A model generated the notes under the pieces. The model was not told the DNA's origin. It saw only the letters and a list, made by a program, of their open reading frames with translations, and searched no databases. This document shows positions 1-64,000 of a stretch of 64,000 nucleotides of DNA, in pieces (positions within the stretch are counted from its first letter, which is position 1; the number at the start of each line of letters is the position of its first letter). The position numbers were made by a program, and so were the translations under genes. Origin of the DNA: Escherichia phage vB_EcoM_SP1; sequence record MT682709.1. The stretch is one strand, 5' to 3'.

Positions 1-204
1 ATGAAATCATATAGAGTAAATTTAGAACTTTTTGATAAAGCAGTTCATCGAGAATATAGAATCATTCAACGCTTTTTCGATATGGGAGAAGCCGAAGAGT
101 TTAAAAACCGCTTTAAGGATATTAGAGATAAAATTCAATCCGACACCGCAACTAAAGATGAACTACTAGAAGTTGCTGAAGTTATTAAACGCAATATGAA
201 TTAA
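1..204 (+). CDS. small conserved protein immediately upstream of rIIA (rIIA.1-like), 67 aa
   Basis: ORF ending 10 nt before rIIA; position matches T4 rIIA.1. Confidence 0.5.
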
Positions 205-214
205 TGAGGAAATT

Positions 215-2392
215 ATGATTATCACCACTGAAAAAGAAACAATTCTTGGTAATGGTTCTAAATCAAAAGCATTTAGCATCACAGCATCTCCTAAAGTATT
301 TAAAATTCTATCATCTGATTTGTATACAAACAAGATTCGCGCAGTAGTCCGTGAATTGATTACCAACATGATTGATGCCCATGCTCTTAATGGAAATCCT
401 GAAAAATTTATCATTCAAGTTCCAGGACGATTAGACCCACGATTTGTTTGTCGAGACTTTGGTCCAGGTATGAGTGATTTTGATATTCAAGGTGATGATA
501 ATTCTCCTGGGTTGTATAATTCATACTTTAGTTCATCTAAGGCTGAATCTAACGATTTCATTGGTGGATTTGGTTTAGGTTCTAAATCTCCGTTTAGTTA
601 TACTGATACGTTTAGTATTACTTCGTACCATAAAGGTGAAATTCGCGGTTATGTAGCTTATATGGATGGTGACGGTCCGCAGATTAAACCTACATTCGTA
701 AAGGAAATGGGTCCAGACGATAAAACTGGTATTGAAATCGTAGTTCCAGTTGAAGAAAAAGACTTTAAAAACTTTGCTTATGAAGTTTCTTATATCATGC
801 GACCATTCAAAGATTTAGCTATCATTAACGGTCTTGACCGTGAAATTGATTATTTTCCGGATTTTGATGATTATTATGGTGTAAATCCAGAAAGATACTG
901 GCCAGATCGTGGTGGATTATATGCTATCTATGGTGGTATTGTTTATCCTATTGATGGCGTTATTAGAGACCGTAACTGGTTAAGCATTCGCAATGAAGTG
1001 AATTACATTAAGTTTCCAATGGGTTCACTTGATATTGCTCCATCGCGTGAGGCTCTTTCACTAGATGATCGTACTCGTAAAAATATTATTGAGCGTGTTA
1101 AAGAGCTTAGTGAGAAGGCATTCAATGAAGATGTAAAACGATTTAAAGAATCTACATCTCCTCGTCATACATACCGTGAATTGATGAAGATGGGATATTC
1201 TGCTCGGGATTATATGATTAGTAATTCAGTCAAATTTACGACTAAAAATCTGTCATATAAGAAGATGCAGAGCATGTTTGAACCTGACAGTAAGTTATGC
1301 AATGCAGGGGTTGTGTATGAAGTAAATCTTGACCCTCGACTGAAACGCATTAAGCAAAGCCATGAAACTTCAGCCGTTGCGTCAAGCTATCGTCTGTTTG
1401 GTATTAATACGACAAAAATTAATATTGTTATTGATAATACTAAAAATCGTGTTAATATTGTCCGTGGATTAGCACGCGCGTTAGATGATAGTGAATTTAA
1501 TAACACTTTAAATATTCATCACAATGAGCGTCTTCTGTTTATTAATCCGGAAGTAGAATCACAGATTGATTTACTCCCTGATATTATGGCAATGTTTGAA
1601 AGTGATGAAGTTAACATTCATTATTTGTCAGAAATTGAAGCTTTAGTTAAAAGTTATATTCCAAAGGCAGTAAAAAGTACAGCTCCTCGTCCTAAAACTG
1701 CCACTGCATTTAAGTTTGAAATTAAAGACGGGCGCTGGGAAAAAGAGGAATTGTTTACGCTCACATCAGAAGCAGATGAAATTACTGGTTATGTAGCATA
1801 CATGCATCGTTCTGATATTTTCTCTATGGATGGTACTACATCGCTTTGTCATCCATCTACGAATATTTTGATTCGTATGGCTAATCTTATTGGCATTAAT
1901 GAATTTTATGTTATTCGTCCGCTTTTACAGAAAAAGGTAAAAGAACTTGGTCAGTGTCAATGTATTTTTGAAACTCTGCGTGATTTATATGTAGATGCTT
2001 TTGATGATGTAGATTATGATAAGTATGTAGGTTATTCAAGTTCAGCTAAACGATATATTGATAAAATTATCAAGTATCCTGAACTAGATTTTATGATGAA
2101 GTACTTCAGTGTAGATGAAGTTTCTGAAGAATATACACGACTCGCTAATATGGTTAGTTCATTACAGGGTGTATATTTCAACGGTGGAAAAGATACCATC
2201 GGTCATGACATCTGGACAGTAACTAATCTTTTTGATGTATTATCAAATAATGCTTCAAAAAACAGTGATAAAATGGTTGCTGAGTTTACCAAGAAATTCC
2301 GTATTGTTTCCGACTTCATCGGTTATCGCAACTCTTTAAGTGATGATGAAGTCTCCCAAATCGCTAAAACTATGAAGGCCCTTGCGGCCTAA
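215..2392 (+). CDS. rIIA: rIIA membrane-associated protein (GHKL ATPase-like N-terminus)
   Basis: 725 aa as in T4 rIIA; G-rich ATP-lid-like motif FGLGSKSPF; followed directly by rIIB. Confidence 0.9.
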
Positions 2393-2403
2393 TAAGGAAA
2401 ATT

Positions 2404-3342
2404 ATGTACAATATTAAATGCCTGACCAAAAACGAACAAGCTGAAATTGTTAAACTGTATTCAAGTGGTAATTATACCCAACAGGAATTGGCTGATTGGC
2501 AAGGTGTATCGGTTGACACAATCCGTCGTGTTTTGAAAAATGCTGAAGAAGCTGAACGCTCTAAAGTTACCATTAGCGGTGATATTACAGTTAAAGTTAA
2601 TAACGATACAGTTATTGCTCCAGTTGCTAAATCTGACATTATTTGGAATGCATCTAAAAAATTCATTTCAATTACCGTTGATGGCGTAACTTATAACGCA
2701 ACTCCTAATACTCATTCAAACTTCCAGGAAATTCTTAATCTGCTTGTTGCAGATAAATTGGAAGAAGCGGCACAAAAAATTAATGTTCGTCGCGCTGTTG
2801 AAAAATATATTTCCGGTGATGTTCGAATTGAAGGTGGAAGCCTGTTCTATCAAAATATTGAATTGCGGTCTGGTTTAGTTGATCGTATTCTCGATTCGAT
2901 GGAAAAAGGTGAAAACTTTGAATTTTATTTTCCGTTCTTGGAAAATCTGTTGGAAAACCCAAGCCAAAAAGCAGTATCTCGACTCTTTGATTTCTTGGTA
3001 GCAAACGATATTGAAATTACAGAAGATGGTTACTTCTATGCTTGGAAAGTAGTTCGCAGCAATTACTTTGACTGTCATTCAAATACTTTTGATAACAGCC
3101 CTGGTAAAGTAGTTAAAATGCCACGTACTCGTGTGAATGACGATGATACACAAACTTGTTCTCGTGGTCTGCATGTGTGTTCTAAATCTTATATTCGTCA
3201 CTTTGGCAGTTCAACCAGTCGAGTTGTAAAAGTTAAAGTACATCCTCGCGATGTAGTATCAATTCCGATTGATTACAATGATGCTAAAATGCGTACCTGC
3301 CAATACGAAGTAATTGAAGACGTTACTGAACAATTTAAATAA
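2404..3342 (+). CDS. rIIB: rIIB protein
   Basis: 312 aa, same length as T4 rIIB; synteny after rIIA. Confidence 0.88.
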   Translation: MYNIKCLTKNEQAEIVKLYSSGNYTQQELADWQGVSVDTIRRVLKNAEEAERSKVTISGDITVKVNNDTVIAPVAKSDIIWNASKKFISITVDGVTYNATPNTHSNFQEILNLLVADKLEEAAQKINVRRAVEKYISGDVRIEGGSLFYQNIELRSGLVDRILDSMEKGENFEFYFPFLENLLENPSQKAVSRLFDFLVANDIEITEDGYFYAWKVVRSNYFDCHSNTFDNSPGKVVKMPRTRVNDDDTQTCSRGLHVCSKSYIRHFGSSTSRVVKVKVHPRDVVSIPIDYNDAKMRTCQYEVIEDVTEQFK

Positions 3343-3360
3343 GGGCTTCGGCCCTTAACT
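3342..3360 (+). terminator. GGGCTTCGGCCC UUCG-tetraloop hairpin after rIIB
   Basis: perfect GC stem with TTCG loop directly after stop codon; weak T-tract. Confidence 0.4.
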
Positions 3361-3370
3361 GAGGGAAATT

Positions 3371-3565
3371 ATGTTAGGTTATCAAGCACGGGTAAAAGAA
3401 GAATACGATCAATTAATGCTCAAAATTAATGCATTGAGCAAATTTTTAGAAAGCACAAAGTTTCTTACGGTTAATGAAGTTGAACAAGAACTACTGCTTT
3501 CGCAGTTCATCTCAATGAAATCTTATGCAGATTGTTTAGAGAAAAGAATTGCACAATTCAAATAA
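3371..3565 (+). CDS. hypothetical protein, 64 aa
   Basis: ORF with SD-like GAGGGAAAUU upstream; bracketed by two near-identical hairpins. Confidence 0.5.
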   Translation: MLGYQARVKEEYDQLMLKINALSKFLESTKFLTVNEVEQELLLSQFISMKSYADCLEKRIAQFK

Positions 3566-3570
3566 AATAA

Positions 3571-3592
3571 GGGGCTTCGGCCCTTTTGTTTT
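3571..3592 (+). terminator. rho-independent terminator GGGGCTTCGGCCC + T-tract
   Basis: GC stem, TTCG loop, TTTTGTTTT tail. Confidence 0.55.
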
Positions 3593-3603
3593 AAGGAAAA
3601 ATT

Positions 3604-3933
3604 ATGATTTATTGTATGAATATCGGTGATTCCGACATAAAAGAGATTAAACTGCACGGAAATCATCACGCTAATATTGTGTACTGTAATAAATTTGAGT
3701 TTGGTCACGAAAAACTTGGAGTTCTTTATTGCAATGATGTTATAGTCATAGATAAAAAGAAACTCGATGAACTTGACCGTGAGTCTTTAAATGAAAATGA
3801 TCGAATTTATTATGGTACTCTTAAAGTATATAACGCTTATCTTAGTGGTAAAAAGGAAAGTCTAAATGCAGAAAACGAATCCAGGTTTACAGAGACTATT
3901 TCAGATTCCGACATTTACCCTATCGAACAGTGA
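3604..3933 (+). CDS. hypothetical protein, 109 aa
   Basis: ORF with RBS AAGGAAAAAUU; overlaps predicted denB start by 68 nt so one of the two starts is uncertain. Confidence 0.4.
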   Translation: MIYCMNIGDSDIKEIKLHGNHHANIVYCNKFEFGHEKLGVLYCNDVIVIDKKKLDELDRESLNENDRIYYGTLKVYNAYLSGKKESLNAENESRFTETISDSDIYPIEQ

Positions 3934-4423
3934 CTTAACTAGTGAAATGAAGGTCAAAATTGCTGATACAGCAAGATACTCTTTAAAACAAAATCCTAAT
4001 CAGGATAAAGCAGAAGTCATCGAAAGATGCCGTATCGCTGTGTACGCAGAATTTTTTGTAGCAGACTGGCTGAGCGGGTATGTTAACAAAGGCCAAGAGG
4101 ATGTTAATGACCCGTATACATACGCATGGGATGTATTGGCACACCCAAGATACTGCGGGCTTCGTGTAGAAGTTAAGACACATCAAACTGACTCACGTTG
4201 GATTTCGGTAACAACCGGATGCAGCGGAGAGTATCCATACGGTTCTGGAATAAATCTAGGGCCCATTCTGAATCATCAGGTCGCTGACTGTATAATTATA
4301 TTCAACACTAAAGAAATTCATCCAGGTGTCATCCAGTACACTCCGAAGTTCATCGGTGATAGAGAAGACCTTCGTAAGGTTGTAAGAAAAAGCAACTACA
4401 ACGGATGGTATCTTTCCATTTAA
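3866..4423 (+). CDS. denB: endonuclease IV (dC-specific ssDNA endonuclease)
   Basis: 185 aa, matching T4 EndoIV length; synteny between rIIB and ndd. Confidence 0.7.
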   Translation: MQKTNPGLQRLFQIPTFTLSNSDLTSEMKVKIADTARYSLKQNPNQDKAEVIERCRIAVYAEFFVADWLSGYVNKGQEDVNDPYTYAWDVLAHPRYCGLRVEVKTHQTDSRWISVTTGCSGEYPYGSGINLGPILNHQVADCIIIFNTKEIHPGVIQYTPKFIGDREDLRKVVRKSNYNGWYLSI

Positions 4424-4438
4424 AAATTTCACAAGACA

Positions 4439-4470
4439 GTTTACATACCACAAGGACCGTGGTACTATAC
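4439..4470 (+). promoter_or_regulatory. T4-type early promoter (GTTTACA -35, TACTAT -10, 17-bp spacer)
   Basis: GTTTACA at 4439, TACTAT at 4463; conserved leader ACAACTATCAACTGATAC shared with promoters at 8300 and 24968. Confidence 0.5.
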
Positions 4471-4490
4471 AACTATCAACTGATACGGAT

Positions 4491-4709
4491 TTGGAGAATA
4501 AAATGTTTACTACAGCTGAATTAAAACGAGCAAAAGCTAAGAAAGGACAAGGAAAATATAAAGCTGAATTAGTTAAAGAACTTCAGTTTGCTGAGGCTGA
4601 ATTGAATTCAATGATTATTCAAAATGTTCCAGAAACTGAAATTGCTCTTAAGCGTATTGCGAATAAGTGTCTTCGTGATGCAATCGTCGATCTTTTAGCG
4701 GATTATTGA
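4491..4709 (+). CDS. hypothetical protein, 72 aa
   Basis: ORF downstream of early promoter, RBS GGAGAAUAAA. Confidence 0.55.
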   Translation: MENKMFTTAELKRAKAKKGQGKYKAELVKELQFAEAELNSMIIQNVPETEIALKRIANKCLRDAIVDLLADY

Positions 4710-4978
4710 GTAAAATGAAATTTAAATTTTATTACGCTAAACATAAAATAACTGATGAGTTTGTGTCAGTTGAATATTCTAGCGATGATGAAGGTATGAT
4801 TTATACTCGCTTGGGACTATCGCATTGGGAGTCTGATACGCCTTATTTTTCAACTCCCGAAGAAATTACACGCTTAGTTAATGGTCATATGAATGACCAC
4901 TGGGATGTAATTCTTTCAGATAGTCTTAAAGCGGCTATTAATAGTAATGAAATGAAAATCGCTGAGATTGAACTATGA
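4706..4978 (+). CDS. hypothetical protein, 90 aa
   Basis: ATGA start/stop overlap with upstream ORF. Confidence 0.55.
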   Translation: MSKMKFKFYYAKHKITDEFVSVEYSSDDEGMIYTRLGLSHWESDTPYFSTPEEITRLVNGHMNDHWDVILSDSLKAAINSNEMKIAEIEL

Positions 4979-5061
4979 GTTCATTATGGTGGTGTTTTGT
5001 TTGGTTAATTAGTATTCCATTAATTTGTTTAACATTTACTTTTGTGATGAGGTTATTATGA
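4975..5061 (+). CDS. tiny hydrophobic peptide, 28 aa (putative single-pass membrane peptide)
   Basis: ATGA-coupled to upstream ORF; sequence MSSLWWCFVWLISIPLICLTFTFVMRLL. Confidence 0.35.
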   Translation: MSSLWWCFVWLISIPLICLTFTFVMRLL

Positions 5062-5156
5062 AAATTTTGAATTCTATACTTATTGCTTGTGCATGGTGGG
5101 TTGCGCAAGTTTCGGCAGTAGTGATTGGTATTCACATTTATTACGAATATTTTTAA
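5058..5156 (+). CDS. tiny hydrophobic peptide, 32 aa
   Basis: ATGA-coupled; MKILNSILIACAWWVAQVSAVVIGIHIYYEYF. Confidence 0.4.
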   Translation: MKILNSILIACAWWVAQVSAVVIGIHIYYEYF

Positions 5157-5163
5157 AAAAGTT

Positions 5164-5218
5164 GTTTACAAGACTGTTCCTCTGTGGTATTATTATCCTA
5201 TCAACTACGGAGGAACAG
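5164..5218 (+). promoter_or_regulatory. early promoter with 9-bp inverted repeat bracketing the -10 (promoter-early stem-loop-like)
   Basis: GTTTACA at 5164, TATTAT at 5188; arms CTGTTCCTC 5174-5182 and GAGGAACAG 5210-5218. Confidence 0.4.
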
Positions 5219-5221
5219 AAA

Positions 5222-5335
5222 ATGAAAAAGATTGTTAAAGCTATATGGAATGTAGTTATAATACTAGTAGTTTTGAGTATATTCCCAATCGTTTTAATGA
5301 TTGATGTATTAAACGCTTACTTTGGATTTATGTGA
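5222..5335 (+). CDS. tiny hydrophobic peptide, 37 aa
   Basis: RBS GGAGGAACAGAAA then ATG; MKKIVKAIWNVVIILVVLSIFPIVLMIDVLNAYFGFM. Confidence 0.45.
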   Translation: MKKIVKAIWNVVIILVVLSIFPIVLMIDVLNAYFGFM

Positions 5336-5342
5336 GGAAAAT

Positions 5343-5540
5343 ATGAAGCGTAAACGCAGTGCTTTTACATTTATGGAATGGTTTTTCGATAATATTTTTC
5401 CGGCTTTATTCATTTTCATGTTGATTTTCGCCTTGGGTTCAGTTGTGGTTGGAATCTATTTGATGGCAGTTGTCGGAATGGATATTCACCAAAATGGTTT
5501 GAAATCTGTGGTTGAAACAATTTGGAATGGTGTAAAATAA
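5343..5540 (+). CDS. small membrane protein, 65 aa
   Basis: RBS GAGGAAAAU; basic N-terminus followed by long hydrophobic segment. Confidence 0.5.
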   Translation: MKRKRSAFTFMEWFFDNIFPALFIFMLIFALGSVVVGIYLMAVVGMDIHQNGLKSVVETIWNGVK

Positions 5541-5647
5541 TGAATTTACTAAGCATTTGGTTTTATATTCTTGTATTTTACATTGGTGCAAATTTCCCAT
5601 ATTGGATGGGATGGTCAACAACTGCATTTGGATTTTATACTCCCTGA
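5540..5647 (+). CDS. tiny hydrophobic peptide, 35 aa
   Basis: TAATG overlap with upstream ORF; aromatic-rich hydrophobic sequence. Confidence 0.4.
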   Translation: MNLLSIWFYILVFYIGANFPYWMGWSTTAFGFYTP

Positions 5648-5655
5648 GGTGAATT

Positions 5656-5871
5656 ATGAAAATTTTTAAAGATGTAAAGGTCGGTGAAATTTTTTGCTTA
5701 GATAATGGTGATCAGTTAATTCGTATTTCACCTCTTAAGAGCACTAGCGAGAAAATGACAGTTAACGCTACTTTAGCAAATAACAGTAATGAACGTTTCT
5801 GTATTGAAAATGATACTGAAACTTATACTGTAGAAGAATTCTGGGAATTAAGTGTCGACTGCGACGATTAA
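5656..5871 (+). CDS. hypothetical protein, 71 aa
   Basis: RBS GAGGUGAAUU; followed by hairpin GGCCGTATG-AATA-CATACGGCC. Confidence 0.55.
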   Translation: MKIFKDVKVGEIFCLDNGDQLIRISPLKSTSEKMTVNATLANNSNERFCIENDTETYTVEEFWELSVDCDD

Positions 5872-5930
5872 TTTATCGGCCGTATGAATACATACGGCCT
5901 TGGAGTAGAAAATAATTAGAGGAAATTAAC

Positions 5931-6386
5931 ATGAAATATATGACTGTTACTGATCTGAATAATGCAGGCGCAACTGTTATTGGTACAATCAAGGGCGGTG
6001 AATGGGTTTTTGGAACTCCGCATAAAGACATTTTGTCTAACCCTGGATTTTACTTTTTAGTGAGCAAATTTGGTGGTCCATTTGATAGTCCGTGTGTATC
6101 TGCACGATTTTATGTAGGTAATCAGCGTTCTAAGCAAGGATTCAGTGCAGTTCTAAGTCATATTCGCCAGCGTCGGTCTCAGCTTGCGCGTACTATTGCA
6201 AATAACAATGTTCCATACACAGTATTTTATCTACCTGCTTCTAAGATGAAACCTCTGACGACGGGATTTGGAAAAGGTCAGTTAGCTTTAGCGTTTACTC
6301 ATAATCATCATTCTGAGTATCAAACGCTTGAAGAAATGAATCGTATGTTGGCTGATAACTTTAAATTTGTTTTGCAGGCATATTAA
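5931..6386 (+). CDS. ndd: nucleoid disruption protein Ndd
   Basis: 151 aa as T4 Ndd; lies immediately upstream of stp. Confidence 0.8.
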
Positions 6387-6466
6387 TGAGTAATTTCCAT
6401 AATGAACATGTGATGCAGTTCTATCGTAACAATCTTAAAACTAAAGGCGTCTTCGGACGCCAGTGA
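6386..6466 (+). CDS. stp: Stp peptide (suppressor of three-prime phosphatase; modulator of host EcoprrI/PrrC)
   Basis: 26-aa translation [26 protein letters not shown] matches T4 Stp as recalled; TAATG overlap with ndd. Confidence 0.85.
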
Positions 6467-6473
6467 GGAAAAT

Positions 6474-6632
6474 ATGAATATCGCAAAATTATTAGGAGTT
6501 ATTTCATTTATTTGTTGGATAGTAGCATGTGTTTTAACTATCTGTATTGATGTCAGCAGCGTGTTTTCGCAAGCTTTAGCTCAGGGTATGTGTGCATATT
6601 TAACATTTGCGTTGTTATCTACTAATGATTAA
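6474..6632 (+). CDS. ac: small membrane protein, acriflavine-resistance gene ac-like
   Basis: 52-aa hydrophobic ORF between stp and gene 52 as in T4. Confidence 0.6.
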   Translation: MNIAKLLGVISFICWIVACVLTICIDVSSVFSQALAQGMCAYLTFALLSTND

Positions 6633-6765
6633 GAAAATCTTGGGCTATTCATTAGCCCTTGCTACTTTATTGGTAGCGCTATATTATGGAGTAATGTTCG
6701 GATTAATTCAAGTCGTGCTTTTCATTTCTGATGTTATTATGGCACTACATTCACTAGTATGGTAA
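6625..6765 (+). CDS. small hydrophobic protein, 46 aa (52.1-like)
   Basis: ORF overlapping ac stop, hydrophobic, immediately upstream of gene 52. Confidence 0.45.
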   Translation: MIKKILGYSLALATLLVALYYGVMFGLIQVVLFISDVIMALHSLVW

Positions 6766-6769
6766 ATTT

Positions 6770-8098
6770 ATGCAACTGAATAATCGCGATTTAAAAAGTA
6801 TCATTGATAATGAAGCACTGGCTTATGCTATGTACACGGTTGAAAATCGTGCTATTCCAAATATGATTGATGGATTTAAGCCAGTTCAACGATTTGTTAT
6901 TGCTCGAGCTCTTGATTTGGCGCGAGGAAATAAAGATAAGTTTCACAAGCTCGCTTCTATTGCAGGTGGTGTAGCTGACCTTGGATATCATCATGGTGAA
7001 AACTCTGCGCAAGACGCGGGGGCTTTGATGGCTAACACTTGGAATAATAACTTTCCTTTGTTAGATGGTCAAGGAAACTTTGGTTCTCGTACCGTTCAAA
7101 AAGCAGCAGCAAGTCGTTATATTTTTGCTCGTGTAAGTAAAAATTTCTATAACGTATATAAAGATACTGAATATGCTCCGGTACATCAAGATAAAGAACA
7201 CATTCCGCCTGCTTTCTATTTGCCTATTATTCCTACTGTTCTTCTTAATGGTGTTTCCGGTATTGCAACTGGTTATGCAACTTACATTCTTCCTCATAGT
7301 GTTTCTTCTGTCAAGAAAGCTGTACTACAAGCTCTTCAAGGAAAGAAAGTAACTAAACCGAAGGTAGAATTCCCAGAATTTCGCGGTGAAGTCGTTGAAA
7401 TTGACGGTCAATATGAAATTCGTGGAACGTACAAGTTTACTTCACGAACTCAAATGAATATCACTGAGATTCCGTATAAGTATGATCGTGAAACTTATGT
7501 GAGTAAAATCTTAGACCCGCTTGAAGATAAAGGCTTCATTACGTGGGATGATGCTTGTGGTGAGCATGGTTTTGGCTTTAAAATTAAATTCCGCAAAGAA
7601 TACTCTTTGAGTGATAACGAAGAAGAACGCCATGCAAAAATTATGAAAGACTTTGGGTTGATTGAGCGTCGTTCCCAAAATATTACAGTCATCAACGAGA
7701 AAGGAAAGTTACAAGTTTACGATAACGTAGTTGATTTAATTAAAGACTTCGTTGAAGTTCGTAAAACTTATGTCCAAAAGCGAATTGATAACAAAATCAA
7801 AGAAACTGAATCAGCATTTCGTTTAGCCTTTGCCAAGGCACATTTCATTAAGAAAGTAATTTCAGGTGAAATTGTTGTGCAGGGTAAAACTCGCAAAGAA
7901 CTGACCGAAGAACTTTCTAAAATTGAGATGTATTCTTCTTATGTCGATAAACTAGTCGGAATGAATATTTTTCATATGACTTCCGACGAAGCAAAGAAAC
8001 TTGCTGAAGAAGCTAAAGCTAAGAAAGAAGAAAACGAATATTGGAAAACTACTGATGTAGTTACCGAATACACCAAAGATTTAGAGGAAATCAAATGA
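6770..8098 (+). CDS. 52: DNA topoisomerase II medium subunit gp52
   Basis: 442 aa as T4 gp52; GyrA-like N-terminus with PVQRFV motif and TGYAT. Confidence 0.95.
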   Translation: MQLNNRDLKSIIDNEALAYAMYTVENRAIPNMIDGFKPVQRFVIARALDLARGNKDKFHKLASIAGGVADLGYHHGENSAQDAGALMANTWNNNFPLLDGQGNFGSRTVQKAAASRYIFARVSKNFYNVYKDTEYAPVHQDKEHIPPAFYLPIIPTVLLNGVSGIATGYATYILPHSVSSVKKAVLQALQGKKVTKPKVEFPEFRGEVVEIDGQYEIRGTYKFTSRTQMNITEIPYKYDRETYVSKILDPLEDKGFITWDDACGEHGFGFKIKFRKEYSLSDNEEERHAKIMKDFGLIERRSQNITVINEKGKLQVYDNVVDLIKDFVEVRKTYVQKRIDNKIKETESAFRLAFAKAHFIKKVISGEIVVQGKTRKELTEELSKIEMYSSYVDKLVGMNIFHMTSDEAKKLAEEAKAKKEENEYWKTTDVVTEYTKDLEEIK

Positions 8099-8244
8099 GT
8101 CCATTCATTGGTATTACAAGCGCGGCGTTAGTATCTGGTAGCATTTTACTGGCGGGGTTAGGTGTTGTTCCAGCCGTAGCAGGAGGTCTTCTTGCGTTCG
8201 GCATTCAACGTGTTATCATGACAGTTATCACAGTCATGCAGTAA
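8095..8244 (+). CDS. small hydrophobic protein, 49 aa
   Basis: ATGA overlap with gene 52 stop; Gly/Ala-rich hydrophobic sequence. Confidence 0.4.
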   Translation: MSPFIGITSAALVSGSILLAGLGVVPAVAGGLLAFGIQRVIMTVITVMQ

Positions 8245-8249
8245 TTTTA

Positions 8250-8280
8250 GGGAGAGCCTCGGCTCTCCCTTTTTATTTTA
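8250..8280 (+). terminator. rho-independent terminator
   Basis: GGGAGAGCC-TC-GGCTCTCCC hairpin followed by TTTTTATTTT. Confidence 0.65.
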
Positions 8281-8299
8281 AAATTTTTTTCACAAAACG

Positions 8300-8329
8300 G
8301 TTTACAACCAAAGCATACTGTTGTACTAT
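8300..8329 (+). promoter_or_regulatory. T4-type early promoter upstream of motA
   Basis: AT-rich UP region, GTTTACA at 8300, TACTAT at 8324; upstream 35 nt nearly identical to the cassette at 24939. Confidence 0.55.
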
Positions 8330-8370
8330 ACAACTATCAACTACTGATACAGAATTACGGAGATTAGAAA

Positions 8371-9006
8371 ATGTCTAAAGTAACTTACATCATCAAAGCT
8401 TCTAACGATGTTCTGAATGAAAAAACTGCTGCGATTTTAATTACCATTGCTAAGAAAGATTTCATTACAGCTGCAGAAGTTCGTGAGGTGCATCCAGATT
8501 TAGGTAACGCAGTAGTTAATAGTAATATTGGGGTATTGATTAAAAAAGGCCTGGTGGAGAAATCTGGTGATGGATTAATCATTACTGGTGAAGCTCAGGA
8601 TATTATTTCAAATGCAGCAACTTTATACGCACAGGAAAACGCTCCTGAACTGCTGAAAAAACGAGCAACTCGTAAAGCTCGCGAAATTACCTCTGATATG
8701 GAAGAAGATAAAGATTTCATGTTAAAACTTTTAGATGAAAATGGATTTGTTCTTAAAAAGGTTGAAACTTATCGTAGTAACTATCTCGCTATTTTAGAAA
8801 AACGCACTCACGGAATTCGTAATTTTGAAATTAACAACAATGGAAATATGCGAATTTTTGGATACAAAATGATGGAACATCATATTCAGAAATTTACTGA
8901 TATCGGAATGTCATGTAAAATCGCTAAAAACGGTAATGTGTATCTTGACATTAAACGCTCAGCAGAAAACATTGAAGCTGTAATCACCGTAGCATCTGAA
9001 CTGTGA
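8371..9006 (+). CDS. motA: middle-promoter transcription activator MotA
   Basis: 211 aa as T4 MotA; preceded by early promoter. Confidence 0.9.
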   Translation: MSKVTYIIKASNDVLNEKTAAILITIAKKDFITAAEVREVHPDLGNAVVNSNIGVLIKKGLVEKSGDGLIITGEAQDIISNAATLYAQENAPELLKKRATRKAREITSDMEEDKDFMLKLLDENGFVLKKVETYRSNYLAILEKRTHGIRNFEINNNGNMRIFGYKMMEHHIQKFTDIGMSCKIAKNGNVYLDIKRSAENIEAVITVASEL

Positions 9007-9016
9007 GGAATAAATA

Positions 9017-9346
9017 ATGAACAAGTTAGAAATTGTTAATGAACTTCGTCGTTGCGCAGAACCTACTCAGGAGGGATGGGACATCTGGTACCATGGGGCT
9101 TATCTTGGAACTATTGTAAAGATTAAGACTGGCAAATACATGATTATTCGTGAAAGTAAAGATGCTCCAGTAGGTATTCGCAATAATTTCATGGCAGCTA
9201 TAAGTTCCTTTACAGATTCAGCTTACGAAATTTACCTTGCTGATTATAAAGAATTCCAGGAATCTCAACCAGTTATTCGCTCAATTGGTGTTAACAAAGC
9301 TCAACAGAAAACTTTGTGGCAACGTATTAAAGGATGGTTTAAATGA
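9017..9346 (+). CDS. hypothetical protein, 109 aa
   Basis: ORF with RBS GAGGAAUAAAUA. Confidence 0.55.
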
Positions 9347-9804
9347 ACCCATTTATTAATCGTTTAAAAATGCTGAATGTTCCTTTATCTCGTGAAACTC
9401 CAGAAAGTCTTGTTGAAAAATTTAAAGCGCATGGTTATAAATGCACAGAAGAAGATATTCTTGCAGAAGTTCCCGAAATCTGTTGGCAGACCGCATACTG
9501 GGATGAAAACCAAAAGTACCAACGACGGATTGTTTGCGCAGCCAACCGTTTTAAATTAAAAGATGGACGAACTCTTATTATTCCGGGTGCTCGTCATTAT
9601 TCTAAAGACATGGCCGAAGTTTTAGATGTAGTTAAACCTCAATTAGTTACTCAGCAAGTTTGTGATGATGATCAAGGGTTTATTGACCAATATAGTAATT
9701 ATTGGACACGTGAAGAAGCAATGATTATTGCAACTTACGCTGGACAAGTACGTATTGAACGCGGTGGTAGTGAAAAAGAACTTTACTCTGAGGATCTTTA
9801 CTAA
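9343..9804 (+). CDS. hypothetical protein, 153 aa
   Basis: ATGA-coupled ORF. Confidence 0.55.
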
Positions 9805-10100
9805 TGAATATTAAAAAGTTTCAAATTGACGGAATTACTAATCAAATCCAGGCATTGGAATATGCCAATAAAATGATGTCAACTAATTGGGGAATTTATG
9901 CAAATGAACCAGCATTTCAGTTCTGTAATATGGAATTCACCAAAAAGCTCGTAGGAAAAGATTATGTGTGTCCATTTAGTTCTCCAATAAATGGAATGCT
10001 AAAACCTGCTTTACGCGATCTTTATATTGCGATGAACGAAGAAATGATAAAAGAACTAAAACGTCAACTGAAGGTGATTCAATTTGGCCAGGGAAATTAA
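9804..10100 (+). CDS. hypothetical protein, 98 aa
   Basis: TAATG-coupled ORF. Confidence 0.5.
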   Translation: MNIKKFQIDGITNQIQALEYANKMMSTNWGIYANEPAFQFCNMEFTKKLVGKDYVCPFSSPINGMLKPALRDLYIAMNEEMIKELKRQLKVIQFGQGN

Positions 10101-10302
10101 TTCAAAATCCGATTATTTTAACTCTCTCAATGATAAAGATAAAAATCTAATACGGCATTTTATTGTTGAGATGGGATATACTGATACACGTGATTTAAGA
10201 GAACATATATTTGAATGTGGTGTAGCTAAAAAGTTTTCATTCACGTGCAAATGTTTGAGAGAGGTAATTCAGCACTATGAACAATTTAGTCGCAAAACAT
10301 AA
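10084..10302 (+). CDS. hypothetical protein, 72 aa
   Basis: ORF overlapping upstream gene end; start uncertain. Confidence 0.4.
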   Translation: MAREINSKSDYFNSLNDKDKNLIRHFIVEMGYTDTRDLREHIFECGVAKKFSFTCKCLREVIQHYEQFSRKT

Positions 10303-10385
10303 TTTTAATAGAGCTTCTGTCCATAAAGATAAGAAGAAAGCGTTTAAAGAATCTAATCGCAAACAGAAACATAAGGGGAAGGTCT

Positions 10386-10664
10386 ATGATTATTGATTCT
10401 CAATCTGTAGTTCAATATACAATAAAAATTGATATTCTAGAAAAGCTATATAAGTTTCTACCAAATTTATACCACTCAATTGTTAATGAATTAGTTGAAG
10501 AACTACATCTCGAGAATAATGATTTCTTGGTTGGAACTTATAAAGATAACTCAAAGGCGGGATATTTTTACGTAATTCCAGCTCCAGGAAAAAGTATTGA
10601 TGATGTATTAAAAACTATAATGATTTACGTCCATGATTACGAAATTGAAGATTATTTCGAATGA
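10386..10664 (+). CDS. arn: anti-restriction nuclease Arn (McrBC inhibitor)-like acidic protein
   Basis: 92 aa, acidic C-terminus, located immediately upstream of asiA as in T4. Confidence 0.6.
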   Translation: MIIDSQSVVQYTIKIDILEKLYKFLPNLYHSIVNELVEELHLENNDFLVGTYKDNSKAGYFYVIPAPGKSIDDVLKTIMIYVHDYEIEDYFE

Positions 10665-10813
10665 GTCATAATCTTGAAAAGGTAATCGAGCATAATGTAG
10701 CTCAGGAACGTGAGTCGTTCAAGGAATTCGTAGAAAAAATTTTTGAAGAAAATAGCACAGACCGGTTTACAAATCAAGTGTCTGATGATATTATAATAAA
10801 GTCAACTAATTGA
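10661..10813 (+). CDS. hypothetical acidic protein, 50 aa
   Basis: ATGA overlap with arn stop. Confidence 0.4.
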   Translation: MSHNLEKVIEHNVAQERESFKEFVEKIFEENSTDRFTNQVSDDIIIKSTN

Positions 10814-10825
10814 GTGGTATAGTTA

Positions 10826-11098
10826 ATGAATAAAAACATTGATACAGTTCGTGAAATTATTACTGTTGCATCTATTTTGATTAAATTTTCCAGAGAAGAT
10901 ATTGTTGAGAATCGTGCTAATTTTATTGCATTTCTGAATGAGATTGGAGTAACGCATGAAGGTAGAAAGTTAAATCAGAATTCATTCCGTAAAATTGTTT
11001 CTGAATTAACCCAAGAAGATAAGAAAACCCTCATCGACGAATTCAACGAGGGTTTTGAAGGTGTATATCGATATCTAGAGATGTATACAAACAAATAA
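10826..11098 (+). CDS. asiA: anti-sigma70 factor AsiA
   Basis: 90 aa; sequence matches T4 AsiA as recalled. Confidence 0.9.
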   Translation: MNKNIDTVREIITVASILIKFSREDIVENRANFIAFLNEIGVTHEGRKLNQNSFRKIVSELTQEDKKTLIDEFNEGFEGVYRYLEMYTNK

Positions 11099-11755
11099 TT
11101 ATTTAGCCCTTCCTAATATTCTGGCCGCCTGAGAACATATTGATTCAAGGCGGTCATTACTTATATGATCATTTCTATACCAGTACATGGTTATTGTTCC
11201 AGCATAGATATTATCCAAATTGAAATATGGACAACTGTACATGTAGTTTATTTCGGGAGTAGGCTTTTTAGTTGGTAAAAAAGCAAATTTTGAATCGGAA
11301 TAATAATGACGTCCATTTAAATGAACTGTATATTCATCCATAGTTTTATCAACAGGATATCCTCCAAGTGATTTTTCGCTTATTGTTGAAGGTAATTTTC
11401 CTTCATATGCTATAATATCAACAAAATAGTTTAAGTTTTTAGGGCGGAAAGAATACACCGCACTAAAGTCTGCCTCAGATGATATGTGAACTATCTGGAG
11501 TTGTTCCAGGGCGACAGATTCAAAGCGTGCATTTCTTTCCTTTTCAATAATTTCACTGTATGTTTCATACTTTGATTGCTTATAGTACTCAAAGAAACTA
11601 TCTCCCCTATACCAAACAATCGCCATTATAAACAAAAGAATTACGACAGCTACTCGGGAAGCAAGAACCTTCCCGGTAGCGTTATCTTTGAACAAGCGAT
11701 CTAGAACACCCAACAGAATATCAGAGGGCGAAAATGATATTCTAGGTGCTGCCAT
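11099..11755 (-). CDS. t: holin T
   Basis: 218 aa as T4 holin; single N-terminal TM followed by large periplasmic domain; adjacent to gene 38. Confidence 0.9.
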   Translation of the reverse strand: MAAPRISFSPSDILLGVLDRLFKDNATGKVLASRVAVVILLFIMAIVWYRGDSFFEYYKQSKYETYSEIIEKERNARFESVALEQLQIVHISSEADFSAVYSFRPKNLNYFVDIIAYEGKLPSTISEKSLGGYPVDKTMDEYTVHLNGRHYYSDSKFAFLPTKKPTPEINYMYSCPYFNLDNIYAGTITMYWYRNDHISNDRLESICSQAARILGRAK

Positions 11756-11785
11756 AGACCCTCCTTTTAAGGATATTTATTCAAA

Positions 11786-12565
11786 TTATACTCTTGGACC
11801 ATATATTGCTCCAACGTTTTGCCATGTCGGTGTAGACCCTATGACGGCATAACCAGCAGCACCACCGTTATATTCTGTACCGTTCCCATGAATATTACAT
11901 CTACCTCCTGCTGAGCCAACTTCACCGCCATTCCCGCCTGTATATACCCAAAGAGACCCCTCACCGACAGATCCTGCACCCGGAGCGGAAATGGTGCCAG
12001 CGGTTGCACCAGCACCCATATGAGAGGAAGACCCGCCAGCACCGAATGGGCGACCACCACCACCACCAAATGATAGTCTACCGTAGTTACCGCCGCCGCC
12101 ACCGCCACCGCCGCCTGCAATAGCTCCACCATTATTAATTCTTAGTCTCCCACCAATATCGTTTTGAATACAATGACCTCCAGCTGAGCCAGGACTATTG
12201 CTACCGCCATTCCCGCCACGACCATACATCGTTACGCCGTGTATATTCAGTTGAACATATTCATTCGGTGTATCTCCGTACATGAAGAATAAAGGAACAT
12301 CTTTAGAATATGATACTAAATCTCCAGTGATATTAAACACTATAGGTGTACTACCTGCCTCAAAACATCTATCTCGGAACCATTGACCATTGAAGTTATG
12401 GTCTGCTCCAAGCGTGTGAATTATTTCTCTTGAGCGACCTGCAAATTGACTCATCCAGCAAGGAACACCCAATCTTAATTGACCAGCTGCTTGACTCATC
12501 CAGCGCTGACCCGTTTCATTTACAGCTGAACTTCCAATCCAGCCAGGAACTCCAACTACTGCCAT
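11786..12565 (-). CDS. 38: distal tail fibre adhesin gp38, T2-type with glycine-rich motifs
   Basis: 259 aa with poly-Gly runs ([17 protein letters not shown]) typical of T2-type gp38 adhesins, unlike the 183-aa T4 gp38 chaperone. Confidence 0.8.
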
Positions 12566-12601
12566 AATTTATACTCCAAAGGGGGCATTTCCCCCTTGTT
12601 G

Positions 12602-15600
12602 TTAGAATTTAAAATATTTACTAATTCTGCGAGCAATTTTAGTAAAGAGAGGCGTTTTCAATTCTTTAATTTCTTCACTCATTTCCTGAATAGCCTTAAT
12701 TAAAAGAGCATTCACCGCAGAGTTAGAAATTGTTAAAATCTCTTCTGGGTTATCAAGAGATCCGACATTAGAAGTGCTAACAGCTTCCGGTAAAATTTCT
12801 TGTAAATCCTGCGCGATAATACCAATCTCATGTGCGATGACTTCTCGGTCAGAAAGAGACTTAACTTTATCGTAGGTTTTAACTTTTAGTTTATTTACCT
12901 TATCTACCGCATTTTCTTCGTAGTCTTCAACGTTAATTTTCAGACGACGGTCGGAACGAATATAAACATCGTTACAGTAAACCGACGCACTAGATGTGAA
13001 ATCACCATTTGCAGCCCATGAATACCAGCCGCCTTTGTTCATATGCATCATTACGGTAGCATTACCACCGCCAGCATGAACACCCATTGCCGCAAGATAA
13101 TCAGCACCCCAATGAACTGCTTTCCAAATTGAATATGCTTGGGTTTGTGAATTCTGACAATCTAAGAGAATACCAGCAGGACGGTTGCGCCAGTCATCCC
13201 AAGCACCACCAAAAACATCACCACGGATAAGAGCGTATTCACTATTATAAGGAACTTGCTCTCCCGCTTTAATCATTGCACCCTGGAAGTGATGACTAAA
13301 TGAACCCCCATGATTATTGCGAATATGTAAAATACCCTCATCTGTAGCCCAGATAACAGCCTTTTCTGCATCGCTATCATCTTTAAACCAGATGTGGCGA
13401 GCACCAGTTGAGTTTTTGATGGTTATTCCGCTAGGTCCATGCACGGTCAAAGAACCAGCAACATCAAACATCAAACTGTTATCTGTCCTGCGTTCAGCAT
13501 AGAAGTGATAACCTTTTGAATCGCCGACTTCCAATACTGCCGCGCGACCAACTTCTGAATTTCCCCAATTGTTGATAGAGAATCGTTCAGAGCTATTATT
13601 CATCTGATTTAGGTATAATGTACCATCAGTGAATGTTTCGCCAAAGAAACGAGTTTTAATTGCACCTGTCGCTAAAGTACGTTCAGTGGAAAAATGGGCG
13701 CCTTGACTATCTTCTAACTGGATGATGTTATCACGAGCGTTATTGCTATCACCCCAATGGTTAAATTTAAAATAATCTCGTGATCCTAAACGTCCGGCGT
13801 CAAAAGTCATCAAGCCTTTCATGTTAATATCACCGCCGACCAGAACGTTATCCGGGAAGTTAACTGTACCATCAGCATTAAATCTTGATGTATGGCCCTG
13901 TGTTCCATCTTCTTTGATATGGTGTATCACGAATGTACCTGAATTAATTTCAGTACCTAAAGACCAAACTGCTTTACCTTGAAGGTATTTTTGCTTAACA
14001 ATCGGATAATATTTGCTTATAGCAGCATCATCATCGATTTCCTGGAAAATAGGAGCCGCTTGAACATATTGAATATCATAACCACCAGCGCCAGCGCCAT
14101 GACCAGTAAATTTAATATAGCCGTTTGCTGCGAACGTATTGTAACTTGATTGTAAATCTGGAATAGTAACTTTACCAGTATCTAAAGCCATACTAAACGG
14201 GCGAAGTGGACCGATATCGCCATGTTTACCTTCACCGTAAGCAGTTGGAATAATATGAAGACTGCCTTCTGAACGTCTAAAAATAGCTCCATAATCTGCG
14301 TTCCAAATGCGAAGACCATTTACAGCATTTGTCGCGATTTCACCGGCTGCGCTGATTGTACCGTCAAATGTAGCATTTTTTACTACTGTAAAGTTTTCAT
14401 TAACAATCTGGGTGCCATTTATAACCGATTCGATTTTACCCGCAGTTGTTCGTTGAATATAATGCATCCATCCAATATCATCAGAAATTTCCATGACATT
14501 TTTACGGGTGCCTTCACTTGGATTAGTAAAAGTATTTCCCCAAACAGCTATATACATGTTATCAACGGAGCTTTGACCCATGGTATAGCCTTTAAACATT
14601 AAAGTTGAATTATTATTTCTACCATCAATATTAACCGAACCACCAATAACGTCAATATTGCCTGGAGTAACTAACAAACCGCCATGAGTATTAATGTTTG
14701 TGGTACCCTTACCGCGGAAATAGTGATGATAGTTACCGCCTTGATAATATCCTAAAAGAGTTTGACCGTCACCATACGCGTTATTATCATGGTAAGTAAC
14801 AACAGTGGCTAATGCATAGTTTTCTGTCGGCGGCGTTGTCATAAGAATCCCGTCCGGAGAATAACCCATAACCATTTTTCTAAGGCTTTGTGTTTCCGCA
14901 GGGCCGTAGATGAAAGTTCTTGTTCCATTGTTTACTGTATGAAAATATCCGTCCTGATGCCATTTAAATCCGGTGTCATTATCACCAAGAGCAATTGAGG
15001 CCGTTCCTAATTCAGAATATCCTTTGGGGCCGCCTGGAAGACCTACAGAAATAGAATGACCCGCTTTCAATCCACCAGCCCAGTTAAACGACCAAAGATA
15101 AGTGTCTAAGCCATCTCCGGAATACCAGGTTATTCCGTCATTAACATTAACTTCGTGGAAAATACCTGCTCCTACAGCATTTCGCATAACACGGAGGTGG
15201 TTAATAGCCGTTTCGCCTTCTGCCATTGGAGTGTTATTTGATAATGAATAGATATCATAATCGCCCGTCTTCTTCCCATTTGTAATAACTTTATCGGTCA
15301 AAATCTGAGGAGACGAAATAGATTTCCATGCTGACACTTCAGGTGAAGTAAATAGGCCACTGCCTGAAAATGCATAGGTGCTTTCATCACCAGCGGCGTA
15401 GTCTTGAACGCGGATATTAACTACTTGCGTAGTTAATCCATCATTAGCCGGGGCATAAATGATTCCGCGTTCGCGGCTATTGCCATCGAAAAAACGAACA
15501 TGTGATGTACCTGAACTTTTTGTAATAATTTCTCCGCCTTCGGTCATAATCTGCCCGGCGGCAATAATATCGCGAGTTACTCGAGCAATACCAGTTAAAT

Positions 15601-15859
15601 TAAAATTACCTGTCTGAGTGAAGGTGCCATTTAAAGTATAATCACCAGTTTGATTATAGTTTCCTATATGAATAACATTCCCGTCAATGCTACCGCCTTT
15701 AGCAAAACCCAGATCAATGATATTTCCTTGGTCGTCTTTAGTAAAAAGTACGCGGTCTTTTAAGTTTATAGCCAATTCACCTTCGGCTAATACTGAAGCG
15801 GCAGGACGTGCTCCTGCAGTTTTGCTTCTTTTAAATTGTATTTGTTTTAAAGTAGCCAT
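12602..15859 (-). CDS. 37: long tail fibre distal subunit gp37 with C-terminal intramolecular chaperone domain
   Basis: 1085 aa; N-terminus MATLKQIQFKRSK as T4 gp37; C-terminal ~116 aa begins SDRRLKINV, resembling endosialidase-type self-cleaving chaperone domains. Confidence 0.9.
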   Translation of the reverse strand: MATLKQIQFKRSKTAGARPAASVLAEGELAINLKDRVLFTKDDQGNIIDLGFAKGGSIDGNVIHIGNYNQTGDYTLNGTFTQTGNFNLTGIARVTRDIIAAGQIMTEGGEIITKSSGTSHVRFFDGNSRERGIIYAPANDGLTTQVVNIRVQDYAAGDESTYAFSGSGLFTSPEVSAWKSISSPQILTDKVITNGKKTGDYDIYSLSNNTPMAEGETAINHLRVMRNAVGAGIFHEVNVNDGITWYSGDGLDTYLWSFNWAGGLKAGHSISVGLPGGPKGYSELGTASIALGDNDTGFKWHQDGYFHTVNNGTRTFIYGPAETQSLRKMVMGYSPDGILMTTPPTENYALATVVTYHDNNAYGDGQTLLGYYQGGNYHHYFRGKGTTNINTHGGLLVTPGNIDVIGGSVNIDGRNNNSTLMFKGYTMGQSSVDNMYIAVWGNTFTNPSEGTRKNVMEISDDIGWMHYIQRTTAGKIESVINGTQIVNENFTVVKNATFDGTISAAGEIATNAVNGLRIWNADYGAIFRRSEGSLHIIPTAYGEGKHGDIGPLRPFSMALDTGKVTIPDLQSSYNTFAANGYIKFTGHGAGAGGYDIQYVQAAPIFQEIDDDAAISKYYPIVKQKYLQGKAVWSLGTEINSGTFVIHHIKEDGTQGHTSRFNADGTVNFPDNVLVGGDINMKGLMTFDAGRLGSRDYFKFNHWGDSNNARDNIIQLEDSQGAHFSTERTLATGAIKTRFFGETFTDGTLYLNQMNNSSERFSINNWGNSEVGRAAVLEVGDSKGYHFYAERRTDNSLMFDVAGSLTVHGPSGITIKNSTGARHIWFKDDSDAEKAVIWATDEGILHIRNNHGGSFSHHFQGAMIKAGEQVPYNSEYALIRGDVFGGAWDDWRNRPAGILLDCQNSQTQAYSIWKAVHWGADYLAAMGVHAGGGNATVMMHMNKGGWYSWAANGDFTSSASVYCNDVYIRSDRRLKINVEDYEENAVDKVNKLKVKTYDKVKSLSDREVIAHEIGIIAQDLQEILPEAVSTSNVGSLDNPEEILTISNSAVNALLIKAIQEMSEEIKELKTPLFTKIARRISKYFKF

Positions 15860-15867
15860 AAGTCCTC

Positions 15868-16557
15868 TTAATAATAGCCGAAATCTTGAACAGAATCCTT
15901 AATAACAATTTGATCAAATCGTGGAACATGCGAGGGTTGAGATGCAGGATTCTGCGAAAAAAGGTTTGGCGCAGTTAAATTTCCTGTCATAGTATCTCCA
16001 GAGCGTAATACCCTAGAGTTTGCGTTTGCTGTAACAATATTTATTGCTCCATCGACATAATCTTTGCGAGTTAAGTGTGCTGGGCCGGTCGGTACTGAAG
16101 CATTAGAAATAACTTGTTGGCCAGAAACAATATTGCCAACTGTTTCAACTTTACCACTCCTGGCATTAAACCAGATTGTGCGTCCCTGGATCCCATCACT
16201 TGTGCATGTGTTCCAAATACCAATGCCGTACCATGAACGTAAATCCATGTTAGCTTTTTCTCTGGAAGCTCCATCTCCATTGCCAGAATATAACCCATTC
16301 AGGTCTGAACCGCCAGAAAACGTTGCAGAAATCCTAACGCCTTCTTTAAATTCTACTTCTTTTTGGAAACCTTGAGACTTTGTGCCACCATTAGCTTTAG
16401 AAACGAAATCGTTATCAGTTGCCTGTGGTTTATTGTATTCTGAATATATTTTAAATGATTTATAGAGTACATCGTCACCGGCTGGATTCAATGGAAAATT
16501 TCCTTGATGCCAAATGACAGAGCCTCCAGTTGTTGAACCTACTTTTAAATCAGCCAT
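15868..16557 (-). CDS. 36: long tail fibre distal connector gp36
   Basis: 229 aa; synteny between 35 and 37. Confidence 0.85.
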   Translation of the reverse strand: MADLKVGSTTGGSVIWHQGNFPLNPAGDDVLYKSFKIYSEYNKPQATDNDFVSKANGGTKSQGFQKEVEFKEGVRISATFSGGSDLNGLYSGNGDGASREKANMDLRSWYGIGIWNTCTSDGIQGRTIWFNARSGKVETVGNIVSGQQVISNASVPTGPAHLTRKDYVDGAINIVTANANSRVLRSGDTMTGNLTAPNLFSQNPASQPSHVPRFDQIVIKDSVQDFGYY

Positions 16558-16582
16558 TGTATGCCCCTTTTATTTTAATAGT

Positions 16583-16590
16583 ATTTATAA
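16583..16590 (-). promoter_or_regulatory. late promoter TATAAATA (minus strand) upstream of gene 36
   Basis: TATTTATA on plus strand, 26 nt upstream of the gene 36 start codon. Confidence 0.55.
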
Positions 16591-16597
16591 AGAAAAA

Positions 16598-16620
16598 GGG
16601 AACCCGAAGGCTCCCTCAAT
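16598..16620 (-). terminator. terminator hairpin after gene 35
   Basis: GGGAGCC-TTCG-GGTTCCC hairpin then T-tract on minus strand. Confidence 0.5.
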
Positions 16621-17739
16621 TTAAACTTCTCTAAATTCTTGCCCAAACACTTTACCAGTTTTAGACGATGCTTGCGTAGAAAGTACCATTATATCCGGAG
16701 GTGAAGCAGATTCACAGACATAATTAACTCGAATACCATTGACGCCAAATTCAGCAGGTTTTGAAATTCCGCCATTTCTTGATACTTCAGAAAAGCTTAA
16801 ATTTCTCATGCCACCTTGACCTGCTTGGGCAGTTCTTTGTGCATATATCGTAAATCCCGCTGCATTTTCTGGAATAACTACATAATCTTCCTTTAATTCC
16901 CATGACCCAGCTTGTCCGGTAAACTCAGCATATGTTGAAGAAATATATCCATTCGATTCATCATAAAAACGGATAGATATATTTGTAGTTCCAAGCGCAA
17001 GTAAATCGGCATCAGCATATAACTGTGCTTTAAGATAAAGAACATCACCAGGAATTAAATTATAATCAGATAGTTTACTTATAGCAGCTGAAGTTGGTAA
17101 TCGCGCAATTTCGTTATTAGTTCCACCAACTGCTGACATAAATTGCTCGACACTTTCATATGTTCTTTTAGGAAATCCTGTAGCTCCGACGTCTTCTAAA
17201 CTATCAAATACAACATCTAAAATAGTTTGATAGTCATCTGTGCTTTTTCTATTACTTAGTTTAACATGTTCCAATGCAATAGCTCTTTTAGAAGAAGTAT
17301 AAAAGGCAGCATATGATACGTCAAATCTTGACAATACAGAATCAGATGGAAAAGCAGACGTTCCTGCGGTTCTTATCCAAGATACTACCTCAGGAGGAAA
17401 ATTAACTTTTCCGTTAGTTAATATAGCAACAAGTCTATTATTCGTCAAAGAGTTCATGAAACCAACAAAAGCAGCTGATGTAGTATCATTTGAAGCCGAA
17501 AAAGCATATGACTTACTATCAACTAATGCTCCTGTAGAAGGGTCAAAAACTCTTAAATGAAGTCCTGCGCTAAATGTTTGACTTCCAACAGGATTATCCT
17601 GAAATTTAACGTATGGTCCTTCTGCAGTAGAAAGCGGGCAAGAACCCGCTATACTTATTTTATATCTTACTGAATTGCTTTCCGATAAAAATGGCGTTTG
17701 GACATATCCTTGTCCAAACTCTGCCATAAATTTTTCCAT
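16621..17739 (-). CDS. 35: long tail fibre hinge connector gp35
   Basis: 372 aa as T4 gp35; synteny. Confidence 0.85.
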   Translation of the reverse strand: MEKFMAEFGQGYVQTPFLSESNSVRYKISIAGSCPLSTAEGPYVKFQDNPVGSQTFSAGLHLRVFDPSTGALVDSKSYAFSASNDTTSAAFVGFMNSLTNNRLVAILTNGKVNFPPEVVSWIRTAGTSAFPSDSVLSRFDVSYAAFYTSSKRAIALEHVKLSNRKSTDDYQTILDVVFDSLEDVGATGFPKRTYESVEQFMSAVGGTNNEIARLPTSAAISKLSDYNLIPGDVLYLKAQLYADADLLALGTTNISIRFYDESNGYISSTYAEFTGQAGSWELKEDYVVIPENAAGFTIYAQRTAQAGQGGMRNLSFSEVSRNGGISKPAEFGVNGIRVNYVCESASPPDIMVLSTQASSKTGKVFGQEFREV

Positions 17740-17747
17740 AATACCTC

Positions 17748-20700
17748 TTATTCAACCCATTCAAATTTAACCGTTTTATTCACTGGGTCAGGAATAATGC
17801 GAACATTACCAATTCGTAAGAAATCACGAATAGTAAGATTCCCCATTATAGCATTATCAGATGGTAAAGCACCGATATCAGATGGCTGAGGAGGGTTACC
17901 TCCATCAAATACCTGAACAAAGCTTGACCAAGAATTTTTGGTTTTCTGCCATGTACGCGTCCAGCGAGTGGTGCGCGCTTCTGGGGTCGTTGGATAAGTA
18001 ATCCAATCTTGGTAAAGCGAATCGAGTGTGTTACCAAATTGAGTCAGCGTACCAGGAGATTTAACCTCTTCACCGCGTTCTAAGTATGGAAGCCCAGTCA
18101 CTTCATTAGTTTTTTCAACCATTTTAAAATAACCCGGGAACTGGTTATAAGTGGCTGAATCATTAATATCGATTGACCAGAATCCTACAGTATCAGATGT
18201 TGGCGCACGGGTATATAAATCAGAGGTTTTAGTACCCTGAGAACGAATTCTCGAGTTAACAGTTAAACCACCTGAAGTTATAGTAGCACCTTTGGCAATG
18301 ATTAAGCTTTCACCAATTGTAACCTGACCAGATTGATTATTAATTGATAATGGACGTAATCCATTAAACCCACCAGTCTGATCACCAGATGCAGTAAGCA
18401 TAAAATAGGTGTTAGCACCATCATTACGAATAAAGAATCCGTAATCACCATTTATTGCTCTAAAAGCATTCGACGATTTACTGATAAATTCGCCATTAGC
18501 AGTAACTGAACTACCGAATGTTGCAACGCCATTCGCATTCAATGTTCCTGAAGCATTCACATTTATCGGTGTTACTGTACCATTGATATTAAATGTTATA
18601 TTACCAGCTTTATTGCGCTGAGAATAAAAGTGACTAGACGTTTCATCACTAACTTCAAATACAGTAGAACGCGTTGTGTCTGATTCACCACTAAATTGAT
18701 TTCCCCACACTTTGACTGTCATCGTTTGAGCCGGGTTCGTTCCAGTTTGAGGTCCTTTCTCAAAAATCAGACGAGTTGCTGTTCCAGTATTAGAAATGGT
18801 TAGTGTACTATTTGCTGAAACTGATCCACCGAACGTAGCAGTACTAGATGATACAAGAGGGGCACTCAGATTCGTTTGTTGGGTTAAGGTTAGTGAACCA
18901 TTAACCGTTTGTGCAATATCCCTACGAATGAACTGAGATGAATCTAGACCATCCAGTAAATTACTATCTACAGCTTTTGCTTTTAACGGCAAATAATTTG
19001 CTAATACACGGTTTAATTCGTATGGCGATACTGCATAACTATTTTTCTCGTACAATTCTAATGACTGTGTTGAACCAACTGTATCATTACCAACGAATGT
19101 AATTGAACCAGATGAAGTTTTAACAAAACCTCTTACCAGAGTAGTAGCTGCCCAAGTAGGTTCACTCTGCACAATCCATTTTAAATTTTTTGGAGATACA
19201 GCAGTATTTGCTGACGTTCCAGTTACAGTTTCAGACTGAGTTGCAACTTTAATAACGCCTTCCTGCGCTTCAGTAGATTTAGTACCTAAAAGCTTTTTAG
19301 GAGTTATTAGAACATTATCTAATGTTCCTGCAGCAGCTTCAACTTGCGTAGCTACACGAAGTGTACCACGTTGTGTCTCATTTGCTTCAAGAATATTGAG
19401 GGTATAATGGTCCCAGAGAGTTCCTGATTCAACTAATCCAGATAGAGCAACAACAGAAGTACGATCAGTACTGTTAAATCTGGTTTTAATTTTTAATGGT
19501 GTAGAGATACGAGTATCGTCGACGCCTGCGTCGAATTCAACTTGCGTAGCAATTTCAGCTATACCACTTAAACTTTCAGTTGCTTTACGGTCATTTAAAG
19601 TTTTAGGAGTGACTGCACGAGTATAATCAGTTCCTGTATTAACTTCACTTTGCGTAGCAATTTCAATTAAACCAATTCTTGCATCAGTTGATGTCTTTTT
19701 ATGTAACGTTTCTGGCGTTACAACCGCATTTGCCCATCCTTCTTGGCTTTGTCCAGCAATTACTTCACTTTCAACTGCTAAAATTACTGCGCCTTGTTGG
19801 GTTGGAGTAGCTTTATACTGATCCAGAGCTTTAGGCGAAACAACTAAATTATTAGTGTTTTTATTATAAACGTTTGTACCATTTAATTCACGACTAGAAG
19901 CTGGAGTAGCTCCTGCAGTAGATACAAAGGTTACAATACCAGATAATGATTCAGAACCTTGACGAGCTTGAAGCTTTTTAGGAGTGACGATTGTAGTATC
20001 ATCAGTACCTGCGTTAGTTTCTTGCTGCGTCGCAATTTCAGCAACGCCTCTACGAGTTTCTGTGGCAGTTCTTTCATTCAGCTTTTTAGGAGTGACGATA
20101 ATATCATCAGCAAAAGAGAATGTAGTATCCTGGTTCACTTGGGCAGTAGTTGCTATTCTTGCGATACCTCTACGAGTTTCTGTAGCAGTACGGTTAGCTA
20201 ATGTTTCTGGAGTAATTGCTAATTCTTTTTGCGGAGAATTTTCTAAATCAGCATTTGCTTGAGCTTGTGTAGCTAAAGCTATTACGCCTAATCTTGCTCT
20301 AGTAGAATCATTTAAAGAATCAACTCTTTCAACTGTTGGAACGTTTTGTTGTACCACCCAGTATTTTCCATCAGAATCTTCTATATAAGCAAGCTGTAAA
20401 ACTGGAACATAATTAGTTTCGCCGTTAAAAACTAATTCTTGAACAGTCACCCATTCAGCTTCAGGTGGATATTCTGAACGTTTTGGGAATTGCAGCAATT
20501 GAACTGAAGAAGCAATTTTATCTTCACCAGCAGCTTTGATTTTAACTGTTTGGCCTTTTCTCATGTAATTCATGGAAATTTTAACAGTATCACCAATGGA
20601 AATATCAGTTGGAAGCTGAAGTTCAATTGTTTGGGTTGTTCCGTTATTTGCTCCAAATACCATAACTTCTTCATTTGGACGAATACTAGAATTAGTTGTT

Positions 20701-21617
20701 ATAATACGTAAACGTGCTTTACTATCCCCGTCAAACAATCTCCACAATTTTTCATTATCATCATACATCAAGAAACCATCAATCGATGTACGGCCTTCAA
20801 TGGAATGAGTTCCAACTTCTTGCACTGAAGTTGTTTCATCATATGTCGTGACAATTGTATGATAAAGTGGATTTAATTTGTCCAAATCGACGAAATTAAT
20901 AATATCGCCGTGATTAGCAAATCTCGGAAGTTTAATATTAATCGGCGCAGCGGAAGTAAATCTACGCACGATAAAATCGTTAGATTGCGCCTGATAAAGA
21001 CTTGCCGGTGTTACGACTACAGCTTCTCTGCTATAATCAGCAACATACATTTGCCACAGACGATTACTAAAAATTAAAACTATCTGCGATTTTGGATGAG
21101 TCATTAGTACTGATCGTACTTGCTGACCTCTAAAATTTACAATGCTTTGCACCGGAGCGGTAATTAAAACTTGGTTAACTCCAGGTTTTCCTCCAATGTC
21201 TTGGAGAACGATAGTATCTCCATCAATTGGGGAAGATGGTAAAGTAAATGTAATGTCATTACCAGCTGCAGTATCAACTGAAATTGATTCGCCTGACTTT
21301 AATTGATAAGGTCCTGATGAAACAGTTGTCCAATTAGCATCAGTACGTAATGCTCTCCAGCGTACACTATTAAAAGCTCCTGCTGGTTTTGGAATATCAT
21401 TTATAGCAGCCCAAAAGCGGTTATCATAAATGATTACAAAATCTTTTAAATATCCACGAGTTGGATCGTATTGTTGAACTGTGTTTTCTTGAATTAAGTA
21501 ATCAACGTTAACACCGTCAGTTCCTACGGTACGATCAGCTAAAGCTACGTTGATTATTTTATCGCCACCTGCGTCCAGACCGTCTTCTGCTCTGAACTTT
21601 CTTTTAATCTCGGCCAT
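17748..21617 (-). CDS. 34: long tail fibre proximal subunit gp34
   Basis: 1289 aa as T4 gp34; internal ~40-aa tail-fibre repeats (TPKKL..ATE..GV..IAT). Confidence 0.9.
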   Translation of the reverse strand: MAEIKRKFRAEDGLDAGGDKIINVALADRTVGTDGVNVDYLIQENTVQQYDPTRGYLKDFVIIYDNRFWAAINDIPKPAGAFNSVRWRALRTDANWTTVSSGPYQLKSGESISVDTAAGNDITFTLPSSPIDGDTIVLQDIGGKPGVNQVLITAPVQSIVNFRGQQVRSVLMTHPKSQIVLIFSNRLWQMYVADYSREAVVVTPASLYQAQSNDFIVRRFTSAAPINIKLPRFANHGDIINFVDLDKLNPLYHTIVTTYDETTSVQEVGTHSIEGRTSIDGFLMYDDNEKLWRLFDGDSKARLRIITTNSSIRPNEEVMVFGANNGTTQTIELQLPTDISIGDTVKISMNYMRKGQTVKIKAAGEDKIASSVQLLQFPKRSEYPPEAEWVTVQELVFNGETNYVPVLQLAYIEDSDGKYWVVQQNVPTVERVDSLNDSTRARLGVIALATQAQANADLENSPQKELAITPETLANRTATETRRGIARIATTAQVNQDTTFSFADDIIVTPKKLNERTATETRRGVAEIATQQETNAGTDDTTIVTPKKLQARQGSESLSGIVTFVSTAGATPASSRELNGTNVYNKNTNNLVVSPKALDQYKATPTQQGAVILAVESEVIAGQSQEGWANAVVTPETLHKKTSTDARIGLIEIATQSEVNTGTDYTRAVTPKTLNDRKATESLSGIAEIATQVEFDAGVDDTRISTPLKIKTRFNSTDRTSVVALSGLVESGTLWDHYTLNILEANETQRGTLRVATQVEAAAGTLDNVLITPKKLLGTKSTEAQEGVIKVATQSETVTGTSANTAVSPKNLKWIVQSEPTWAATTLVRGFVKTSSGSITFVGNDTVGSTQSLELYEKNSYAVSPYELNRVLANYLPLKAKAVDSNLLDGLDSSQFIRRDIAQTVNGSLTLTQQTNLSAPLVSSSTATFGGSVSANSTLTISNTGTATRLIFEKGPQTGTNPAQTMTVKVWGNQFSGESDTTRSTVFEVSDETSSHFYSQRNKAGNITFNINGTVTPINVNASGTLNANGVATFGSSVTANGEFISKSSNAFRAINGDYGFFIRNDGANTYFMLTASGDQTGGFNGLRPLSINNQSGQVTIGESLIIAKGATITSGGLTVNSRIRSQGTKTSDLYTRAPTSDTVGFWSIDINDSATYNQFPGYFKMVEKTNEVTGLPYLERGEEVKSPGTLTQFGNTLDSLYQDWITYPTTPEARTTRWTRTWQKTKNSWSSFVQVFDGGNPPQPSDIGALPSDNAIMGNLTIRDFLRIGNVRIIPDPVNKTVKFEWVE

Positions 21618-21652
21618 TCTCCCGGGCTCCTATTGTGTTTTCAATAATAAGT

Positions 21653-21660
21653 ATTTATAC
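21653..21660 (-). promoter_or_regulatory. late promoter TATAAATA (minus strand) upstream of gene 34
   Basis: TATTTATA on plus strand ~36 nt upstream of gene 34 start. Confidence 0.55.
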
Positions 21661-21662
21661 TT

Positions 21663-21692
21663 GTTTACTTTAAGATTTGGATGGTATATAAT
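21663..21692 (+). promoter_or_regulatory. early promoter upstream of rnh
   Basis: GTTTAC at 21663, TATAAT at 21687, 17-18 bp spacing. Confidence 0.5.
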
Positions 21693-21721
21693 AGAAATCT
21701 CACTAATTGAACGAGGTTCAT

Positions 21722-22639
21722 ATGGATTTAGAAATGATGCTGGATGAAGATTACAAAGAAGGAATTTGCTTAATTGACTTTAGTCAAATTGCACTTTCGA
21801 CTGCTTTAGTAAACTTTCCAGATAAAGAAAAAATTAATTTATCAATGGTTCGTCATTTGATATTGAACTCAATTAAGTTTAATGTCAAAAAAGCAAAAAC
21901 TCTTGGATACACTAAAATTGTACTGTGTATCGATAACGCGAAATCTGGATACTGGCGTCGTGATTTTGCTTATTACTATAAGAAAAACCGTGGAAAAGCA
22001 CGAGAAGAATCTACTTGGGACTGGGAAGGTTATTTTGAATCCAGCCATAAAGTTATAGATGAATTGAAAGCTTATATGCCATACATTGTTATGGATATTG
22101 ATAAGTATGAAGCAGATGACCATATTGCTGTTCTTGTTAAAAAGTTCTCTTTAGAAGGACATAAGATTTTAATCATTTCATCGGATGGTGACTTTACTCA
22201 ACTTCACAAATACCCAAATGTTAAGCAATGGTCACCGATGCACAAGAAATGGGTTAAAATTAAAAGCGGTTCTGCTGAAATTGACTGTATGACTAAAATC
22301 CTTAAAGGCGACAAAAAGGATAACGTCGCTTCAGTTAAAGTACGATCTGACTTTTGGTTTACCAGAGTTGAAGGTGAACGAACTCCTTCAATGAAAACAT
22401 CTATTGTTGAAGCTATTGCTAATGACCGTGAGCAAGCTAAGGTGCTTCTCACCGAATCTGAATATAATCGATACAAAGAAAATTTAGTTCTAATTGATTT
22501 TGATTATATTCCTGATAATATTGCTTCAAACATTGTGAATTACTATAATTCATATAAATTACCACCGCGTGGCAAAATTTATTCATATTTTGTAAAAGCG
22601 GGTCTTTCTAAATTAACTAATAGCATTAATGAATTTTGA
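21722..22639 (+). CDS. rnh: RNase H (5'-3' exonuclease, FEN-1 family)
   Basis: 305 aa from ATG at 21722; sequence MDLEMMLDEDYKEGICLIDFSQ as T4 RNase H. Confidence 0.9.
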   Translation: MDLEMMLDEDYKEGICLIDFSQIALSTALVNFPDKEKINLSMVRHLILNSIKFNVKKAKTLGYTKIVLCIDNAKSGYWRRDFAYYYKKNRGKAREESTWDWEGYFESSHKVIDELKAYMPYIVMDIDKYEADDHIAVLVKKFSLEGHKILIISSDGDFTQLHKYPNVKQWSPMHKKWVKIKSGSAEIDCMTKILKGDKKDNVASVKVRSDFWFTRVEGERTPSMKTSIVEAIANDREQAKVLLTESEYNRYKENLVLIDFDYIPDNIASNIVNYYNSYKLPPRGKIYSYFVKAGLSKLTNSINEF

Positions 22640-22647
22640 GGTGAATA

Positions 22648-22917
22648 ATGGCTAAAAAAGAAATGGTTGAATTTGATGAAGCTATCCATGGCGAAGACTT
22701 AGCTAAATTTATTAAAGAAGCATCTGACCATAAACTGAAAATTTCTGGTTATAATGAATTGATTAAAGATATTCGAATTCGTGCTAAAGATGAACTTGGC
22801 GTTGATGGTAAGATGTTTAATCGTCTGTTAGCTTTGTATCATAAAGATAACCGTGATGTGTTTGAAGCTGAAACCGAAGAGGTAGTTGAACTTTATGACA
22901 CAGTTTTCTCTAAATGA
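22648..22917 (+). CDS. dsbA: dsDNA-binding protein DsbA (late transcription enhancer)
   Basis: 89 aa, position between rnh and gene 33 as in T4. Confidence 0.75.
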   Translation: MAKKEMVEFDEAIHGEDLAKFIKEASDHKLKISGYNELIKDIRIRAKDELGVDGKMFNRLLALYHKDNRDVFEAETEEVVELYDTVFSK

Positions 22918-23233
22918 TATTCGTCCGGTCGATGAGACCGGTCTTTCAGAAAAAGAACTTTCAATTAAGAAAGAAAAGGATGAAATAGCAAAACTTCTTG
23001 ACCGCCAAGAAAATGGATTTATTATTGAAAAAATGGTAGAAGAGTTTGGAATGAGTTATCTTGAAGCTACAACAGCATTCTTGGAAGAAAATTCTATTCC
23101 TGAAACTCAATTTGCTAAATTTATTCCTTCGGGTATAATTGAAAAAATTCAGTCAGAAGCTATTGACGAAAATCTTTTACGTCCTTCTGTTGTTCGTTGT
23201 GAAAAAACTAATACATTAGATTTTCTACTATGA
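22895..23233 (+). CDS. 33: late transcription co-activator gp33
   Basis: 112 aa from ATG at 22895; synteny dsbA-33-59. Confidence 0.8.
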   Translation: MTQFSLNDIRPVDETGLSEKELSIKKEKDEIAKLLDRQENGFIIEKMVEEFGMSYLEATTAFLEENSIPETQFAKFIPSGIIEKIQSEAIDENLLRPSVVRCEKTNTLDFLL

Positions 23234-23883
23234 TTAAACTCCGCATGCCTGCTGGTGGTGAAAGATATATTGATGGTAAATCAGTTTATAAATTATACTT
23301 AATGATAAAACAACATATGAATGGAAAGTATGATGTAATTAAGTATAATTGGTGCATGCGGGTGTCTGATGCCGCTTATCAAAAGCGAAGGGATAAGTAT
23401 TTTTTCCAGAAGTTATCAGAAAAATATAAATTAAAGGAACTTGCTTTAATCTTTATAAGCAATCTTGTTGCTAACCAGGATGCTTGGATTGGTGACATCT
23501 CTGACGCTGATGCACTTGTGTTTTATCGTGAATATATCGGACGCTTAAAGCAAATTAAATTTAAGTTTGAAGAAGATATTCGCAATATTTACTATTTTAG
23601 TAAAAAAGTTGAAGTTTCTGCTTTTAAAGAAATCTTTGAATATAATCCAAAAGTTCAATCAAGTTATATTTTTAAACTACTTCAATCGAATATAATTTCG
23701 TTTGAGACGTTTATCTTGCTTGATTCGTTTTTAAATATAATTGATAAACATGATGAACAGACTGATAATTTAGTCTGGAATAATTATTCTATAAAGTTAA
23801 AAGCTTATAGAAAAATTTTAAATATTGATTCACAGAAAGCTAAAAATGTTTTCATTGAAACTGTGAAATCCTGTAAGTATTAA
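23230..23883 (+). CDS. 59: helicase loader gp59
   Basis: 217 aa as T4 gp59; ATGA coupling to gene 33; immediately upstream of gene 32. Confidence 0.9.
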   Translation: MIKLRMPAGGERYIDGKSVYKLYLMIKQHMNGKYDVIKYNWCMRVSDAAYQKRRDKYFFQKLSEKYKLKELALIFISNLVANQDAWIGDISDADALVFYREYIGRLKQIKFKFEEDIRNIYYFSKKVEVSAFKEIFEYNPKVQSSYIFKLLQSNIISFETFILLDSFLNIIDKHDEQTDNLVWNNYSIKLKAYRKILNIDSQKAKNVFIETVKSCKY

Positions 23884-23891
23884 TTGCTTAT

Positions 23892-23899
23892 TATAAATA
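23892..23899 (+). promoter_or_regulatory. late promoter TATAAATA upstream of gene 32
   Basis: exact TATAAATA octamer. Confidence 0.5.
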
Positions 23900-23914
23900 G
23901 ATTATAATTATCTC

Positions 23915-23987
23915 ACTGACCAGCTATGAGGTCATACATCGTCATAGCACCAACTGTTAATTAAATTAAATTAAAAAGGAAATAAAA
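23915..23987 (+). promoter_or_regulatory. gene 32 autogenous translational operator (5' pseudoknot region plus unstructured UUAAA-repeat leader)
   Basis: GACCAGCTATGAGGTCATACATCGTCATAGCAC followed by TTAATTAAATTAAATTAAAAAGGAAATAAAAATG, as described for T4 gene 32. Confidence 0.6.
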
Positions 23988-24896
23988 ATGTTTAAACGTA
24001 AATCTACTGCTGAACTCGCTGCACAAATGGCTAAACTGGCTGGAAATAAAGGTGGTTTTTCTTCTGAAGATAAAGGCGAGTGGAAACTGAAACTCGATAA
24101 TGCGGGTAACGGTCAAGCAGTAATTCGTTTTCTTCCGTCTAAAAATGATGAACAAGCACCATTCGCAATTCTTGTAAATCACGGTTTCAAGAAAAATGGT
24201 AAATGGTATATTGAAAACTGTTCATCTACCCACGGTGATTACGATTCTTGTCCAGTATGTCAGTACATCAGTAAAAATGATTTGTATAACACTGACAATA
24301 AAGAGTACGGTCTTGTTAAACGTAAAACTTCTTACTGGGCTAACATTCTTGTAGTAAAAGACCCAGCTGCTCCAGAAAATGAAGGTAAAGTATTTAAATA
24401 CCGTTTCGGTAAGAAAATCTGGGATAAAATCAATGCAATGATTGCAGTTGATGTTGAAATGGGTGAAACTCCGGTTGATGTAACTTGTCCGTGGGAAGGT
24501 GCTAACTTTGTACTGAAAGTTAAACAAGTTTCTGGTTTTAGTAACTACGACGAATCTAAATTCCTGAATCAATCTGCGATTCCAAACATTGATGATGAAT
24601 CTTTCCAGAAAGAACTGTTCGAACAAATGGTTGACCTTTCTGAAATGACTTCTAAAGATAAATTCAAATCGTTTGAAGAACTGAGCACTAAGTTCAGTCA
24701 AGTTATGGGAACTGCTGCTATGGGCGGTGCCGCAGCAACTGCCGCTAAGAAAGCTGATAAAGTTGCTGATGATTTGGATGCATTCAATGTTGATGACTTC
24801 AAAACAAAAACTGAAGATGATTTTATGAGCTCAAGCTCTGGCAGTTCATCTGGCGCTGATGACACGGACCTGGATGACCTTTTGAATGACCTTTAA
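23988..24896 (+). CDS. 32: ssDNA-binding protein gp32
   Basis: 302 aa; [18 protein letters not shown]-terminus and acidic C-terminus as T4 gp32. Confidence 0.95.
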
Positions 24897-24918
24897 TAGA
24901 TTATATTACTAATTAATT

Positions 24919-24946
24919 GGGGACCCTAGAGGTCCCCTTTTTTATT
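24919..24946 (+). terminator. rho-independent terminator after gene 32
   Basis: GGGGACC-CTAGA-GGTCCCC hairpin plus TTTTTTATTTT. Confidence 0.65.
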
Positions 24947-24967
24947 TTAAAATTTTTTCACAAAACA

Positions 24968-24997
24968 GTTTACATTCTTGTCATTCCATGGTACTAT
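24968..24997 (+). promoter_or_regulatory. T4-type early promoter
   Basis: GTTTACA at 24968, TACTAT at 24992; near-identical upstream AT-rich block to promoter at 8300. Confidence 0.55.
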
Positions 24998-25041
24998 ACA
25001 ACTATCGGCAATACTGCTGATGATTAAAAGAGGAAAATAAT

Positions 25042-25272
25042 ATGGCTAAAGTTGATATTGACATCGTTGATTTTGAATATATTGAAGAAATTATTCGTAA
25101 TCGTTATCCTGAACTTAGTATCACAAGTATTCATGATGATCCCAATTATTGCAATTTTTCTATTGTCATTGAAGGTCCTCTTGAAGACCTCACCCGCTTT
25201 ATGGCTAATGAATATTGTGATGGCATGGATTCTGAAGATGCAGAATTTTATATGGGACTGATTGAACAATAA
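25042..25272 (+). CDS. hypothetical acidic protein, 76 aa
   Basis: ORF with RBS AGAGGAAAAUAAU. Confidence 0.5.
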
Positions 25273-25316
25273 TTATCAAGGGGCTATTACAGCCCCGTTA
25301 AAATGAGGAAAACACA

Positions 25317-25697
25317 ATGTATACTGGTAGAAAGTATGAACTTGTTCCAAGACTTATTGATACATTTATTAATTATAGCCCACGTTCTAATTCATCAATA
25401 GTTAAAGCTATTCGAGATAATGGCGGATGGTTTGAAGTTAAAGAAGTTTCTGTCGCTAATGGATATAAAGCAGTAAAACACATTGAATGCGCAAATGGAA
25501 AGCATTTTTACCTCAAAGATAGACTTTTAGAAATTTGTGAAGACGAATTTCATTGTTTTCGTGAGTATAAAGAACCGACTTCTGAAGAAGATGAAGTCGA
25601 AGACAAGATTTCTGGCGTAACAAAAATTCACTGCATTGTAGACGAAAACAATGTAGATGAAATCATTGAACTTTTGCGAAAAACTTTCAAAAAGTAG
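25317..25697 (+). CDS. hypothetical protein, 126 aa
   Basis: ORF with RBS AUGAGGAAAACAC. Confidence 0.55.
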   Translation: MYTGRKYELVPRLIDTFINYSPRSNSSIVKAIRDNGGWFEVKEVSVANGYKAVKHIECANGKHFYLKDRLLEICEDEFHCFREYKEPTSEEDEVEDKISGVTKIHCIVDENNVDEIIELLRKTFKK

Positions 25698-25726
25698 TTT
25701 ACAGTAGGGTAGTAGTGTGATACTAT
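25697..25726 (+). promoter_or_regulatory. early promoter with imperfect inverted repeat around -10
   Basis: GTTTACA at 25697, TACTAT at 25721. Confidence 0.45.
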
Positions 25727-25751
25727 TACCCTATCAACTAAGGAGAATAAA

Positions 25752-25994
25752 ATGAGATTACAACGCCAGAGCATTAAAGATTCAGAAGTTAGAGGTAAAT
25801 GGTATTTTAATATCATAGGTAAAGATTCTGAACTTGTTGAAAAAGCTGAACATCTTTTACGTGACGTGGGATGGGAAGATGAATGCGATGGATGCCCTCT
25901 TTATGAGGATGGAGAAAGCGCAGGATTCTGGATTTACCACTCTGACGTTGAACAGTTTAAAGCTGATTGGAAAAGTGTGAAAAAGTCTGTTTAA
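25752..25994 (+). CDS. hypothetical protein, 80 aa
   Basis: ORF with RBS AGGAGAAUAAA. Confidence 0.55.
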   Translation: MRLQRQSIKDSEVRGKWYFNIIGKDSELVEKAEHLLRDVGWEDECDGCPLYEDGESAGFWIYHSDVEQFKADWKSVKKSV

Positions 25995-26004
25995 GGAAAA
26001 TAAT

Positions 26005-26834
<830 letters not shown>

Positions 26835-26854
26835 AATAACGCGTGGCGGAAAAT

Positions 26855-27205
26855 ATGAACTTTAATTATTATCCTATTCTATTAGAAAAAGACGCGAAAC
26901 AACCAAAATGGCAGGGTCCTCAGTTTATCAAAGGCGTCTATCAATTAGTAGTTCCCAAAGACAAGATTTATAGCAGCAGTTATTGCACTGAATCCGCTTG
27001 CAGTATTTTCGGTAATAGTTCTCCGTATTGGAATTTTGATATAAAACTGGATAGAAATATCGATATTTGGTTGAAAGCTATGGATATTGGCAATATTACG
27101 TTTGATGAGAATAATTATCATATTATTGGTCGCTTTTCCAAACGCGGTAAAGAATTGTATTTCACGCCTGAAATTGAAAGAAAATTTGATGCTAAACCGT
27201 ATTGA
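26855..27205 (+). CDS. hypothetical protein, 116 aa, inserted between frd and td
   Basis: ORF from ATG 26855 (GTG at 26843 possible); no recognisable motif; occupies a 420-bp segment not expected at the T4 frd/td overlap. Confidence 0.5.
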   Translation: MNFNYYPILLEKDAKQPKWQGPQFIKGVYQLVVPKDKIYSSSYCTESACSIFGNSSPYWNFDIKLDRNIDIWLKAMDIGNITFDENNYHIIGRFSKRGKELYFTPEIERKFDAKPY

Positions 27206-27211
27206 TTATTT

Positions 27212-27234
27212 AGCTTCATAAAATGTATTATAAT
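27212..27234 (+). promoter_or_regulatory. possible MotA-dependent middle promoter upstream of td
   Basis: MotA-box-like AGCTTCA at 27212 and TATAAT at 27229. Confidence 0.3.
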
Positions 27235-27250
27235 TTATATAAGGTACTAA

Positions 27251-28111
27251 ATGAAACAATACCAAGATTTAATTAAAGACATTTTTGAAAATGGCTATGA
27301 AACCGATGACCGAACAGGCACAGGAACAATTGCTTTGTTCGGTACTAAATTACGCTGGGATTTAACTAAAGGTTTTCCTGCAGTAACGACTAAGAAGCTC
27401 GCCTGGAAAGCTTGTATTGCTGAGCTAATATGGTTTTTGTCAGGAAGTACTAACGTAAATGATTTACGATTAATTCAGCATGATTCATTAATTCAAGGCA
27501 AAACAGTCTGGGATGAAAATTACGAAAATCAAGCAAAAGATTTAGGATACCATAGCGGTGAACTTGGTCCAATTTATGGAAAACAATGGCGTGATTTTGG
27601 CGGTGTAGACCAAATTGTAGAAGTTATTGATCGTATTAAAAAACTGCCAAATGATAGACGTCAAGTTGTTTCAGCATGGAATCCAGCTGAACTCAAGCAA
27701 ATGGCATTACCGCCTTGTCACATGTTCTATCAGTTTAATGTGCGTAATGGCTATTTGGATTTACAGTGGTATCAACGATCAGTAGATGTTTTCCTCGGTC
27801 TTCCATTTAATATTGCATCATATGCTGCGTTAGTTCATATTGTAGCTAAGATGTGTAATCTTATTCCTGGAGATTTGATATTTTCTGGCGGTAATACTCA
27901 TATCTATATGAATCACGTTGAACAATGTAAAGAAATTTTACGTCGTGAACCTAAAGAGCTTTGTGAACTGGTAATAGGCGGATTGCCTTATAAATTCCGT
28001 CATCTTTCTACTAAAGAACAATTAAAATATGTTCTTAAACTCAGGCCTAAAGATTTCGTTCTTAAAGGTTACGAATCACACCCTCCTATTAAAGGAAAAA
28101 TGGCGGTGTAA
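27251..28111 (+). CDS. td: thymidylate synthase, intronless
   Basis: 286 aa continuous ORF matching spliced T4 Td; no group I intron interrupts the ORF. Confidence 0.95.
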   Translation: MKQYQDLIKDIFENGYETDDRTGTGTIALFGTKLRWDLTKGFPAVTTKKLAWKACIAELIWFLSGSTNVNDLRLIQHDSLIQGKTVWDENYENQAKDLGYHSGELGPIYGKQWRDFGGVDQIVEVIDRIKKLPNDRRQVVSAWNPAELKQMALPPCHMFYQFNVRNGYLDLQWYQRSVDVFLGLPFNIASYAALVHIVAKMCNLIPGDLIFSGGNTHIYMNHVEQCKEILRREPKELCELVIGGLPYKFRHLSTKEQLKYVLKLRPKDFVLKGYESHPPIKGKMAV

Positions 28112-28134
28112 TTAATTATTAATTGCGAGGATAT

Positions 28135-28398
28135 ATGATTTTACGATTTAAAGATACTTCTGGTGTAGTTCTTTTTACACTTCCTAACCCAAGTGAGTTA
28201 GAAGTTCCAGGACCAAATCAGCCTATTATCATTTATGGCAAAAAATATTATACTCATAAAATGACTCGTGAGTATTTTGATAATAAAATTTCTACAGTTA
28301 AAACTTCTTCAGATTGTTACTATGATATTACTGTTTTAACGGAAAAACAATATGACGAATTATCACCGCGCGGGCCGTCTATGCCAGGTAGTGAATAA
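28135..28398 (+). CDS. hypothetical protein, 87 aa
   Basis: ORF from ATG 28135 with RBS GCGAGGAUAU. Confidence 0.5.
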
Positions 28399-28678
28399 AT
28401 ATAAATCCGACTTTGATGTTAATATTCACCGTGGTACATTTTGGGGAAATTACGTCGGTAAAGATGCTGGCAGCCGGGAGGCTGCCATTGAATTATTCAA
28501 AAAAGATTTTATACGTCGAATTAAATCCGGAGAAATAACTAAAGCACATTTAGAGCCTTTACGTGGAATGAGGCTAGGATGCACATGTAAACCAAAGCCG
28601 TGTCATGGTGATATAATAGCTCATATAGTTAACCGATTGTTTAAAGACGATTTTCAAGTTGAGGACTTATGCAATTAA
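28352..28678 (+). CDS. hypothetical protein, 108 aa, with [12 protein letters not shown] motif
   Basis: Cys/His motif C-x-C-x-P-x-P-C-H-G-D; overlaps nrdA start by 10 nt. Confidence 0.5.
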
Positions 28679-30933
28679 TTAATGTTATCAAAAGTAGTGG
28701 TGTTTCTCAAAGCTTTGACCCGCAAAAAATTATTAAAGTTTTATCTTGGGCAGCTGAAGGAACATCTGTAGATCCTTATGAATTATATGAAAATATTAAA
28801 TCATATCTCCGTGATGGAATGACAACTGATGACATTCAGACTATTGTCATTAAGGCTGCTGCGAATTCTATTTCAGTTGAAGAGCCTGATTATCAATACG
28901 TAGCTGCACGCTGTTTAATGTTTGCTCTTCGTAAACATGTGTACGGACAATATGAACCACGTTCATTTATTGACCATATTTCTTACTGTGTAAATGAAGG
29001 TAAATACGACCCTGAACTGTTGTCAAAATATTCAGCAGAAGAAATTACATTTTTAGAATCAAAAATTAAGCACGAACGGGATATGGAATTTACTTATTCC
29101 GGGGCGATGCAATTAAAAGAAAAATATCTCGTTAAAGATAAAACCACTGGTCAAATTTATGAAACTCCACAGTTTGCATTTATGACTATTGGAATGGCAT
29201 TGCATCAAGATGAACCTGTTGACAGATTAAAACATGTTATTCGTTTTTATGAAGCAGTATCTACTCGACAGATTTCATTGCCAACTCCTATTATGGCTGG
29301 TTGTCGTACTCCAACTCGGCAGTTTAGTTCATGCGTTGTTATTGAGGCAGGTGATTCGCTGAAGTCTATCAACAAAGCTTCTGCTTCAATTGTTGAATAT
29401 ATCTCCAAACGAGCTGGAATCGGCATTAACGTTGGTATGATTCGTGCCGAAGGTTCTAAGATTGGCACAGGTGAAGTGCGTCATACTGGTGTTATTCCTT
29501 TTTGGAAACATTTTCAGACTGCTGTTAAATCATGTTCACAGGGCGGAATTCGTGGCGGCGCTGCTACTGCTTATTATCCTATTTGGCATTTGGAAGTTGA
29601 AAATCTTCTCGTTTTGAAAAATAACAAAGGCGTAGAAGAAAACCGTATCCGTCATATGGATTATGGTGTCCAGCTGAATGATTTGATGATGGAACGTTTT
29701 GGAAAGAACGACTACATTACTTTGTTCAGTCCGCATGAAATGGGTGGCGAGCTTTATTATTCTTATTTTAAAGACCAAGACCGTTTCCGTGAATTATACG
29801 AAGCAGCAGAAAAAGATCCTAATATTCGTAAAAAGCGTATTAAAGCTCGTGAATTATTTGAATTGCTCATGACTGAACGCTCAGGAACAGCAAGGATTTA
29901 TGTACAGTTCATTGATAATACGAATAACTATACTCCGTTTATTCGTGAAAAGGCACCTATTCGTCAGAGTAACTTGTGTTGTGAAATTGCTATTCCAACA
30001 AATGATGTGAATAGTCCTGATGCTGAAATTGGATTGTGCACGTTATCTGCATTTGTGTTGGATAACTTCGATTGGCAAGACCAAGATAAAATTAATGAAT
30101 TAGCAGAAGTTCAAGTTCGCGCTCTTGATAATCTTTTGGATTACCAAGGATATCCAGTTCCTGAAGCAGAAAAAGCTAAAAAGCGTCGAAATCTTGGTGT
30201 AGGTGTTACCAACTATGCAGCTTGGCTGGCAAGTAACTTTGCTTCTTATGAAGATGCTAACGATTTAACACATGAACTATTTGAGAGATTACAGTATGGA
30301 CTCATTAAAGCATCCATTAAGCTCGCCAAAGAAAAAGGACCTTGCGAATATTATTCAGACACTCGTTGGTCTCGAGGCGAATTACCTATCGACTGGTACA
30401 ATAAAAAGATTGACCAAATCGCAGCTCCAAAATACGTTTGTGACTGGTCGTCGCTGCGGGAAGACCTTAAGCTCTTTGGCATCCGTAATAGCACATTATC
30501 AGCACTTATGCCATGTGAGTCATCTTCCCAAGTTTCTAACAGTACAAACGGTATCGAGCCTCCACGTGGACCAGTCTCTGTTAAAGAATCAAAAGAGGGC
30601 TCCTTTAATCAAGTCGTGCCCAATATTGAGCATAACATAGACCTCTATGATTATACATGGAAATTAGCTAAGAAAGGTAATAAACCTTATCTTACGCAGG
30701 TAGCTATTATGCTGAAATGGGTTTGTCAATCAGCTTCAGCGAATACATACTATGACCCCCAAATCTTCCCTAAAGGCAAGGTTCCAATGTCAATAATGAT
30801 TGATGACATGCTATACGGATGGTATTATGGCATTAAAAATTTCTATTATCATAATACCCGTGATGGTTCTGGTACTGATGATTATGAAATAGAAACTCCT
30901 AAAGCCGACGATTGTGCAGCGTGTAAATTGTAA
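28669..30933 (+). CDS. nrdA: aerobic ribonucleotide reductase large subunit
   Basis: 754 aa as T4 NrdA; ATP-cone N-terminus, catalytic Cys motifs, C-terminal CAACKL. Confidence 0.95.
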   Translation: MQLINVIKSSGVSQSFDPQKIIKVLSWAAEGTSVDPYELYENIKSYLRDGMTTDDIQTIVIKAAANSISVEEPDYQYVAARCLMFALRKHVYGQYEPRSFIDHISYCVNEGKYDPELLSKYSAEEITFLESKIKHERDMEFTYSGAMQLKEKYLVKDKTTGQIYETPQFAFMTIGMALHQDEPVDRLKHVIRFYEAVSTRQISLPTPIMAGCRTPTRQFSSCVVIEAGDSLKSINKASASIVEYISKRAGIGINVGMIRAEGSKIGTGEVRHTGVIPFWKHFQTAVKSCSQGGIRGGAATAYYPIWHLEVENLLVLKNNKGVEENRIRHMDYGVQLNDLMMERFGKNDYITLFSPHEMGGELYYSYFKDQDRFRELYEAAEKDPNIRKKRIKARELFELLMTERSGTARIYVQFIDNTNNYTPFIREKAPIRQSNLCCEIAIPTNDVNSPDAEIGLCTLSAFVLDNFDWQDQDKINELAEVQVRALDNLLDYQGYPVPEAEKAKKRRNLGVGVTNYAAWLASNFASYEDANDLTHELFERLQYGLIKASIKLAKEKGPCEYYSDTRWSRGELPIDWYNKKIDQIAAPKYVCDWSSLREDLKLFGIRNSTLSALMPCESSSQVSNSTNGIEPPRGPVSVKESKEGSFNQVVPNIEHNIDLYDYTWKLAKKGNKPYLTQVAIMLKWVCQSASANTYYDPQIFPKGKVPMSIMIDDMLYGWYYGIKNFYYHNTRDGSGTDDYEIETPKADDCAACKL

Positions 30934-31664
30934 TGAATTATCAAAAAATCTATAATGACCTAATTTCCCGAGCTCAGGCTCGGGAACCTTTATCTGAATA
31001 TAAAGAGACACATCATATAGTCCCTAAATGCATGGGAGGTTCTGATGATAAAGAAAATTTAGTTGAATTAACAGCTAGAGAACATTTTATAGCGCATCTA
31101 TTACTATGTAAGATAAATGAAGGCCATTTTGGGCTTGCCTCTGCGTTAACGTTAATGGCAACAGATAAAGCTGGTAATAGAATTAATAACAGATTGTATA
31201 GCTTGCACAGAAAATTATTTGCTAAAGCTAATTCTGATTTCTTTAAGAAATATTGGAAAAATAATCCTCATCCTAGAGGAATGTTAGGCAAGCATCATAA
31301 AAACGAAACTAAACAACATGTATCAAACGTGAATAGGTATGCATGCCCATCTATCGAAATACATAAATTCTCATTAGATGGGGATTTCATAGAAACCTTT
31401 CACTCTATTGCGGCAGCGTCCAGGTCAGTTAATGGAAACGGGTCAAATATCAAATATTGTGCTGAGGGTAAATTTCAATATGCCTATGGATTTAGATGGT
31501 CATATCAACTTGATGCAAAGTTTGATAAAATACAACCAAGAGATTATAAAGGAATCCGCGGTAAGAAATGGATTAATAATGGAAGTGAATGCACGCTTAT
31601 AGGTAAAGATGATATTATACCGCCAGGTTGGAAACGCGGCAGAATTTTAAAGAGGAAAAATTAA
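30933..31664 (+). CDS. mobE: free-standing HNH homing endonuclease (mobE-like)
   Basis: 243 aa; HNH core HHIVPKCMGGSDDKENLVELTAREHFIAH; C-terminal YGFRWSY motif; inserted between nrdA and nrdB with TAATG overlaps at both ends. Confidence 0.75.
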   Translation: MNYQKIYNDLISRAQAREPLSEYKETHHIVPKCMGGSDDKENLVELTAREHFIAHLLLCKINEGHFGLASALTLMATDKAGNRINNRLYSLHRKLFAKANSDFFKKYWKNNPHPRGMLGKHHKNETKQHVSNVNRYACPSIEIHKFSLDGDFIETFHSIAAASRSVNGNGSNIKYCAEGKFQYAYGFRWSYQLDAKFDKIQPRDYKGIRGKKWINNGSECTLIGKDDIIPPGWKRGRILKRKN

Positions 31665-32842
31665 TGTCTACAGTTTTTAATACAAATCCAGTTGATGTTT
31701 TAAAAGAACCTATGTTTTTTGGTTCAGGTCTTGGTATTGCGCGTTATGATATTCAACGGCATCGAGTATTTGAAGAACTTACAGAAAAGTCCTTATCATT
31801 TTTCTGGCGCCCGGAAGAAGTAAACTTAATGATGGATGCTGCACAGTTTAATAAGCTTCCTCAGTATCAGCAAAATATTTTTACTAATAATCTGAAGTAT
31901 CAATCACTTTTGGATAGCATTCAGGGTCGTGCGCCGTCTGCTGTACTTATGTCATTAATTTCAGATCCGAGCCTTGATACATGGGTTGCTACGTGGACTT
32001 TTAGTGAAACTATTCACAGCCGTTCATATACACATATCATGCGAAATCTTTATACTGATCCATCGAAGGTATTTGATGAAATTGTATTAGATGAAGCTAT
32101 TATGAAACGTGCTGAATCCATTGGACGTTATTATGATGATGTTCTGATTAAAACCCGTGAATGGGAAAATGCTAAAGAATTTGTAGAACTAGCTAAAGAA
32201 TCTCCTGATGCCGACTTTCGTTTAAACCGAGCTATTAAACGAGAAGCCGAAGCTAAACGTGCTTTAATGAAGTCTCTTTACCTCTGCTTGCATGTAATCA
32301 ACGCATTAGAAGCTATTCGTTTTTATGTATCTTTCGCATGTACCTTTAACTTCCATAAAAACATGGAAATCATGGAAGGTAATGCCAAGATTATGAAGTT
32401 CATTGCACGTGATGAGCAGCTTCACCTTAAAGGCACCCAATATATTATTCGTCAGCTTCAATCCGGTACTGATGGTGATGAATGGGTTAAAATTGCTCAA
32501 GAGTGTGAACAAGAAGCAGTTGATATTTTCATGGAAGTTAACCGCCAAGAAAAAGATTGGGCAGTTCATTTATTTAAAGATGGCGATGTTCCTGGATTAA
32601 ATACAAATAGCATGTGGGGTTTTATTGATTACTTAACTGTATCTCGTATGAAACAGTGTGGTCTTCCATGCCCAATTACCGATGCTCCGGTTAAACATCC
32701 ATATCCTTGGATTCGTGAATATCTTAATTCTGATAATGTTCAATCCGCGCCACAAGAAGTAGAATTGTCATCTTACCTTGTTGCACAGATTGATAATGAT
32801 GTTGATGATAAAGTTATGATGAGTTTTAAAAAATACTTTTAA
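31664..32842 (+). CDS. nrdB: aerobic ribonucleotide reductase small subunit, intronless
   Basis: 392 aa continuous ORF from ATG 31664; di-iron ligands (E..H motifs) present; no intron. Confidence 0.9.
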   Translation: MSTVFNTNPVDVLKEPMFFGSGLGIARYDIQRHRVFEELTEKSLSFFWRPEEVNLMMDAAQFNKLPQYQQNIFTNNLKYQSLLDSIQGRAPSAVLMSLISDPSLDTWVATWTFSETIHSRSYTHIMRNLYTDPSKVFDEIVLDEAIMKRAESIGRYYDDVLIKTREWENAKEFVELAKESPDADFRLNRAIKREAEAKRALMKSLYLCLHVINALEAIRFYVSFACTFNFHKNMEIMEGNAKIMKFIARDEQLHLKGTQYIIRQLQSGTDGDEWVKIAQECEQEAVDIFMEVNRQEKDWAVHLFKDGDVPGLNTNSMWGFIDYLTVSRMKQCGLPCPITDAPVKHPYPWIREYLNSDNVQSAPQEVELSSYLVAQIDNDVDDKVMMSFKKYF

Positions 32843-32869
32843 GGAGTGGGCCGCAAGGCCCATTTTATT

Positions 32870-34457
<1,588 letters not shown>

Positions 34458-34460
34458 GCT

Positions 34461-34514
34461 GTTTACAAGTCCCTCGTGTTGTGTTATAGTAGTCTTACTG
34501 ACATAACATGAGGA
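34461..34514 (+). promoter_or_regulatory. early promoter cassette, copy 1 of a perfect 54-bp repeat
   Basis: GTTTACA at 34461, TATAGT at 34485; identical to 48746-48799. Confidence 0.55.
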
Positions 34515-34518
34515 CTTT

Positions 34519-35025
34519 ATGATGGATTTGCAGCTTATTACTACTGAAATGGTCGTTGAAGCATACGGTGATACTACAGATGGGATTTCTGTATTCAAAG
34601 GAAATCGTCGAGTTGGATATATCACTGATCTTAAGAAAGATTTAGCTAAGCAAGTCAAGCGGAAAACGACCATTAAAGAATATCGAAATCGTCGTCTTGA
34701 GCAAGCCCGCGATATGCTTCCTGATGCGGTTGAAGAGATGAAAGTCTTTTTAGAAAATCAACTCGCTAAGTATGAGTGCGAAGTGTTCATTAATCAGACT
34801 CAGCCCAATGTTCATATCAATAGCTGTAAATGCTACATCATCGTTAATCCTTTGACTGGAAAGCATCGTCTTGGAATTAGTAATCCAAATCGTAGTGCAT
34901 CGGATATGGCAGAAGATGTTGAGGCATGCTTTAAAATTTCTAAATCTCCGGCTGAACATCATATTTTAATTAACGGTCTTTCTCAAGATGATATTGTAGA
35001 GGTTATTAAAACTTTATGCAATTAA
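34519..35025 (+). CDS. alc: Alc (blocks host transcription elongation on dC-DNA)
   Basis: 168 aa ORF (T4 Alc 167 aa); position between rnlA and pseT cluster. Confidence 0.7.
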   Translation: MMDLQLITTEMVVEAYGDTTDGISVFKGNRRVGYITDLKKDLAKQVKRKTTIKEYRNRRLEQARDMLPDAVEEMKVFLENQLAKYECEVFINQTQPNVHINSCKCYIIVNPLTGKHRLGISNPNRSASDMAEDVEACFKISKSPAEHHILINGLSQDDIVEVIKTLCN

Positions 35026-35369
35026 GTAATACTACAGCAGGTTTGCTATTAATTGTAATTGCATTGGGCGGAACTTCTTTAATTTTAAAAAATAAAATTG
35101 AAAGATTAGAAACGTCTGTTGTAGAAATTACAAAAACGGCCAATGAAAACGCTTTAGCATTAAACAATTTGCGAATTCAGTATAATTATATTGATGCGAT
35201 GAATAATAAAAATCGTGAGGCAATTGCTGCTATTGAGCGTGAAAATGAAAAACTGCGCAAAGACGCAAAGAAGGCGGATGTGGTGGCTCATAAGCCAGGA
35301 TTGGTTGAAAAACAAATCAACAACTCCTTCAACAAGTTCGCAGAAGACATCCAGGACCTTTCTAAATGA
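35016..35369 (+). CDS. inner-membrane spanin component (pseT.3-like)
   Basis: 117 aa; N-terminal TM LLLIVIALGGTSLIL then coiled-coil-like region; paired with downstream lipoprotein. Confidence 0.6.
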   Translation: MQLSNTTAGLLLIVIALGGTSLILKNKIERLETSVVEITKTANENALALNNLRIQYNYIDAMNNKNREAIAAIERENEKLRKDAKKADVVAHKPGLVEKQINNSFNKFAEDIQDLSK

Positions 35370-35665
35370 TTAAACTATCAGCAGTAATATTATCTATTGG
35401 TCTTCTAGTTGGTTGTTCGACAAATCCTCTAGAAGTAAAGAAAGAAACAGTTCATCCTAATTGGCCTGTACAAATAAAGTCATATGATGAAGCTAAACTA
35501 TCTTGGCAAGTTAAAGTTATTGATGGTAAAGCTTGGGTCGGTATGCCATTTGAAGATTCCCAGGAATTTCGTATTTGGCTTAATGATGTAAAACGATATG
35601 TACATGACCAAAAAACTATGATATGTTATTATCGTCAAGAGTTAAAAGAGGATAAATGCAAATGA
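35366..35665 (+). CDS. outer-membrane lipoprotein spanin component (pseT.2-like)
   Basis: 99 aa; signal peptide with lipobox LLVGCS; ATGA-coupled to upstream spanin partner. Confidence 0.65.
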   Translation: MIKLSAVILSIGLLVGCSTNPLEVKKETVHPNWPVQIKSYDEAKLSWQVKVIDGKAWVGMPFEDSQEFRIWLNDVKRYVHDQKTMICYYRQELKEDKCK

Positions 35666-35886
35666 TTTCATGGCATCAATTTGAACATCTCAAAGGATTG
35701 ATTTATGAATCCGAGATGGCTGCAATGATTTATGGACGCCAGATTCAACGGTTAGAATCTTTACCTCCAACTAATGATGTTTTATTAGCTCAATCTCGGG
35801 CTAATCTTAAAAATGAATACCAAAATAAGTGGGGTAAAGCATCTAAAGACCTGCATGATTATATTCAATCATTGGTTGAGAAATAA
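35656..35886 (+). CDS. hypothetical protein, 76 aa
   Basis: ORF overlapping upstream stop. Confidence 0.5.
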   Translation: MQMISWHQFEHLKGLIYESEMAAMIYGRQIQRLESLPPTNDVLLAQSRANLKNEYQNKWGKASKDLHDYIQSLVEK

Positions 35887-35889
35887 TAA

Positions 35890-37114
<1,225 letters not shown>

Positions 37115-37115
<1 letters not shown>

Positions 37116-37312
37116 TGGCGTGGCATCATGAAACTTGGTCTATTGTTATTGTAAATAGTGGTTTAGTTGGTACTAGTAATGGGCAATTTTGTGTATTCAC
37201 TAGTGAAATCAGAGCTTGGGAGGAATGCCTTAAATTAAGAGAAAAGAATCCTGATATTGAACTAACAGTAAAGAAAACTAAACTGCCTTTACCATGGAAA
37301 ACTTATGAATAA
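37115..37312 (+). CDS. hypothetical protein, 65 aa
   Basis: ORF coupled to pseT stop. Confidence 0.45.
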
Positions 37313-37505
37313 TATAGAAAAGATTTATCGTCTTTGTGATAAAATTGAAAAAGAAAAGAAATATCTATTTTGTTTATGGCCTATTGTTGACGGAAGAGTA
37401 GGCCTAGATGTTCTTGATTATGAAACAGAAGACAAAGTAGATGGTTCAACTTTTGATAACGCTTTGGATGTTATTGATTGGCTCGAAGAAAATTATGTGA
37501 GGTAA
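37305..37505 (+). CDS. hypothetical protein, 66 aa
   Basis: overlapping ORF. Confidence 0.45.
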   Translation: MNNIEKIYRLCDKIEKEKKYLFCLWPIVDGRVGLDVLDYETEDKVDGSTFDNALDVIDWLEENYVR

Positions 37506-37507
37506 AT

Positions 37508-37783
37508 ATGTTTCCGACTTACTCTAAAATCGTAGAAGTAGTGTTTAGCCAAATTATCGCTAATAACATGTTTGAAAAGCTTGATAATGCAGCTGAACTT
37601 CGAATCCACGCTCAAGTGACTCATGTATTGAATACTTTGCTTCCAGACCAGGTGGATTCTGTTGCCATCACGTTGTATCCAGGTTCAGCGCATATCATTG
37701 TTGTATTCGGTCTTGATGCTGAGCTAGTCATCAAAGGCGATATTCGCTTTGAATCACAGACATCAGAATTCAAAGCAATTTAA
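37508..37783 (+). CDS. hypothetical protein, 91 aa
   Basis: ORF from ATG 37508 with RBS GUGAGGUAAAU. Confidence 0.45.
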   Translation: MFPTYSKIVEVVFSQIIANNMFEKLDNAAELRIHAQVTHVLNTLLPDQVDSVAITLYPGSAHIIVVFGLDAELVIKGDIRFESQTSEFKAI

Positions 37784-37785
37784 TA

Positions 37786-37824
37786 GTTTACTTTACGGTA
37801 GAGTTGTGATATTATAGCTCTACC
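37786..37824 (+). promoter_or_regulatory. early promoter with 7-bp inverted repeat bracketing the -10
   Basis: GTTTAC at 37786, TATTAT at 37810; arms GGTAGAG 37797-37803 and CTCTACC 37818-37824. Confidence 0.45.
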
Positions 37825-37845
37825 AAAACAAATGAGGAAATTGAA

Positions 37846-38373
37846 ATGAGCGAATGGTTTGAAGAAGATAAGGTTTATCGCTTTAAAGCTGGATATAAAG
37901 ATATTTTTAATGAAACTTGCGGGGCTAATAAACGAATTGCCCAGTTTATTGGGGAAAATTCATTTAAAGTAAAAATAGATCCTGCGAAAAATGTTATTAG
38001 CATTAAACGCGAAATTGATGATTGTTGGTATAAAGCTGTTGATGTAATGGGCGAATCTTATAAAGTTAGCCCGTTATTTTCAATTGCTTATATGTTAGAA
38101 TATTCTTTTTTCGAAGAAGTTCAAAAAGATGATTCTGTCAGTAAATTTGAAATTAAAACTGATAAAGAAATTAAGTGGAAAGTAGTAGGTATTACTGGTT
38201 GTATGTTTTATATCTATGCTCAAACTGATACGAAGGAAGAAGCTAAAAAGAAAGCTCTAGAATATCTTGAAGAGTATGAAGAAGGTCCGGTAATGATTAC
38301 TCAAGATGCTGAATTAGTTTCTGTCAAATTAGTTAAAAACGTTGAAAGTAAGGAGCTGGGATCAACATGCTAA
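37846..38373 (+). CDS. hypothetical protein, 175 aa
   Basis: ORF with RBS AUGAGGAAAUUGAA. Confidence 0.55.
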   Translation: MSEWFEEDKVYRFKAGYKDIFNETCGANKRIAQFIGENSFKVKIDPAKNVISIKREIDDCWYKAVDVMGESYKVSPLFSIAYMLEYSFFEEVQKDDSVSKFEIKTDKEIKWKVVGITGCMFYIYAQTDTKEEAKKKALEYLEEYEEGPVMITQDAELVSVKLVKNVESKELGSTC

Positions 38374-38603
38374 GTGAAAAACCGATTACTGTTAAAGAAT
38401 TCCAAGAAAAAGTTAAGCTATTTGCACAGGAATTGGTAAATAAGGTTTCTGAACGATTTCCTGAAACATCGGTTCGTGTTATTACTGAAACTCCTCGTTC
38501 AGTATTAGTAATTGTGAATCCAGGTGATGGCGATCAAATATCGCATCTTAAACTGGATTTTGATGGATTAGTTGAAGCACAAAGGGTGTATGGCGTACTA
38601 TGA
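38367..38603 (+). CDS. hypothetical protein, 78 aa
   Basis: overlapping ORF. Confidence 0.5.
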   Translation: MLSEKPITVKEFQEKVKLFAQELVNKVSERFPETSVRVITETPRSVLVIVNPGDGDQISHLKLDFDGLVEAQRVYGVL

Positions 38604-38938
38604 TGAATTTAACTGATATAATTGATAATTGTCTTGAAAATGATACTGGCGATCATAGAGCGCTTGATTCTGAAACAGCACAGTTCATTAGAATAACTTT
38701 AATGAATGATACTCTGGTGAATAGTATTCATCCTTCTGTGTATGATGCTATTATTGTGACGAAGTATCCAGTTGAGCTTCACAAAAAGATGACTGGCGCA
38801 GTTTTTAATGATAAGAAAAACCGCTTTAAAGATGGGCTGAATATAATTACTTCTGTTGTTAAAAGTATAACTAAACTTCGTCACGAAATTTATCGTGTTG
38901 AAACTGCTAAATCTGCTTATCTGGTGATTATGAAATGA
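38600..38938 (+). CDS. hypothetical protein, 112 aa
   Basis: ATGA-coupled ORF. Confidence 0.5.
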   Translation: MMNLTDIIDNCLENDTGDHRALDSETAQFIRITLMNDTLVNSIHPSVYDAIIVTKYPVELHKKMTGAVFNDKKNRFKDGLNIITSVVKSITKLRHEIYRVETAKSAYLVIMK

Positions 38939-39516
38939 AAGCGAGTACAGTACTTCAAATTGCATATTTAGTATCGCAGGAATCAAAATGTTGCTCCTGG
39001 AAGGTAGGAGCAGTAATTGAAAAGAATGGACGTATTATTTCTACTGGGTATAATGGTTCCCCCGCAGGGGGTGTGAACTGTTGTGATTATGCTGCTGAGC
39101 AAGGTTGGTTGTTAAATAAGCCTAAACATACTATCATTCAAGGTCATAAGCCCGAATGTGTATCATTTGGTTCAACTGATCGCTTTGTCTTGGCGAAAGA
39201 ACATCGTAGTGCTCACTCGGAATGGTCATCTAAAAATGAAATTCATGCTGAACTAAACGCAATTTTGTTTGCTGCACGAAATGGTTCTTCTATTGAAGGT
39301 GCTACTATGTATGTAACACTTTCTCCTTGTCCAGATTGTGCAAAAGCGATAGCTCAATCTGGAATTAAAAAACTGGTTTATTGCGAAACATACGACAAAA
39401 ATAAACCCGGTTGGGATGATATTCTGCGAAATGCGGGTATTGAAGTGTTTAATGTTCCTAAGAAAAACTTGAATAAGTTAAACTGGGAAAATATCAACGA
39501 ATTCTGTGGTGAATAA
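38935..39516 (+). CDS. cd: dCMP deaminase
   Basis: 193 aa; zinc-binding HAELNA and PCxxC motifs. Confidence 0.9.
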   Translation: MKASTVLQIAYLVSQESKCCSWKVGAVIEKNGRIISTGYNGSPAGGVNCCDYAAEQGWLLNKPKHTIIQGHKPECVSFGSTDRFVLAKEHRSAHSEWSSKNEIHAELNAILFAARNGSSIEGATMYVTLSPCPDCAKAIAQSGIKKLVYCETYDKNKPGWDDILRNAGIEVFNVPKKNLNKLNWENINEFCGE

Positions 39517-39752
39517 TGAAATTTCGTTTGGTAAAACTCACAGCAATTAGTTCTTATTCTAACGAGAACATCTCATTTGCTGTAGAGTATAAGAAATATT
39601 TTTTCTCTAAATGGAAACAGTATTATAAAACTGATTGGACTAGTATTGATAGGCCGTATAGTTGGAAATCTGATTTAGAAAAATGTCAAAAATTACTTTC
39701 CACCCTTAAAGAACGTGGAACAACTCATATTAAAACTGTAATAGGTAAATAA
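39516..39752 (+). CDS. hypothetical protein, 78 aa
   Basis: TAATG-coupled ORF. Confidence 0.5.
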   Translation: MKFRLVKLTAISSYSNENISFAVEYKKYFFSKWKQYYKTDWTSIDRPYSWKSDLEKCQKLLSTLKERGTTHIKTVIGK

Positions 39753-40061
39753 ATGAAACTGACAACTGAGCAGAAAGTAGCAATTCGTGAAATTTTGAAA
39801 ACTAAATTGTCCATGGGTGTTTCAAACGTAGTTTTTGAAAAGTCTGATGGTACTATTCGTACTATGAAAGGTACTCGTGATGCAGACTTTATGCCAATCA
39901 TGCAAACTGGTAAATTGACTGAATCTACTCGGAAAGAATCTACTGATATGATTCCACTATTTGATGTTGAACTTGGTGCATGGCGAGGTTTTTCTATTGA
40001 CAAATTGATTTCTGTTAATGGTATGAAAGTTGAGCATTTGCTCCAATTTATTGGTAAATAA
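39753..40061 (+). CDS. hypothetical protein, 102 aa
   Basis: ORF immediately upstream of gene 31. Confidence 0.5.
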   Translation: MKLTTEQKVAIREILKTKLSMGVSNVVFEKSDGTIRTMKGTRDADFMPIMQTGKLTESTRKESTDMIPLFDVELGAWRGFSIDKLISVNGMKVEHLLQFIGK

Positions 40062-40087
40062 ATGCTTTAAGAATTATTTGTTATTAT
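40060..40087 (+). promoter_or_regulatory. MotA-dependent middle promoter upstream of gene 31
   Basis: MotA box AATGCTTTA at 40061 and TATTAT -10 about 12 bp downstream. Confidence 0.5.
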
Positions 40088-40117
40088 TAATTCATCTGTT
40101 AACAAAAAGGAAAAACG

Positions 40118-40453
40118 ATGTCTGAAGTACAACAGCTACCAATTCGTGCTGTCGGTGAATATGTTATTTTAGTTTCTGAACCTGCACAAGCCGGTGATGA
40201 AGAAGTTACAGAATCAGGACTTATTATTGGTAAACGTGTCCAAGGTGAAGTTCCTGAACTGTGTGTAGTTCACTCTGTCGGTCCTGATGTTCCTGAAGGT
40301 TTCTGCGAAGTTGGCGATTTGACTTCTCTTCCAGTTGGTCAAATTCGAAATGTTCCGCATCCTTTTGTAGCTCTGGGTCTTAAGCAGCCAAAAGAAATTA
40401 AACAAAAATTCGTTACTTGTCACTATAAAGCTATTCCGTGTCTTTATAAGTGA
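40118..40453 (+). CDS. 31: co-chaperonin gp31 (GroES analogue)
   Basis: 111 aa as T4 gp31; sequence [19 protein letters not shown]. Confidence 0.9.
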
Positions 40454-40461
40454 TATAAATA
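40454..40461 (+). promoter_or_regulatory. late promoter TATAAATA
   Basis: exact octamer directly after gene 31 stop. Confidence 0.45.
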
Positions 40462-40600
40462 ATAATATGAATTGGGTGTCGGAATAATAAGTTAACCGAA
40501 CAATTCTATGTGGTAGTCTACAACTGAGAGATCTGTCGAAAGAAGATGAAATTCAGAAGAACGTGACTACCGAGTTTTAATCTCTAACGAGAATTTTTAA

Positions 40601-40849
40601 ATGATTAAACAATTACAACACGCTCTTGAACTGCAACGAAACGCATGGAATAATGGTCACGAAAACTATGGCGCATCTATTGATGTTGAAGCCGAAGCTC
40701 TTGAAATCCTGCGTTATTTCAAACATCTGAATCCTGCTCAAACTGCATTAGCTGCTGAGCTTCAGGAAAAAGATGAACTTAAATATGCTAAGCCTCTGGC
40801 TTCTGCTGCACGAAAAGCAGTTCGTCACTTTGTGGTAACACTGAAGTAA
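40601..40849 (+). CDS. rIII: lysis inhibition accessory protein rIII
   Basis: 82 aa as T4 RIII; position between 31 and the 30.x cluster. Confidence 0.85.
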   Translation: MIKQLQHALELQRNAWNNGHENYGASIDVEAEALEILRYFKHLNPAQTALAAELQEKDELKYAKPLASAARKAVRHFVVTLK

Positions 40850-41247
40850 TTTACTGGAGATTCACTGCCTTAGTGTGAGCTAAAATCGAGGAGCCGTCGA
40901 ACTGTCTGATTAATGATTTGCGAATCATTATAGTTTTAAGACCCCGGCAGTTTTACGGTGTACCTCTTGAATGTTATTCTTATAGCGGCAAGTGCATGCT
41001 ACCCCGAGGTGATGGCCAATCGGGAGTACGCCTCAAGGCCTATATATCCATCAGTATATATCTTATCCTCGAGAAATCGAACCCGGAACCTTTAAGCTAA
41101 CGGTGTGCAACAGATAAGAGCTATAAGGTATGATGACGGGTTTATGGTTATCCTGGTCGTTAAATATCCAAAAACCTATGTTCCCCTTGAGGGCTTGCGC
41201 AGGCAATGCCAATAAGTCCTGCATTTTCATTTAAAAGAGAATTTATA

Positions 41248-41424
41248 ATGGCAAAACAAGCTAAAGCAAAGAAAGCAGTTGAAAAGAAAGTTGGTGATTC
41301 TAAACGCGCTGGCTACAAGCGTGGGTCGAACTCTCGTATCAATCAAACTGTTGAGAAGATCATGCGCCGAGCACGTGCGGTTCTTCGAGATGATGCTTCT
41401 CGTTTTGGTAAGCAGAAAGCATAA
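41248..41424 (+). CDS. small highly basic protein, 58 aa
   Basis: ORF from ATG 41248, Lys/Arg-rich; followed by strong terminator. Confidence 0.5.
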   Translation: MAKQAKAKKAVEKKVGDSKRAGYKRGSNSRINQTVEKIMRRARAVLRDDASRFGKQKA

Positions 41425-41428
41425 GTTG

Positions 41429-41455
41429 AGGACTCCTTCGGGAGTCCTTTTTTAT
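41429..41455 (+). terminator. rho-independent terminator
   Basis: GGACTCC-TTCG-GGAGTCC hairpin plus TTTTTTATTTT. Confidence 0.65.
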
Positions 41456-41477
41456 TTTCCAAAGATTGCATAAAGTT

Positions 41478-41510
41478 GTTTACAGTATGGTTCCTTTGTG
41501 ATAGTATTAT
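41478..41510 (+). promoter_or_regulatory. early promoter
   Basis: GTTTACA at 41478, TAGTAT/TATTAT -10; TTTGTG/CACAAA inverted repeat around -10. Confidence 0.45.
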
Positions 41511-41534
41511 CTTACACAAACAAAGGAGAATAAA

Positions 41535-41867
41535 ATGAAAACGATTAATCTGAACGCTGCAGTTAAAACTAAATGCTTCAATGGTAAATATGATGAAACT
41601 ATGTGGTTCTTAATGGCAGTTGAAGGTGATATTATTGAAGTAGAAACAACAGAAGGTATGGGAACAGATTTCACCTTTACAATTCAAGTTCATAATTTCT
41701 TTACTGGTTGGATTTATGAATTGAATACAGTAATCGTTGGAAAAATTGAACAAAATGAATTAGGTGAATGGTATTATGTTACAGCTCGCCAACGTGCCGA
41801 ACGCTTAATTGAGAAGATGAAAAAAGTTGGTAAACTTGACATGCAGCATTGGAAAGTAGTAAAATAA
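41535..41867 (+). CDS. hypothetical protein, 110 aa
   Basis: ORF with RBS AAGGAGAAUAAA. Confidence 0.55.
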   Translation: MKTINLNAAVKTKCFNGKYDETMWFLMAVEGDIIEVETTEGMGTDFTFTIQVHNFFTGWIYELNTVIVGKIEQNELGEWYYVTARQRAERLIEKMKKVGKLDMQHWKVVK

Positions 41868-41869
41868 TT

Positions 41870-41909
41870 GTTTACTTTGGTACAGGACATGATATTATAT
41901 ACCTGTACC
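41870..41909 (+). promoter_or_regulatory. early promoter with 8-bp inverted repeat bracketing the -10
   Basis: GTTTAC at 41870, TATTAT at 41893; arms GGTACAGG 41879-41886 and CCTGTACC 41902-41909. Confidence 0.5.
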
Positions 41910-41934
41910 GCAATTAAACATCTTGGAGAATAAA

Positions 41935-42300
41935 ATGAACTACATTAACTTTGAACGTAAATATGTTTCTAATGGTATTGCAGGTTCTATTGATACCATC
42001 TGCCTTTGGAAACATCAAAATGGATCAGTATGCGAAATTGAACAGTATATGACTCCTAACTACGTTTATATGCGATTTGAAAACGGTATTACAGTTTCAA
42101 TCACGATGGAAGGTTCCAACTTTAAAATCGCTCTGGATGATGATTTTCGTCAACGCGATTTAGGGACTCACCCTTGCTGGAATGGTGCTAATCGCAAGCT
42201 TCTAGTTAAAACTTGGATTCGTCATATTCTGAGTAACAGAGCTAAACCTGAGCATCTTGAAGCAATCTTTGATGTAGTTCTTAACGAATTTGATATTTAA
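41935..42300 (+). CDS. hypothetical protein, 121 aa
   Basis: ORF from ATG 41935 with RBS GGAGAAUAAA. Confidence 0.55.
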   Translation: MNYINFERKYVSNGIAGSIDTICLWKHQNGSVCEIEQYMTPNYVYMRFENGITVSITMEGSNFKIALDDDFRQRDLGTHPCWNGANRKLLVKTWIRHILSNRAKPEHLEAIFDVVLNEFDI

Positions 42301-42309
42301 AATAAAATG

Positions 42310-42325
42310 AGGGGCTTCGGCCCCT
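42310..42325 (+). terminator. GGGGCTTCGGCCCC hairpin
   Basis: perfect 6-bp GC stem with TTCG loop; weak T-tract. Confidence 0.45.
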
Positions 42326-42341
42326 TACTGAGGAAAATACT

Positions 42342-42629
42342 ATGTTTATGACTACTTATTTTGATACCCGCAAAAATTTCTGTGAAGTGGTTTTCTCAAA
42401 GGCGCCTAAAGACCTTCCTGCTCATTTGCAGCCTACCAGTGAATCGATTAAAAACTACGTTGATGTGGTTTGTCCTTTAGAGTTTCGTACTGTAAATGGG
42501 CGCGATACTTTAGCTATCACTAAACTCAATCGCGAAATTGACATTGACCCTTCAATTGCGCATGAAATTAACATTTCTGATATTGGCGGCGGTAATGTTA
42601 AATCGCACGGTTTTCAGATGAGGTTCTAA
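42342..42629 (+). CDS. hypothetical protein, 95 aa
   Basis: ORF with RBS GAGGAAAAUACU. Confidence 0.5.
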   Translation: MFMTTYFDTRKNFCEVVFSKAPKDLPAHLQPTSESIKNYVDVVCPLEFRTVNGRDTLAITKLNREIDIDPSIAHEINISDIGGGNVKSHGFQMRF

Positions 42630-42826
42630 TGAAATTCTTTTTAGGTCAAACTGTTGAATTAAAGGGAGTTGGTATACCTGGATTAATTTCTAAGGTTTTA
42701 CCCGCATTTAAATTGGGAGATGTTCAAGTAAAAGAGGCCTATATTGTTTCCTGGGTAGATGGAAATGAAGACCTTCGTATGGGTGATGAATTATCTCCTA
42801 TTTACGGATTAAAGGAATTAGTATGA
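42629..42826 (+). CDS. hypothetical protein, 65 aa
   Basis: TAATG-coupled ORF. Confidence 0.45.
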   Translation: MKFFLGQTVELKGVGIPGLISKVLPAFKLGDVQVKEAYIVSWVDGNEDLRMGDELSPIYGLKELV

Positions 42827-43029
42827 ATATAATTAATAAGATTTTTGGAATTCAGTACATTAAGGTCACATATAAAGTAACAGATAAAAATCCGTATACT
42901 GATGAACACGAAGAACCGCAAGTTAAGTCTATTATATTAGAAAAAGGCAGTGACTGGCCAGTTGAATTTCGTCTACCAAACTATGGTCATTGGGCTGATA
43001 TTGAAATTATAAGCATTGAAAATGTCTGA
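42823..43029 (+). CDS. hypothetical protein, 68 aa
   Basis: ATGA-coupled ORF. Confidence 0.45.
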   Translation: MNIINKIFGIQYIKVTYKVTDKNPYTDEHEEPQVKSIILEKGSDWPVEFRLPNYGHWADIEIISIENV

Positions 43030-43480
43030 GTTAGAGATTAGAAGTAATTTTAGGTGGCCATCATGTGCATTAAGTAATTTCGCCCAATGGCCTTTCGTTA
43101 TGGATGGTATCCAATTTGGAGGTCTTGAAGGATTCCTCCAAGGGTGTAAGGTGAAAAATGTTGAACAACAACGTCGTATATTTGGGTTATCCGGGCTTGC
43201 CGCCCAACAAGCTGGAAGGTCTTATGCTAGAGCTCAGGACCATGGGACTCTCTTCTGGCTTGGAGTTCCGTTTTCAAGATACTCCCCGGCGTGGAAAGAA
43301 TTATACACAAATGCATATTTTGAAGCAGCGATCCAAAACAAGGGCTTTCGTGATGCATTACAAGCCTCGAAAGGAAAAGTTTTGAAGCACAGCATGGCTA
43401 GTGGTCTAACAAAAGATGATACAATACTAACCGAATCTGAATTTATTGATGTGTTAAACCTATTAAGAGACTCTCTATGA
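43016..43480 (+). CDS. NADAR/YbiA-family (DUF1768-like) protein, putative N-glycosidase or ADP-ribosyl processing enzyme
   Basis: 154 aa; motif LSNFAQWPFVMDGIQF resembles the FSNFAAWPIKVDG block of E. coli YbiA as recalled. Confidence 0.55.
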   Translation: MKMSELEIRSNFRWPSCALSNFAQWPFVMDGIQFGGLEGFLQGCKVKNVEQQRRIFGLSGLAAQQAGRSYARAQDHGTLFWLGVPFSRYSPAWKELYTNAYFEAAIQNKGFRDALQASKGKVLKHSMASGLTKDDTILTESEFIDVLNLLRDSL

Positions 43481-44325
43481 AGCCTACTATTTTAACTGAT
43501 ATTGATGGAGTATGTTTAAGCTGGCAATCAGGCCTTCCTTATTTTGCTCAGAAATATAATCTTCCGTTAGAACATATTTTAAAAATGATCCAGGATGAGA
43601 AATTTATTTCTCCAGGTAAACTCTTTAATTGTGATGAAGAACTTGGTGTCAAGTTAATTGAAAAATACAATCGTTCAGATTTTATTCGTTACTTGTCTCC
43701 ATATAAAGATGCTCTGTGTGTAATTAACAAATTAAAAGAAGATTATAATTTTGTAGCTGTTACAGCATTGGGTGATTCTATTGACGCGCTGCTGAATCGT
43801 CAATTTAATTTGAATGCTCTTTTTCCTGGTGCCTTCTCAGAAGTAATGATGTGTGGTCATGATTCTTCAAAAGAAGAGTTGTTCAAAAAGGCAAAAGAGA
43901 AATATAACGTAATTTGTTATATTGACGATCTCGCTCACCACTGCGATCACGCGAGTGAAATATTAAATGTTCCTGTTTATTGGATGGCTCGAGGGGAGCG
44001 TGACAGTATTCCAAAAACTGCACAGCGAGTTTATACATGGAATGATGTAGAGAATAAGCTTTTTCCATCGAAGGAAAATAAAGAAAGTTTTGATAGTGAA
44101 AAAGTTATAAAAGATGTAATTGAGAAGATGATCAAAAACGATTCTTTTCCTTGGAACACTACCTGGAGAACTCCTGGATTTAATCCTTATAATCATCTAT
44201 ATCATCCATATCATCCATATCAGACACATCCGTTTCAGACATGGAACTATATTAAACCTGGTGGCATAGAGTATTTGTATAATAGACCTACTAGTGGTGA
44301 TAATATTTTCCAAGGAGCATTCTAA
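43477..44325 (+). CDS. HAD-superfamily hydrolase-like protein with C-terminal HPY repeats
   Basis: 282 aa; N-terminal DIDGV (HAD motif I) and YIDD motif; C-terminal HPYHPYQTHPFQ. Confidence 0.55.
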   Translation: MKPTILTDIDGVCLSWQSGLPYFAQKYNLPLEHILKMIQDEKFISPGKLFNCDEELGVKLIEKYNRSDFIRYLSPYKDALCVINKLKEDYNFVAVTALGDSIDALLNRQFNLNALFPGAFSEVMMCGHDSSKEELFKKAKEKYNVICYIDDLAHHCDHASEILNVPVYWMARGERDSIPKTAQRVYTWNDVENKLFPSKENKESFDSEKVIKDVIEKMIKNDSFPWNTTWRTPGFNPYNHLYHPYHPYQTHPFQTWNYIKPGGIEYLYNRPTSGDNIFQGAF

Positions 44326-44594
44326 TGTTTGTTGTTCATACTATTTATGAAAATGAAGGTAATACTACACGTGATTACGGTCACGTAAATCAATTTTTTA
44401 GATGCAATCCAGAATTCCGAGCTCAAAAAGACGAACGAATTTTTAAAAAATGTGTAGAGCAAGGTTTCATTTACGTCAAGCACTGGATGCAAGGAAATAA
44501 AGTTAGAACCACATATCATAGGTCTTTGACTGAGCTTAATGATGAATTGATTTATAATAGAACTGTAAATCAAACTCTGAAGGATGAACAATGA
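44325..44594 (+). CDS. hypothetical protein, 89 aa
   Basis: ORF coupled to upstream stop. Confidence 0.5.
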   Translation: MFVVHTIYENEGNTTRDYGHVNQFFRCNPEFRAQKDERIFKKCVEQGFIYVKHWMQGNKVRTTYHRSLTELNDELIYNRTVNQTLKDEQ

Positions 44595-46054
44595 TTCTTA
44601 AAATTCTGAATGAAATAGCATCTATTGGTTCAACTAAACAAAAACAAGCAATTCTTGAAAAGAATAAAGATAATGAATTGCTTAAACGGGTATATCGTCT
44701 GACTTATTCTCGTGGGTTACAGTATTATATCAAGAAATGGCCTAAACCTGGTATTGCTACTCAGAGTTTTGGAATGTTGACTCTTACCGATATGCTTGAC
44801 TTCATTGAATTCACGTTAGCTACTCGGAAATTGACTGGAAATGCGGCAATTGAGGAATTAGTAGGTTATATTACTGACGGTAAAAAAGATGATGTTGAAG
44901 TCTTACGTCGAGTAATGATGAGAGACCTTGAATGCGGTGCTTCGGTATCTATTGCAAACAAAGTTTGGCCAGGTTTAATTCCTGAACAACCTCAAATGCT
45001 TGCAAGTTCTTATGATGAAAAAGGCATTAATAAGAATATCAAATTTCCAGCCTTTGCCCAGTTAAAAGCTGATGGAGCTCGGTGTTTTGCTGAAGTTAGA
45101 GGTGATGAATTAGATGACGTTCGTCTTTTATCACGAGCTGGTAATGAATATCTAGGATTAGATCTTCTTAAGGAAGAATTAATCAAAATGACCGCTGAAG
45201 CCCGCCAGATTCATCCAGAAGGCGTGTTAATTGATGGCGAATTGGTATACCATGAGCAAGTTAAAAAGGAGCCAGAAGGCCTAGATTTTCTTTTTGATGC
45301 TCATCCTGAAAACAGTAAAGTTAAAGATTTCGCAGAAGTAGCTGAATCACGTACTGCTTCTAATGGCATCGCCAATAAATCTTTAAAGGGAACAATTTCT
45401 GAAAAAGAAGCACAATGCATGAAGTTTCAGGTCTGGGATTATGTACCGTTGGTAGAAATATACGGTCTTCCAGCATTTCGTTTGAAATATGATGTACGTT
45501 TTTCTAAACTAGAACAAATGACATCAGGCTATGATAAAGTAATTTTAATTGAAAACCAAGTAGTAAATAACCTAGATGAAGCTAAGGTAATTTATAAAAA
45601 GTATATTGACCAAGGTCTTGAAGGTATTATTCTCAAAAATATCGATGGATTATGGGAAAATGCTCGTTCAAAAAATCTCTATAAATTTAAAGAAGTAATT
45701 GATGTTGATTTAAAAATTGTAGGAATTTATCCTCACCGTAAAGACCCTACTAAAGCAGGTGGATTTATTCTTGAGTCAGAGTGTGGAAAAATTAAGGTAA
45801 ATGCTGGTTCAGGCTTAAAAGATAAAGCCGGCGTAAAATCACATGAACTTGACCGTACTCGCATTATGGAAAACCAAAATTATTATATTGGAAAAATTCT
45901 AGAGTGCGAATGCAACGGTTGGTTAAAATCTGATGGCCGCACTGATTACGTTAAATTATTTCTTCCGATTGCGATTCGTTTACGTGAAGATAAAACTAAA
46001 GCTAATACATTCGAGGATGTATTTGGTGATTTTCATGAGGTAACTGGTCTATGA
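44591..46054 (+). CDS. 30: ATP-dependent DNA ligase gp30
   Basis: 487 aa as T4 ligase; adenylation motif KADGAR. Confidence 0.95.
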   Translation: MILKILNEIASIGSTKQKQAILEKNKDNELLKRVYRLTYSRGLQYYIKKWPKPGIATQSFGMLTLTDMLDFIEFTLATRKLTGNAAIEELVGYITDGKKDDVEVLRRVMMRDLECGASVSIANKVWPGLIPEQPQMLASSYDEKGINKNIKFPAFAQLKADGARCFAEVRGDELDDVRLLSRAGNEYLGLDLLKEELIKMTAEARQIHPEGVLIDGELVYHEQVKKEPEGLDFLFDAHPENSKVKDFAEVAESRTASNGIANKSLKGTISEKEAQCMKFQVWDYVPLVEIYGLPAFRLKYDVRFSKLEQMTSGYDKVILIENQVVNNLDEAKVIYKKYIDQGLEGIILKNIDGLWENARSKNLYKFKEVIDVDLKIVGIYPHRKDPTKAGGFILESECGKIKVNAGSGLKDKAGVKSHELDRTRIMENQNYYIGKILECECNGWLKSDGRTDYVKLFLPIAIRLREDKTKANTFEDVFGDFHEVTGL

Positions 46055-46239
46055 AAGCTTACTTAGAAACAATTGTCATTGCTCAAAAAGAAGGTGGAGA
46101 TGTTTCTACTTCTGTATCACAAGTCATTCTCGAATTTGTAGATGCATACGCTTATAATAAATTTACAGAAACATTTGATGCCTATGAAAAAGGACCAAAG
46201 TTTGAAATATATCGTACTCTCTTACCACTAGATTACTAA
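46051..46239 (+). CDS. hypothetical protein, 62 aa
   Basis: ATGA-coupled to ligase; followed by hairpin GGCCTTCGGGCC. Confidence 0.5.
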   Translation: MKAYLETIVIAQKEGGDVSTSVSQVILEFVDAYAYNKFTETFDAYEKGPKFEIYRTLLPLDY

Positions 46240-46260
46240 AGGCCTTCGGGCCTTTAATTT

Positions 46261-46268
46261 TATAAATA
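46261..46268 (+). promoter_or_regulatory. late promoter TATAAATA upstream of alt
   Basis: exact octamer 21 nt upstream of alt start. Confidence 0.5.
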
Positions 46269-46288
46269 GAATAAACACTAGAGAGGAT

Positions 46289-48385
46289 ATGATGGAACTA
46301 ATTACAGAATTATTTGACGAAGATACTACTCTTCCGATTACAAACTTAAATCCAAAGAAGAAAATACCACAAATTTTTTCAGTTCATGTTGATGACGCAA
46401 TTGAACAACCAGGTTTTCGTTTATGTACCTATACATCTGGAGGTGATACTAATCGCGATTTAAAGATGGGCGATAAAATGATGCATATTGTTCCTTTTAC
46501 ATTAACCGCTAAAGGTTCAATTGCTAAATTGAAAGGTCTTGGTCCAAGCCCAATTAATTATATCAATTCGGTTTTTACTGTTGCAATGCAAACAATGCGT
46601 CAGTATAAAATTGATGCCTGTATGCTCCGTATTCTTAAGTCTAAAACTGCTGGTCAAGCTCGACAAATTCAAGTTATTGCTGATAGACTTATCCGTAGTC
46701 GTTCAGGTGGCAGATACGTCCTTCTTAAGGAACTCTGGGATTATGATAAAAAGTATGCATATATTCTTATACATCGCAAAAATGTATCACTAGAAGACAT
46801 TCCAGGGGTTCCGGAAATTAGTACCGAGCTCTTTACTAAAGTTGAATCGAAGGTCGGTGATGTTTATATCAATAAAGATACTGGAGCTCAAGTAACTAAA
46901 AATGAGGCAATTGCAGCATCTATTGCACAAGAAAATGATAAACGTTCTGACCAAGCTGTAATCGTTAAAGTTAAAATTTCCCGTAGAGCAATTGCACAAA
47001 GTCAATCATTAGAGTCTTCTAGATTTGAAAGTGAATTATTCCAGAAGTATGAATCTACAGCAGCTAATTTTAATAAACCAGCTACTGCACCTTTAATTCC
47101 CGAAGCAGAAGAAATGAAAATTGGAATTAATTCATTAGCTTCTAAAACTAAGGCAGCAAAAATCATTGCCGAAGGAACTGCAGATGAACTTCATTATGAC
47201 TATAAATTCTTTTCAAAAAGTGAGGTTAATGAAGTTTCTGAAAAAATTAAAGATGTAATTCTTAATGCGATTAAAAATGAACCGACTACTTCAATAAAAT
47301 GTTTAGAGAAATACGCAGCAGCTGTTAATCAATTATTTGAAGAATATAAAGATACTTGGCTTGATAAACATAATAAAACCCGTAAAGGACAGCCAGATGA
47401 AGTCTGGGAAGAAATAACTAAAAATTCCTGGAACGCGACAAAAACTAAATTCCTCAAAAGAATGATTTATAGTTTCTCTGGAATTGGTGCAGGTCCAATG
47501 ATTGATATTACTATTGCCCGTGATGGTTCTAAATATACTCCATCACAAAAGCGTGGCATTAGAGAGTATTGCGGTTCAGGATATACTGACATCAATAATC
47601 TTCTTTTGGGTCGTTATGATCCAGAACGTTATGAAGTAATGAGTGAAAAAGAAATTGAAGCTGCTATAACTAATTTAGATTCTGCTTTTGAAAATGGTGA
47701 TCGTATACCAGAAGGCATTACAGTTTATCGTGCTCAAAGTATGACTGCTCCTATATACGAAGCACTAGTTAAAAATAAAGTATTCTATTTCAGAAATTTT
47801 GTATCTACTTCTTTAACTCCTATCATTTTTGGACGTTTTGGAATTACACATGCTGGTATTGGTCTTTTAGAACCAGAATCTCGCAATGAATTAACAGTTG
47901 ATAAAAATGAAGAAGGAATAACTATTAATCCAAACGAAATAAGAGCGTATAAAGAAAATCCTGAATACGTTAAAGTTCAAATAGGATGGGCAATTGATGG
48001 AGCTCATAAAGTTAATGTTGTATATCCAGGAAGTCTCGGAATAGCAACAGAAGCTGAAGTTATTCTACCGCGTGGATTGATGGTCAAAGTTAATAAAATA
48101 ACTGATGCTTCTAATAATGACGGAACAACATCTAATAATACAAAACTCATTCAAGCTGAAGTTATGACTACGGAAGAGCTCACCGAATCGGTAATCTATG
48201 ATGGAGACCATTTAATGGAAACTGGTGAATTGGTTGCAATGACAGGTGATATTGAAATAGAAGACAGAGTTGACTTTGCATCATTTGTTTCATCAAACGT
48301 TAAACAGAAAGTAGAATCATCTCTTGGAATTATTGCGTCTTGCATAGATATTACAAACATGCCTTACAAGTTCGTTCAAGGATAA
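46289..48385 (+). CDS. alt: ADP-ribosyltransferase Alt (head-packaged)
   Basis: 698 aa; N-terminus MELITELFD with I-x-E prohead-protease site; position after gene 30. Confidence 0.85.
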   Translation: MMELITELFDEDTTLPITNLNPKKKIPQIFSVHVDDAIEQPGFRLCTYTSGGDTNRDLKMGDKMMHIVPFTLTAKGSIAKLKGLGPSPINYINSVFTVAMQTMRQYKIDACMLRILKSKTAGQARQIQVIADRLIRSRSGGRYVLLKELWDYDKKYAYILIHRKNVSLEDIPGVPEISTELFTKVESKVGDVYINKDTGAQVTKNEAIAASIAQENDKRSDQAVIVKVKISRRAIAQSQSLESSRFESELFQKYESTAANFNKPATAPLIPEAEEMKIGINSLASKTKAAKIIAEGTADELHYDYKFFSKSEVNEVSEKIKDVILNAIKNEPTTSIKCLEKYAAAVNQLFEEYKDTWLDKHNKTRKGQPDEVWEEITKNSWNATKTKFLKRMIYSFSGIGAGPMIDITIARDGSKYTPSQKRGIREYCGSGYTDINNLLLGRYDPERYEVMSEKEIEAAITNLDSAFENGDRIPEGITVYRAQSMTAPIYEALVKNKVFYFRNFVSTSLTPIIFGRFGITHAGIGLLEPESRNELTVDKNEEGITINPNEIRAYKENPEYVKVQIGWAIDGAHKVNVVYPGSLGIATEAEVILPRGLMVKVNKITDASNNDGTTSNNTKLIQAEVMTTEELTESVIYDGDHLMETGELVAMTGDIEIEDRVDFASFVSSNVKQKVESSLGIIASCIDITNMPYKFVQG

Positions 48386-48388
48386 ATC

Positions 48389-48774
48389 ATGGAACTTATT
48401 GCAGAATTATTTGACGGCGCTTCGGCGCCGGTTGTTAACTTAAATCCTAAGCATAAAATACCTCAAATTTTTGCTATTCAAGCCGGTGAAGAAAGCGTAC
48501 TTCCTGGATTTAGATTTTGTACATACACCTCTGACGGTGATACAAATAAAACGTTAAACCAGGCGATAAAATGATGCATATCGTAATGATAGGTGTTAAT
48601 GAGAAACTATCATTAGTTAAGCTTAAAAACTTGAGTGGAAATCAAATTGGTGTCATTAATGCTGTTTTTGATACTGCTCTTCAAACAATGAAACAGTATA
48701 AAATCGACGCATGCCTATTCCGCGTACTAAAAAGTTCAAAATGTAGTTTACAAGTCCCTCGTGTTGTGTTATAG
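48389..48774 (+). pseudogene. frameshifted, truncated paralog of the alt N-terminal region (two ORFs of 61 and 67 aa)
   Basis: MELIAELFD..CTYTSDGDTN and MMHIV..QTMKQYKIDACLFRVLK align with Alt residues ~1-125; a 1-nt indel before AAAATGATGCAT separates the two frames. Confidence 0.55.
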
Positions 48775-48799
48775 TAGTCTTACTGACATAACATGAGGA
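48746..48799 (+). promoter_or_regulatory. early promoter cassette, copy 2 of the perfect 54-bp repeat
   Basis: identical to 34461-34514; GTTTACA -35 and TATAGT -10. Confidence 0.5.
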
Positions 48800-48806
48800 A
48801 CACAAA

Positions 48807-49097
48807 ATGAAATCTTCTTTACGCTTTTTAGGTCAAGAACTTGTAGTTGAAGGCGTTATTCCTGCTGATAATGCTTTTAACGAAGCGGTTTACGATGAAT
48901 TTATTAAAATTTTTGGAACAGATAAAAAGTTCGGAATTTTTCCTTCTGAAAATTTTTCAAAGCCAGAACAGACTGAAAGTATTTTTCAGGGTGTAGTAAC
49001 AGGTAAATTTGAGTCAGAAGCTCCGGTAAAAATTGAAGTTTATATTGAAGACAGTTTAGTTGCTTCAGTTGCTGCTTTTATTTCATTCCGTAAATAA
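48807..49097 (+). CDS. hypothetical protein, 96 aa
   Basis: ORF downstream of promoter cassette with RBS GAGGAACACAAA. Confidence 0.55.
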   Translation: MKSSLRFLGQELVVEGVIPADNAFNEAVYDEFIKIFGTDKKFGIFPSENFSKPEQTESIFQGVVTGKFESEAPVKIEVYIEDSLVASVAAFISFRK

Positions 49098-49102
49098 AAA
49101 TA

Positions 49103-49122
49103 TGGGGACCTTTCGGTCCCCA
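49103..49122. terminator. bidirectional terminator hairpin between convergent genes
   Basis: GGGGACC-TTTC-GGTCCCC with A/T tracts on both sides. Confidence 0.6.
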
Positions 49123-49125
49123 TTG

Positions 49126-50091
49126 TTATATTGCTCCTAATATTTTACTTTGCGAATTGACAATTCCTGTCATAGTATTAATATTTGAAATGCTTCCTGC
49201 AGTTCCCCCTAATCTACTAAGTCGTGAAAGCGAATTAGATAGTCCAGTAACACCTCCACTATTTCCGAGAACGCTTTGAATACCATTTATAGTAGCAGAT
49301 TCAAGCCATTCAAGGGCAGCTTGTCTATCAACTGCTCCAGCCTGCATGACTCTATAAGCGAAAGTAACATCAAATGTAGTTATTTGGTTATCTCCATCAT
49401 ACGATAACTCAGGAGCACTCACAGATGTTGGAATGCAGCCAGTGAACATCACCGCAGTATGTGGTAATCCATTGCGAGAATGAAGATTAACCTGAATATC
49501 TGCCTCGACATCTTGCGGTAAAGCACGCAATCCAGTTACTGGGTCTTGAACAGCGTTAACCCAGTCTTGCATTGCACGATAGTTACAAGCTTCTGAATCC
49601 ATTCTGAATGAAATAACCAAAGGGTCTAATTCTCTTCCAGTTATACGAATATTAGGAGAGTTATAGTTCCAGTCAGTTTCATAAGATAATCTATTTTCTG
49701 GCATTTTTACAGAGTATATCATCAATCCAGATGAGTTATATGCCATGTTAAAGAAGTCAATTAAATATGTACCAACTGTAAATGAGCCCAATAAACTTTG
49801 AACTGTACGTTGACTCATGGCGCCAATAAGATATTTACTAACCCCTGATTTTCTTATCAGTTTTTGTGTGCCAGCAGTAATTAGCGTGGTAATTCCCTGA
49901 TTAATATCGCCTTGAGTCAATCCTAACCAATCTGAATTTAGACCCAAGTTATTATAAGAAAAGTTGCTAATTGAACTTATCAACGAAGAGCTTTTAGTTG
50001 ATGGAGTTGTCGCAAAAACGCAGCTAAACATATTATTACGCTGGAAATCTGCGTTTATTGCTTGATTATTAAATTCCTCTAAAGAATACAT
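49126..50091 (-). CDS. 54: baseplate tail-tube initiator gp54
   Basis: 321 aa; synteny 54-48-29. Confidence 0.85.
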   Translation of the reverse strand: MYSLEEFNNQAINADFQRNNMFSCVFATTPSTKSSSLISSISNFSYNNLGLNSDWLGLTQGDINQGITTLITAGTQKLIRKSGVSKYLIGAMSQRTVQSLLGSFTVGTYLIDFFNMAYNSSGLMIYSVKMPENRLSYETDWNYNSPNIRITGRELDPLVISFRMDSEACNYRAMQDWVNAVQDPVTGLRALPQDVEADIQVNLHSRNGLPHTAVMFTGCIPTSVSAPELSYDGDNQITTFDVTFAYRVMQAGAVDRQAALEWLESATINGIQSVLGNSGGVTGLSNSLSRLSRLGGTAGSISNINTMTGIVNSQSKILGAI

Positions 50092-51185
50092 TAAAAAGTC
50101 CCCGCATATAAAGAAGCACGGTTTAACGTGATAATTTCTCTCATAGTAATCTCAAGAGTAAATGTACTAGGGAGGTTTGGAGCAATAGCTAATCCGTTAA
50201 AGTTACCATTAGGCGTTTTATCAAATCTGATGCTTTGTATTTGGCATGGACCAAATATTTCAGTTTTTCCATCAAACTTAGATGTTGCACCAAAGTTTTT
50301 CACCATCCAAATTGTCGGGTTTGAAACTACTAGAACGTTAGTTAAACTCGATGTCATTTTCTCAAATAGTGTTTTATTTTTAGCTGCGTCTTCCGGAGAT
50401 AAAGGTTCAATTAACGTAGAACGATACCAATCATCTAAATACCCCTTTATTTCAGCAGCATATTGAGATTTGCCCGTTTCACCATAAGAAAAATAGTTAA
50501 AATACTGATAGATATTAATAATAGCCATTAAATCTTCTGTTGAACGTGGAGTCAAATCCCATGTAAACACTTTAGTTCTATTCTCAGCACCACCATACAT
50601 ACTTCTGGCTGTAGTATAAATCTGTTCATTATTATCAGCCATTATACCTTGTGTTATACTTTCCAGTGCCCCAAATACTGCAGTTGAAGCAATATTACTT
50701 AGCACACCAGTAGCAGTACCTCCGCCTCTGCTGATAAGACTTTCTTGAACATCATTAAATCTATGTGATGATGTATCAACATCGGATTTAGATCTTGGTA
50801 AAAGAATATTTGCAACAGGGGCTTTACTTATTGTTCCTGAATTATTATCTGATATTAATCCATTTGACAGTTTTGATACTGTATTACTGATAGTGTTTCT
50901 GGCTGTACGTAAAATACTCGAAGATGAAGAAGAGTAGTTAGATCTCATCGATCTAAGACTTCCAGAATCCCTAGATGACATATTGTACGCAGTAAATAAT
51001 AATCCATTCTTATATAGATCTGTTACCTGGAAGTCCCCTGTAGTGTCATTACCACTAGCACGCCCAGTTGGAAACTGGGCTGTGTATGTTTTAGTTCCTA
51101 CTTCTGATTTAGTACTCTGTCCGGCTGAAATTTTCTCACCGGACTTTTTAATTAAATCAGCAGTTATTTCTTTAACAATTGCCAT
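50091..51185 (-). CDS. 48: baseplate tail-tube junction protein gp48
   Basis: 364 aa as T4 gp48. Confidence 0.85.
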   Translation of the reverse strand: MAIVKEITADLIKKSGEKISAGQSTKSEVGTKTYTAQFPTGRASGNDTTGDFQVTDLYKNGLLFTAYNMSSRDSGSLRSMRSNYSSSSSSILRTARNTISNTVSKLSNGLISDNNSGTISKAPVANILLPRSKSDVDTSSHRFNDVQESLISRGGGTATGVLSNIASTAVFGALESITQGIMADNNEQIYTTARSMYGGAENRTKVFTWDLTPRSTEDLMAIINIYQYFNYFSYGETGKSQYAAEIKGYLDDWYRSTLIEPLSPEDAAKNKTLFEKMTSSLTNVLVVSNPTIWMVKNFGATSKFDGKTEIFGPCQIQSIRFDKTPNGNFNGLAIAPNLPSTFTLEITMREIITLNRASLYAGTF

Positions 51186-51193
51186 ATTATTCC

Positions 51194-52966
51194 TTAATTA
51201 ACTCCAGTCGCATCAAATACACCAGGAGCAGTCGTGCTCGTTACGGGTGTCATATTATGAACGACAGTATTTTTCTTAATAACATTATTAGTATTATTGA
51301 TTGAAGGAGATGCTTGCTGAACAGGAGCTTGCTGTGCTTTGTTCTTTTCAATAACCTGGACCTGTTTCGCTTCTGGCGATTTAGCAGAAGTTTCAGGTTT
51401 GGCATTAGGCTGATTTTTCTTGAGCTCTTGATAAGTAGCATCAATTTTAGAAAATCTAGCAGCAAGTTCTTTTTTAACTGCCGGTGAATTGTTTAAATCC
51501 GGGTCATCCATCCGTTTTTTAAGGTCTTCATAGGCAGATTCAACAGATTTAACCGTTGAGTCTTTACTCATATCAGCTGAATCAGCATATTTTTCAAAGC
51601 GAATCATTGCGGCACGGGCTTCATTAGCCTTCATTAAAGCATTTTTTCTTTCTTCAGGTGAAAGTTGCTTTAATTTTTCTTCTTCTGCTGCGCGTTCTTC
51701 GTCGGTAGTTAGTGCTTCTTTATTATCAACCCCACGAATCCAATTAGATGCACGAGTTTTCCAATTAGCAATTTTATCTAATCCTTTTGCTATCGGACCA
51801 AGGTCTCCATTCATTCGTTTATCTTGATAATTTGCAACTTTTTCCTGGTCTTCTTTATTGAGAGATGCTCCAGTAGAATTTTGGAAATTTTCTAGTGCTC
51901 TTCCTTCTACTTCATCAGCAGTATCCTTCATGCCAGGAATGACTCGAAGAATTGCAGCAGATAATTTAGCCATTCCAAGCTGAATAAGTTCACCTAAATT
52001 AAAAAGAACCTTTCCAAGCCCTTCAACAATAGCTACTGTTAATCCACCCCAATCTCCCGCTTCCCAGAACTTTTTAATTTCATCAATAGAACTAAAGATG
52101 CTCTGTAATAAAGGACCCCATGTTCCGGTTTCGCTAGAGAATTTAGTAAAGTCTGTACTAAACAAATCCCAAGCCTGCGAAAATTTATCTGACCAATATT
52201 TAAAGTGAACCATCAAAAGGTCTATTCCAACAACAACAGCCAATATCATTGCAGTCATTTTAGCAGCTTCAATAGCAGCACTGACGGTGTACTTAAATAG
52301 CATGCTTGATATTTTATCAGTAATTGAAATGGATTTCTTAAATCCAAAATCAACTGTCTTTGTTAATTTATCTAAAGCTTGAGATAATTTTAAGTTAAAT
52401 GCTTCTTTTTTCTGTTTTTCTTCTGGTGATTCTTGTTTGGGTTCAACTGGTTGAGGGGTAGGGAAAAAATCAGCGTCAGGATCATTATTAACTGCTTCGG
52501 GAGCTGGTAATAAAGGACCCACAGATTCGGCAGTATCATCCTCAACGACTTTAACAGGAATAGCGCTTTCAACCGTGGCTAAACTAGTTCCCGTCTGTTG
52601 AATTCCAGCTGTCTGAATTTTTTGCTCTAGTAAACTTGTTAATTTATCTAATTTGCTTCCGAGTGATTCACCGATTTCTTTATTAATATTGTTGCCAATT
52701 TCGACAGTTTCAGCAATTAACTCAGAACCAGCAGTAGTATCACTCACTGCGCTTTCTACGTTATCAATTGCTCCAATTATTTCATTCGATTTTTCTTCGA
52801 CAGTTTGAGCTATTAATTCAGAGGCAGCTTGAGCATCATCCAATTTCGTAGATATATCATTAAGTCCAGATAAAGTATTAGAAGCGGATTTAGCCGCTTC
52901 CTGTGTTGGTTTATTATCTGAAATAACTTTTCTACGCATCGTTTGCATTTCTTGTGGCTTTTTCAT
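51194..52966 (-). CDS. 29: tail length tape-measure / baseplate hub protein gp29
   Basis: 590 aa as T4 gp29. Confidence 0.85.
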   Translation of the reverse strand: MKKPQEMQTMRRKVISDNKPTQEAAKSASNTLSGLNDISTKLDDAQAASELIAQTVEEKSNEIIGAIDNVESAVSDTTAGSELIAETVEIGNNINKEIGESLGSKLDKLTSLLEQKIQTAGIQQTGTSLATVESAIPVKVVEDDTAESVGPLLPAPEAVNNDPDADFFPTPQPVEPKQESPEEKQKKEAFNLKLSQALDKLTKTVDFGFKKSISITDKISSMLFKYTVSAAIEAAKMTAMILAVVVGIDLLMVHFKYWSDKFSQAWDLFSTDFTKFSSETGTWGPLLQSIFSSIDEIKKFWEAGDWGGLTVAIVEGLGKVLFNLGELIQLGMAKLSAAILRVIPGMKDTADEVEGRALENFQNSTGASLNKEDQEKVANYQDKRMNGDLGPIAKGLDKIANWKTRASNWIRGVDNKEALTTDEERAAEEEKLKQLSPEERKNALMKANEARAAMIRFEKYADSADMSKDSTVKSVESAYEDLKKRMDDPDLNNSPAVKKELAARFSKIDATYQELKKNQPNAKPETSAKSPEAKQVQVIEKNKAQQAPVQQASPSINNTNNVIKKNTVVHNMTPVTSTTAPGVFDATGVN

Positions 52967-53496
52967 TCAAATAATCCAATAATATTGCCAATTCCAGTTA
53001 TTGGACCATTAGGGCCAGGAATTGCTAAAGTTGTAAAAATATCATTTGCCCATTTTAAAACGAATGCTGGCATCTCAAGAAAATTAATTTCTTTAACTTC
53101 ATCATTGACCTTAAGCAAGCATTTAGATAACATATCGCTCACCGTTAAAAATTGTTCAAATTTTCCAGGAGGTCTAAAATAAAATGTATTTCCTTGGTAT
53201 TGAAATTCTAATCTTTGGCATACATAGACATCATTAATGTCATAAGTATAGCCATCTATTTCTTTACGAGATTTAATCTTTCCATTAAATTCCAATAAAT
53301 GAATAGAAACGAAATCAACTTCTGCCGGTGATAAATTCGGACAAATAGAATCAATAAGAAGTTTTAAATTTTCATCAGGACCTTTAACATCCTTTAAAAT
53401 GTTATAATGTTTAAGACCCATTTTAGGAATAGAAACTTCTTTATTGCTTATTGGAAGAACTACTTTCTTCAGTGGTAGTATCAGATTTAAATTCAT
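52963..53496 (-). CDS. 28: baseplate hub distal subunit gp28
   Basis: 177 aa as T4 gp28. Confidence 0.8.
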
Positions 53497-54616
53497 TTTT
53501 AACCTTAACTGGGTCTATTGTTTCCAGTTTCGTTGCATTAGTGAACATATATAGATGAGTTACGGAATTATTATTTGATAATTCGTGGATAACTTCATCA
53601 ACGTAAAATTCGGTTTTAAATTGATTTTTACTATCATTAAAAATAATTTTAACACCAGGAGTCAAGTTAAAATTACCGACAGTAGAACATTTAGCATAGC
53701 CATCATATTGCGCCATAGTTTGAAGACGAATAGCTTCTTCATATCCATTCCTATAAGTCATTTCAGAATAAGCACCTGACCTTGACACTACAATAGAGTT
53801 TTCTCCCTTTCCTGTAGTAATCATTGGCAATGAAGAATCTAAAAATGAATGAGCATAGATAGTAGCGTTTTTCATTGGGTCGCGTTTATGAGGATTCGAT
53901 TTAGTCAACCAAACGAAATCATATGCTAATGGATATTTTAATTCTTGGATGAATTGACCTATTAAAGATGGCTCACCGACAATCATTGGATATGGTTCTT
54001 GATTTATCATCATATCATAGTCCATCATGTTAACTCCCATGATGTCTTGCCACACAAATACAAATTTGTCGCTTCCTACAGCTAGAGCAACTTCTCTGAC
54101 ATACGACAAATAGTTTTCAAATGTACTAGTCCACGGAATATCAGGAACATAAGCATTTATAGCATTTATTGCTGGAGTCAATAGCGTACGGTCTTGATAA
54201 ATGACGCCAAGCATTTCCTTTATAGATTCACCTGCATCAGGAAAAAACGGTCTGCCAAATTTAAGATTTTCTATAGAATGAATAGTTCCCAATTCAATAG
54301 CAATGATGTTATCACCTTTTGAATCTACTGACACGGAAAAATGCTTACATCCATAAATTCTTGTTTTAACATTATTAATATCGTTTGCATTAGCTACAGA
54401 AATCTGAATTATTTCATTTCCATCCATTTTTGTATGGATGTTTTTAGAATCATAAAACTGCAGCATTCCTTCATTTCGGCCATAAAGAGAATCCCGCATA
54501 GTTAATGTGGTAATAGTAGCAGCTAATTCAACAAATCTATTATTACTCCAAGCGTCGTAGCTATCAAATAATTTAACGCTGAGATTTGGATATCCTGGGC
54601 GTTGCAACATACTCAT
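53441..54616 (-). CDS. 27: baseplate hub subunit gp27
   Basis: 391 aa as T4 gp27. Confidence 0.85.
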
Positions 54617-55365
54617 TATTGTTTATCCTTCTCAATCAGTTTTAATACGAATCCGCGCTCGGCAGGAATCATTTTCATTATTGAATTTAAGCTATAATTA
54701 CTTTTTACGAGTGTGTGATTAATTTGATAAAAAGTAAATATCTCATCTGGGTTAACTAATAGCTTAAACACATCTATTATATCAGTGTATTTTTTTACAT
54801 ACTTGTCACAACAGGACATGTGTAGCGTTAAATTAATAGGATTCATTGCATCAAGAATTTTTTCTAATGTTTCTATCTCGATTGCATCAACAAGTTCTAT
54901 TTGACTTGATTCGCTAATTTCCTTCCAATCATACCATGTTTCATCTACTTGAACAGAATGAATATTTTCAGTAATCATCTTTGCTTTATTTTCATAAAAC
55001 TCAGAAGGAAACTTTAATTTAATTTTAACATTAGCTACATCAAAAACAGGTTCCTTTAATTCTTTTTGATATATTTCAAATGGAACTGTCTTTTCTTTTT
55101 TACATTTTGGACATACAAATGTGACCGGTACTTTAGTTTTACCTATTGACCCTACAAATACCTGCAAAAATATAAATGGTTGCCAAGTCTTCGGATAGTC
55201 TCCAAAATAATCAGCAATTAAATCAGCAATTATTTCTTTTTGTTCTTGTGGTGACCGATGTTCTATATCGTTTCGAACTAACAAAAAATCTCGATAATCT
55301 TCTACCGTAAATGGTTTAAAACGATGAACACCATCTGGTAATTTACAACGAATAATGTTTGCCAT
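54616..55365 (-). CDS. 51: baseplate hub assembly catalyst gp51
   Basis: 249 aa as T4 gp51. Confidence 0.8.
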
Positions 55366-55382
55366 AGATGCTCCTTTTATTC

Positions 55383-55394
55383 TATTTATAAATA
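55383..55394. promoter_or_regulatory. divergent late promoters (TATTTATAAATA) for genes 51 and 26
   Basis: overlapping TATAAATA octamers on both strands in the 50-nt divergent intergenic region. Confidence 0.5.
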
Positions 55395-55415
55395 TGATAA
55401 ATAAAGGAGCTAAAT

Positions 55416-56042
55416 ATGTATGAATACAAATTTGATGTGAGAGTTGGTTCTAAAATAATCAACTGTCGCGCATTTACTCTTAAAGACTATCTAGAACTTA
55501 TTACTGCTAAAAAGAACGGTTCAGTAGAAGAGATCGTTAAAAAGCTAATTAAAGACTGTACAAATGCAAAAGATTTAAACCGCCAAGAATCAGAACTACT
55601 ATTGATTCATTTATGGGCGCATTCTCTTGGAGAAGTTAATCACGAAAACTCCTGGAAGTGCACCTGTGGAACTGAAATACCAACCCATATAAATCTATTA
55701 CATACACAAATAGATGCACCAGAAGACCTCTGGTATACACTGGGCGACATTAAAATTAAGTTCCATTACCCTAAAATTTTTGATGATAAAAATATAGCCC
55801 ACATGATAGTATCATGCATAGAAACGATTCATGCTAACGGGGAAAGCATTCCAATTGAAGACTTGAATGAAAAAGAGTTGGAAGATTTATATTCTATCAT
55901 CACAGAGTCAGATATTGTAGCTATAAAAGATATGCTTTTAAAGCCTACTGTTTATTTGGCTGTTCCAATTAAGTGTCCAGAGTGTGGAAAATCTCACGCT
56001 CATGTAATAAGAGGACTCAAAGAATTCTTTGAGCTATTGTAA
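55416..56042 (+). CDS. 26: baseplate hub subunit gp26
   Basis: 208 aa as T4 gp26. Confidence 0.8.
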
Positions 56043-56440
56043 TGGCAAATATTAATAAGCTTTATTCTGACATTGACCCAGAAATGAAAATGGATTGGGA
56101 CAAAGATGTTTCTAGATCTCTTGGATTAAGGTCAATTAAAAACAGTCTTTTAGGAATTATTACAACCAGAAAAGGGTCAAGGCCATTTGACCCAGAATTT
56201 GGATGCGATTTATCTGATCAACTTTTTGAGAATATGACTCCTCTTACTGCTGATACCGTTGAGCGCAACATTGAAAGTGCAGTAAGAAACTACGAGCCAC
56301 GTATTGATAAATTAGCAGTTAATGTAATACCAGTTTATGATGATTATACTCTGATAGTAGAAATACGCTTTTCGGTCATCGATAACCCTGATGATATTGA
56401 GCAGATAAAACTGCAACTGGCTTCCAGTAATAGAGTATAA
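56042..56440 (+). CDS. 25: baseplate wedge subunit gp25 (GPW/gp25 family)
   Basis: 132 aa; GSRPFDPEFGCDL motif. Confidence 0.9.
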   Translation: MANINKLYSDIDPEMKMDWDKDVSRSLGLRSIKNSLLGIITTRKGSRPFDPEFGCDLSDQLFENMTPLTADTVERNIESAVRNYEPRIDKLAVNVIPVYDDYTLIVEIRFSVIDNPDDIEQIKLQLASSNRV

Positions 56441-56466
56441 TGCTTCACGTATAAACGTGGTATAAT
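56438..56466 (+). promoter_or_regulatory. MotA-dependent middle promoter upstream of uvsY
   Basis: MotA box TGCTTCA at 56441 and TATAAT at 56461 (13-bp spacing). Confidence 0.55.
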
Positions 56467-56506
56467 GAATCTAAGTCCATCCAATAACAATTGAATAGAG
56501 AACAAT

Positions 56507-56920
56507 ATGAAATTAGAAGATCTTCAAGAAGAATTGAAGAAAGATGTGTTTATAGATTCGACTAAATTACAGTATGAAGCAGCTAATAATGTGATGTTAT
56601 ATAGTAAATGGCTCAATAAGCATTCAAGTATTAAAAAGGAAATGCTTAGAATTGAAGCGCAGAAAAAAGTTGCTCTTAAAGCTAAATTAGACTACTACTC
56701 GGGACGAGGAGATGGTGATGAATTTAGTATGGATCGTTATGAAAAATCAGAAATGAAGACAGTTCTATCAGCTGATAAGGATGTTTTAAAAGTTGATACT
56801 TCATTACAATATTGGGGAATTTTATTGGATTTCTGTAGCGGAGCTCTTGATGCTATTAAATCGCGTGGATTTGCTATTAAGCATATTCAAGACATGCGAG
56901 CATTTGAGGCTGGAAAATAA
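56507..56920 (+). CDS. uvsY: recombination mediator UvsY
   Basis: 137 aa as T4 UvsY. Confidence 0.9.
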   Translation: MKLEDLQEELKKDVFIDSTKLQYEAANNVMLYSKWLNKHSSIKKEMLRIEAQKKVALKAKLDYYSGRGDGDEFSMDRYEKSEMKTVLSADKDVLKVDTSLQYWGILLDFCSGALDAIKSRGFAIKHIQDMRAFEAGK

Positions 56921-57144
56921 TGAAATATAGCATTGATGATGCTTTTAATTATGAAGAAGAATTCGAAACGGAAATTCAATTCTTAATGAAAAAGTATAAT
57001 CTCAAGCGTCAGGATATTCGTATCCTGGCTGACCACCCATGCGGTGAAGATGTACTTTATATTAAAGGAAAATTTGCCGGATATCTTGATGAATATTTTT
57101 ATTCTAAAGATATGGGCATTGATATGCATATGAGAGTTATATAA
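56920..57144 (+). CDS. hypothetical protein, 74 aa
   Basis: TAATG-coupled to uvsY. Confidence 0.55.
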   Translation: MKYSIDDAFNYEEEFETEIQFLMKKYNLKRQDIRILADHPCGEDVLYIKGKFAGYLDEYFYSKDMGIDMHMRVI

Positions 57145-57147
57145 ATA
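57140..57147 (+). promoter_or_regulatory. late promoter TATAAATA
   Basis: exact octamer 26 nt upstream of ORF at 57173. Confidence 0.45.
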
Positions 57148-57172
57148 GATATATAATTTAGAGGAGACAATC

Positions 57173-57340
57173 ATGTCAGATAAGATTTGTGTTGTCTGTA
57201 AAACTCCAATCGATTCTGCATTGGTTGTTGAAACAGACAAAGGTCCTGTACATCCTGGGCCTTGCTATAATTACATTAAAGAACTACCAGTTTCAGAAAG
57301 TTCGGAAGAACAATTAAATGAAACACAACTTTTGCTATAG
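57173..57340 (+). CDS. small Cys-containing protein, 55 aa (possible zinc ribbon)
   Basis: RBS GAGGAGACAAUC; CVVC...HPGPC motif; below track length cutoff, hand-translated. Confidence 0.45.
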   Translation: MSDKICVVCKTPIDSALVVETDKGPVHPGPCYNYIKELPVSESSEEQLNETQLLL

Positions 57341-57362
57341 TGTGACCTTTAGTCTATAGTTT

Positions 57363-57393
57363 TGGCCCTTCCTTTTTGGTTGGGCCTTTTTTA
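57363..57393. terminator. bidirectional terminator between convergent genes
   Basis: GGCCC...GGGCC hairpin with T-tract. Confidence 0.5.
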
Positions 57394-57395
57394 AT

Positions 57396-57638
57396 TTAAA
57401 AGCTTTCTTCTACTTCATCGTCTGAATCTTCTAATTCAGCTCTTTTTCCTGCCAAAGCATCTCTGACAGAGATGTCATCAGTATCTTTTAATTCAGTTTC
57501 TTTAACTCTTTTCTTATAATAAGCTTCAAGTTCTTCTAGACCTTCTAATGTTTGGCAAGAGGCAATTTTACCCATAAATTCATCAATAGAAGCTTCATAA
57601 AGAAATTGTTTAAATTCTAGTAACATCTTTTTCTCCAA
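57396..57638 (-). CDS. UvsW.1 small acidic protein
   Basis: 80 aa acidic ORF immediately downstream of uvsW on the same strand. Confidence 0.65.
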   Translation of the reverse strand: MEKKMLLEFKQFLYEASIDEFMGKIASCQTLEGLEELEAYYKKRVKETELKDTDDISVRDALAGKRAELEDSDDEVEESF

Positions 57639-57651
57639 AGGGCCGAAGCCC

Positions 57652-59163
57652 TTATAAATTAACTGTTTTCATTACGTAATTAAATTTTTCATCTGCGTAG
57701 CGCTGAATACGATCAATGCCGTGTTTTAAAAGATAGTTCAAATGAACATATTTCTTTTTCGTATTAGCAGATTTTGGCTTGACGCCACAATCATCAATGA
57801 GGTCCCAGACCGTTGCGATTGTTTTAGAACCATGCTTACGTAATACACGACCTATTGTTTGCAATACAATAATTTTAGATTTAACACCGTGCGCTAAAAC
57901 AACGTGATGCAGATTTTTAACTGAAATACCAGTAGAAAATACACCATAACTAGCTACTATAATTATTCCTTTACCATTTTCAGCTAAGGTTTTCATTACG
58001 TTGCGTGTTTCAGTATCAACTTCCCCTGATACGTAATAAACTTTATCGTATTCATTTTTAATTAAATCGAAAATAGCTTTACCATGTGATACATGCTTAA
58101 ACATGACAAAAGCGTTTTCATCTTTTTGCGCAAGTTTAATAGCTAATTTAGCGATCCATTTATTTCTTTTACTGAGCCCAGTAATAATTTTTATTTCTTC
58201 TTGGTAAGTTTTTCCCTTTAATTTAGTAGTGAACTCATCAGGATAACGAAGAAAAATACTATTAATTTTTAGCTCAGTTACTTGTCCATCTTCCATTAAT
58301 TTAGAAGTCGTTACTGGCTTAAATATTTCACCAAACATTCCAACATACTGCATGATATTGGCTTTGCCATCTCGTAATGAACCAGACAAACCGAATTTGA
58401 ACATGCAGTTATTTAAACCTGATATGATAGATGAAATACTTTTTCCTGTAGCAAGATGGCATTCATCATTCATCATCATTCCAAACTGTGAGAACCATTC
58501 TTTTGGTTGTTTTACTACAGTTTGCCATGTACCAACAATTACTGGTGCATCATTTTTATATTTATCATCTTTTGATGCACCGCCGCCGATTTTCTTTATC
58601 ATTGCATGACTGAATAAACGATAATCAACAAAGTCATCAGCCATCTGAGTTGTTAAAGCAGTTGTTGGAACAATGATAAGAATTTTACCTTCATAATTTT
58701 CCAAATAATAACGTGCAAGCAAAGCTTGAATTAAAGATTTACCTGCGGATGTTGGAAGATTAAGAATTCTACGACGATTAACTAACCCTTCGAACACTGC
58801 ATCTTTTTGATACCAATGCGGTTCAATTCTTTTATTTCCTGAATAGATTTCTAATTTAGAAAGCCATTCATCAAAATCTTTTCTTGATAATTCTTCTTTT
58901 TCGTTAATTTGCGGGTCAATCCAGGCTTTATAGCCAAAGTTATCGCAGAACTTTTTAATTTGCCCAACTAAGCCGAACGGAAGAAGGCGATTATAATCTA
59001 AAAGACGGATTCGTCCATCCCAGTGACCATACTTGTATTTCGGATTAAAACGATACCCATCAGCTTCAAAGCTAAAGAAATCACGGAGTTCATGAAATGT
59101 ACTTTCTTCACAATCAATTCTCACGTGACTAAAATCATAAAAATGTACTTTAATGTCAGTCAT
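57652..59163 (-). CDS. uvsW: SF2 DNA helicase UvsW
   Basis: 503 aa; motifs PTSAGKS (Walker A) and DECH box. Confidence 0.9.
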   Translation of the reverse strand: MTDIKVHFYDFSHVRIDCEESTFHELRDFFSFEADGYRFNPKYKYGHWDGRIRLLDYNRLLPFGLVGQIKKFCDNFGYKAWIDPQINEKEELSRKDFDEWLSKLEIYSGNKRIEPHWYQKDAVFEGLVNRRRILNLPTSAGKSLIQALLARYYLENYEGKILIIVPTTALTTQMADDFVDYRLFSHAMIKKIGGGASKDDKYKNDAPVIVGTWQTVVKQPKEWFSQFGMMMNDECHLATGKSISSIISGLNNCMFKFGLSGSLRDGKANIMQYVGMFGEIFKPVTTSKLMEDGQVTELKINSIFLRYPDEFTTKLKGKTYQEEIKIITGLSKRNKWIAKLAIKLAQKDENAFVMFKHVSHGKAIFDLIKNEYDKVYYVSGEVDTETRNVMKTLAENGKGIIIVASYGVFSTGISVKNLHHVVLAHGVKSKIIVLQTIGRVLRKHGSKTIATVWDLIDDCGVKPKSANTKKKYVHLNYLLKHGIDRIQRYADEKFNYVMKTVNL

Positions 59164-59192
59164 GTCTAAATACCATGTAATAAATATATCTA

Positions 59193-59200
59193 TATTTATA
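59193..59200 (-). promoter_or_regulatory. late promoter TATAAATA (minus strand) upstream of uvsW
   Basis: TATTTATA on plus strand 30 nt upstream of uvsW start. Confidence 0.5.
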
Positions 59201-59213
59201 CTGAGGAAATATT

Positions 59214-59894
59214 ATGATAGATAAAGATTATATTGCAGAGCTGAAGGCTCTTGATGATAATAAAGAAGCTAAAGCTAAATTAGCTGAATATGCTGAACAG
59301 TTTGGTATAAAGGTCAAAAAGAATAAATCTTTTGATAATATCGTTATTGATATTGAAGAAGCCCTCCAGAAGCTCGCTAGTGAACCTATGCCAGAGACTG
59401 ATGGGTTATCTATTAAAGACTTAATCAATGCTGCTGATGCTGCAGAGGGGTTAAAATATGACGATGAAGAAGTCAATCCAGAAGCAGCACTTCTGATTGA
59501 TTCTCCGGTTAAATCTGACATTAAAATTGAAGTAGTAGAAACGGATAAAATTCCTGAAAATACCGATGTTTTGATTGAAGATACTCCTTTTGTTGAAGAA
59601 AAATTCGAACAGGCTGTAGCTGAGATTATTGAATCTGAAAAGCCGTCTGTATTTACTCTTCCGGAAAACTTTAGTCCGAATCTTCAGCTGATTGGAAAAA
59701 ATCCAGGATTCTGTACGGTTCCTTGGTGGATTTATCAATGGATCGCTGAAACTCCGGATTGGAAATCTCACCCAACTAGTTTTGAACACGCGTCGGCACA
59801 CCAAACTTTATTTAGCTTAATTTACTACATTAATCGTGACGGATCAGTTCTAATTCGTGAAACACGCAATTCTTCTTTCGTAACATTAAAATAA
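59214..59894 (+). CDS. acidic protein, 226 aa (inh / hoc.1-like)
   Basis: position between uvsW and hoc; acidic; name assignment from synteny only. Confidence 0.5.
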   Translation: MIDKDYIAELKALDDNKEAKAKLAEYAEQFGIKVKKNKSFDNIVIDIEEALQKLASEPMPETDGLSIKDLINAADAAEGLKYDDEEVNPEAALLIDSPVKSDIKIEVVETDKIPENTDVLIEDTPFVEEKFEQAVAEIIESEKPSVFTLPENFSPNLQLIGKNPGFCTVPWWIYQWIAETPDWKSHPTSFEHASAHQTLFSLIYYINRDGSVLIRETRNSSFVTLK

Positions 59895-59903
59895 GGATAA
59901 CTT

Positions 59904-61322
59904 ATGGCTTTTACAGTTGATATAACTCCTAAAACACCAACAGGGGTTATTGATGAAACCAAGCAGTTTACTGCTACACCCAGTGGTGAAACTGGAGGTG
60001 GAACTATTACCTATGCTTGGAGTGTAGATAATGTTCCACAGGATGGAGCTGAAGCAACCTTTAATTATGTATTAAAAGGACCTGCTGGTCAAAAGACTAT
60101 TAAAGTGGTTGCAACAAATACAGTTCCAGAAGCTGAAGCTGAAACAGCTGAAATTAGTACAACTATCACAGTTCAAAATAAGACACAGACAACTACCTTA
60201 ACTGTAACTCCTAATAGTCCTCCAGAAGGAGTAATCGGAACAGCCGTTGAATTTACTGCTGCCTTAGCTTCACAGCCATCGGGCGCATCTGCTACGTATC
60301 AATGGTACGTTGACGGTTCTCCTGTGAGCGAAGCAACTTCTGCTACATTCAATTATACTCCTACTACAAGCGGAGTTAAAAAAATTAAGTGTGTAGCTCA
60401 AGTAACTGCGACAGATTATGATGCACTGAGCGTTACTTCTAATGAAGTATCATTGACGGTTAATAAAAAGACGCAGACAACTACCTTAACTGTAACTCCT
60501 GATAGTCCTGCTGCTGGAGTAATTGGAACCCCGGTTCAATTTACTGCTGCCTTAGCTTCTCAACCTGATGGAGCGTCTGCCACGTATCAGTGGTATGTAG
60601 ATGATTCACAAGTTGGTGGAGAAACTAACTCTACATTTAACTATACTCCAACTACAAGTGGAGTAAAAAGAATTAAATGCGTAGCCCAAGTAACTGCAGA
60701 AAATTATAATGAAAAGGAAGTTACTTCCAATGAAGTATCATTGACAGTTAATAAGAAGACAATGAATCCACAGATTGCATTGACTCCTCCTTCTATTAAT
60801 GTTCAGCAGGATGCTTCGGCTACATTTACTGCTAATGTTACTGGCGCACCTGAAGCAGCACAAATTACTTACTCATGGAAGAAAGATTCTTCTCCGGTGG
60901 AAGGGTCAACTAACGTATATACTGTTGATACCTCATCTATTGGAAGTCAAACTATTGAAGTTACTGCTGTCGTTGCAGCAACTGACTATGATAGTAAAAC
61001 AGTTAAAGCCACAGGTCAAGTTCAAGTGACTGATAAAGTTGCTCCGGAACCAGAAGGTGAATTACCTTATGTTCATCCTCTTCCACATCGTAGCTCAGCT
61101 TATATCTGGTGCGGTTGGTGGGTTATGGATGAAATCCAAAAAATGACTGAAGAAGGTAAAGATTGGAAAACTGAAGATCCAGATAGTAAGTACTACTTGC
61201 ATCGTTACACTCTTCAGAAGATGATGAAAGACTATCCAGAAGTTGATGTTCAAGAATCGCGTAATGGATACATCATTCATAAAACTGCTTTAGAAACTGG
61301 TATCATCTATACCTATCCATAA
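59904..61322 (+). CDS. hoc: highly immunogenic outer capsid protein Hoc with four Ig-like domains
   Basis: 472 aa; N-terminus and C-terminal capsid-binding region match T4 Hoc as recalled; two diverged ~96-aa tandem Ig-like repeats. Confidence 0.8.
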   Translation: MAFTVDITPKTPTGVIDETKQFTATPSGETGGGTITYAWSVDNVPQDGAEATFNYVLKGPAGQKTIKVVATNTVPEAEAETAEISTTITVQNKTQTTTLTVTPNSPPEGVIGTAVEFTAALASQPSGASATYQWYVDGSPVSEATSATFNYTPTTSGVKKIKCVAQVTATDYDALSVTSNEVSLTVNKKTQTTTLTVTPDSPAAGVIGTPVQFTAALASQPDGASATYQWYVDDSQVGGETNSTFNYTPTTSGVKRIKCVAQVTAENYNEKEVTSNEVSLTVNKKTMNPQIALTPPSINVQQDASATFTANVTGAPEAAQITYSWKKDSSPVEGSTNVYTVDTSSIGSQTIEVTAVVAATDYDSKTVKATGQVQVTDKVAPEPEGELPYVHPLPHRSSAYIWCGWWVMDEIQKMTEEGKDWKTEDPDSKYYLHRYTLQKMMKDYPEVDVQESRNGYIIHKTALETGIIYTYP

Positions 61323-61327
61323 TCTCA

Positions 61328-61343
61328 GGGGCTTCGGCCCCTT
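61328..61343 (+). terminator. GGGGCTTCGGCCCC hairpin after hoc
   Basis: GC stem with TTCG loop followed by TTTCTTCATTTT. Confidence 0.5.
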
Positions 61344-61410
61344 TCTTCATTTTGAAAGCACACAAAACACAATCAGAAAACGATGTATATAATGGCACCA
61401 ACTCGATAAC

Positions 61411-61626
61411 ATGAGATTGATTATGAGAACTGAGGTTGTGGTGTTTACACTCCATGAGTCTGGAAAGTCATTCATTGAAATTGCTCGTGAATTGAACTTA
61501 CAGGCAAAGGAAGTGGCTGTATTATGGGCTCGAGCTATGACTGCTAAGAATAAATTTGAGACTCGAGAAAAAGTTGTCTATAGAAAAAGACATATTAATA
61601 AAAAGGTGAAAAATGGAACAGTATGA
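61411..61626 (+). CDS. hypothetical basic protein, 71 aa
   Basis: ORF between hoc and rnlB. Confidence 0.45.
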   Translation: MRLIMRTEVVVFTLHESGKSFIEIARELNLQAKEVAVLWARAMTAKNKFETREKVVYRKRHINKKVKNGTV

Positions 61627-61891
61627 TCTTTATGAAAATGAATCTTTTGCTAATCAATTACGCGAAAAAGCACTTAAAAGCAAACAGTTCAAGCTAGAGT
61701 GTTTTATTAAAGATTTTTCGGAACTTGCTAATAAAGCAGCTGAACAAGGTAAAACATATTTTAGTTATTATTGTACTGCTCGTGATAAATTGATTACTGA
61801 AGAAATTGGTGATTGGCTGAGAAAAGAAGGATTTAGCTTTAAAGTCAATAGTGATCAACGTGATGGTGATTGGTTAGAAATTACATTTTGA
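61613..61891 (+). CDS. hypothetical protein, 92 aa
   Basis: ORF with RBS AAGGUGAAAAAU. Confidence 0.5.
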   Translation: MEQYDLYENESFANQLREKALKSKQFKLECFIKDFSELANKAAEQGKTYFSYYCTARDKLITEEIGDWLRKEGFSFKVNSDQRDGDWLEITF

Positions 61892-61900
61892 GGATTAATT

Positions 61901-62905
61901 ATGTTTAAAAAGTATAGCAGTCTTGAAAATCATTACAATTCTAAATTCATTGAAAAACTTTACAGTTTAGGATTGACTGGCGGCGAATGGGTAGCTCGTG
62001 AAAAGATTCACGGTACAAACTTTTCATTGATTATTGAGCGTGATAAAGCAACTTGTGCTAAACGTACTGGACCGATTCTTCCTGCTGAAGATTTCTTTGG
62101 GTATGAAATTATTCTAAAGAATTATGCTGATTCCATTAAAGCAGTACAAGATATTATGGAAACTTCAGCAGTTGTATCTTATCAAGTCTTTGGCGAATTC
62201 GCTGGACCTGGCATTCAGAAGAATGTTGATTATGGTGATAAAGATTTTTATGTATTTGACATTATTGTTACTACTGAAAGTGGTGATGTGACTTATGTCG
62301 ATGATTATATGATGGAATCATTCTGTAATACATTTAAATTTAAAATGGCTCCACTTTTAGGTCGCGGTAAATTTGAAGAGCTTATTAAATTGCCAAACGA
62401 TTTAGATTCTGTCGTTCAAGATTATAATTTTACAGTAGACCATGCTGGATTAGTTGATGCAAATAAATGCGTTTGGAATGCCGAAGCAAAAGGCGAAGTA
62501 TTTACCGCTGAAGGATATGTATTGAAACCTTGTTATCCTTCTTGGATGCCTAATGGCAATCGCGTAGCGATTAAATGCAAGAACTCTAAATTTAGTGAAA
62601 AGAAAAAGTCTGATAAGCCTATTAAAGCTAAAGTTGAACTGTCAGAAGCTGATAATAAATTGCTGGGAATTTTAGCTTGCTATGTTACACTGAACCGAGT
62701 AAATAACGTTATTTCTAAAATTGGCGAAATTGGTCCAAAAGATTTTGGAAAGGTGATGGGACTAACTGTTCAAGATATTTTGGAAGAAACTTCTCGTGAA
62801 GGTATTACTCTAACTCAAGCGGATAATCCTTCTTTGATTAAAAAGGAATTAGTTAAAATGGTACAAGATGTACTTCGTCCGGCTTGGATTGAATTGGTAA
62901 GTTAA
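61901..62905 (+). CDS. rnlB: RNA ligase 2
   Basis: 334 aa as T4 Rnl2; motif I EKIHGTN. Confidence 0.9.
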
Positions 62906-62912
62906 ATAAAAA

Positions 62913-62931
62913 GGGACCGAAAGGTCCCTTT
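62913..62931. terminator. bidirectional terminator between rnlB and gene 24
   Basis: GGGACC-GAAA-GGTCCC hairpin flanked by A- and T-tracts. Confidence 0.6.
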
Positions 62932-62934
62932 GTT

Positions 62935-64000
62935 TTATTCATCAACGATAATTTTTGGTAGCTTAACACCTAATAAAACAGACAAATCTGAACGACCCGC
63001 CATTTTATCCATGTCTCCACCATCAATTATTCTTGCTTCTTTTTCATCTTTTGCTACAGTGTAAGGATTTGCAGATAAAGCATATCTAACCAATAAACCG
63101 ATAGATGGCTGCAAACTTTCTGGATCAACTACAACTTTAAATGCACCTACATGTTCAGGGTCATCTAAGTCAAGACCTTCTGTATACGGAGCATAGAAAA
63201 TTGATCCAACAATTTCTTTTTCGCCAATATTTTCTACCACACCGACGATTACATAATCTAATGGGCTGTTAGTATCGCAATAAAGCGGTAAACCATTAGC
63301 TAAGAACCCGTAGGCATTTTGTGAAAGATATTTGTCATCTTCTGGTTTATGTTTTAACCAACCTGATGCAGCAAGAATCGCAGCGGCACGAGCTGAAGCA
63401 ACGCAGAACGTTGCTGTATAAGTTGATTCTTTTTGGATATGTGAAACCATTTCACATACCATTCGGTATAATGAACGACCAGCTTCAGGTGCAGATGCAT
63501 AACTCAAATCAATGAATCCAGTATCAGTAATTCCTGTAACTTTATAGCGTTTTGACACTGTAATCAAAGACTGTAGAATATCTTTATTGATTTCATCCGC
63601 CATTTCAGTTGCAAGCAAATCTTCCAAGAAATTAGGAGCATCGAATCCATTTGCTTCTAAATCTTGTGCCAATTCAACTGTGATGCCAGTTTTAAGTTTA
63701 CGAGATTTAACTGCGGTTTGCCATTTATTAATCTGGAATCTAGCATCCGCAATTTCGCTATCAGAGCTTTCAAATTTGCTCGTTGACGCTGCGTCAGAAA
63801 ATAGACGAACCTTTAAAAGAACAATTGCAATCTGAAGAGCTAATTCTAAATCGCTTTCTTCAATGGTAGCAAATGGTGTATCTTCTAATACTTTATAAAC
63901 GATATTATTATATTTGAATAAATCGCCTTTATTGAGAGTTAATTTAGACTCTTCTGTTAATTCTGTGATTTGTTCTCGGTCTACATACCCAGCTTCGCCA
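62935..64000 (-). CDS. 24: capsid vertex protein gp24, partial (N-terminus beyond window end)
   Basis: reverse frame open to position 64000; translation ...ADARFQINKWQTAVKSRKLKTGITVELAQDLEANGF... matches T4 gp24 as recalled. Confidence 0.85.
   Translation of the reverse strand, partial: GEAGYVDREQITELTEESKLTLNKGDLFKYNNIVYKVLEDTPFATIEESDLELALQIAIVLLKVRLFSDAASTSKFESSDSEIADARFQINKWQTAVKSRKLKTGITVELAQDLEANGFDAPNFLEDLLATEMADEINKDILQSLITVSKRYKVTGITDTGFIDLSYASAPEAGRSLYRMVCEMVSHIQKESTYTATFCVASARAAAILAASGWLKHKPEDDKYLSQNAYGFLANGLPLYCDTNSPLDYVIVGVVENIGEKEIVGSIFYAPYTEGLDLDDPEHVGAFKVVVDPESLQPSIGLLVRYALSANPYTVAKDEKEARIIDGGDMDKMAGRSDLSVLLGVKLPKIIVDE

Follow-up and report, generated by a model that had tools for sequence, protein, structure and literature searches.

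We analysed a stretch of 64,000 nucleotides from the genome of Escherichia phage vB_EcoM_SP1 (MT682709.1), here called the window, which is of Tequatrovirus type, shares about 97% identity with RB18, PST and relatives, and whose plus strand runs in the direction of T4 prereplicative transcription. A sequence of 54 bp, GTTTACAAGTCCCTCGTGTTGTGTTATAGTAGTCTTACTGACATAACATGAGGA, is present in exactly two copies in the window, one in front of alc (copy A) and one in front of alt.-3 (copy B), both on the plus strand, in direct orientation and spaced 14,285 bp apart. The features at the two sites are the following.

33297-34457, plus strand: rnlA (gene 63), upstream of copy A, with its stop codon 4 nt before the element
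34461-34514, plus strand: copy A, early promoter, leader and Shine-Dalgarno sequence (SD) of alc, in the rnlA-alc intergenic region (exact match)
34462-34490, plus strand: promoter core of copy A, with -35 TTTACA at 34462-34467, TG at 34482-34483 and -10 TATAGT at 34485-34490
34467-34517, plus strand: predicted RNA hairpin of copy A, with 5' arm 34467-34491, loop 34492-34495 and 3' arm 34496-34517
34510-34514, plus strand: SD GAGGA of copy A (motif scan)
34519-35025, plus strand: alc, inhibitor of host transcription (Pfam ALC PF17527, 8e-92; T4 annotation)
46261-46268, plus strand: late-promoter motif TATAAATA, just 5' of alt (46289-48385)
48389-48774, plus strand: ORFs alt.-1 and alt.-2, between alt and copy B, left over from a second Alt paralog (note in the T4 annotation)
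48746-48799, plus strand: copy B, early promoter, leader and SD of alt.-3 (exact match)
48747-48775, plus strand: promoter core of copy B, with -35 TTTACA at 48747-48752, TG at 48767-48768 and -10 TATAGT at 48770-48775
48757-48798, plus strand: predicted RNA hairpin of copy B, with 5' arm 48757-48776, loop 48777-48780 and 3' arm 48781-48798
48795-48799, plus strand: SD GAGGA of copy B (motif scan)
48807-49097, plus strand: alt.-3, 96 aa, DUF5498 (Pfam DUF5498, 1e-64)
49102-49123, bidirectional: terminator-like hairpin beyond alt.-3 (terminator scan)

The initial annotation had reported a perfect 54-bp repeat 14.3 kb apart, and a self-comparison of the window gave exact matches at both coordinates. 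There is no third match in the window at up to three mismatches, and none at all in 100 dinucleotide-preserving shuffles of it. Its calls of a -35, a 17-bp spacer, a -10 TATAGT and an SD GAGGA were right at both copies, and the open reading frames that it placed directly 3' of the copies, alc and one of 96 codons, are both real genes with Pfam matches. In the T4 annotation alc begins at the second ATG (34522 in the window), 7 nt past the SD, and this is the probable start also here. The identity of the copies runs with sharp edges from the G of GTTTACA to the A of GAGGA, and the flanks, aligned over 100 nt on each side, are unrelated. The T4 reference NC_000866.4 has the exact 54-mer at 136283-136336 (the site of copy A), its alt.-3 copy differs by one base, G40A, and no regulatory features are annotated at either site in this record. 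The repeat is by itself thus ordinary, as it was already there in the T4 reference, without detectable genome instability.

Copy B has alt upstream of it and, downstream, the late genes 54 and 48, which run the opposite way. Its first 29 nt are also the end of the alt.-2 ORF, the stop codon of which is made up by positions 27-29 of the 54-mer. RB18, RB6, phage 132 and EH2 have a full-length Alt paralog of 685 aa, the end of which coincides with the first base of copy B. The gene alt.-3 is dispensable in T4 (PMC11618068). The 14.3-kb interval between the copies holds genes 30 (DNA ligase) and 31, cd, pseT, rIII and alt.

Both promoter cores have a 17-nt spacer and 10 of 12 consensus matches, plus the extended -10 TG (consensus scan). 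They resemble the T4 early promoters, for which a consensus has been described (PMC2988021), in the GTTTACA at -35, the 17-nt spacer, the TGn and the TAnnnT at -10; they differ in the spacer itself, which in the usual T4 early promoter is of the type CCAC-AAGGA-GTGG (as in the window promoter at 4440), but in the 54-mer is complementary to its own leader. With the usual distance of 7 nt after the -10, transcription would start near A34497 in copy A and A48782 in copy B, at about position 37 of the 54-mer. Directly 5' of copy B stands AAAAAGTTCAAAATGTA and of copy A ATCCCAGAAGGATACTAAGCT; the A/T-rich tract of copy A is found farther upstream, and there is no obvious A/T-rich UP element immediately in front of it.

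In the T4 omics data both alc and alt.-3 are early as RNA and early as protein, while the RNA of alt.-1 and alt.-2 is middle, alt is late, and rnlA has early RNA but late protein; the proteins of alt.-1 and alt.-2 were not detected (PMC9697503 supplement). Judged by these T4 classes, each 54-mer is a border between temporal expression classes, which fits an independent early start, and fits also a need to block the translation of later or longer transcripts. That each copy is a sigma-70 early promoter with an SD that serves a real gene is supported by these data together with the motifs.

The whole 54-mer is also an inverted repeat, a feature that was overlooked in the first reading. The promoter spacer and the -10 form the 5' arm of a hairpin, and the leader through the SD forms the 3' arm. 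In the predicted fold, positions 11/12-25 of the 54-mer pair with 40-53/54 and 28-31 with 36-39, leaving a loop at 32-35 and a bulge at 26-27, and the SD at positions 50-54 pairs with positions 11-15. The SD lies wholly within the 3' arm in copy A (34510-34514) and for the most part in copy B (48795-48799). When 76 nt around each copy were folded, the predicted minimum free energy was -27.3 kcal/mol (z -5.4) for copy A and -23.0 kcal/mol (z -4.5) for copy B, and none of 200 shuffles was as stable in either case. A scan of the whole window at gathering threshold gave no match to any Rfam family.

The -10 occupies positions 25-30, and the probable start at about position 37 is found in the apical part of the hairpin. 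An RNA that begins there would hold the 3' arm only, and is predicted to be unstructured (z about +1). The cost of opening the stretch from SD to AUG, given as ensemble free energy, was accordingly different for the two kinds of RNA: in read-through RNA it was 13.3 kcal/mol for copy A and 12.5-13.6 kcal/mol for copy B, compared with 3.7 and 1.9 kcal/mol, respectively, in promoter-initiated RNA. We used opening energies and not the probability of the SD being unpaired, since weak local pairing in copy B lowers that probability too. On transcripts from upstream the hairpin should then, as far as the model goes, hide the ribosome binding site. The stem has three G-U pairs in Tequatrovirus, where the sense RNA folds at -24.4 and the antisense at -15.4 kcal/mol, and this strand asymmetry speaks for a structure in the RNA of the coding strand. 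In the other lineages nearly all stem pairs are Watson-Crick, and the strand test can there not separate RNA from DNA structure.

We examined the upstream regions of alc in other genera, and in 36 loci that an Alc alignment retrieved from IMG/VR, and compared 29 distinct alc promoter elements drawn from both IMG/VR and GenBank. GTTTACA-N17-TAnnnT is found directly 5' of alc in most lineages, with a spacer that in most of them is complementary to the SD region. The stem contains the SD in 22 of the 29 elements, using at least eight different stem sequences. It stops just 5' of the SD in four (Kanagawavirus, L039/L054) and is absent in three (Mosigvirus, L055 and Ac42), and Gaprivervirus has no promoter in front of alc but an extra ORF instead; the occlusion of the SD is thus not universal. 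The two arms of the stem differ in sequence from lineage to lineage:

Karamvirus and Moonvirus: spacer arm TCTCCATTTGGTT, leader/SD arm AACCAAATGGAGA
Klebsiella phages: spacer arm TCCTCATCAG, leader/SD arm CTGATGAGGA
Dhakavirus: spacer arm TCTCCTCAT, leader/SD arm ATGAGGAGA
EcS1: spacer arm TCCTCATTTTGTT, leader/SD arm AACAAAATGAGGA
L053: spacer arm TCCTCATTTCGTT, leader/SD arm AACGAAATGAGGA
L040: spacer arm ACCTCTCATTTT, leader/SD arm AAAATGAGAGGT
L041: spacer arm CCTCTCGTTTTTG, leader/SD arm CAAAAACGAGAGG
L046: spacer arm ATCCCATTTTGTT, leader/SD arm AACAAAATGGGGAT

The register of the helix varies by lineage, and we therefore preferred a register-free swap test, in which the duplex energy is calculated for the spacer of every lineage with the leader of every lineage, to covariation in the columns of a MAFFT alignment. 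The cognate pair was the most stable one in 10 of 13 lineages, and the mean energy was -18.4 kcal/mol for cognate compared with -9.7 kcal/mol for swapped pairs. The observed mean was reached by none of 20,000 permutations, a result that is strong but, the lineages being related, gives no calibrated probability. The alc hairpin has kept its layout in at least 10 lineages with different stems, and we see this as strong evidence that the structure is under selection.

Variation within the genus points in the same direction. The 41 Tequatrovirus copies vary only at positions 11, 12, 15, 16, 18, 27, 29, 32-34 and 40. The variants in the stem that recur retain or improve the pairing, C11T and C15T by giving U-G pairs and G16A and G40A by turning G-U into A-U, whereas those that break it (C12A, G18A and G40T) are singletons. 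Positions 1-10 and 41-54 are invariant in the 41 copies. The invariance of the 14-nt 3' arm is not statistically striking when taken alone.

The two copies do not seem to be of equal age. Homologs of alt.-3 are found in six other genera, Karamvirus, Kagamiyamavirus, Marfavirus, Dhakavirus, Mosigvirus and Kanagawavirus, and the alt.-3 promoter is in all of these of the ordinary early type, with the consensus spacer CCAC-AAGGA-GTGG that is also seen in the window promoter at 4440, and without any stem over the SD. Pet-CM3-4 and EcS1 have a plain alt.-3 promoter although their alc elements (L027 and L028) are strongly stemmed. As alc is stemmed and alt.-3 plain in the other genera, the hairpin-promoter would be native to alc and the alt.-3 copy of Tequatrovirus secondary, probably derived from alc. 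The ancestral alt.-3 promoter would already have had two motifs in common with that of alc, GTTTACA at its start and ACATGAGGA at its end. These are the exact ends of the 54-bp identity, as expected of a conversion tract bounded by microhomology, and we infer such a tract between the two promoters. Six variants recur at the two sites, in different genomes, among them the combinations 11T+16A and 32A+34T. This hints at a continuing exchange between the copies, in a sample that is small and with variants that are mostly transitions.

There are likenesses between promoters also outside Tequatrovirus. The alc leader of Mosigvirus matches the 3' arm of the Tequatrovirus type and forms a duplex of -20.6 kcal/mol with the Tequatrovirus spacer, while its own spacer is of the consensus type and resembles the spacers found at alt.-3. 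This suggests, as a lead only, that half of the promoter has been replaced in Mosigvirus, in the opposite direction. The alc leader of the Dhaka-like L044 matches the alt.-3 leader of FB over 29 nt, and a reciprocal conversion in Mosigvirus and Dhakavirus may be taken as a lead. The likenesses of Mosigvirus and L044 may in part be nothing but the general early-promoter consensus.

Hairpins that hide a ribosome binding site are well known in T4. In the genes e, soc, 49 and I-TevI, and in mobE of phage Aeh1, long transcripts sequester the binding site while an internal promoter gives a translatable RNA (PMC3014915). As in e, soc, 49 and I-TevI, the predicted stable hairpin of the 54-mer includes the SD, the promoter lies inside it and the promoter's own transcripts are without the 5' arm. 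The internal promoter of those genes is however a late one (TATAAATA), whereas that of the 54-mer is a sigma-70 early promoter, the own spacer and -10 of which serve as the anti-SD arm. Those genes are silent early and on late; in the 54-mer the order would be reversed, with the gene on early and shielded from later or upstream RNA. The 54-mer is most likely an early-promoter variant of the e/soc/49/I-TevI mechanism, with a function that we deduce from sequence and modelled structure. The review of hairpins sequestering ribosome binding sites makes no mention of alc, and alt.-3 is not among its cases (PMC3014915). We found no description of a leader hairpin at alc or alt.-3 in the literature searched, the scope of which did not extend to older T4 papers in subscription journals.

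Downstream of the late promoter of alt, no terminator-like site is met on the plus strand before the one at 49102-49123, beyond alt.-3, and the terminator scan called none between rnlA and alc. With a late promoter before alt and no terminator-like site until 49102, read-through into copy B is plausible. We hypothesize that a sigma-70 immediate-early promoter has been fused to the leader and SD of its gene, alc in copy A and alt.-3 in copy B. Starting at about position 37, transcription would include the 3' arm only, leaving the SD free for early translation, while an RNA initiated upstream would carry both arms, fold into the hairpin and have its SD buried. The incoming transcripts would be prereplicative RNAs containing rnlA at copy A and late alt RNAs at copy B, and the translation of alc and alt.-3 would in this way be tied to the transcripts from their own early promoters. 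In an ancestor of Tequatrovirus, the hairpin-promoter of alc would have replaced the plain promoter of alt.-3 by ectopic recombination or gene conversion, and selection on promoter, stem and SD, perhaps aided by conversion now and then, would since have held the copies near-identical.

An early promoter inside a hairpin that occludes the SD, duplicated from alc to alt.-3, is the best explanation that we can offer, and one in which we have slightly more confidence than doubt. The repeat with its motifs and fixed sites, the modelled fold, the covariation and the lack of rearrangements are what we observe; where transcription starts, that translation is blocked, and how and in which direction the element was copied is inferred from these and from expression classes in the literature. 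It counts against it that the stem stops short of the SD or is missing in some alc lineages, and that alt.-3 works without a hairpin in the other genera. It also counts against a block that there are upstream stop codons near or inside the 5' arm (that of rnlA 4 nt before the element, that of alt.-2 at positions 27-29), as terminating ribosomes could melt the stem and turn the block into translational coupling.

The hairpin could instead serve the message upstream of it and overlap the next promoter by chance: it could stabilise the 3' ends of the rnlA and alt RNAs, be a barrier to their processing, or cause pausing or attenuation. The stem does start a few nucleotides from the upstream stop codons, the SD is outside the stem in Kanagawavirus, L039/L054 and the window promoters at 25698, 37787 and 41871, and the stem-loops of promoter early stem-loop (PeSL) units have been proposed to be terminators or attenuators. 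We nevertheless find such a role unlikely, as no U-tract comes behind the stem (copy A has CUUUAUG there, copy B ACACAAA and Karamvirus AAAACGAAA), and as the 3' arm ends precisely on the SD in 22 of the 29 alc elements, which a service to the upstream message does not need. An intrinsic terminator at the hairpin of the 54-mer was considered and rejected, since there is no U-tract behind the stem and the terminator scan did not call it.

Translational coupling proper, in which the stem is opened by ribosomes ending the upstream ORF and alc and alt.-3 are linked to rnlA and to alt.-2 or the Alt paralog, respectively, appears quite improbable. The geometry is suggestive, with the rnlA stop 4 nt before the element, the alt.-2 stop inside the 5' arm at positions 27-29, and the stop of the full-length Alt paralog overlapping position 1 in RB18 and others. 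A stop 4 nt upstream leaves, on the other hand, most of the 5' arm (positions 11-31) beyond the terminating ribosome. The protein of rnlA is late in T4 and Alc is early, contrary to a tight coupling, and the alt.-1 and alt.-2 proteins go undetected in T4.

The initial annotation had seen the repeat as a substrate for recombination and a sign of cassette-mediated module shuffling. In the PeSLs of T4-like phages a promoter is directly preceded by a terminator stem-loop and an AT-rich tract, and these units cluster in hyperplastic regions by variable ORFans, where recombination between them rearranges the genomes (Arbiol 2010; Comeau 2014). The 54-mer is like a PeSL in being repeated and conserved, and in joining a sigma-70-like early promoter to an SD and to the start of a downstream gene. 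The stem-loop of a PeSL is however found upstream of the promoter, whereas the stem of the 54-mer spans promoter and leader and nothing upstream is shared; and where PeSLs adjoin variable ORFs, both sites of the 54-mer and the genes downstream of them are conserved in about 499 Tequatrovirus records. The window has canonical PeSL-like units elsewhere, at 8242-8338 and 24910-25006 (terminator, AT-rich tract and early promoter, in that order), and the contrast with the 54-mer is thus internal to this genome.

In a scan of 50,697 phage records the 54-mer was confined to genomes of Tequatrovirus type, and no site other than those at alc and alt.-3 was found for the 54-mer or the core of the element in these records, in IMG/VR or in JGI metagenomes. 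All copies in seven fully examined Tequatrovirus genomes, and in IMG/VR and metagenome contigs, are at the two orthologous sites, and the comparison of flanks in related phages that had been called for placed them always 5' of alc and alt.-3. The 499 Tequatrovirus records have 997 places, so that practically every genome carries both parental sites. Chimeric queries, for which coverage of at least 80% at one place was demanded, detected neither the deletion junction (end of rnlA, 54-mer, alt.-3) nor the junction of a circle or duplication (end of alt.-2, 54-mer, alc) in any of the 499. It is true that direct repeats can give deletion or duplication, as had been claimed in part, but the inversion that was also proposed is impossible between them. 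The interval holds genes 30 and 31, which are essential according to T4 genetics, and a deletion would therefore be lethal; a duplication of 14 kb would exceed the T4 headful. What the two stretches of 54 bp represent is one T4-type early promoter with its leader, present in two fixed copies, and not a mobile cassette.

Short homologies do suffice for recombination in T4 (Singer 1982, as cited in PMC2839356), and PeSL-mediated exchange is documented in RB49/phi1, PST/T4 and nt-1/KVP40. Copy B must itself stem from some ectopic exchange, Mosigvirus seems to have swapped in a consensus-type spacer at alc with the old 3' arm retained, and there are the six variants common to both sites in different genomes. 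That the identical repeats are mainly portable linkers, which like PeSLs move, delete and duplicate modules, is still very unlikely, given the two fixed orthologous sites without junctions or a third context in 499 records, the essential genes between the copies, the missing upstream terminator stem-loop by which PeSLs are defined, and the flanking genes, neither of which is a variable ORFan. Shuffling would moreover leave the covariation of the stem across genera unexplained. Recombination is relevant only historically, likely in the origin of copy B and possibly in gene conversion between the copies.

There is very little chance that this is a plain duplication of a promoter without special function, with a stem that is nothing but incidental complementarity. 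T4 early promoters do share long consensus stretches, and 54 bp would differ little anyway at a divergence of about 3%, but this does not agree with the z-scores of the folds (-4.5 to -5.4), the covariation in at least 10 lineages and the same design at unrelated promoters in the window. A DNA-level element that controls the promoter (a cruciform, a single-strand hairpin or a dimeric protein operator) is barely credible, even if the inverted repeat brackets the -10 region and the Watson-Crick stems outside Tequatrovirus are equally stable on both strands, as a conserved pairing without conserved sequence speaks against a protein operator, the three G-U pairs in Tequatrovirus would become C-A mismatches on the opposite strand or at the DNA level, and the variants G16A and G40A turn G-U into A-U.

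The layout of an early promoter inside a predicted SD-occluding hairpin is not confined to the two copies of the 54-mer. We scanned the window for sites resembling early promoters that are followed by an SD and an ORF, which gave 13 sites, and in seven of these, both copies of the 54-mer included, the spacer is complementary to its own leader. The SD is within the stem at the promoters at 5165 (-23.2 kcal/mol, z -5.1) and 41479, while the stem is just 5' of the SD at 25698, 37787 and 41871. No stem between spacer and leader was found at the consensus-type window promoters at 4440, 8301 and 24969. As judged from these predicted stems, the 54-mer belongs to a recurrent promoter design. A wider generalization, which we offer tentatively and regard as possible but doubtful, is that many early promoters of T4-like phages are "self-insulating", with the 17-nt spacer as an anti-SD arm that restricts translation to RNA started at the gene's own promoter and makes the gene blind to read-through RNA, which is abundant in these genomes.

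If this is true, the alc element is the best-conserved self-insulating promoter, maintained through compensatory substitutions in at least 10 lineages, and the 54-bp repeat is the record of its transplantation to alt.-3 by ectopic conversion. The promoters at 5165 and 41479 would then make it a general regulatory principle, one that is undescribed in the literature searched (older subscription papers being outside its scope). It would be a case of a regulatory element copied between loci 14 kb apart, and a design that is useful for synthetic phage engineering, and two different genes under one identical control element make it directly testable.

The early regions of T4 are transcribed into overlapping polycistronic RNAs from many tandem promoters, and the distinct timing of the genes is only partly understood. 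With the anti-SD strand encoded in its spacer, a promoter could in little space make translation depend on the start site of the transcript, and this would extend the mechanism of lysozyme, soc, 49 and I-TevI from late to immediate-early genes. It would also explain how Alc, the terminator of host transcription, and Alt.-3 are early proteins despite the late or long transcripts that enter their genes.

Complementarity between the promoter spacer and the site's own leader, the stem found in both copies of the 54-mer (early promoter, leader and SD, upstream of alc and of the 96-aa gene alt.-3), was detected in the scan of the window at five further early-promoter-like sites, all on the + strand:

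5165-5225, +, early-promoter-like site, spacer pairs with own leader; SD within the stem (z -5.1)
41479-41538, +, early-promoter-like site, spacer pairs with own leader; SD within the stem
25698-25755, +, early-promoter-like site, spacer pairs with own leader; stem stops 5' of the SD
37787-37849, +, early-promoter-like site, spacer pairs with own leader; stem stops 5' of the SD
41871-41938, +, early-promoter-like site, spacer pairs with own leader; stem stops 5' of the SD

In the same scan the spacer-leader stem was absent at the consensus-type promoters at 4440, 8301 and 24969. The window also offers a useful contrast to the 54-mer in its two canonical PeSL-like (promoter-early stem-loop) units, at 8242-8338 and 24910-25006 (+), which are 72% identical (repeat family D5) and where a GC-rich terminator hairpin is followed by a T/A-rich tract and then a consensus early promoter.

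The alc gene of the window has adjacent in-frame ATGs at 34519 and 34522, lying 4 and 7 nt from the SD respectively, and the T4 annotation uses the second, giving 167 aa. In the Mosigvirus Shigella phage Shf125875 (L019, 341-406) alc is annotated to begin at position 341, with an ATG that overlaps the -35 of its promoter, ATGGTTTACA. Translation almost certainly begins instead at the ATG at 404, 3' of the SD GAGGAG, and the start at 341 is probably a mis-annotation common to RB69-type records.

Between alt and copy B, alt.-1 and alt.-2 (48389-48774) are leftovers of a second Alt paralog. Over 46289-46319 and 48386-48416, the starts of alt and alt.-1 are 90% identical. A full-length second paralog of 685 aa, terminating at base 1 of copy B, is present in RB18, RB6, phage 132 and EH2 (comparison sequences L009, L010, L011 and L013 at 13944-16001). 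Downstream, one further feature lies between the convergent alt.-3 and gene 54:

49102-49123, bidirectional terminator-like hairpin, ATGGGGACC...GGTCCCCAT

At its 5' end (48824-48857) alt.-3 is similar to 42637-42670, the 5' end of a 65-aa ORF (42629-42826) at the gp30.5 position, with 71% identity over 34 nt (repeat family D16), and the two N-termini may be distantly paralogous. A 288-nt unit repeated twice in tandem at 60168-60743 (78% identity, repeat family D1) looks like an internal domain duplication within a coding region.

Of the phage records PV654520.1 and PQ799574.1, the one titled 'Pseudomonas phage vB_PSGBLB0006' (142 kb) shares 97% identity with the E. coli T4-like region of the window, which suggests a mislabelled or contaminated record. 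The other, 'vB_EcoM_Maryam' (113 kb), is incomplete and without the alt.-3 site.

The alc element of a Dhaka-like phage (L044) and the alt.-3 element of Dhakavirus FB (L066) share the 29-nt leader CCTTACACAAACATGAGGAGAACATTATG without a mismatch but have different spacers. There may have been partial exchange between the alc and alt.-3 loci in Dhakavirus.

Follow-up and report, generated by a model that had tools for sequence, protein, structure and literature searches.

A conserved RNA core and neighbouring RNA modules between rIII and gp30.9 in T4-like phages

The gap between rIII and gp30.9

A window of 64,000 nucleotides from Escherichia phage vB_EcoM_SP1 (MT682709.1), a Tequatrovirus, was analysed. 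Between the stop codon of rIII (40849) and the ATG of a gp30.9 homologue (41248) lies a gap at 40850-41247. The gene order on the + strand is cd, 31.2, 31.1, gp31, rIII, the gap, the gp30.9 homologue, a terminator and gp30.8. The upstream neighbour of the gap, rIII (40601..40849, + strand), encodes the lysis inhibition accessory protein and matches PHROG 1457 (E = 4.7e-44). This region is 100% identical to that of phage vB_EcoM_FJ1 and 99.9% identical to that of slur03.

The original prediction, made from sequence alone, was of a non-coding island of about 400 nt after rIII, and this held. Stop codons are present in every frame of the gap. The longest open reading frame encodes 60 aa from a TTG start (40918-41100), the minus strand contains one of 55 aa, and none of the five open reading frames in the gap matched Pfam or PHROGs. 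A higher GC content had also been claimed. This is correct with respect to the whole window (42.5% vs. 35.9%, which places the gap within the top 4.4% of 398-nt windows), but the GC content of the two flanking genes is 0.40–0.44, so that the contrast with them is only modest. The energy of the single-sequence fold of the whole gap is unremarkable (z = -1.46), so that the evidence for structure, which is very strong, comes from comparing phages.

In many GenBank records a “hypothetical protein” coding sequence has been laid over the non-coding core described below (window 40850-41424). In several, gp30.9 is named “1,4-alpha-glucan branching enzyme, GH-13-type”, and UniProt holds a 97-aa “11.1 kDa protein” that reaches into the spacer. 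The spurious-looking coding sequences, the branching-enzyme label and the UniProt entry are probably all annotation artefacts.

The gp30.9 homologue (41248..41424, + strand; PHROG 1427) is a basic protein of 58 aa with no match in Pfam or the PDB. Its AlphaFold model (pLDDT 67) has a disordered N-terminus and one helix (residues 29–53); the model, a single helix of low confidence, was not taken into a fold search. The identical protein is found in T4, which has no core. Of the six other phages compared, five have a protein identity of 82–97% and Cronus one of 49%. At the nucleotide level gp30.9 is about 89% identical to its counterparts in Klebsiella and Kosakonia phages, and it is unusually well conserved for the region. 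It is rich in Lys and Arg and appears to be a nucleic-acid-binding protein. An obligate particle formed by the RNA and gp30.9 was considered and is unsupported, given the identical gp30.9 of core-less T4.

A scan of the gap for promoters and terminators found no sigma-70-like promoter, and the only terminator is a strong one directly after gp30.9 (41428-41449, + strand). A late-promoter-like box, TATAAATA, lies upstream of rIII (40454-40461). The RNA island is thus probably co-transcribed with rIII; its transcription, processing and stability are inferred, since there are no expression data. Two sites resembling T4-early-type promoters, at 41479-41507 (TTTACA-17-TAGTAT) and 41871-41898 (TTTACT-16-TATTAT), directly follow the gp30.9 terminator and gp30.8, respectively. 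It appears likely that the small downstream genes each own an early promoter, and that the RNA island has none.

The original prediction had offered a structured non-coding RNA as one reading of the gap, and this is strongly supported. On the + strand the gap is composed of a small hairpin (E), a long hairpin (A2), a 149-nt core, an H-type pseudoknot (B) and two further hairpins (C and D), and covariation was found in every part of it. The corresponding stretch of the early region, 245–420 nt in length, is made up entirely of conserved RNA folds.

Structure and distribution of the core RNA

The core occupies 40979..41127 on the + strand (149 nt) and was defined with RNAalifold, with MAFFT and model-made alignments, and with a covariance model. 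Its seven helices, the closing stem included, come from RNAalifold applied to 23 sequences and from a subsequent extension by that stem. This stem, P0, has 8 bp (40979-86/41120-27). P1 (40987-89/41038-40) enters the long hairpin P2 (40998-41010/41015-41031) via a conserved internal loop, AAGKGCAU/CUNANG. P3 (41041-47/41054-60) is a simple hairpin whose loop retains a CAU/AAU motif. P4 (41061-67/41113-19) bears P5 (41069-72/41077-80), a hairpin with a GNRA loop that is not universal, and P6 (41081-85/41101-06). In the P6 loop the two ends, GAMCC and GCUAA, are conserved and the linker between them is variable; in EcS1 a hairpin is inserted in this linker. The single strand GCAACA (41107-12) forms J6/4. 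Helices P0, P1, P3 and P4 abut with zero unpaired bases between them, forming a perfect four-way junction of a closing stem and three arms. An early by-eye pseudoknot in P2, GAGGYG/CGCCUC, was dropped when covariation favored the nested helix (C15-G46/U16-A44), and a sequence in the P2 loop resembling a Shine-Dalgarno element, GAGGUGAU, is not conserved between genera.

When 26 distinct sequences are aligned with MAFFT, 95.0% of the cells in paired columns can pair, compared to 28–43% when the partners are slid, and compensatory changes are seen in 26 of the 47 pairs, a value reached by none of 500 shuffles. A covariance model was then built and used to add the homologues of Yersinia phage fHe-Yen9-01, Pseudotevenvirus GAP161, Slopekvirus mtp5 and Yersinia phage JC221. 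The resulting model-made alignment of 30 distinct sequences has 96.0% of cells paired, compared to 28–42% with slid partners, and has compensatory changes in 37 of 47 pairs and at least one in every helix; again none of 500 shuffles reached 37. P1 and P6 were nearly invariant before, and the divergent members supply the changes: C-G to U-A in P1, and G-C to A-U, C-G to U-A and A-U to U-A in P6. An alignment made by the model is biased to the model's own structure; the MAFFT alignment gives the same picture. The core thus meets the generic criterion for a conserved structured RNA, compensatory pairs well above shuffled and slid controls. The covariance model matches 40975-41132 with 188 bits, and this is the sole copy in the window.

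The pairs of the core include 76 G-U cells and only nine A-C cells. This excess shows that the RNA is the + strand, the strand of rIII and gp30.9, and it points to selection on one RNA strand and not on the DNA. It also ruled out a minus-strand RNA, which one apparent G-U stem had suggested. All six frames are stopped in each of the 26 core homologues examined, and the homologues vary in length (155–167 nt) by differences that are not multiples of three. The core is about 95% identical to those of Klebsiella and Kosakonia phages, compared to 72–76% for rIII and 67–77% for gp31, and is more conserved than the neighbouring genes. Nearly all of its invariant bases lie in two arms, in the P1/P2 internal loop (AAGKGCAU/CUNANG) and in the P6 loop with J6/4 (ACCCGGAMCC...GCUAACGGUGUGCAACAG). 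The AAGKGCAU and GCUAACGGUGUGCAAC regions could conceivably form a ligand pocket, but no ligand data exist.

Two checks proposed with the original prediction were an Rfam covariance-model search and a comparative alignment with T-even relatives. The alignment yielded compensatory base changes in the core, A2 and B. The search matched no family: with Rfam 15 there was nothing at the gathering thresholds in the whole window, and nothing at E ≤ 10 in 40750-41350, riboswitch and ribozyme models included. Among eight homologous loci Rfam gave 11 weak matches, none overlapping the core. ARAGORN detected neither tRNA nor tmRNA genes anywhere in the window of 64 kb, and the core, with arms of 3+13, 7 and 7 bp and no T-loop, is not a tRNA cloverleaf. 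Strings of the core sequence were found in no paper of the literature searched. The main text of a survey of viral RNA motifs (PMC10690425) mentions no Tevenvirinae, Straboviridae, T4-like phages or Tequatrovirus; a listing in its supplement is not excluded. The core, which matches no Rfam family, is regarded as a previously undescribed RNA family, to which no biochemical function can be assigned.

All true homologues of the core are in Straboviridae of Enterobacterales hosts, at one copy per genome and always in the sense orientation. About 990 phage records have this spacer, and only about 410, some 40% of the sequenced relatives, contain its central part. Between rIII and 30.9 the core is found in some Tequatrovirus, in Mosigvirus-like JS10, Citrobacter phages Moon and Merlin, the Klebsiella phages of ~167 kb, Karamvirus, Kanagawavirus, Kagamiyamavirus, Roskildevirus, Serratia phage PS2 and Yersinia phage fHe-Yen9-01. 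In IMG/VR it is present in 13 of 25 loci encoding gp30.9. No core outside such phages turned up in motif scans that covered IMG/VR, metagenomes and 185,579 genomes of bacteria and archaea, and blastn against 5,426 E. coli genomes gave no match. A host origin was rejected; the 18-mer matches, which came from genomes of bacteria and from metagenome contigs other than those of phages, lack the other motifs and are attributable to chance.

Tequatrovirus itself holds four alleles at this site. The core is present in the window studied here. It is absent from T4, whose spacer of 245 nt lacks exactly the unit bounded by P0 (window ~40977-41130). In wV7 (L187 ~430-480) an unrelated insert of ~45 nt, TACTATCATGCGTCAGAAAAGTGTTATCTGTGTAAGTCTTGGTG, occupies the exact site of the core, as it also does in Mosigvirus HX01 (L221) and Gaprivervirus VR7 (L222). 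In Shigella phage CT01 (L188 654-780) a deletion from module E/A into the middle of P3 has removed the 5′ half of the core, and what remains carries a point change in the otherwise invariant GUGUGCAAC. The CT01 truncation may be a natural loss-of-function allele, a suggestion without phenotype data. The boundary between A2 and B thus serves as a cassette site, for which three or more states exist. Relative to modules B and C, the core is placed differently from genus to genus, and this, together with the allelic variation within Tequatrovirus, marks the core as a discrete, dispensable cassette. Since T4 lacks it and the copy in CT01 is truncated, the core must be dispensable in the laboratory, and any function it has must be conditional.

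A second locus is used in some 20 records of the Pseudotevenvirus/Slopekvirus type (GAP161, mtp5, phiEap-3 and Yersinia JC221), in which the core follows uvsY/uvsY.-2. Here it faces the convergent genes uvsW.1 and uvsW, and no gene lies downstream on its own strand. No second-locus phage is among 60 of the 1005 records that match gp30.9, which is only weak evidence for the autonomy of the core. The second-locus cores form a divergent subfamily (L140 9218-9381; L220 2514-2679; L022 693-857). In JC221 a late-promoter-like sequence, CATAAATA, is situated just upstream of the closing stem of the core.

Modules on either side of the core

Module E (also A1; 40856..40881, + strand) is a small hairpin, GGAGATTCACTGCCTTAGTGTGAGCT, recognized by eye from the alignments. 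Other genera have related sequences (GGTGAYWYGCTACCWWAGTGCRAAG) on the one side of the core or the other (L002, L013, L204, L022). It may be another shuffled piece of RNA, with the reservation that its covariation was judged by eye only.

Of the two hairpins singled out in the original prediction, the first, TAATGATT-TGCG-AATCATTA, is present at 40911-40930, one base away from where it had been placed. It proved to be the tip of the longer, irregular hairpin A2 (40888..40966, + strand), which has compensatory changes in related phages. The structure of A2 was derived from the window sequence itself. Its base, GAGGAGCC.../...GGTGTACCTC, is invariant across five genera. Its 25 pairs are 97.3% paired, compared to 27–61% for slid controls, and six of them show compensatory changes among five sequences.

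Module B (41128..41180, + strand) is an H-type pseudoknot with stems S1 (UG-NN/NN-CG) and S2 (GGUU.../...AACC), a conserved 5′ flank, GUAUGAUG, and a conserved A-rich third loop, GUUAAAUA. The 13 pairs are 81.7% paired among 11 sequences, compared to 32–58% for slid controls, and seven of them are compensatory. By helix, pairing is 97.7% in S1 and 74.5% in S2, with compensatory changes in two of four and five of nine pairs, respectively. Both helices are thus supported by covariation, which satisfies the criterion for an H-type pseudoknot.

Module C (41180..41197, + strand) is a small hairpin with conserved flanks, GU(A/U)-CCC-NNNN-GGG-CUUG. In every genus it is found close to the core, also where the core is at the second (uvsY) locus, and T4 has it too. 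Compensatory variants, identified by eye, are CCUCU/AGAGG in PS2 and GCCU/AGGC in Cronus. That it might be a dispersed repeat was rejected, since it is unique in the window.

The second hairpin of the original prediction, GCAGG-N14-CCTGC, held exactly at 41199-41222 and constitutes module D (+ strand). A U-rich run comes after it, and the ribosome-binding region of gp30.9 is close by on the downstream side. The base pairs are conserved, and the tip ranges from 14 to ~50 nt between genera. The terminator scan did not call module D, because its loop is too long. In Klebsiella and Serratia phages the tip is ~50 nt and has three loops of the GAAA/GGAA type (CCGAAAG, GUCGAAAGAAG and CUCGGAAG; Roth21, L002 ~1650-1720); this expanded tip could be a further structured domain.

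The 245-nt spacer of T4 (L001 1201-1444) retains hairpin A2, pseudoknot B and hairpins C and D. In none of the T4-like records whose spacer annotation was examined are these four annotated as RNA. Modules B–D are present in every phage with gp30.9, T4 included.

Interpretation of the core and its neighbours

It is very likely that the gap is a functional structured RNA on the + strand. The core is a conserved + strand fold under very strong purifying selection, and with respect to its neighbours it is autonomous, optional and movable. How it acts can only be inferred. The preferred reading is that the core acts autonomously by binding a partner, and not as a leader; no partner has been identified, and taken by itself this proposal is still slightly more apt to be wrong than right. 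When the strengths of these two claims are blended, the explanation as a whole comes out slightly above even. The autonomous core is ranked above a leader, a ribozyme or a passive barrier because it occurs with nothing downstream, because the intervening elements are reordered between genera, and because gp30.9 is identical in T4, which has no core.

According to this proposal, the core would be made within the polycistronic transcript of rIII, or elsewhere of uvsY, and would fold independently behind its closing stem P0. The junction would hold the two conserved arms next to each other, and together they would form a single recognition or active site, the partner of which may be a protein, a small molecule or another RNA. 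The side-by-side docking of the arms is an architectural inference and no more than a possibility: the bases concerned are invariant and thus beyond the covariation test. The core would then provide an optional, host-dependent accessory function, for example in host takeover or counter-defence, and would exert no cis control over gp30.9.

Modules B, C and D are better candidates for a translational or attenuation leader of gp30.9, since they are present wherever gp30.9 is present. That they form such a leader is likely, the regulatory role being inferred. An H-type pseudoknot in the 5′ region of an mRNA that encodes a small protein of the nucleic-acid-binding kind is a classic autogenous translational operator, as in T4 gene 32 and in the leaders of ribosomal proteins. 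By analogy, modules B–D may perhaps be an autogenous operator resembling the gene 32 pseudoknot. The likeness concerns module B only, a covariation-supported H-type pseudoknot upstream of gp30.9. In contrast to gene 32, module B is 70–250 nt from the start codon, with the core between them in some genera, and binding by gp30.9 is only hypothesized. The original prediction had also suggested a long regulated leader for the downstream basic protein. This remains plausible for the 3′ modules B–D alone; it does not fit the central core, because the core is optional and, in other phages, stands at the end of an operon with no downstream gene.

One alternative for the core is a cis-acting leader, riboswitch-like or protein-binding, in which binding would refold B–D and control the translation of gp30.9 or read-through into it. 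In its favor, in most genera the core and gp30.9 share a transcript, with the core on the 5′ side, a hairpin with a U-rich run and a ribosome-binding region open to sequestration lie downstream, and a closing stem and junction with conserved loops is an architecture typical of aptamers. Against it, no gene follows on the core's strand at the second locus, gp30.9 is identical in T4 without the core, and the riboswitch families give no match at E ≤ 10. In Tequatrovirus module B stands between the core and gp30.9, in Klebsiella phages it does not, and C is sometimes found upstream. Since the elements between the core and gp30.9 differ between genera, there is no conserved expression platform. Membership among riboswitches or leaders requires a consistent upstream position and a coupled expression platform, and the core does not meet this criterion. 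The leader is therefore considered unlikely as an account of the core, although a cis role remains possible in the majority of genera, in which the core does lie upstream of gp30.9.

A new self-cleaving or processing ribozyme, which would separate rIII from gp30.9 or free itself from the transcript, is also improbable. What would suit such an RNA is a compact fold organized by a junction, in which two of the arms hold many invariant bases, together with independence of context (intercistronic or at an operon end) and the extreme conservation of unpaired regions. However, no Rfam ribozyme model matches at E ≤ 10, its ~150 nt exceeds most self-cleaving classes, it is always a single sense copy per genome, and cleavage data are lacking.

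Nor is it probable that the structures are passive, and merely stabilise or segment the messages of rIII and gp30.9 (or uvsY) by blocking ribonucleases or by signalling for RNase E/III processing. An intercistronic or 3′-of-operon position, AU-rich single-stranded flanks around P0 and stacked stable helices are in accord with this. A barrier, however, needs stable stems and does not call for some 60 invariant bases, unpaired or at the junction, that are kept 95% identical from genus to genus.

The original prediction had allowed for a decayed mobile element or homing-endonuclease remnant, and this is unsupported: there is no protein-family signal in any open reading frame, and strong purifying selection acts on nearly every base. 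In the wider form of this reading, a decaying remnant or a DNA-level site (an origin or recombination site) without RNA function, the variable presence of the core within one genus, its change of position between genera and the one truncated copy are points in favor. Compensatory changes in 37 pairs, the 76:9 excess of G-U over A-C and a core that outlasts its neighbouring genes in conservation speak against it, and covariation and strand asymmetry largely refute it; it is very unlikely. That the gap encodes one or more small proteins, as the 60-aa open reading frame and the “hypothetical protein” features over the region in many records might suggest, is all but excluded by stops in every frame of every homologue, indels that are not multiples of three and the absence of any family match.

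Among known RNAs, three groups invite comparison with the core. The rnaC and rnaD RNAs of T4 (species 1 and 2) have no known function, are dispensable in the laboratory and are co-transcribed with their neighbours. Like the core, they are small (119–139 nt) structured RNAs of T-even phages, but they belong to the tRNA cluster and their 3′ ends resemble those of tRNAs, whereas the core follows rIII or uvsY and its elaborated arms extend from a four-way junction. Homology was rejected: with filters off, the core model gave at best 5.9 bits (E = 4.1) in T4 68000-75000, at a site off both rnaC and rnaD.

The ROOL, GOLLD and raiA-type motifs are RNAs whose biochemical role is unknown or has only recently been glimpsed (bioRxiv 10.1101/2024.12.08.627333). 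They share with the core a definition by covariation, many conserved unpaired bases, frequent occurrence in phages or prophages and the lack of a fixed downstream gene. The core differs in being much smaller (~150 nt), confined to Straboviridae of Enterobacterales and not beside tRNA genes, and in having no Rfam match.

In the hairpin and twister-sister ribozymes, and in the Mn2+ yybP-ykoY and NiCo riboswitches, a four-way junction sets two arms with conserved internal loops side by side. The core can be drawn in this way as well; its conserved loops are nevertheless different, no model matches at E ≤ 10, and neither catalysis nor a ligand has been shown.

The T-even phages are the most thoroughly annotated of all phages, and yet this spacer has been annotated as nothing or as spurious hypothetical proteins, gene calls that can now be corrected. 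The spacer is regarded as an array of RNA modules that had gone unrecognized in this group of model phages. In a bolder reading, which is no more than possible, the core would represent a new functional class of phage RNAs, an optional cassette of T4-like phages of Enterobacterales that acts either as a new ribozyme or as a decoy or sponge for a defence protein of the host or for a nucleotide used in immune signalling. If that were true, it would have escaped notice for decades because T4 lost the core or never had one. For RNA biologists the core is a well-defined new motif with tractable genetics and natural alleles of presence, absence and truncation; for phage biologists it is a candidate RNA-level accessory function.

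Follow-up and report, generated by a model that had tools for sequence, protein, structure and literature searches.

Does the short open reading frame between genes 30.4 and 30.2 of Escherichia phage vB_EcoM_SP1 encode a NADAR enzyme, and does such an enzyme act against DarTG defense? The question was raised by a preliminary description of the 64,000-nucleotide stretch of sequence record MT682709.1 analyzed here (hereafter the window), which proposed a NADAR/YbiA-like product, named it as a candidate counter-defense factor against DarTG-type systems, and regarded its function in T-even phages as not experimentally settled. Our analysis identifies the gene as an intact allele of adfN (anti-DarT factor NADAR), the orthologue of T4 gene 30.3. 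It is thus a known gene rather than a new finding.

An intact orthologue of T4 gene 30.3

The six-frame ORF list of the window contains this reading frame at 43016..43480 on the + strand, with 154 aa counted from a TTG codon and the block ...ALSNFAQWPFVMDGIQFGGLEGFLQGCKV... in its product, in agreement with the original description. Use of that in-frame TTG would lengthen the product by two residues, while the T4 RefSeq start of the orthologous 30.3 lies two codons downstream and corresponds to the ATG at 43022. Because published residue numbers (E36, K43) follow this start, it was adopted throughout (Table 1). Three observations show that the ORF is a genuine gene rather than a frame open by chance: its match to Pfam PF08010, the presence of homologues in 1510 phage records, and the mostly synonymous codon differences from its relatives. 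The PF08010 match (Phage_30_3, “Bacteriophage protein GP30.3”) covers model positions 1-138 of 138 with 233.4 bits and E = 8.1e-70, above the gathering score of 36 bits. The homologues, retrieved by tblastn, come from nearly exclusively T4-like phages, including those of Escherichia, Klebsiella, Aeromonas, Acinetobacter, and Vibrio, and the gene is labeled a hypothetical protein in most database records. Correspondingly uninformative labels were obtained from other resources: the PHROGs assignment is phrog_652, function unknown, and scans of the product against NCBIfam and PADLOC, neither of which has a model for adfN, returned no match.

Table 1 Positions of adfN, its functional elements, and neighboring genes in the window
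Feature	Position	Strand	Basis or remark
adfN (gene 30.3), coding sequence	43022..43480	+	152 aa plus stop; ORF list, identity to T4 NP_049816, PF08010
Overlap of adfN start and 30.4 stop, 8 nt	43022..43029	+	ATGTCTGA; ORF coordinates and sequence
Conserved N-terminal NADAR core, block L17-V44	43070..43153	+	LSNFAQWPFVMDGIQFGGLEGFLQGCKV; aligns to YbiA residues 29-56
E36 codon (GAA), catalytic glutamate by alignment	43127..43129	+	aligned to YbiA E48; invariant, 67/67
K43 codon (AAG), putative phosphate-coordinating lysine	43148..43150	+	aligned to YbiA K55; K in 65/67
H123 codon (CAC), signature of the phage (gp30.3) NADAR clade	43388..43390	+	aligned to YbiA E125; invariant, 67/67
C-terminal alpha-helix, residues 138-151, intact	43433..43474	+	AF2 model
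Overlap of adfN stop and 30.2 start (ATGA)	43477..43480	+	ORF coordinates and sequence
Gene 30.2	43477..44325	+	282 aa; start overlaps adfN stop
Gene 30, DNA ligase	44591..46054	+	match to T4 counterpart

Compared to T4 gp30.3 (NP_049816), the product is identical at 149 of 152 positions (98%) and equal in length, and the two share genomic position, E36, K43, H123, and the C-terminal helix, as befits the same gene in a sister Tequatrovirus. The window allele differs by three substitutions (H74R, M125I, and S139A, window to T4), all at positions that vary freely across 67 diverse homologues. Codon differences were mostly synonymous (synonymous:non-synonymous 5:3 relative to T4 and 25:7 relative to RB69), a pattern that fits adfN being under purifying selection.

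A second frame overlaps the gene. A 75-aa ORF nested within adfN in the +1 frame (43158..43385, + strand) corresponds to the annotated T4 gene 30.3', is intact in T4, and is preceded by a good Shine-Dalgarno sequence (AAGGTGAAAAATG). We rejected 30.3' as the relevant product: in RB69, a stop cuts this ORF after 34 codons, which makes it doubtful as a real gene.

Membership in the NADAR superfamily

To place the product among known folds, we relied on a family alignment of 67 full-length homologues, extending down to 35% identity. When the resulting profile was compared to PDB sequences, E. coli YbiA (2b3w) ranked top (E = 0.035), and hhalign of the same profile against YbiA covered 91 columns with 93.5% probability (E = 2.3e-7). 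It is exactly the block highlighted in the preliminary description that the family profile aligns to YbiA (Table 1), so that the likeness noted there is real. A search of PDB sequences with the single window sequence returned nothing meaningful (best E = 0.7, to an unrelated entry), and no solved structure of any gp30.3 protein was found in the PDB searches.

The NADAR assignment itself therefore stands, supported by this profile alignment and by the catalytic residues described below, whereas the expected affiliation with Pfam PF08719 (DUF1768) does not: the PF08719 HMM did not match the window protein even at E ≤ 1. The absence of a significant hit to this model had been put forward as grounds for abandoning the assignment. 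We consider such a test too narrow, since 26 of the 67 homologues do match PF08719 at E ≤ 1 (best 1.5e-7) and the family profile aligns to YbiA. Taken together, the product is a member of the NADAR superfamily, in its phage His-type clade, lying outside the PF08719 model set, the YbiA family, and the DarG1 family, and filed under the sister model PF08010. It is a minimal, core-only putative N-glycosidase of the NADAR fold, and its case shows that a missing PF08719 match does not exclude a NADAR.

Conservation across the family is concentrated around the expected active site. Seven residues of the N-terminal block (S18, N19, F20, E36, G37, F38, and Q40) were invariant in the 67 homologues, and the glutamate and lysine of the N-terminal ...SNF...E.(F/Y).Q..K motif are present as E36 and K43. 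Together with the phage-clade H123, all catalytic residues whose loss had been named as a further ground for doubt are thus found in the product. Published equivalents are E43 of PnNADAR and E88 of E. coli C7 NADAR for E36, and K50 of PnNADAR and K95 of E. coli C7 NADAR for K43; the role of the equivalent lysine has been described (PMC11543638). H123 comes after the strand formed by residues 120-122 in the AF2 model, and the KVLK-H segment aligns with AKLV-E of YbiA. The residue at this last strand differs among NADARs: members of the YbiA family have Glu, those associated with DarT1 have Asp, and those of phages (gp30.3) have His (Cihlova et al. 2024, Schuller et al. 2023; PMC11125620, PMC11543638). 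By analogy to the PnNADAR-ADPr structure and to E. coli C7 NADAR, and based on these alignments, E36 and H123 of the window protein would flank the distal ribose, and K43 would hold the pyrophosphate.

Genomic setting

Comparison of window ORFs to the T4 locus by tblastn confirmed the proposed placement within the gene 30.x cluster. On the + strand, the order is 30.8, 30.7, 30.6, 30.5, 30.4, 30.3, 30.2, 30.1, and 30, with each of these genes encoding a product 90-99% identical in amino-acid sequence to its T4 counterpart. Flanked by 30.4 and 30.2, gene 30.3 lies upstream of the DNA ligase gene, within the interval bounded by genes 31 and 30. The window represents a Tequatrovirus (T4-like) genome, its + strand corresponding to the T4 minus strand. 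When a 2.3-kb segment surrounding adfN was searched, it matched 715 phage records, the best at 96.9% (phage T6 and Shigella phage SHFML-11), and for a 25-kb piece of the window, identity to the nearest records retrieved was about 96-97%; given this level of identity across the surrounding genome, the window derives from a different strain or species.

Within this block, adfN overlaps both of its neighbors (Table 1), and the ATGA junction with 30.2 also occurs in the T4 and RB69 sequences, as seen from DNA alignment. We searched upstream of the adfN ATG for a strong Shine-Dalgarno sequence and found none, from which we infer that adfN is probably translationally coupled to its neighbors in the 30.x block. 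No DarT domain was detected in the flanking ORFs, 30.4 being without a Pfam match and 30.2 HAD-like.

Transcription signals were less informative. A scan for promoter and terminator consensus sequences around adfN performed no better than on shuffled sequence, and we drew nothing from it. On the + strand, GC hairpins with T runs that resemble terminators enclose the 30.8-to-ligase block at 41428..41449 and 46237..46256, and between 30.7 and 30.6 there is another on the minus strand (42325..42310); all are consensus matches only, their number not exceeding that in shuffled sequence. The pattern TGCTTYA, 11-13 nt, TANNNT, used here to represent a MotA-box-like middle promoter, occurred 7 times in the window versus 2.5 expected, with one occurrence at 40063..40087 (+), on the coding strand about 3 kb upstream of adfN.

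An alt-like ORF of 698 aa (46289..48385, + strand) closely follows the ligase gene, where T4 has alt (Alt ADP-ribosyltransferase). A writer of ADP-ribose thus lies 2.8 kb downstream of an eraser, adfN, the two sharing one strand. In some close relatives, two alt-like genes occupy the alt position.

Function of AdfN and relation to known systems

The proposed role against DarTG was correct, and the view that the function is unsettled is out of date, since T4 30.3 has been published as AdfN with anti-DarTG1 activity (PMC11825919, PMC11125620, 10.1101/2025.11.20.689424). Johannesman, Awasthi, Carlson and LeRoux (Nat Commun 2025) mapped T-even resistance to DarTG1 to 30.3 and renamed the gene adfN (PMC11825919). 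In the same study, AdfN-T4 was necessary for T4 resistance, ectopic AdfN-T4 was sufficient to rescue RB69 on DarTG1 hosts, and AdfN-T4 was impaired by E36A, by K43A, and by C-terminal truncation; the purified protein stripped ADP-ribose from DarT1-modified DNA in vitro, the E36A variant did not, and AdfN-T4 did not bind DarT1 (PMC11825919). An independent group reported that the T4 NADAR hydrolyzes guanosine-ADPr and not thymidine-ADPr in vitro (Cihlova et al., Toxins 2024, PMC11125620), and a 2026 paper, in which the T4 NADAR again represented the phage family, confirmed G-ADPr hydrolysis. In a 2025 HIDEN-SEQ transposon preprint, insertions in 30.3/adfN were lost specifically on the DarTG1 host, making the gene conditionally essential (10.1101/2025.11.20.689424).

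These data on T4 suggest how the window gene would act. DarT1 ADP-ribosylates guanine in phage DNA and blocks replication, as described in the literature; AdfN, presumably produced early from the 31-30 interval, would then hydrolyze the N-glycosidic bond between guanine and ribose, releasing ADP-ribose and restoring replicable DNA. The protein would thus be a phage-encoded orphan counterpart of the DarG1 antitoxin and leave the toxin unbound. For the window gene, identity with the T4 gene, synteny, fold, catalytic residues, and full length were all established here, and we consider it very probable that this adfN orthologue encodes a guanine-ADP-ribosyl-DNA glycohydrolase countering DarTG1. 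At 98% identity, the window protein is expected to act like its T4 counterpart in both G-ADPr hydrolysis and protection from DarTG1, and E36, K43, and H123 would take the individual roles suggested by analogy to other NADARs.

The window gene is nevertheless distinct from other characterized NADARs. DarG1, which serves DarTG1 as its BC4488-type NADAR antitoxin (Geobacter lovleyi NADAR 8bat and the NADAR of E. coli C7 being examples), differs in several respects: the window gene has no adjacent DarT1 gene, its product lacks the N-terminal extension and consists of the core only (152 aa versus 219 for the 8bat chain), the last-strand catalytic Asp of DarG1 is a His (the literature agrees on both the missing extension and the His), and T4-type AdfN, according to the literature, is no antitoxin in uninfected cells. 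E. coli YbiA (PDB 2b3w; PF08719) is only about 20% identical, with E125 in place of H123, and is a housekeeping N-glycosidase encoded beside the dinG operon rather than a counter-defense gene; it belongs to the LexA-controlled dinG operon (PMC11125620). Closer in role are AdfN-Bas32 (T5-like) and AdfN-Bas60 (Vequintavirinae), which are likewise phage-borne orphan NADARs, reverse DarTG1, and are specific for guanine-ADPr. However, these belong to other NADAR clades and were independently acquired. They are active in uninfected cells and also benefit unrelated phages, while T4-type AdfN depends on a T-even context.

Alternative explanations

RB69 shows that natural null alleles of adfN occur in close relatives. 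It carries an extra T at gene position 411 (after 410, between window positions 43431 and 43432) that shortens the protein by 15 residues. C-terminal truncation lowers AdfN activity (PMC11825919), and RB69 is sensitive to DarTG1 because this insertion truncates its AdfN. Several database entries are likewise truncated fragments, so that the window copy might itself be decayed or inactive. We assign this reading next to no probability: the frame is full-length, all catalytic and invariant residues are kept, no frameshift is present, and changes relative to RB69 are mostly synonymous. DNA alignment confirmed that the RB69 record carries the lesion and that both the window and T4 lack it, which excludes an RB69-like null allele from the sequence itself. 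Past the frameshift, RB69 retains the ATGA junction of 30.3 with 30.2 (RB69 locus position 10225, in the sequence at 10205-10230), which makes its adfN lesion look like one recent insertion rather than decay over a long time.

The remaining alternatives concern what an intact AdfN acts on. The degradation of ADPr signals by T4-like NADARs was predicted in 2022, and the main substrate could be soluble ADP-ribose derivatives or small N-ribosides, such as host immune signals or YbiA-like intermediates of the riboflavin pathway, instead of ADP-ribosylated DNA. This is very unlikely, because the glutamate typical of the YbiA family is replaced by His in every one of the 67 homologues, and because in vitro the T4 orthologue strips ADPr off DNA, and T4 deprived of it becomes specifically sensitive to DarTG1; an additional activity on small molecules may nevertheless exist. 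Slightly less probable still is a main activity on ADP-ribosylated RNA (tRNA or mRNA) or on marks left by the ADP-ribosyltransferases (ARTs) of the phage itself, e.g., Alt, with DNA repair under DarTG1 being secondary. In vitro hydrolysis of RNA G-ADPr has been reported for representatives of every NADAR family in the 2026 paper, Jiaodavirus and Biquartavirus homologues are located inside the tRNA gene cluster, the alt-like ORF shares the strand of adfN, and T4-like NADARs have been noted in the literature as co-expressed early with ARTs. Against this, DarTG1 sensitivity is the sole in vivo phenotype known, no RNA-directed guanine ADP-ribosylating defense met by T4 was found in the literature examined, Alt targets proteins rather than nucleic-acid bases according to T4 annotation, and gene position is weak evidence. 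The reading of AdfN as an enzyme that acts on DNA ADP-ribosylated at guanine is thus the one we retain.

Gene 30.2 and the T-even context

One aspect of AdfN-T4 does not fit a fully autonomous enzyme. AdfN-T4 did not rescue uninfected E. coli from DarT1 and rescued the siphophages T5 and Bas25 weakly (PMC11825919), and a second group likewise observed no rescue of uninfected cells by the T4 NADAR (PMC11125620). A glycohydrolase acting all by itself therefore does not account for everything, and a T-even factor is postulated. Such a potentiating factor could be a neighbor in the translationally coupled block, gp30.2 being the obvious candidate; or else His-type NADARs could have a second natural substrate in the form of ADP-ribosylated RNA or tRNA, as hinted at by the homologues that lie within tRNA clusters in other T4-like genera. 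We regard this pair of explanations as improbable, if somewhat less so than the alternatives weighed above.

The N-terminus of gp30.2 (MKPTILTDIDGVCLSW) contains HAD-phosphatase motif I (DxDGV). Weak matches of the protein to the PNKP phosphatase domain were obtained with Pfam (E = 0.18) and with phrog_415 (E = 0.003), and the annotation of a homologue from a Morganella phage reads HAD hydrolase. We considered whether a tight pairing of 30.2 with 30.3 could serve as a clue to the potentiating factor. In Acinetobacter phage AbTZA1, a 30.2 homologue accompanies the NADAR gene. That of Proteus phage SJ_PmiM adjoins the ligase gene, with five ORFs separating it from the NADAR gene; Aeromonas phage 31.2 and Klebsiella phage ValerieMcCarty05 carry the NADAR gene inside a tRNA cluster and not in the 31-30 interval, and no 30.2 homologue was found near it. 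Since the two genes separate in these three phages, we rejected the pairing as a clue. Moreover, gp30.2 is about as widespread as gp30.3 (1439 versus 1510 phage records), so that their co-occurrence says nothing specific.

Other features of these loci may be recorded here. In both Aeromonas phage 31.2 and ValerieMcCarty05, the NADAR gene (positions 4001-4450 of the extracted locus in each case) has a tRNA gene directly downstream. ValerieMcCarty05 also carries a NUDIX hydrolase gene about 4 kb from its NADAR gene, and in AbTZA1, PseT and an ADP-ribose pyrophosphatase gene are found about 3 kb upstream of the NADAR gene.

Implications

These results add little beyond one more intact allele of a characterized counter-defense gene, present in ~1500 sequenced T4-like phages; their practical value is one of annotation. 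An intact adfN predicts resistance of the phage to DarTG1-type defense, and its presence matters for choosing phages against DarTG1-carrying hosts.

Follow-up and report, generated by a model that had tools for sequence, protein, structure and literature searches.

The alt.-1/alt.-2 region of a T4-like phage as a probable pseudogene remnant of a full-length second alt-like gene

Bacteriophage T4 packages and injects an RNA polymerase ADP-ribosyltransferase, Alt (gpAlt), from which the gp21 prohead protease cuts a 7-residue N-terminal propeptide (PMC9026906). In the T4 genome (AF158101) alt is followed by alt.-1, alt.-2, alt.-3, and gene 54, and the first two of these small ORFs (AF158101/NC_000866; UniProt P39495 and P39494) have already been annotated and interpreted. 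According to the notes of the T4 GenBank record, the beginning of alt was duplicated long ago, and this copy, now alt.-1 plus alt.-2, later acquired a stop codon and a new translation start; both have also been listed among the paralogous duplications of alt (Nolan et al., 2006; PMC1524935). A full-length alt duplicate has also been reported, in phage 44RR (Nolan et al., 2006; PMC1524935). This was the single paper that a literature search for alt.-1 and alt.-2 returned, and no paper on the intact second Alt-like gene of T6, T2, or RB14 was found in the literature searched. Among the sequence records, that of phage fPS-2 labels its own copy a 'putative pseudogene'. With regard to expression, a T4 time course classed the alt.-1 and alt.-2 transcripts as 'middle' and gave both products as 'NA' (not detected) at the protein level (PMC9697503). 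Short proteins easily escape shotgun proteomics. In the supplementary tables of that study, Alt.-1 has an LFQ intensity of 0 in all samples and Alt.-2 is not among the protein groups in the part of the table covered here (PMC9697503 supplements); Alt.-3 is described there as an early protein, abundant from early times (PMC9697503). Another system of relevance is that of the PeSL cassettes of T4-type phages, defined as a promoter with an overlapping stem-loop (Arbiol et al., 2010; PMC2839356). What is added here to the existing interpretation is the exact mechanism of a deletion, an intact orthologue, rather than alt, as the parent of the fragment, and a series of decaying alleles.

The DNA analyzed, referred to as the window, is a stretch of 64,000 nucleotides from Escherichia phage vB_EcoM_SP1 (MT682709.1). 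It comes from a Tequatrovirus (a T4-like phage), in the orientation opposite to that of the T4 reference, and presents the T4 genes from alt to gene 54 on the same strand and in the same order (Table 1). Positions 48200-49150 match 503 phage records at an identity of at least 90%, and over the 442 nt of segment 48389-48830 the window aligns without gaps with T4 at 97.7% identity and with phage VEc20 at 99.5%. The original prediction, made from the letters of the window, proposed that two short ORFs directly downstream of alt, at exactly the coordinates found here, were a truncated and frameshifted paralogue of the Alt N-terminus. In protein alignments the first ORF corresponds to Alt residues 1-62 (56% identity, E=5e-22) and the second to residues 63-117 (56% identity, E=5e-19), and a QTMKQYKIDAC block in the second ORF has its counterpart in the QTMRQYKIDAC of Alt. 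The N-terminus of Alt is thus recapitulated, although over about 117 residues and not the approximately 125 that had been proposed. The DNA alignment places a 1-nt gap between the two parts, as expected from the proposed 1-nt indel relative to alt. The two ORFs overlap by ATGA, and the second acquires 12 novel codons at its 3' end as a result of an out-of-frame deletion. Its TAG stop codon (48772-48774) is embedded in TATAGT (48770-48775), the -10 hexamer of a sigma-70-type promoter, in agreement with the claim that this ORF ends within a 54-bp promoter repeat. No domain was detected in either ORF by a Pfam search (E<=0.01), and an Rfam scan of 48200-49300 at E<=1 returned no RNA family, only two sub-threshold chance matches. 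Two minus-strand ORFs beneath the fragment (33 and 49 aa) were considered and discarded, with no supporting evidence.

Table 1. Features between alt and the first downstream terminator (window coordinates)
Feature	Position	Strand	Description
alt, intact RNA polymerase ADP-ribosyltransferase	46289-48385	+	698-aa ORF from the first ATG; PF03496, E=4e-36; orthologue of T4 alt
alt.-1	48389-48574	+	61 aa; alt2 codons 1-53, followed by 8 codons out of frame and the stop TGA
Frameshift site	48548-48551	+	A4 run here; A5 (AAT AAA AAC) in intact alt2 and in unshifted truncated alleles
alt.-2	48571-48774	+	67 aa; starts at an internal ATG ATG; alt2 codons 62-116 in their ancestral frame
Deletion junction, sole remaining copy of the 9-bp direct repeat CTAAAAAGT	48727-48735	+	BLAST overlap versus T6
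Last 11 nt of ancestral alt2, TCAAAATGTAG	48736-48746	+	Includes the original TAG at 48744-48746, now out of frame
54-bp early-promoter cassette for alt.-3	48746-48799	+	-35 GTTTAC 48746-48751; -10 TATAGT 48770-48775; long hairpin; SD GAGGA
alt.-3 (DUF5498), intact downstream gene served by the cassette	48807-49097	+	PF17602, E=1e-64
Bidirectional terminator hairpin	49102-49123	.	First terminator downstream of alt

The homology with Alt is real, but the parent of the fragment is a separate paralogue that remains intact in T6. When the repaired fragment was used as a tblastn query, its residues 1-116 matched in one piece, at about 95% identity, a gene of T6, AR1, RB3, and many other Tequatroviruses that is annotated in those relatives as a second Alt-like ADP-ribosyltransferase. 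This gene is here named alt2; the records of RB14 and RB51 call the intact gene alt.-2. In T6 it occupies positions 4501-6558 of the extracted locus (L004), between alt and alt.-3, and its 2,058 nt code for 685 aa with a PF03496 ADP-ribosyltransferase domain at residues 416-620. Intact Alt2 and Alt are 41% identical overall. The 5' end of T6 alt2 is 95-96% identical in nucleotides to alt.-1, versus an amino acid identity of 56% between the fragment and Alt, and it is this comparison that identifies the T6-type gene as the true parent. The intact gene of T6, T2, RB14, and RB51 (e.g., YP_010067344.1) is found at the same locus as the fragment, is 95-96% identical to it over the first 348 nt, and is alike in start codon, SD, and downstream promoter. 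The comparison with relatives carrying a full second alt-like gene, which the original prediction had put forward, therefore does yield such a gene at the same locus in T6, T2, and RB14. The difference is that intact alt2 has its 2,058 nt, its ART domain, and evident constraint, whereas the window copy is frameshifted and devoid of codons 117-679; the PF03496 catalytic domain falls inside the deleted 1,699 bp. Alt is accordingly a paralogue, located upstream, and not the parent of the fragment. Its final codons harbor the SD of the fragment (AAGGA), its N-terminal ~117 residues are the homologous part, and both proteins begin with MELI(T/A)E, which in Alt is removed by gp21.

Intact alt2 is the common form. 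At least 80% of the query is covered in 402 of 497 matching phage records, and the allele with the deletion junction occurs in 90 of about 500 records, T4 included. Eight intact alleles (T6, T2, RB14, RB51, VIPECOOM03, fPS-65, and two IMG/VR contigs) indicate strong purifying selection on the gene, with a dN/dS of 0.043 overall and of 0.005 over codons 1-116, its most constrained part. Alleles were sampled from the GenBank phage collection, as the IMG/VR scans gave too few loci for a population analysis (two with the junction pattern and five with the T6 Alt2 protein). Two further observations concern the same family of genes. In phage Ge15 (PP359696.1, 48370-52103) the alt2 match comes in two pieces over 3.7 kb for a 2.06-kb query, which suggests that the locus contains either ~1.7 kb of inserted DNA or one more alt-like copy. 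The length of alt itself also varies, being 2,094-2,097 nt in the window, T6, ELT1, and VEc20 and 2,049 nt in T4, fPS-90, and PD112 (window 46289-48385 compared with 629-2677 of the T4 locus, L001).

The deletion can be placed to the base pair. By BLAST, window 48300-48735 corresponds to T6 4412-4848 (96.1% identity) and window 48727-49149 to T6 6539-6961 (97.6% identity), and the two blocks overlap by exactly 9 nt, CTAAAAAGT. In T6 this 9-mer is present twice, at alt2 nt 340-348 and 2039-2047, that is, 1,699 bp apart. Both copies are found in all eight intact alleles, the first of them with one mismatch (CTAAAGAGT) in two of the eight. The window retains codons 1-116 and the final 11 nt of the gene. 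Since 1,699 is 3x566+1, the loss is out of frame, and translation runs past the old stop codon into the -10 box. In the proposed course of events, the ancestral order would have been alt, alt2 (685 aa), early promoter, and alt.-3, as it still is in T6, T2, RB14, and ~80% of sequenced Tequatroviruses. Slippage or illegitimate recombination between the 9-bp repeats would have removed the 1,699 bp from codon 117 to near the end of the gene, the whole catalytic domain included. The loss of one A from the A5 run at codon 54 closed the first frame 8 codons later, giving alt.-1, and left an internal ATG ATG (ancestral M62 M63) open in the old frame as the start of alt.-2. Recombination obscures which of the lesions came first. 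T4 and the window have in common the 1,699-bp junction, the A4 -1 frameshift, the ATGA overlap, the stop in the alt.-3 promoter, and the position between alt and alt.-3/gene 54; they differ by point changes only, namely T5A, G49D, G83S, and P86Q in the window relative to the ancestral frame, and N17 changes and F111L in T4. An independent case is that of phage sutha (PV245934, about 3001-3128 of locus L029), in which alt2 was lost via a different deletion of ~1.95 kb, between 12-bp near-repeats (AAGTTCGT[T/C]CAA), one in the 3' end of alt and the other in that of alt2. Only the last 39 alt2 codons are left in this phage, and the end of alt is altered (…KFVQ* instead of …KFVQG*). Because this deletion is a separate one, alt2 has been lost at least twice.

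Truncated alleles do not stop at the deletion. An alignment of 22 of them (the window, 19 GenBank phages, and two IMG/VR contigs) gives a series of states: the deletion alone, with an open 128-aa ORF, in four alleles (AV121, FL23, N2, and SYGD1); the deletion plus a GAA>TAA stop at codon 6 in three (fPS-90, fPS-2, and FL12); the deletion plus the A-run frameshift in nine, among them the window, T4, and VEc20; the deletion with both lesions in five, including ELT1, slur03, and Lutter; and, in PD112, both lesions together with a second 1-nt deletion (1/22). The A-run frameshift is thus present in 15 of the 22 alleles and the codon-6 TAA in nine. The latter was also found by exact match of a 60-nt probe in 43 records, all but one of which have no gene annotated there, the remaining one carrying a 'hypothetical protein'. 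Constraint is relaxed as well. Variants restricted to truncated alleles in the first 348 nt are 13 nonsynonymous to 10 synonymous, versus 1 to 27 in intact alleles (Fisher p=2.5e-5). The 13:10 ratio is still below the strictly neutral expectation of about 3.7:1 (binomial p=0.02), a shortfall that may come mainly from the small intact panel of eight, as inherited synonymous polymorphisms may be counted as private to the truncated alleles. It had also been considered that a second 5' lesion occurs in every truncated allele, as was the case in the first 18, which would hint at selection against the in-frame fragment; this idea was refuted by AV121, FL23, N2, and SYGD1, which came from a wider tblastn listing and have a clean 128-aa ORF with almost no amino acid change.

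The intact 685-aa orthologue in T6, T2, and RB14, the absence from the window of 1,699 bp and one A, and the additional stop codons, frameshifts, and relaxed constraint of truncated alleles agree with the decaying duplicate of the original prediction. We assign a probability of roughly 0.9 to the reading that 48389-48774 is the non-functional pseudogene remnant of a full-length tandem alt paralogue, alt2; neither the alt.-1 nor the alt.-2 product would then have a selected function. No terminator was found between alt and 49102, so that the remnant would be part of the alt transcript, as the 3' portion of the message, and is presumably co-transcribed with alt. Moreover, the original SD and ATG are kept, which may allow weak translation of Alt.-1.

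The best-surviving alternative, although an improbable one, is that the remnant is kept for useful small proteins, i.e., the 61-aa Alt.-1 with its gp21-type N-terminus, a peptide that would either be taken into the prohead or act as a competitor of Alt, and/or a translationally coupled 67-aa Alt.-2. Several features of the alleles are compatible with it. In the window, alt.-1 still begins with an ATG that has a good SD (AAGGA) 6 nt before it, and its L/I-x-E motif is undamaged, reading MELIAE where Alt and Alt2 have the similar MELITE; the peptide predicted after gp21 cleavage would be, for example, LFDGASAPVVNLNPK. The ATGA overlap could couple the two ORFs, 21 of the 22 truncated alleles have an uninterrupted alt.-2 frame, four have the clean 128-aa ORF, and the first 116 codons are precisely the most constrained part of the intact gene (dN/dS 0.005). 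However, the codon-6 stop of 9/22 sampled alleles, and of the 43 records mentioned above, converts the Glu of the gp21 motif into a stop codon in about half of the truncated alleles, and this speaks against selection for a peptide targeted to the head. Nine amino acid changes private to truncated alleles fall in the alt.-1 part (codons 1-53), PD112 disrupts alt.-2 as well, and neither ORF has a Pfam domain. The time-course proteomics of T4 gave no protein signal in the supplementary data, with zero intensity for Alt.-1. The small head-targeted peptide that the original prediction had offered as its other option is consequently unsupported, although this particular phage might make one. An equally doubtful variant is that the N-terminal module of ~116 residues of Alt2 retains a function of its own after truncation, as the 128-aa form in AV121-type phages and as the 61-aa Alt.-1 in the window, where it might act as a prohead-targeted peptide or as a competitor tuning the amount of packaged Alt.

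Still less probable is the wording of the T4 GenBank record taken literally, according to which duplication never extended beyond the first part of alt and the lineage never had a full-length second gene. It is stated in the notes of that record, and the inclusion of alt.-1/alt.-2 among the paralogous duplicates of alt by Nolan et al. (2006; PMC1524935) is in line with it. On the other hand, the 5' end of the intact T6 gene, which encodes 685 aa at the same position, is 95-96% identical to the fragment DNA, compared with ~56% protein identity between the fragment and Alt, the final 11 nt and the stop codon of alt2 are kept downstream of the 9-bp junction, and the intact form is the majority allele (402 records). 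The structure of the junction contradicts this reading, and all these data fit better with the truncation of a complete alt2 gene.

The promoter cassette adjacent to the remnant provides the basis for another unlikely alternative, also contained in the original prediction, namely that a mobile PeSL-type cassette was inserted into, or recombined with, a second alt gene and replaced its 3' part. The cassette, with its promoter TTTACA-17-TATAGT and an upstream TG, recurs as an exact 54-bp copy 14.3 kb away (34461-34514), in the interval from rnlA (gene 63) to alc and upstream of the latter; a match of this length appeared in none of 100 shuffled sequences. Its hairpin of ~18 bp (-23 kcal/mol, z=-4.67) extends from the spacer over the -10 box to the SD. 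This is the anatomy of a PeSL: a strong sigma-70-type promoter, a stem-loop over the -10 box, two copies in the genome, and an upstream stop codon in an A/T-rich stretch, as in the described cassettes (Arbiol et al., 2010; PMC2839356), which have been reported to mediate indels in T4-type phages (PMC2839356). Nevertheless, the same cassette stands directly after the alt2 stop codon in eight of eight intact alleles (ATGTAGTTTACA; …AAAATGTAGTTTACAAG…), and it has therefore replaced nothing. The breakpoint lies 11 nt upstream of it, at a 9-bp repeat unrelated to the cassette, so that the last 11 nt of alt2 with the stop codon are still present between junction and cassette in the window, and no alc-side sequence flanks the junction. 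In contrast to PeSL-mediated rearrangements, the cassette is here a bystander outside the deletion that truncated alt2. Finally, the A-run could be a programmed frameshift or transcriptional slippage site yielding a fused 128-aa alt.-1 plus alt.-2 product, as the two frames are one base apart at a homopolymer run, but this is the least credible option, given that the run has only four A, the site is polymorphic (in-frame A5 alleles) rather than conserved, many alleles have the codon-6 stop upstream of it, and there is no downstream stimulatory structure or Rfam match.

Some properties of the cassette deserve mention on their own. The SD GAGGA, shared by the alc and alt.-3 promoters, sits in the 3' arm of the hairpin; because of this location, transcripts reading through from upstream would mask the ribosome site, and those started at the internal promoter would not. 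The second copy of the cassette is also present in most Tequatrovirus records. The alt.-3 copy differs by a few bases between phages, yet both copies are identical within the window genome, an identity that may be due to gene conversion. Elsewhere in the window there is a family of 55-72-nt repeats (4427-4481, 5141-5212, 8277-8348, 24956-25010, 25674-25745, and 41455-41526) with conserved A-rich upstream tracts, GTTTAC, and TA(C/T)TAT -10 regions. All are typical T4 early promoters of the extended kind, and several of them have terminator hairpins just before. The window also contains a Hoc-like head decoration protein of 472 aa (59904-61322), T4 Hoc having 376 aa. Its gene carries a tandem duplication of 288 nt (96 aa) with 78% identity between repeats (60168-60743), equivalent to one extra Ig-like domain.

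Beyond annotation the finding matters little. The "duplication of the alt start" of T4 is refined to the stump of a complete second Alt-like enzyme, and in annotations alt.-1 and alt.-2 are better labelled pseudogene fragments than hypothetical proteins. T4 is devoid of an apparently functional, probably packaged enzyme that most T-even phages (T2, T6) encode, and it is this intact Alt2, rather than the remnant, that is worth studying.
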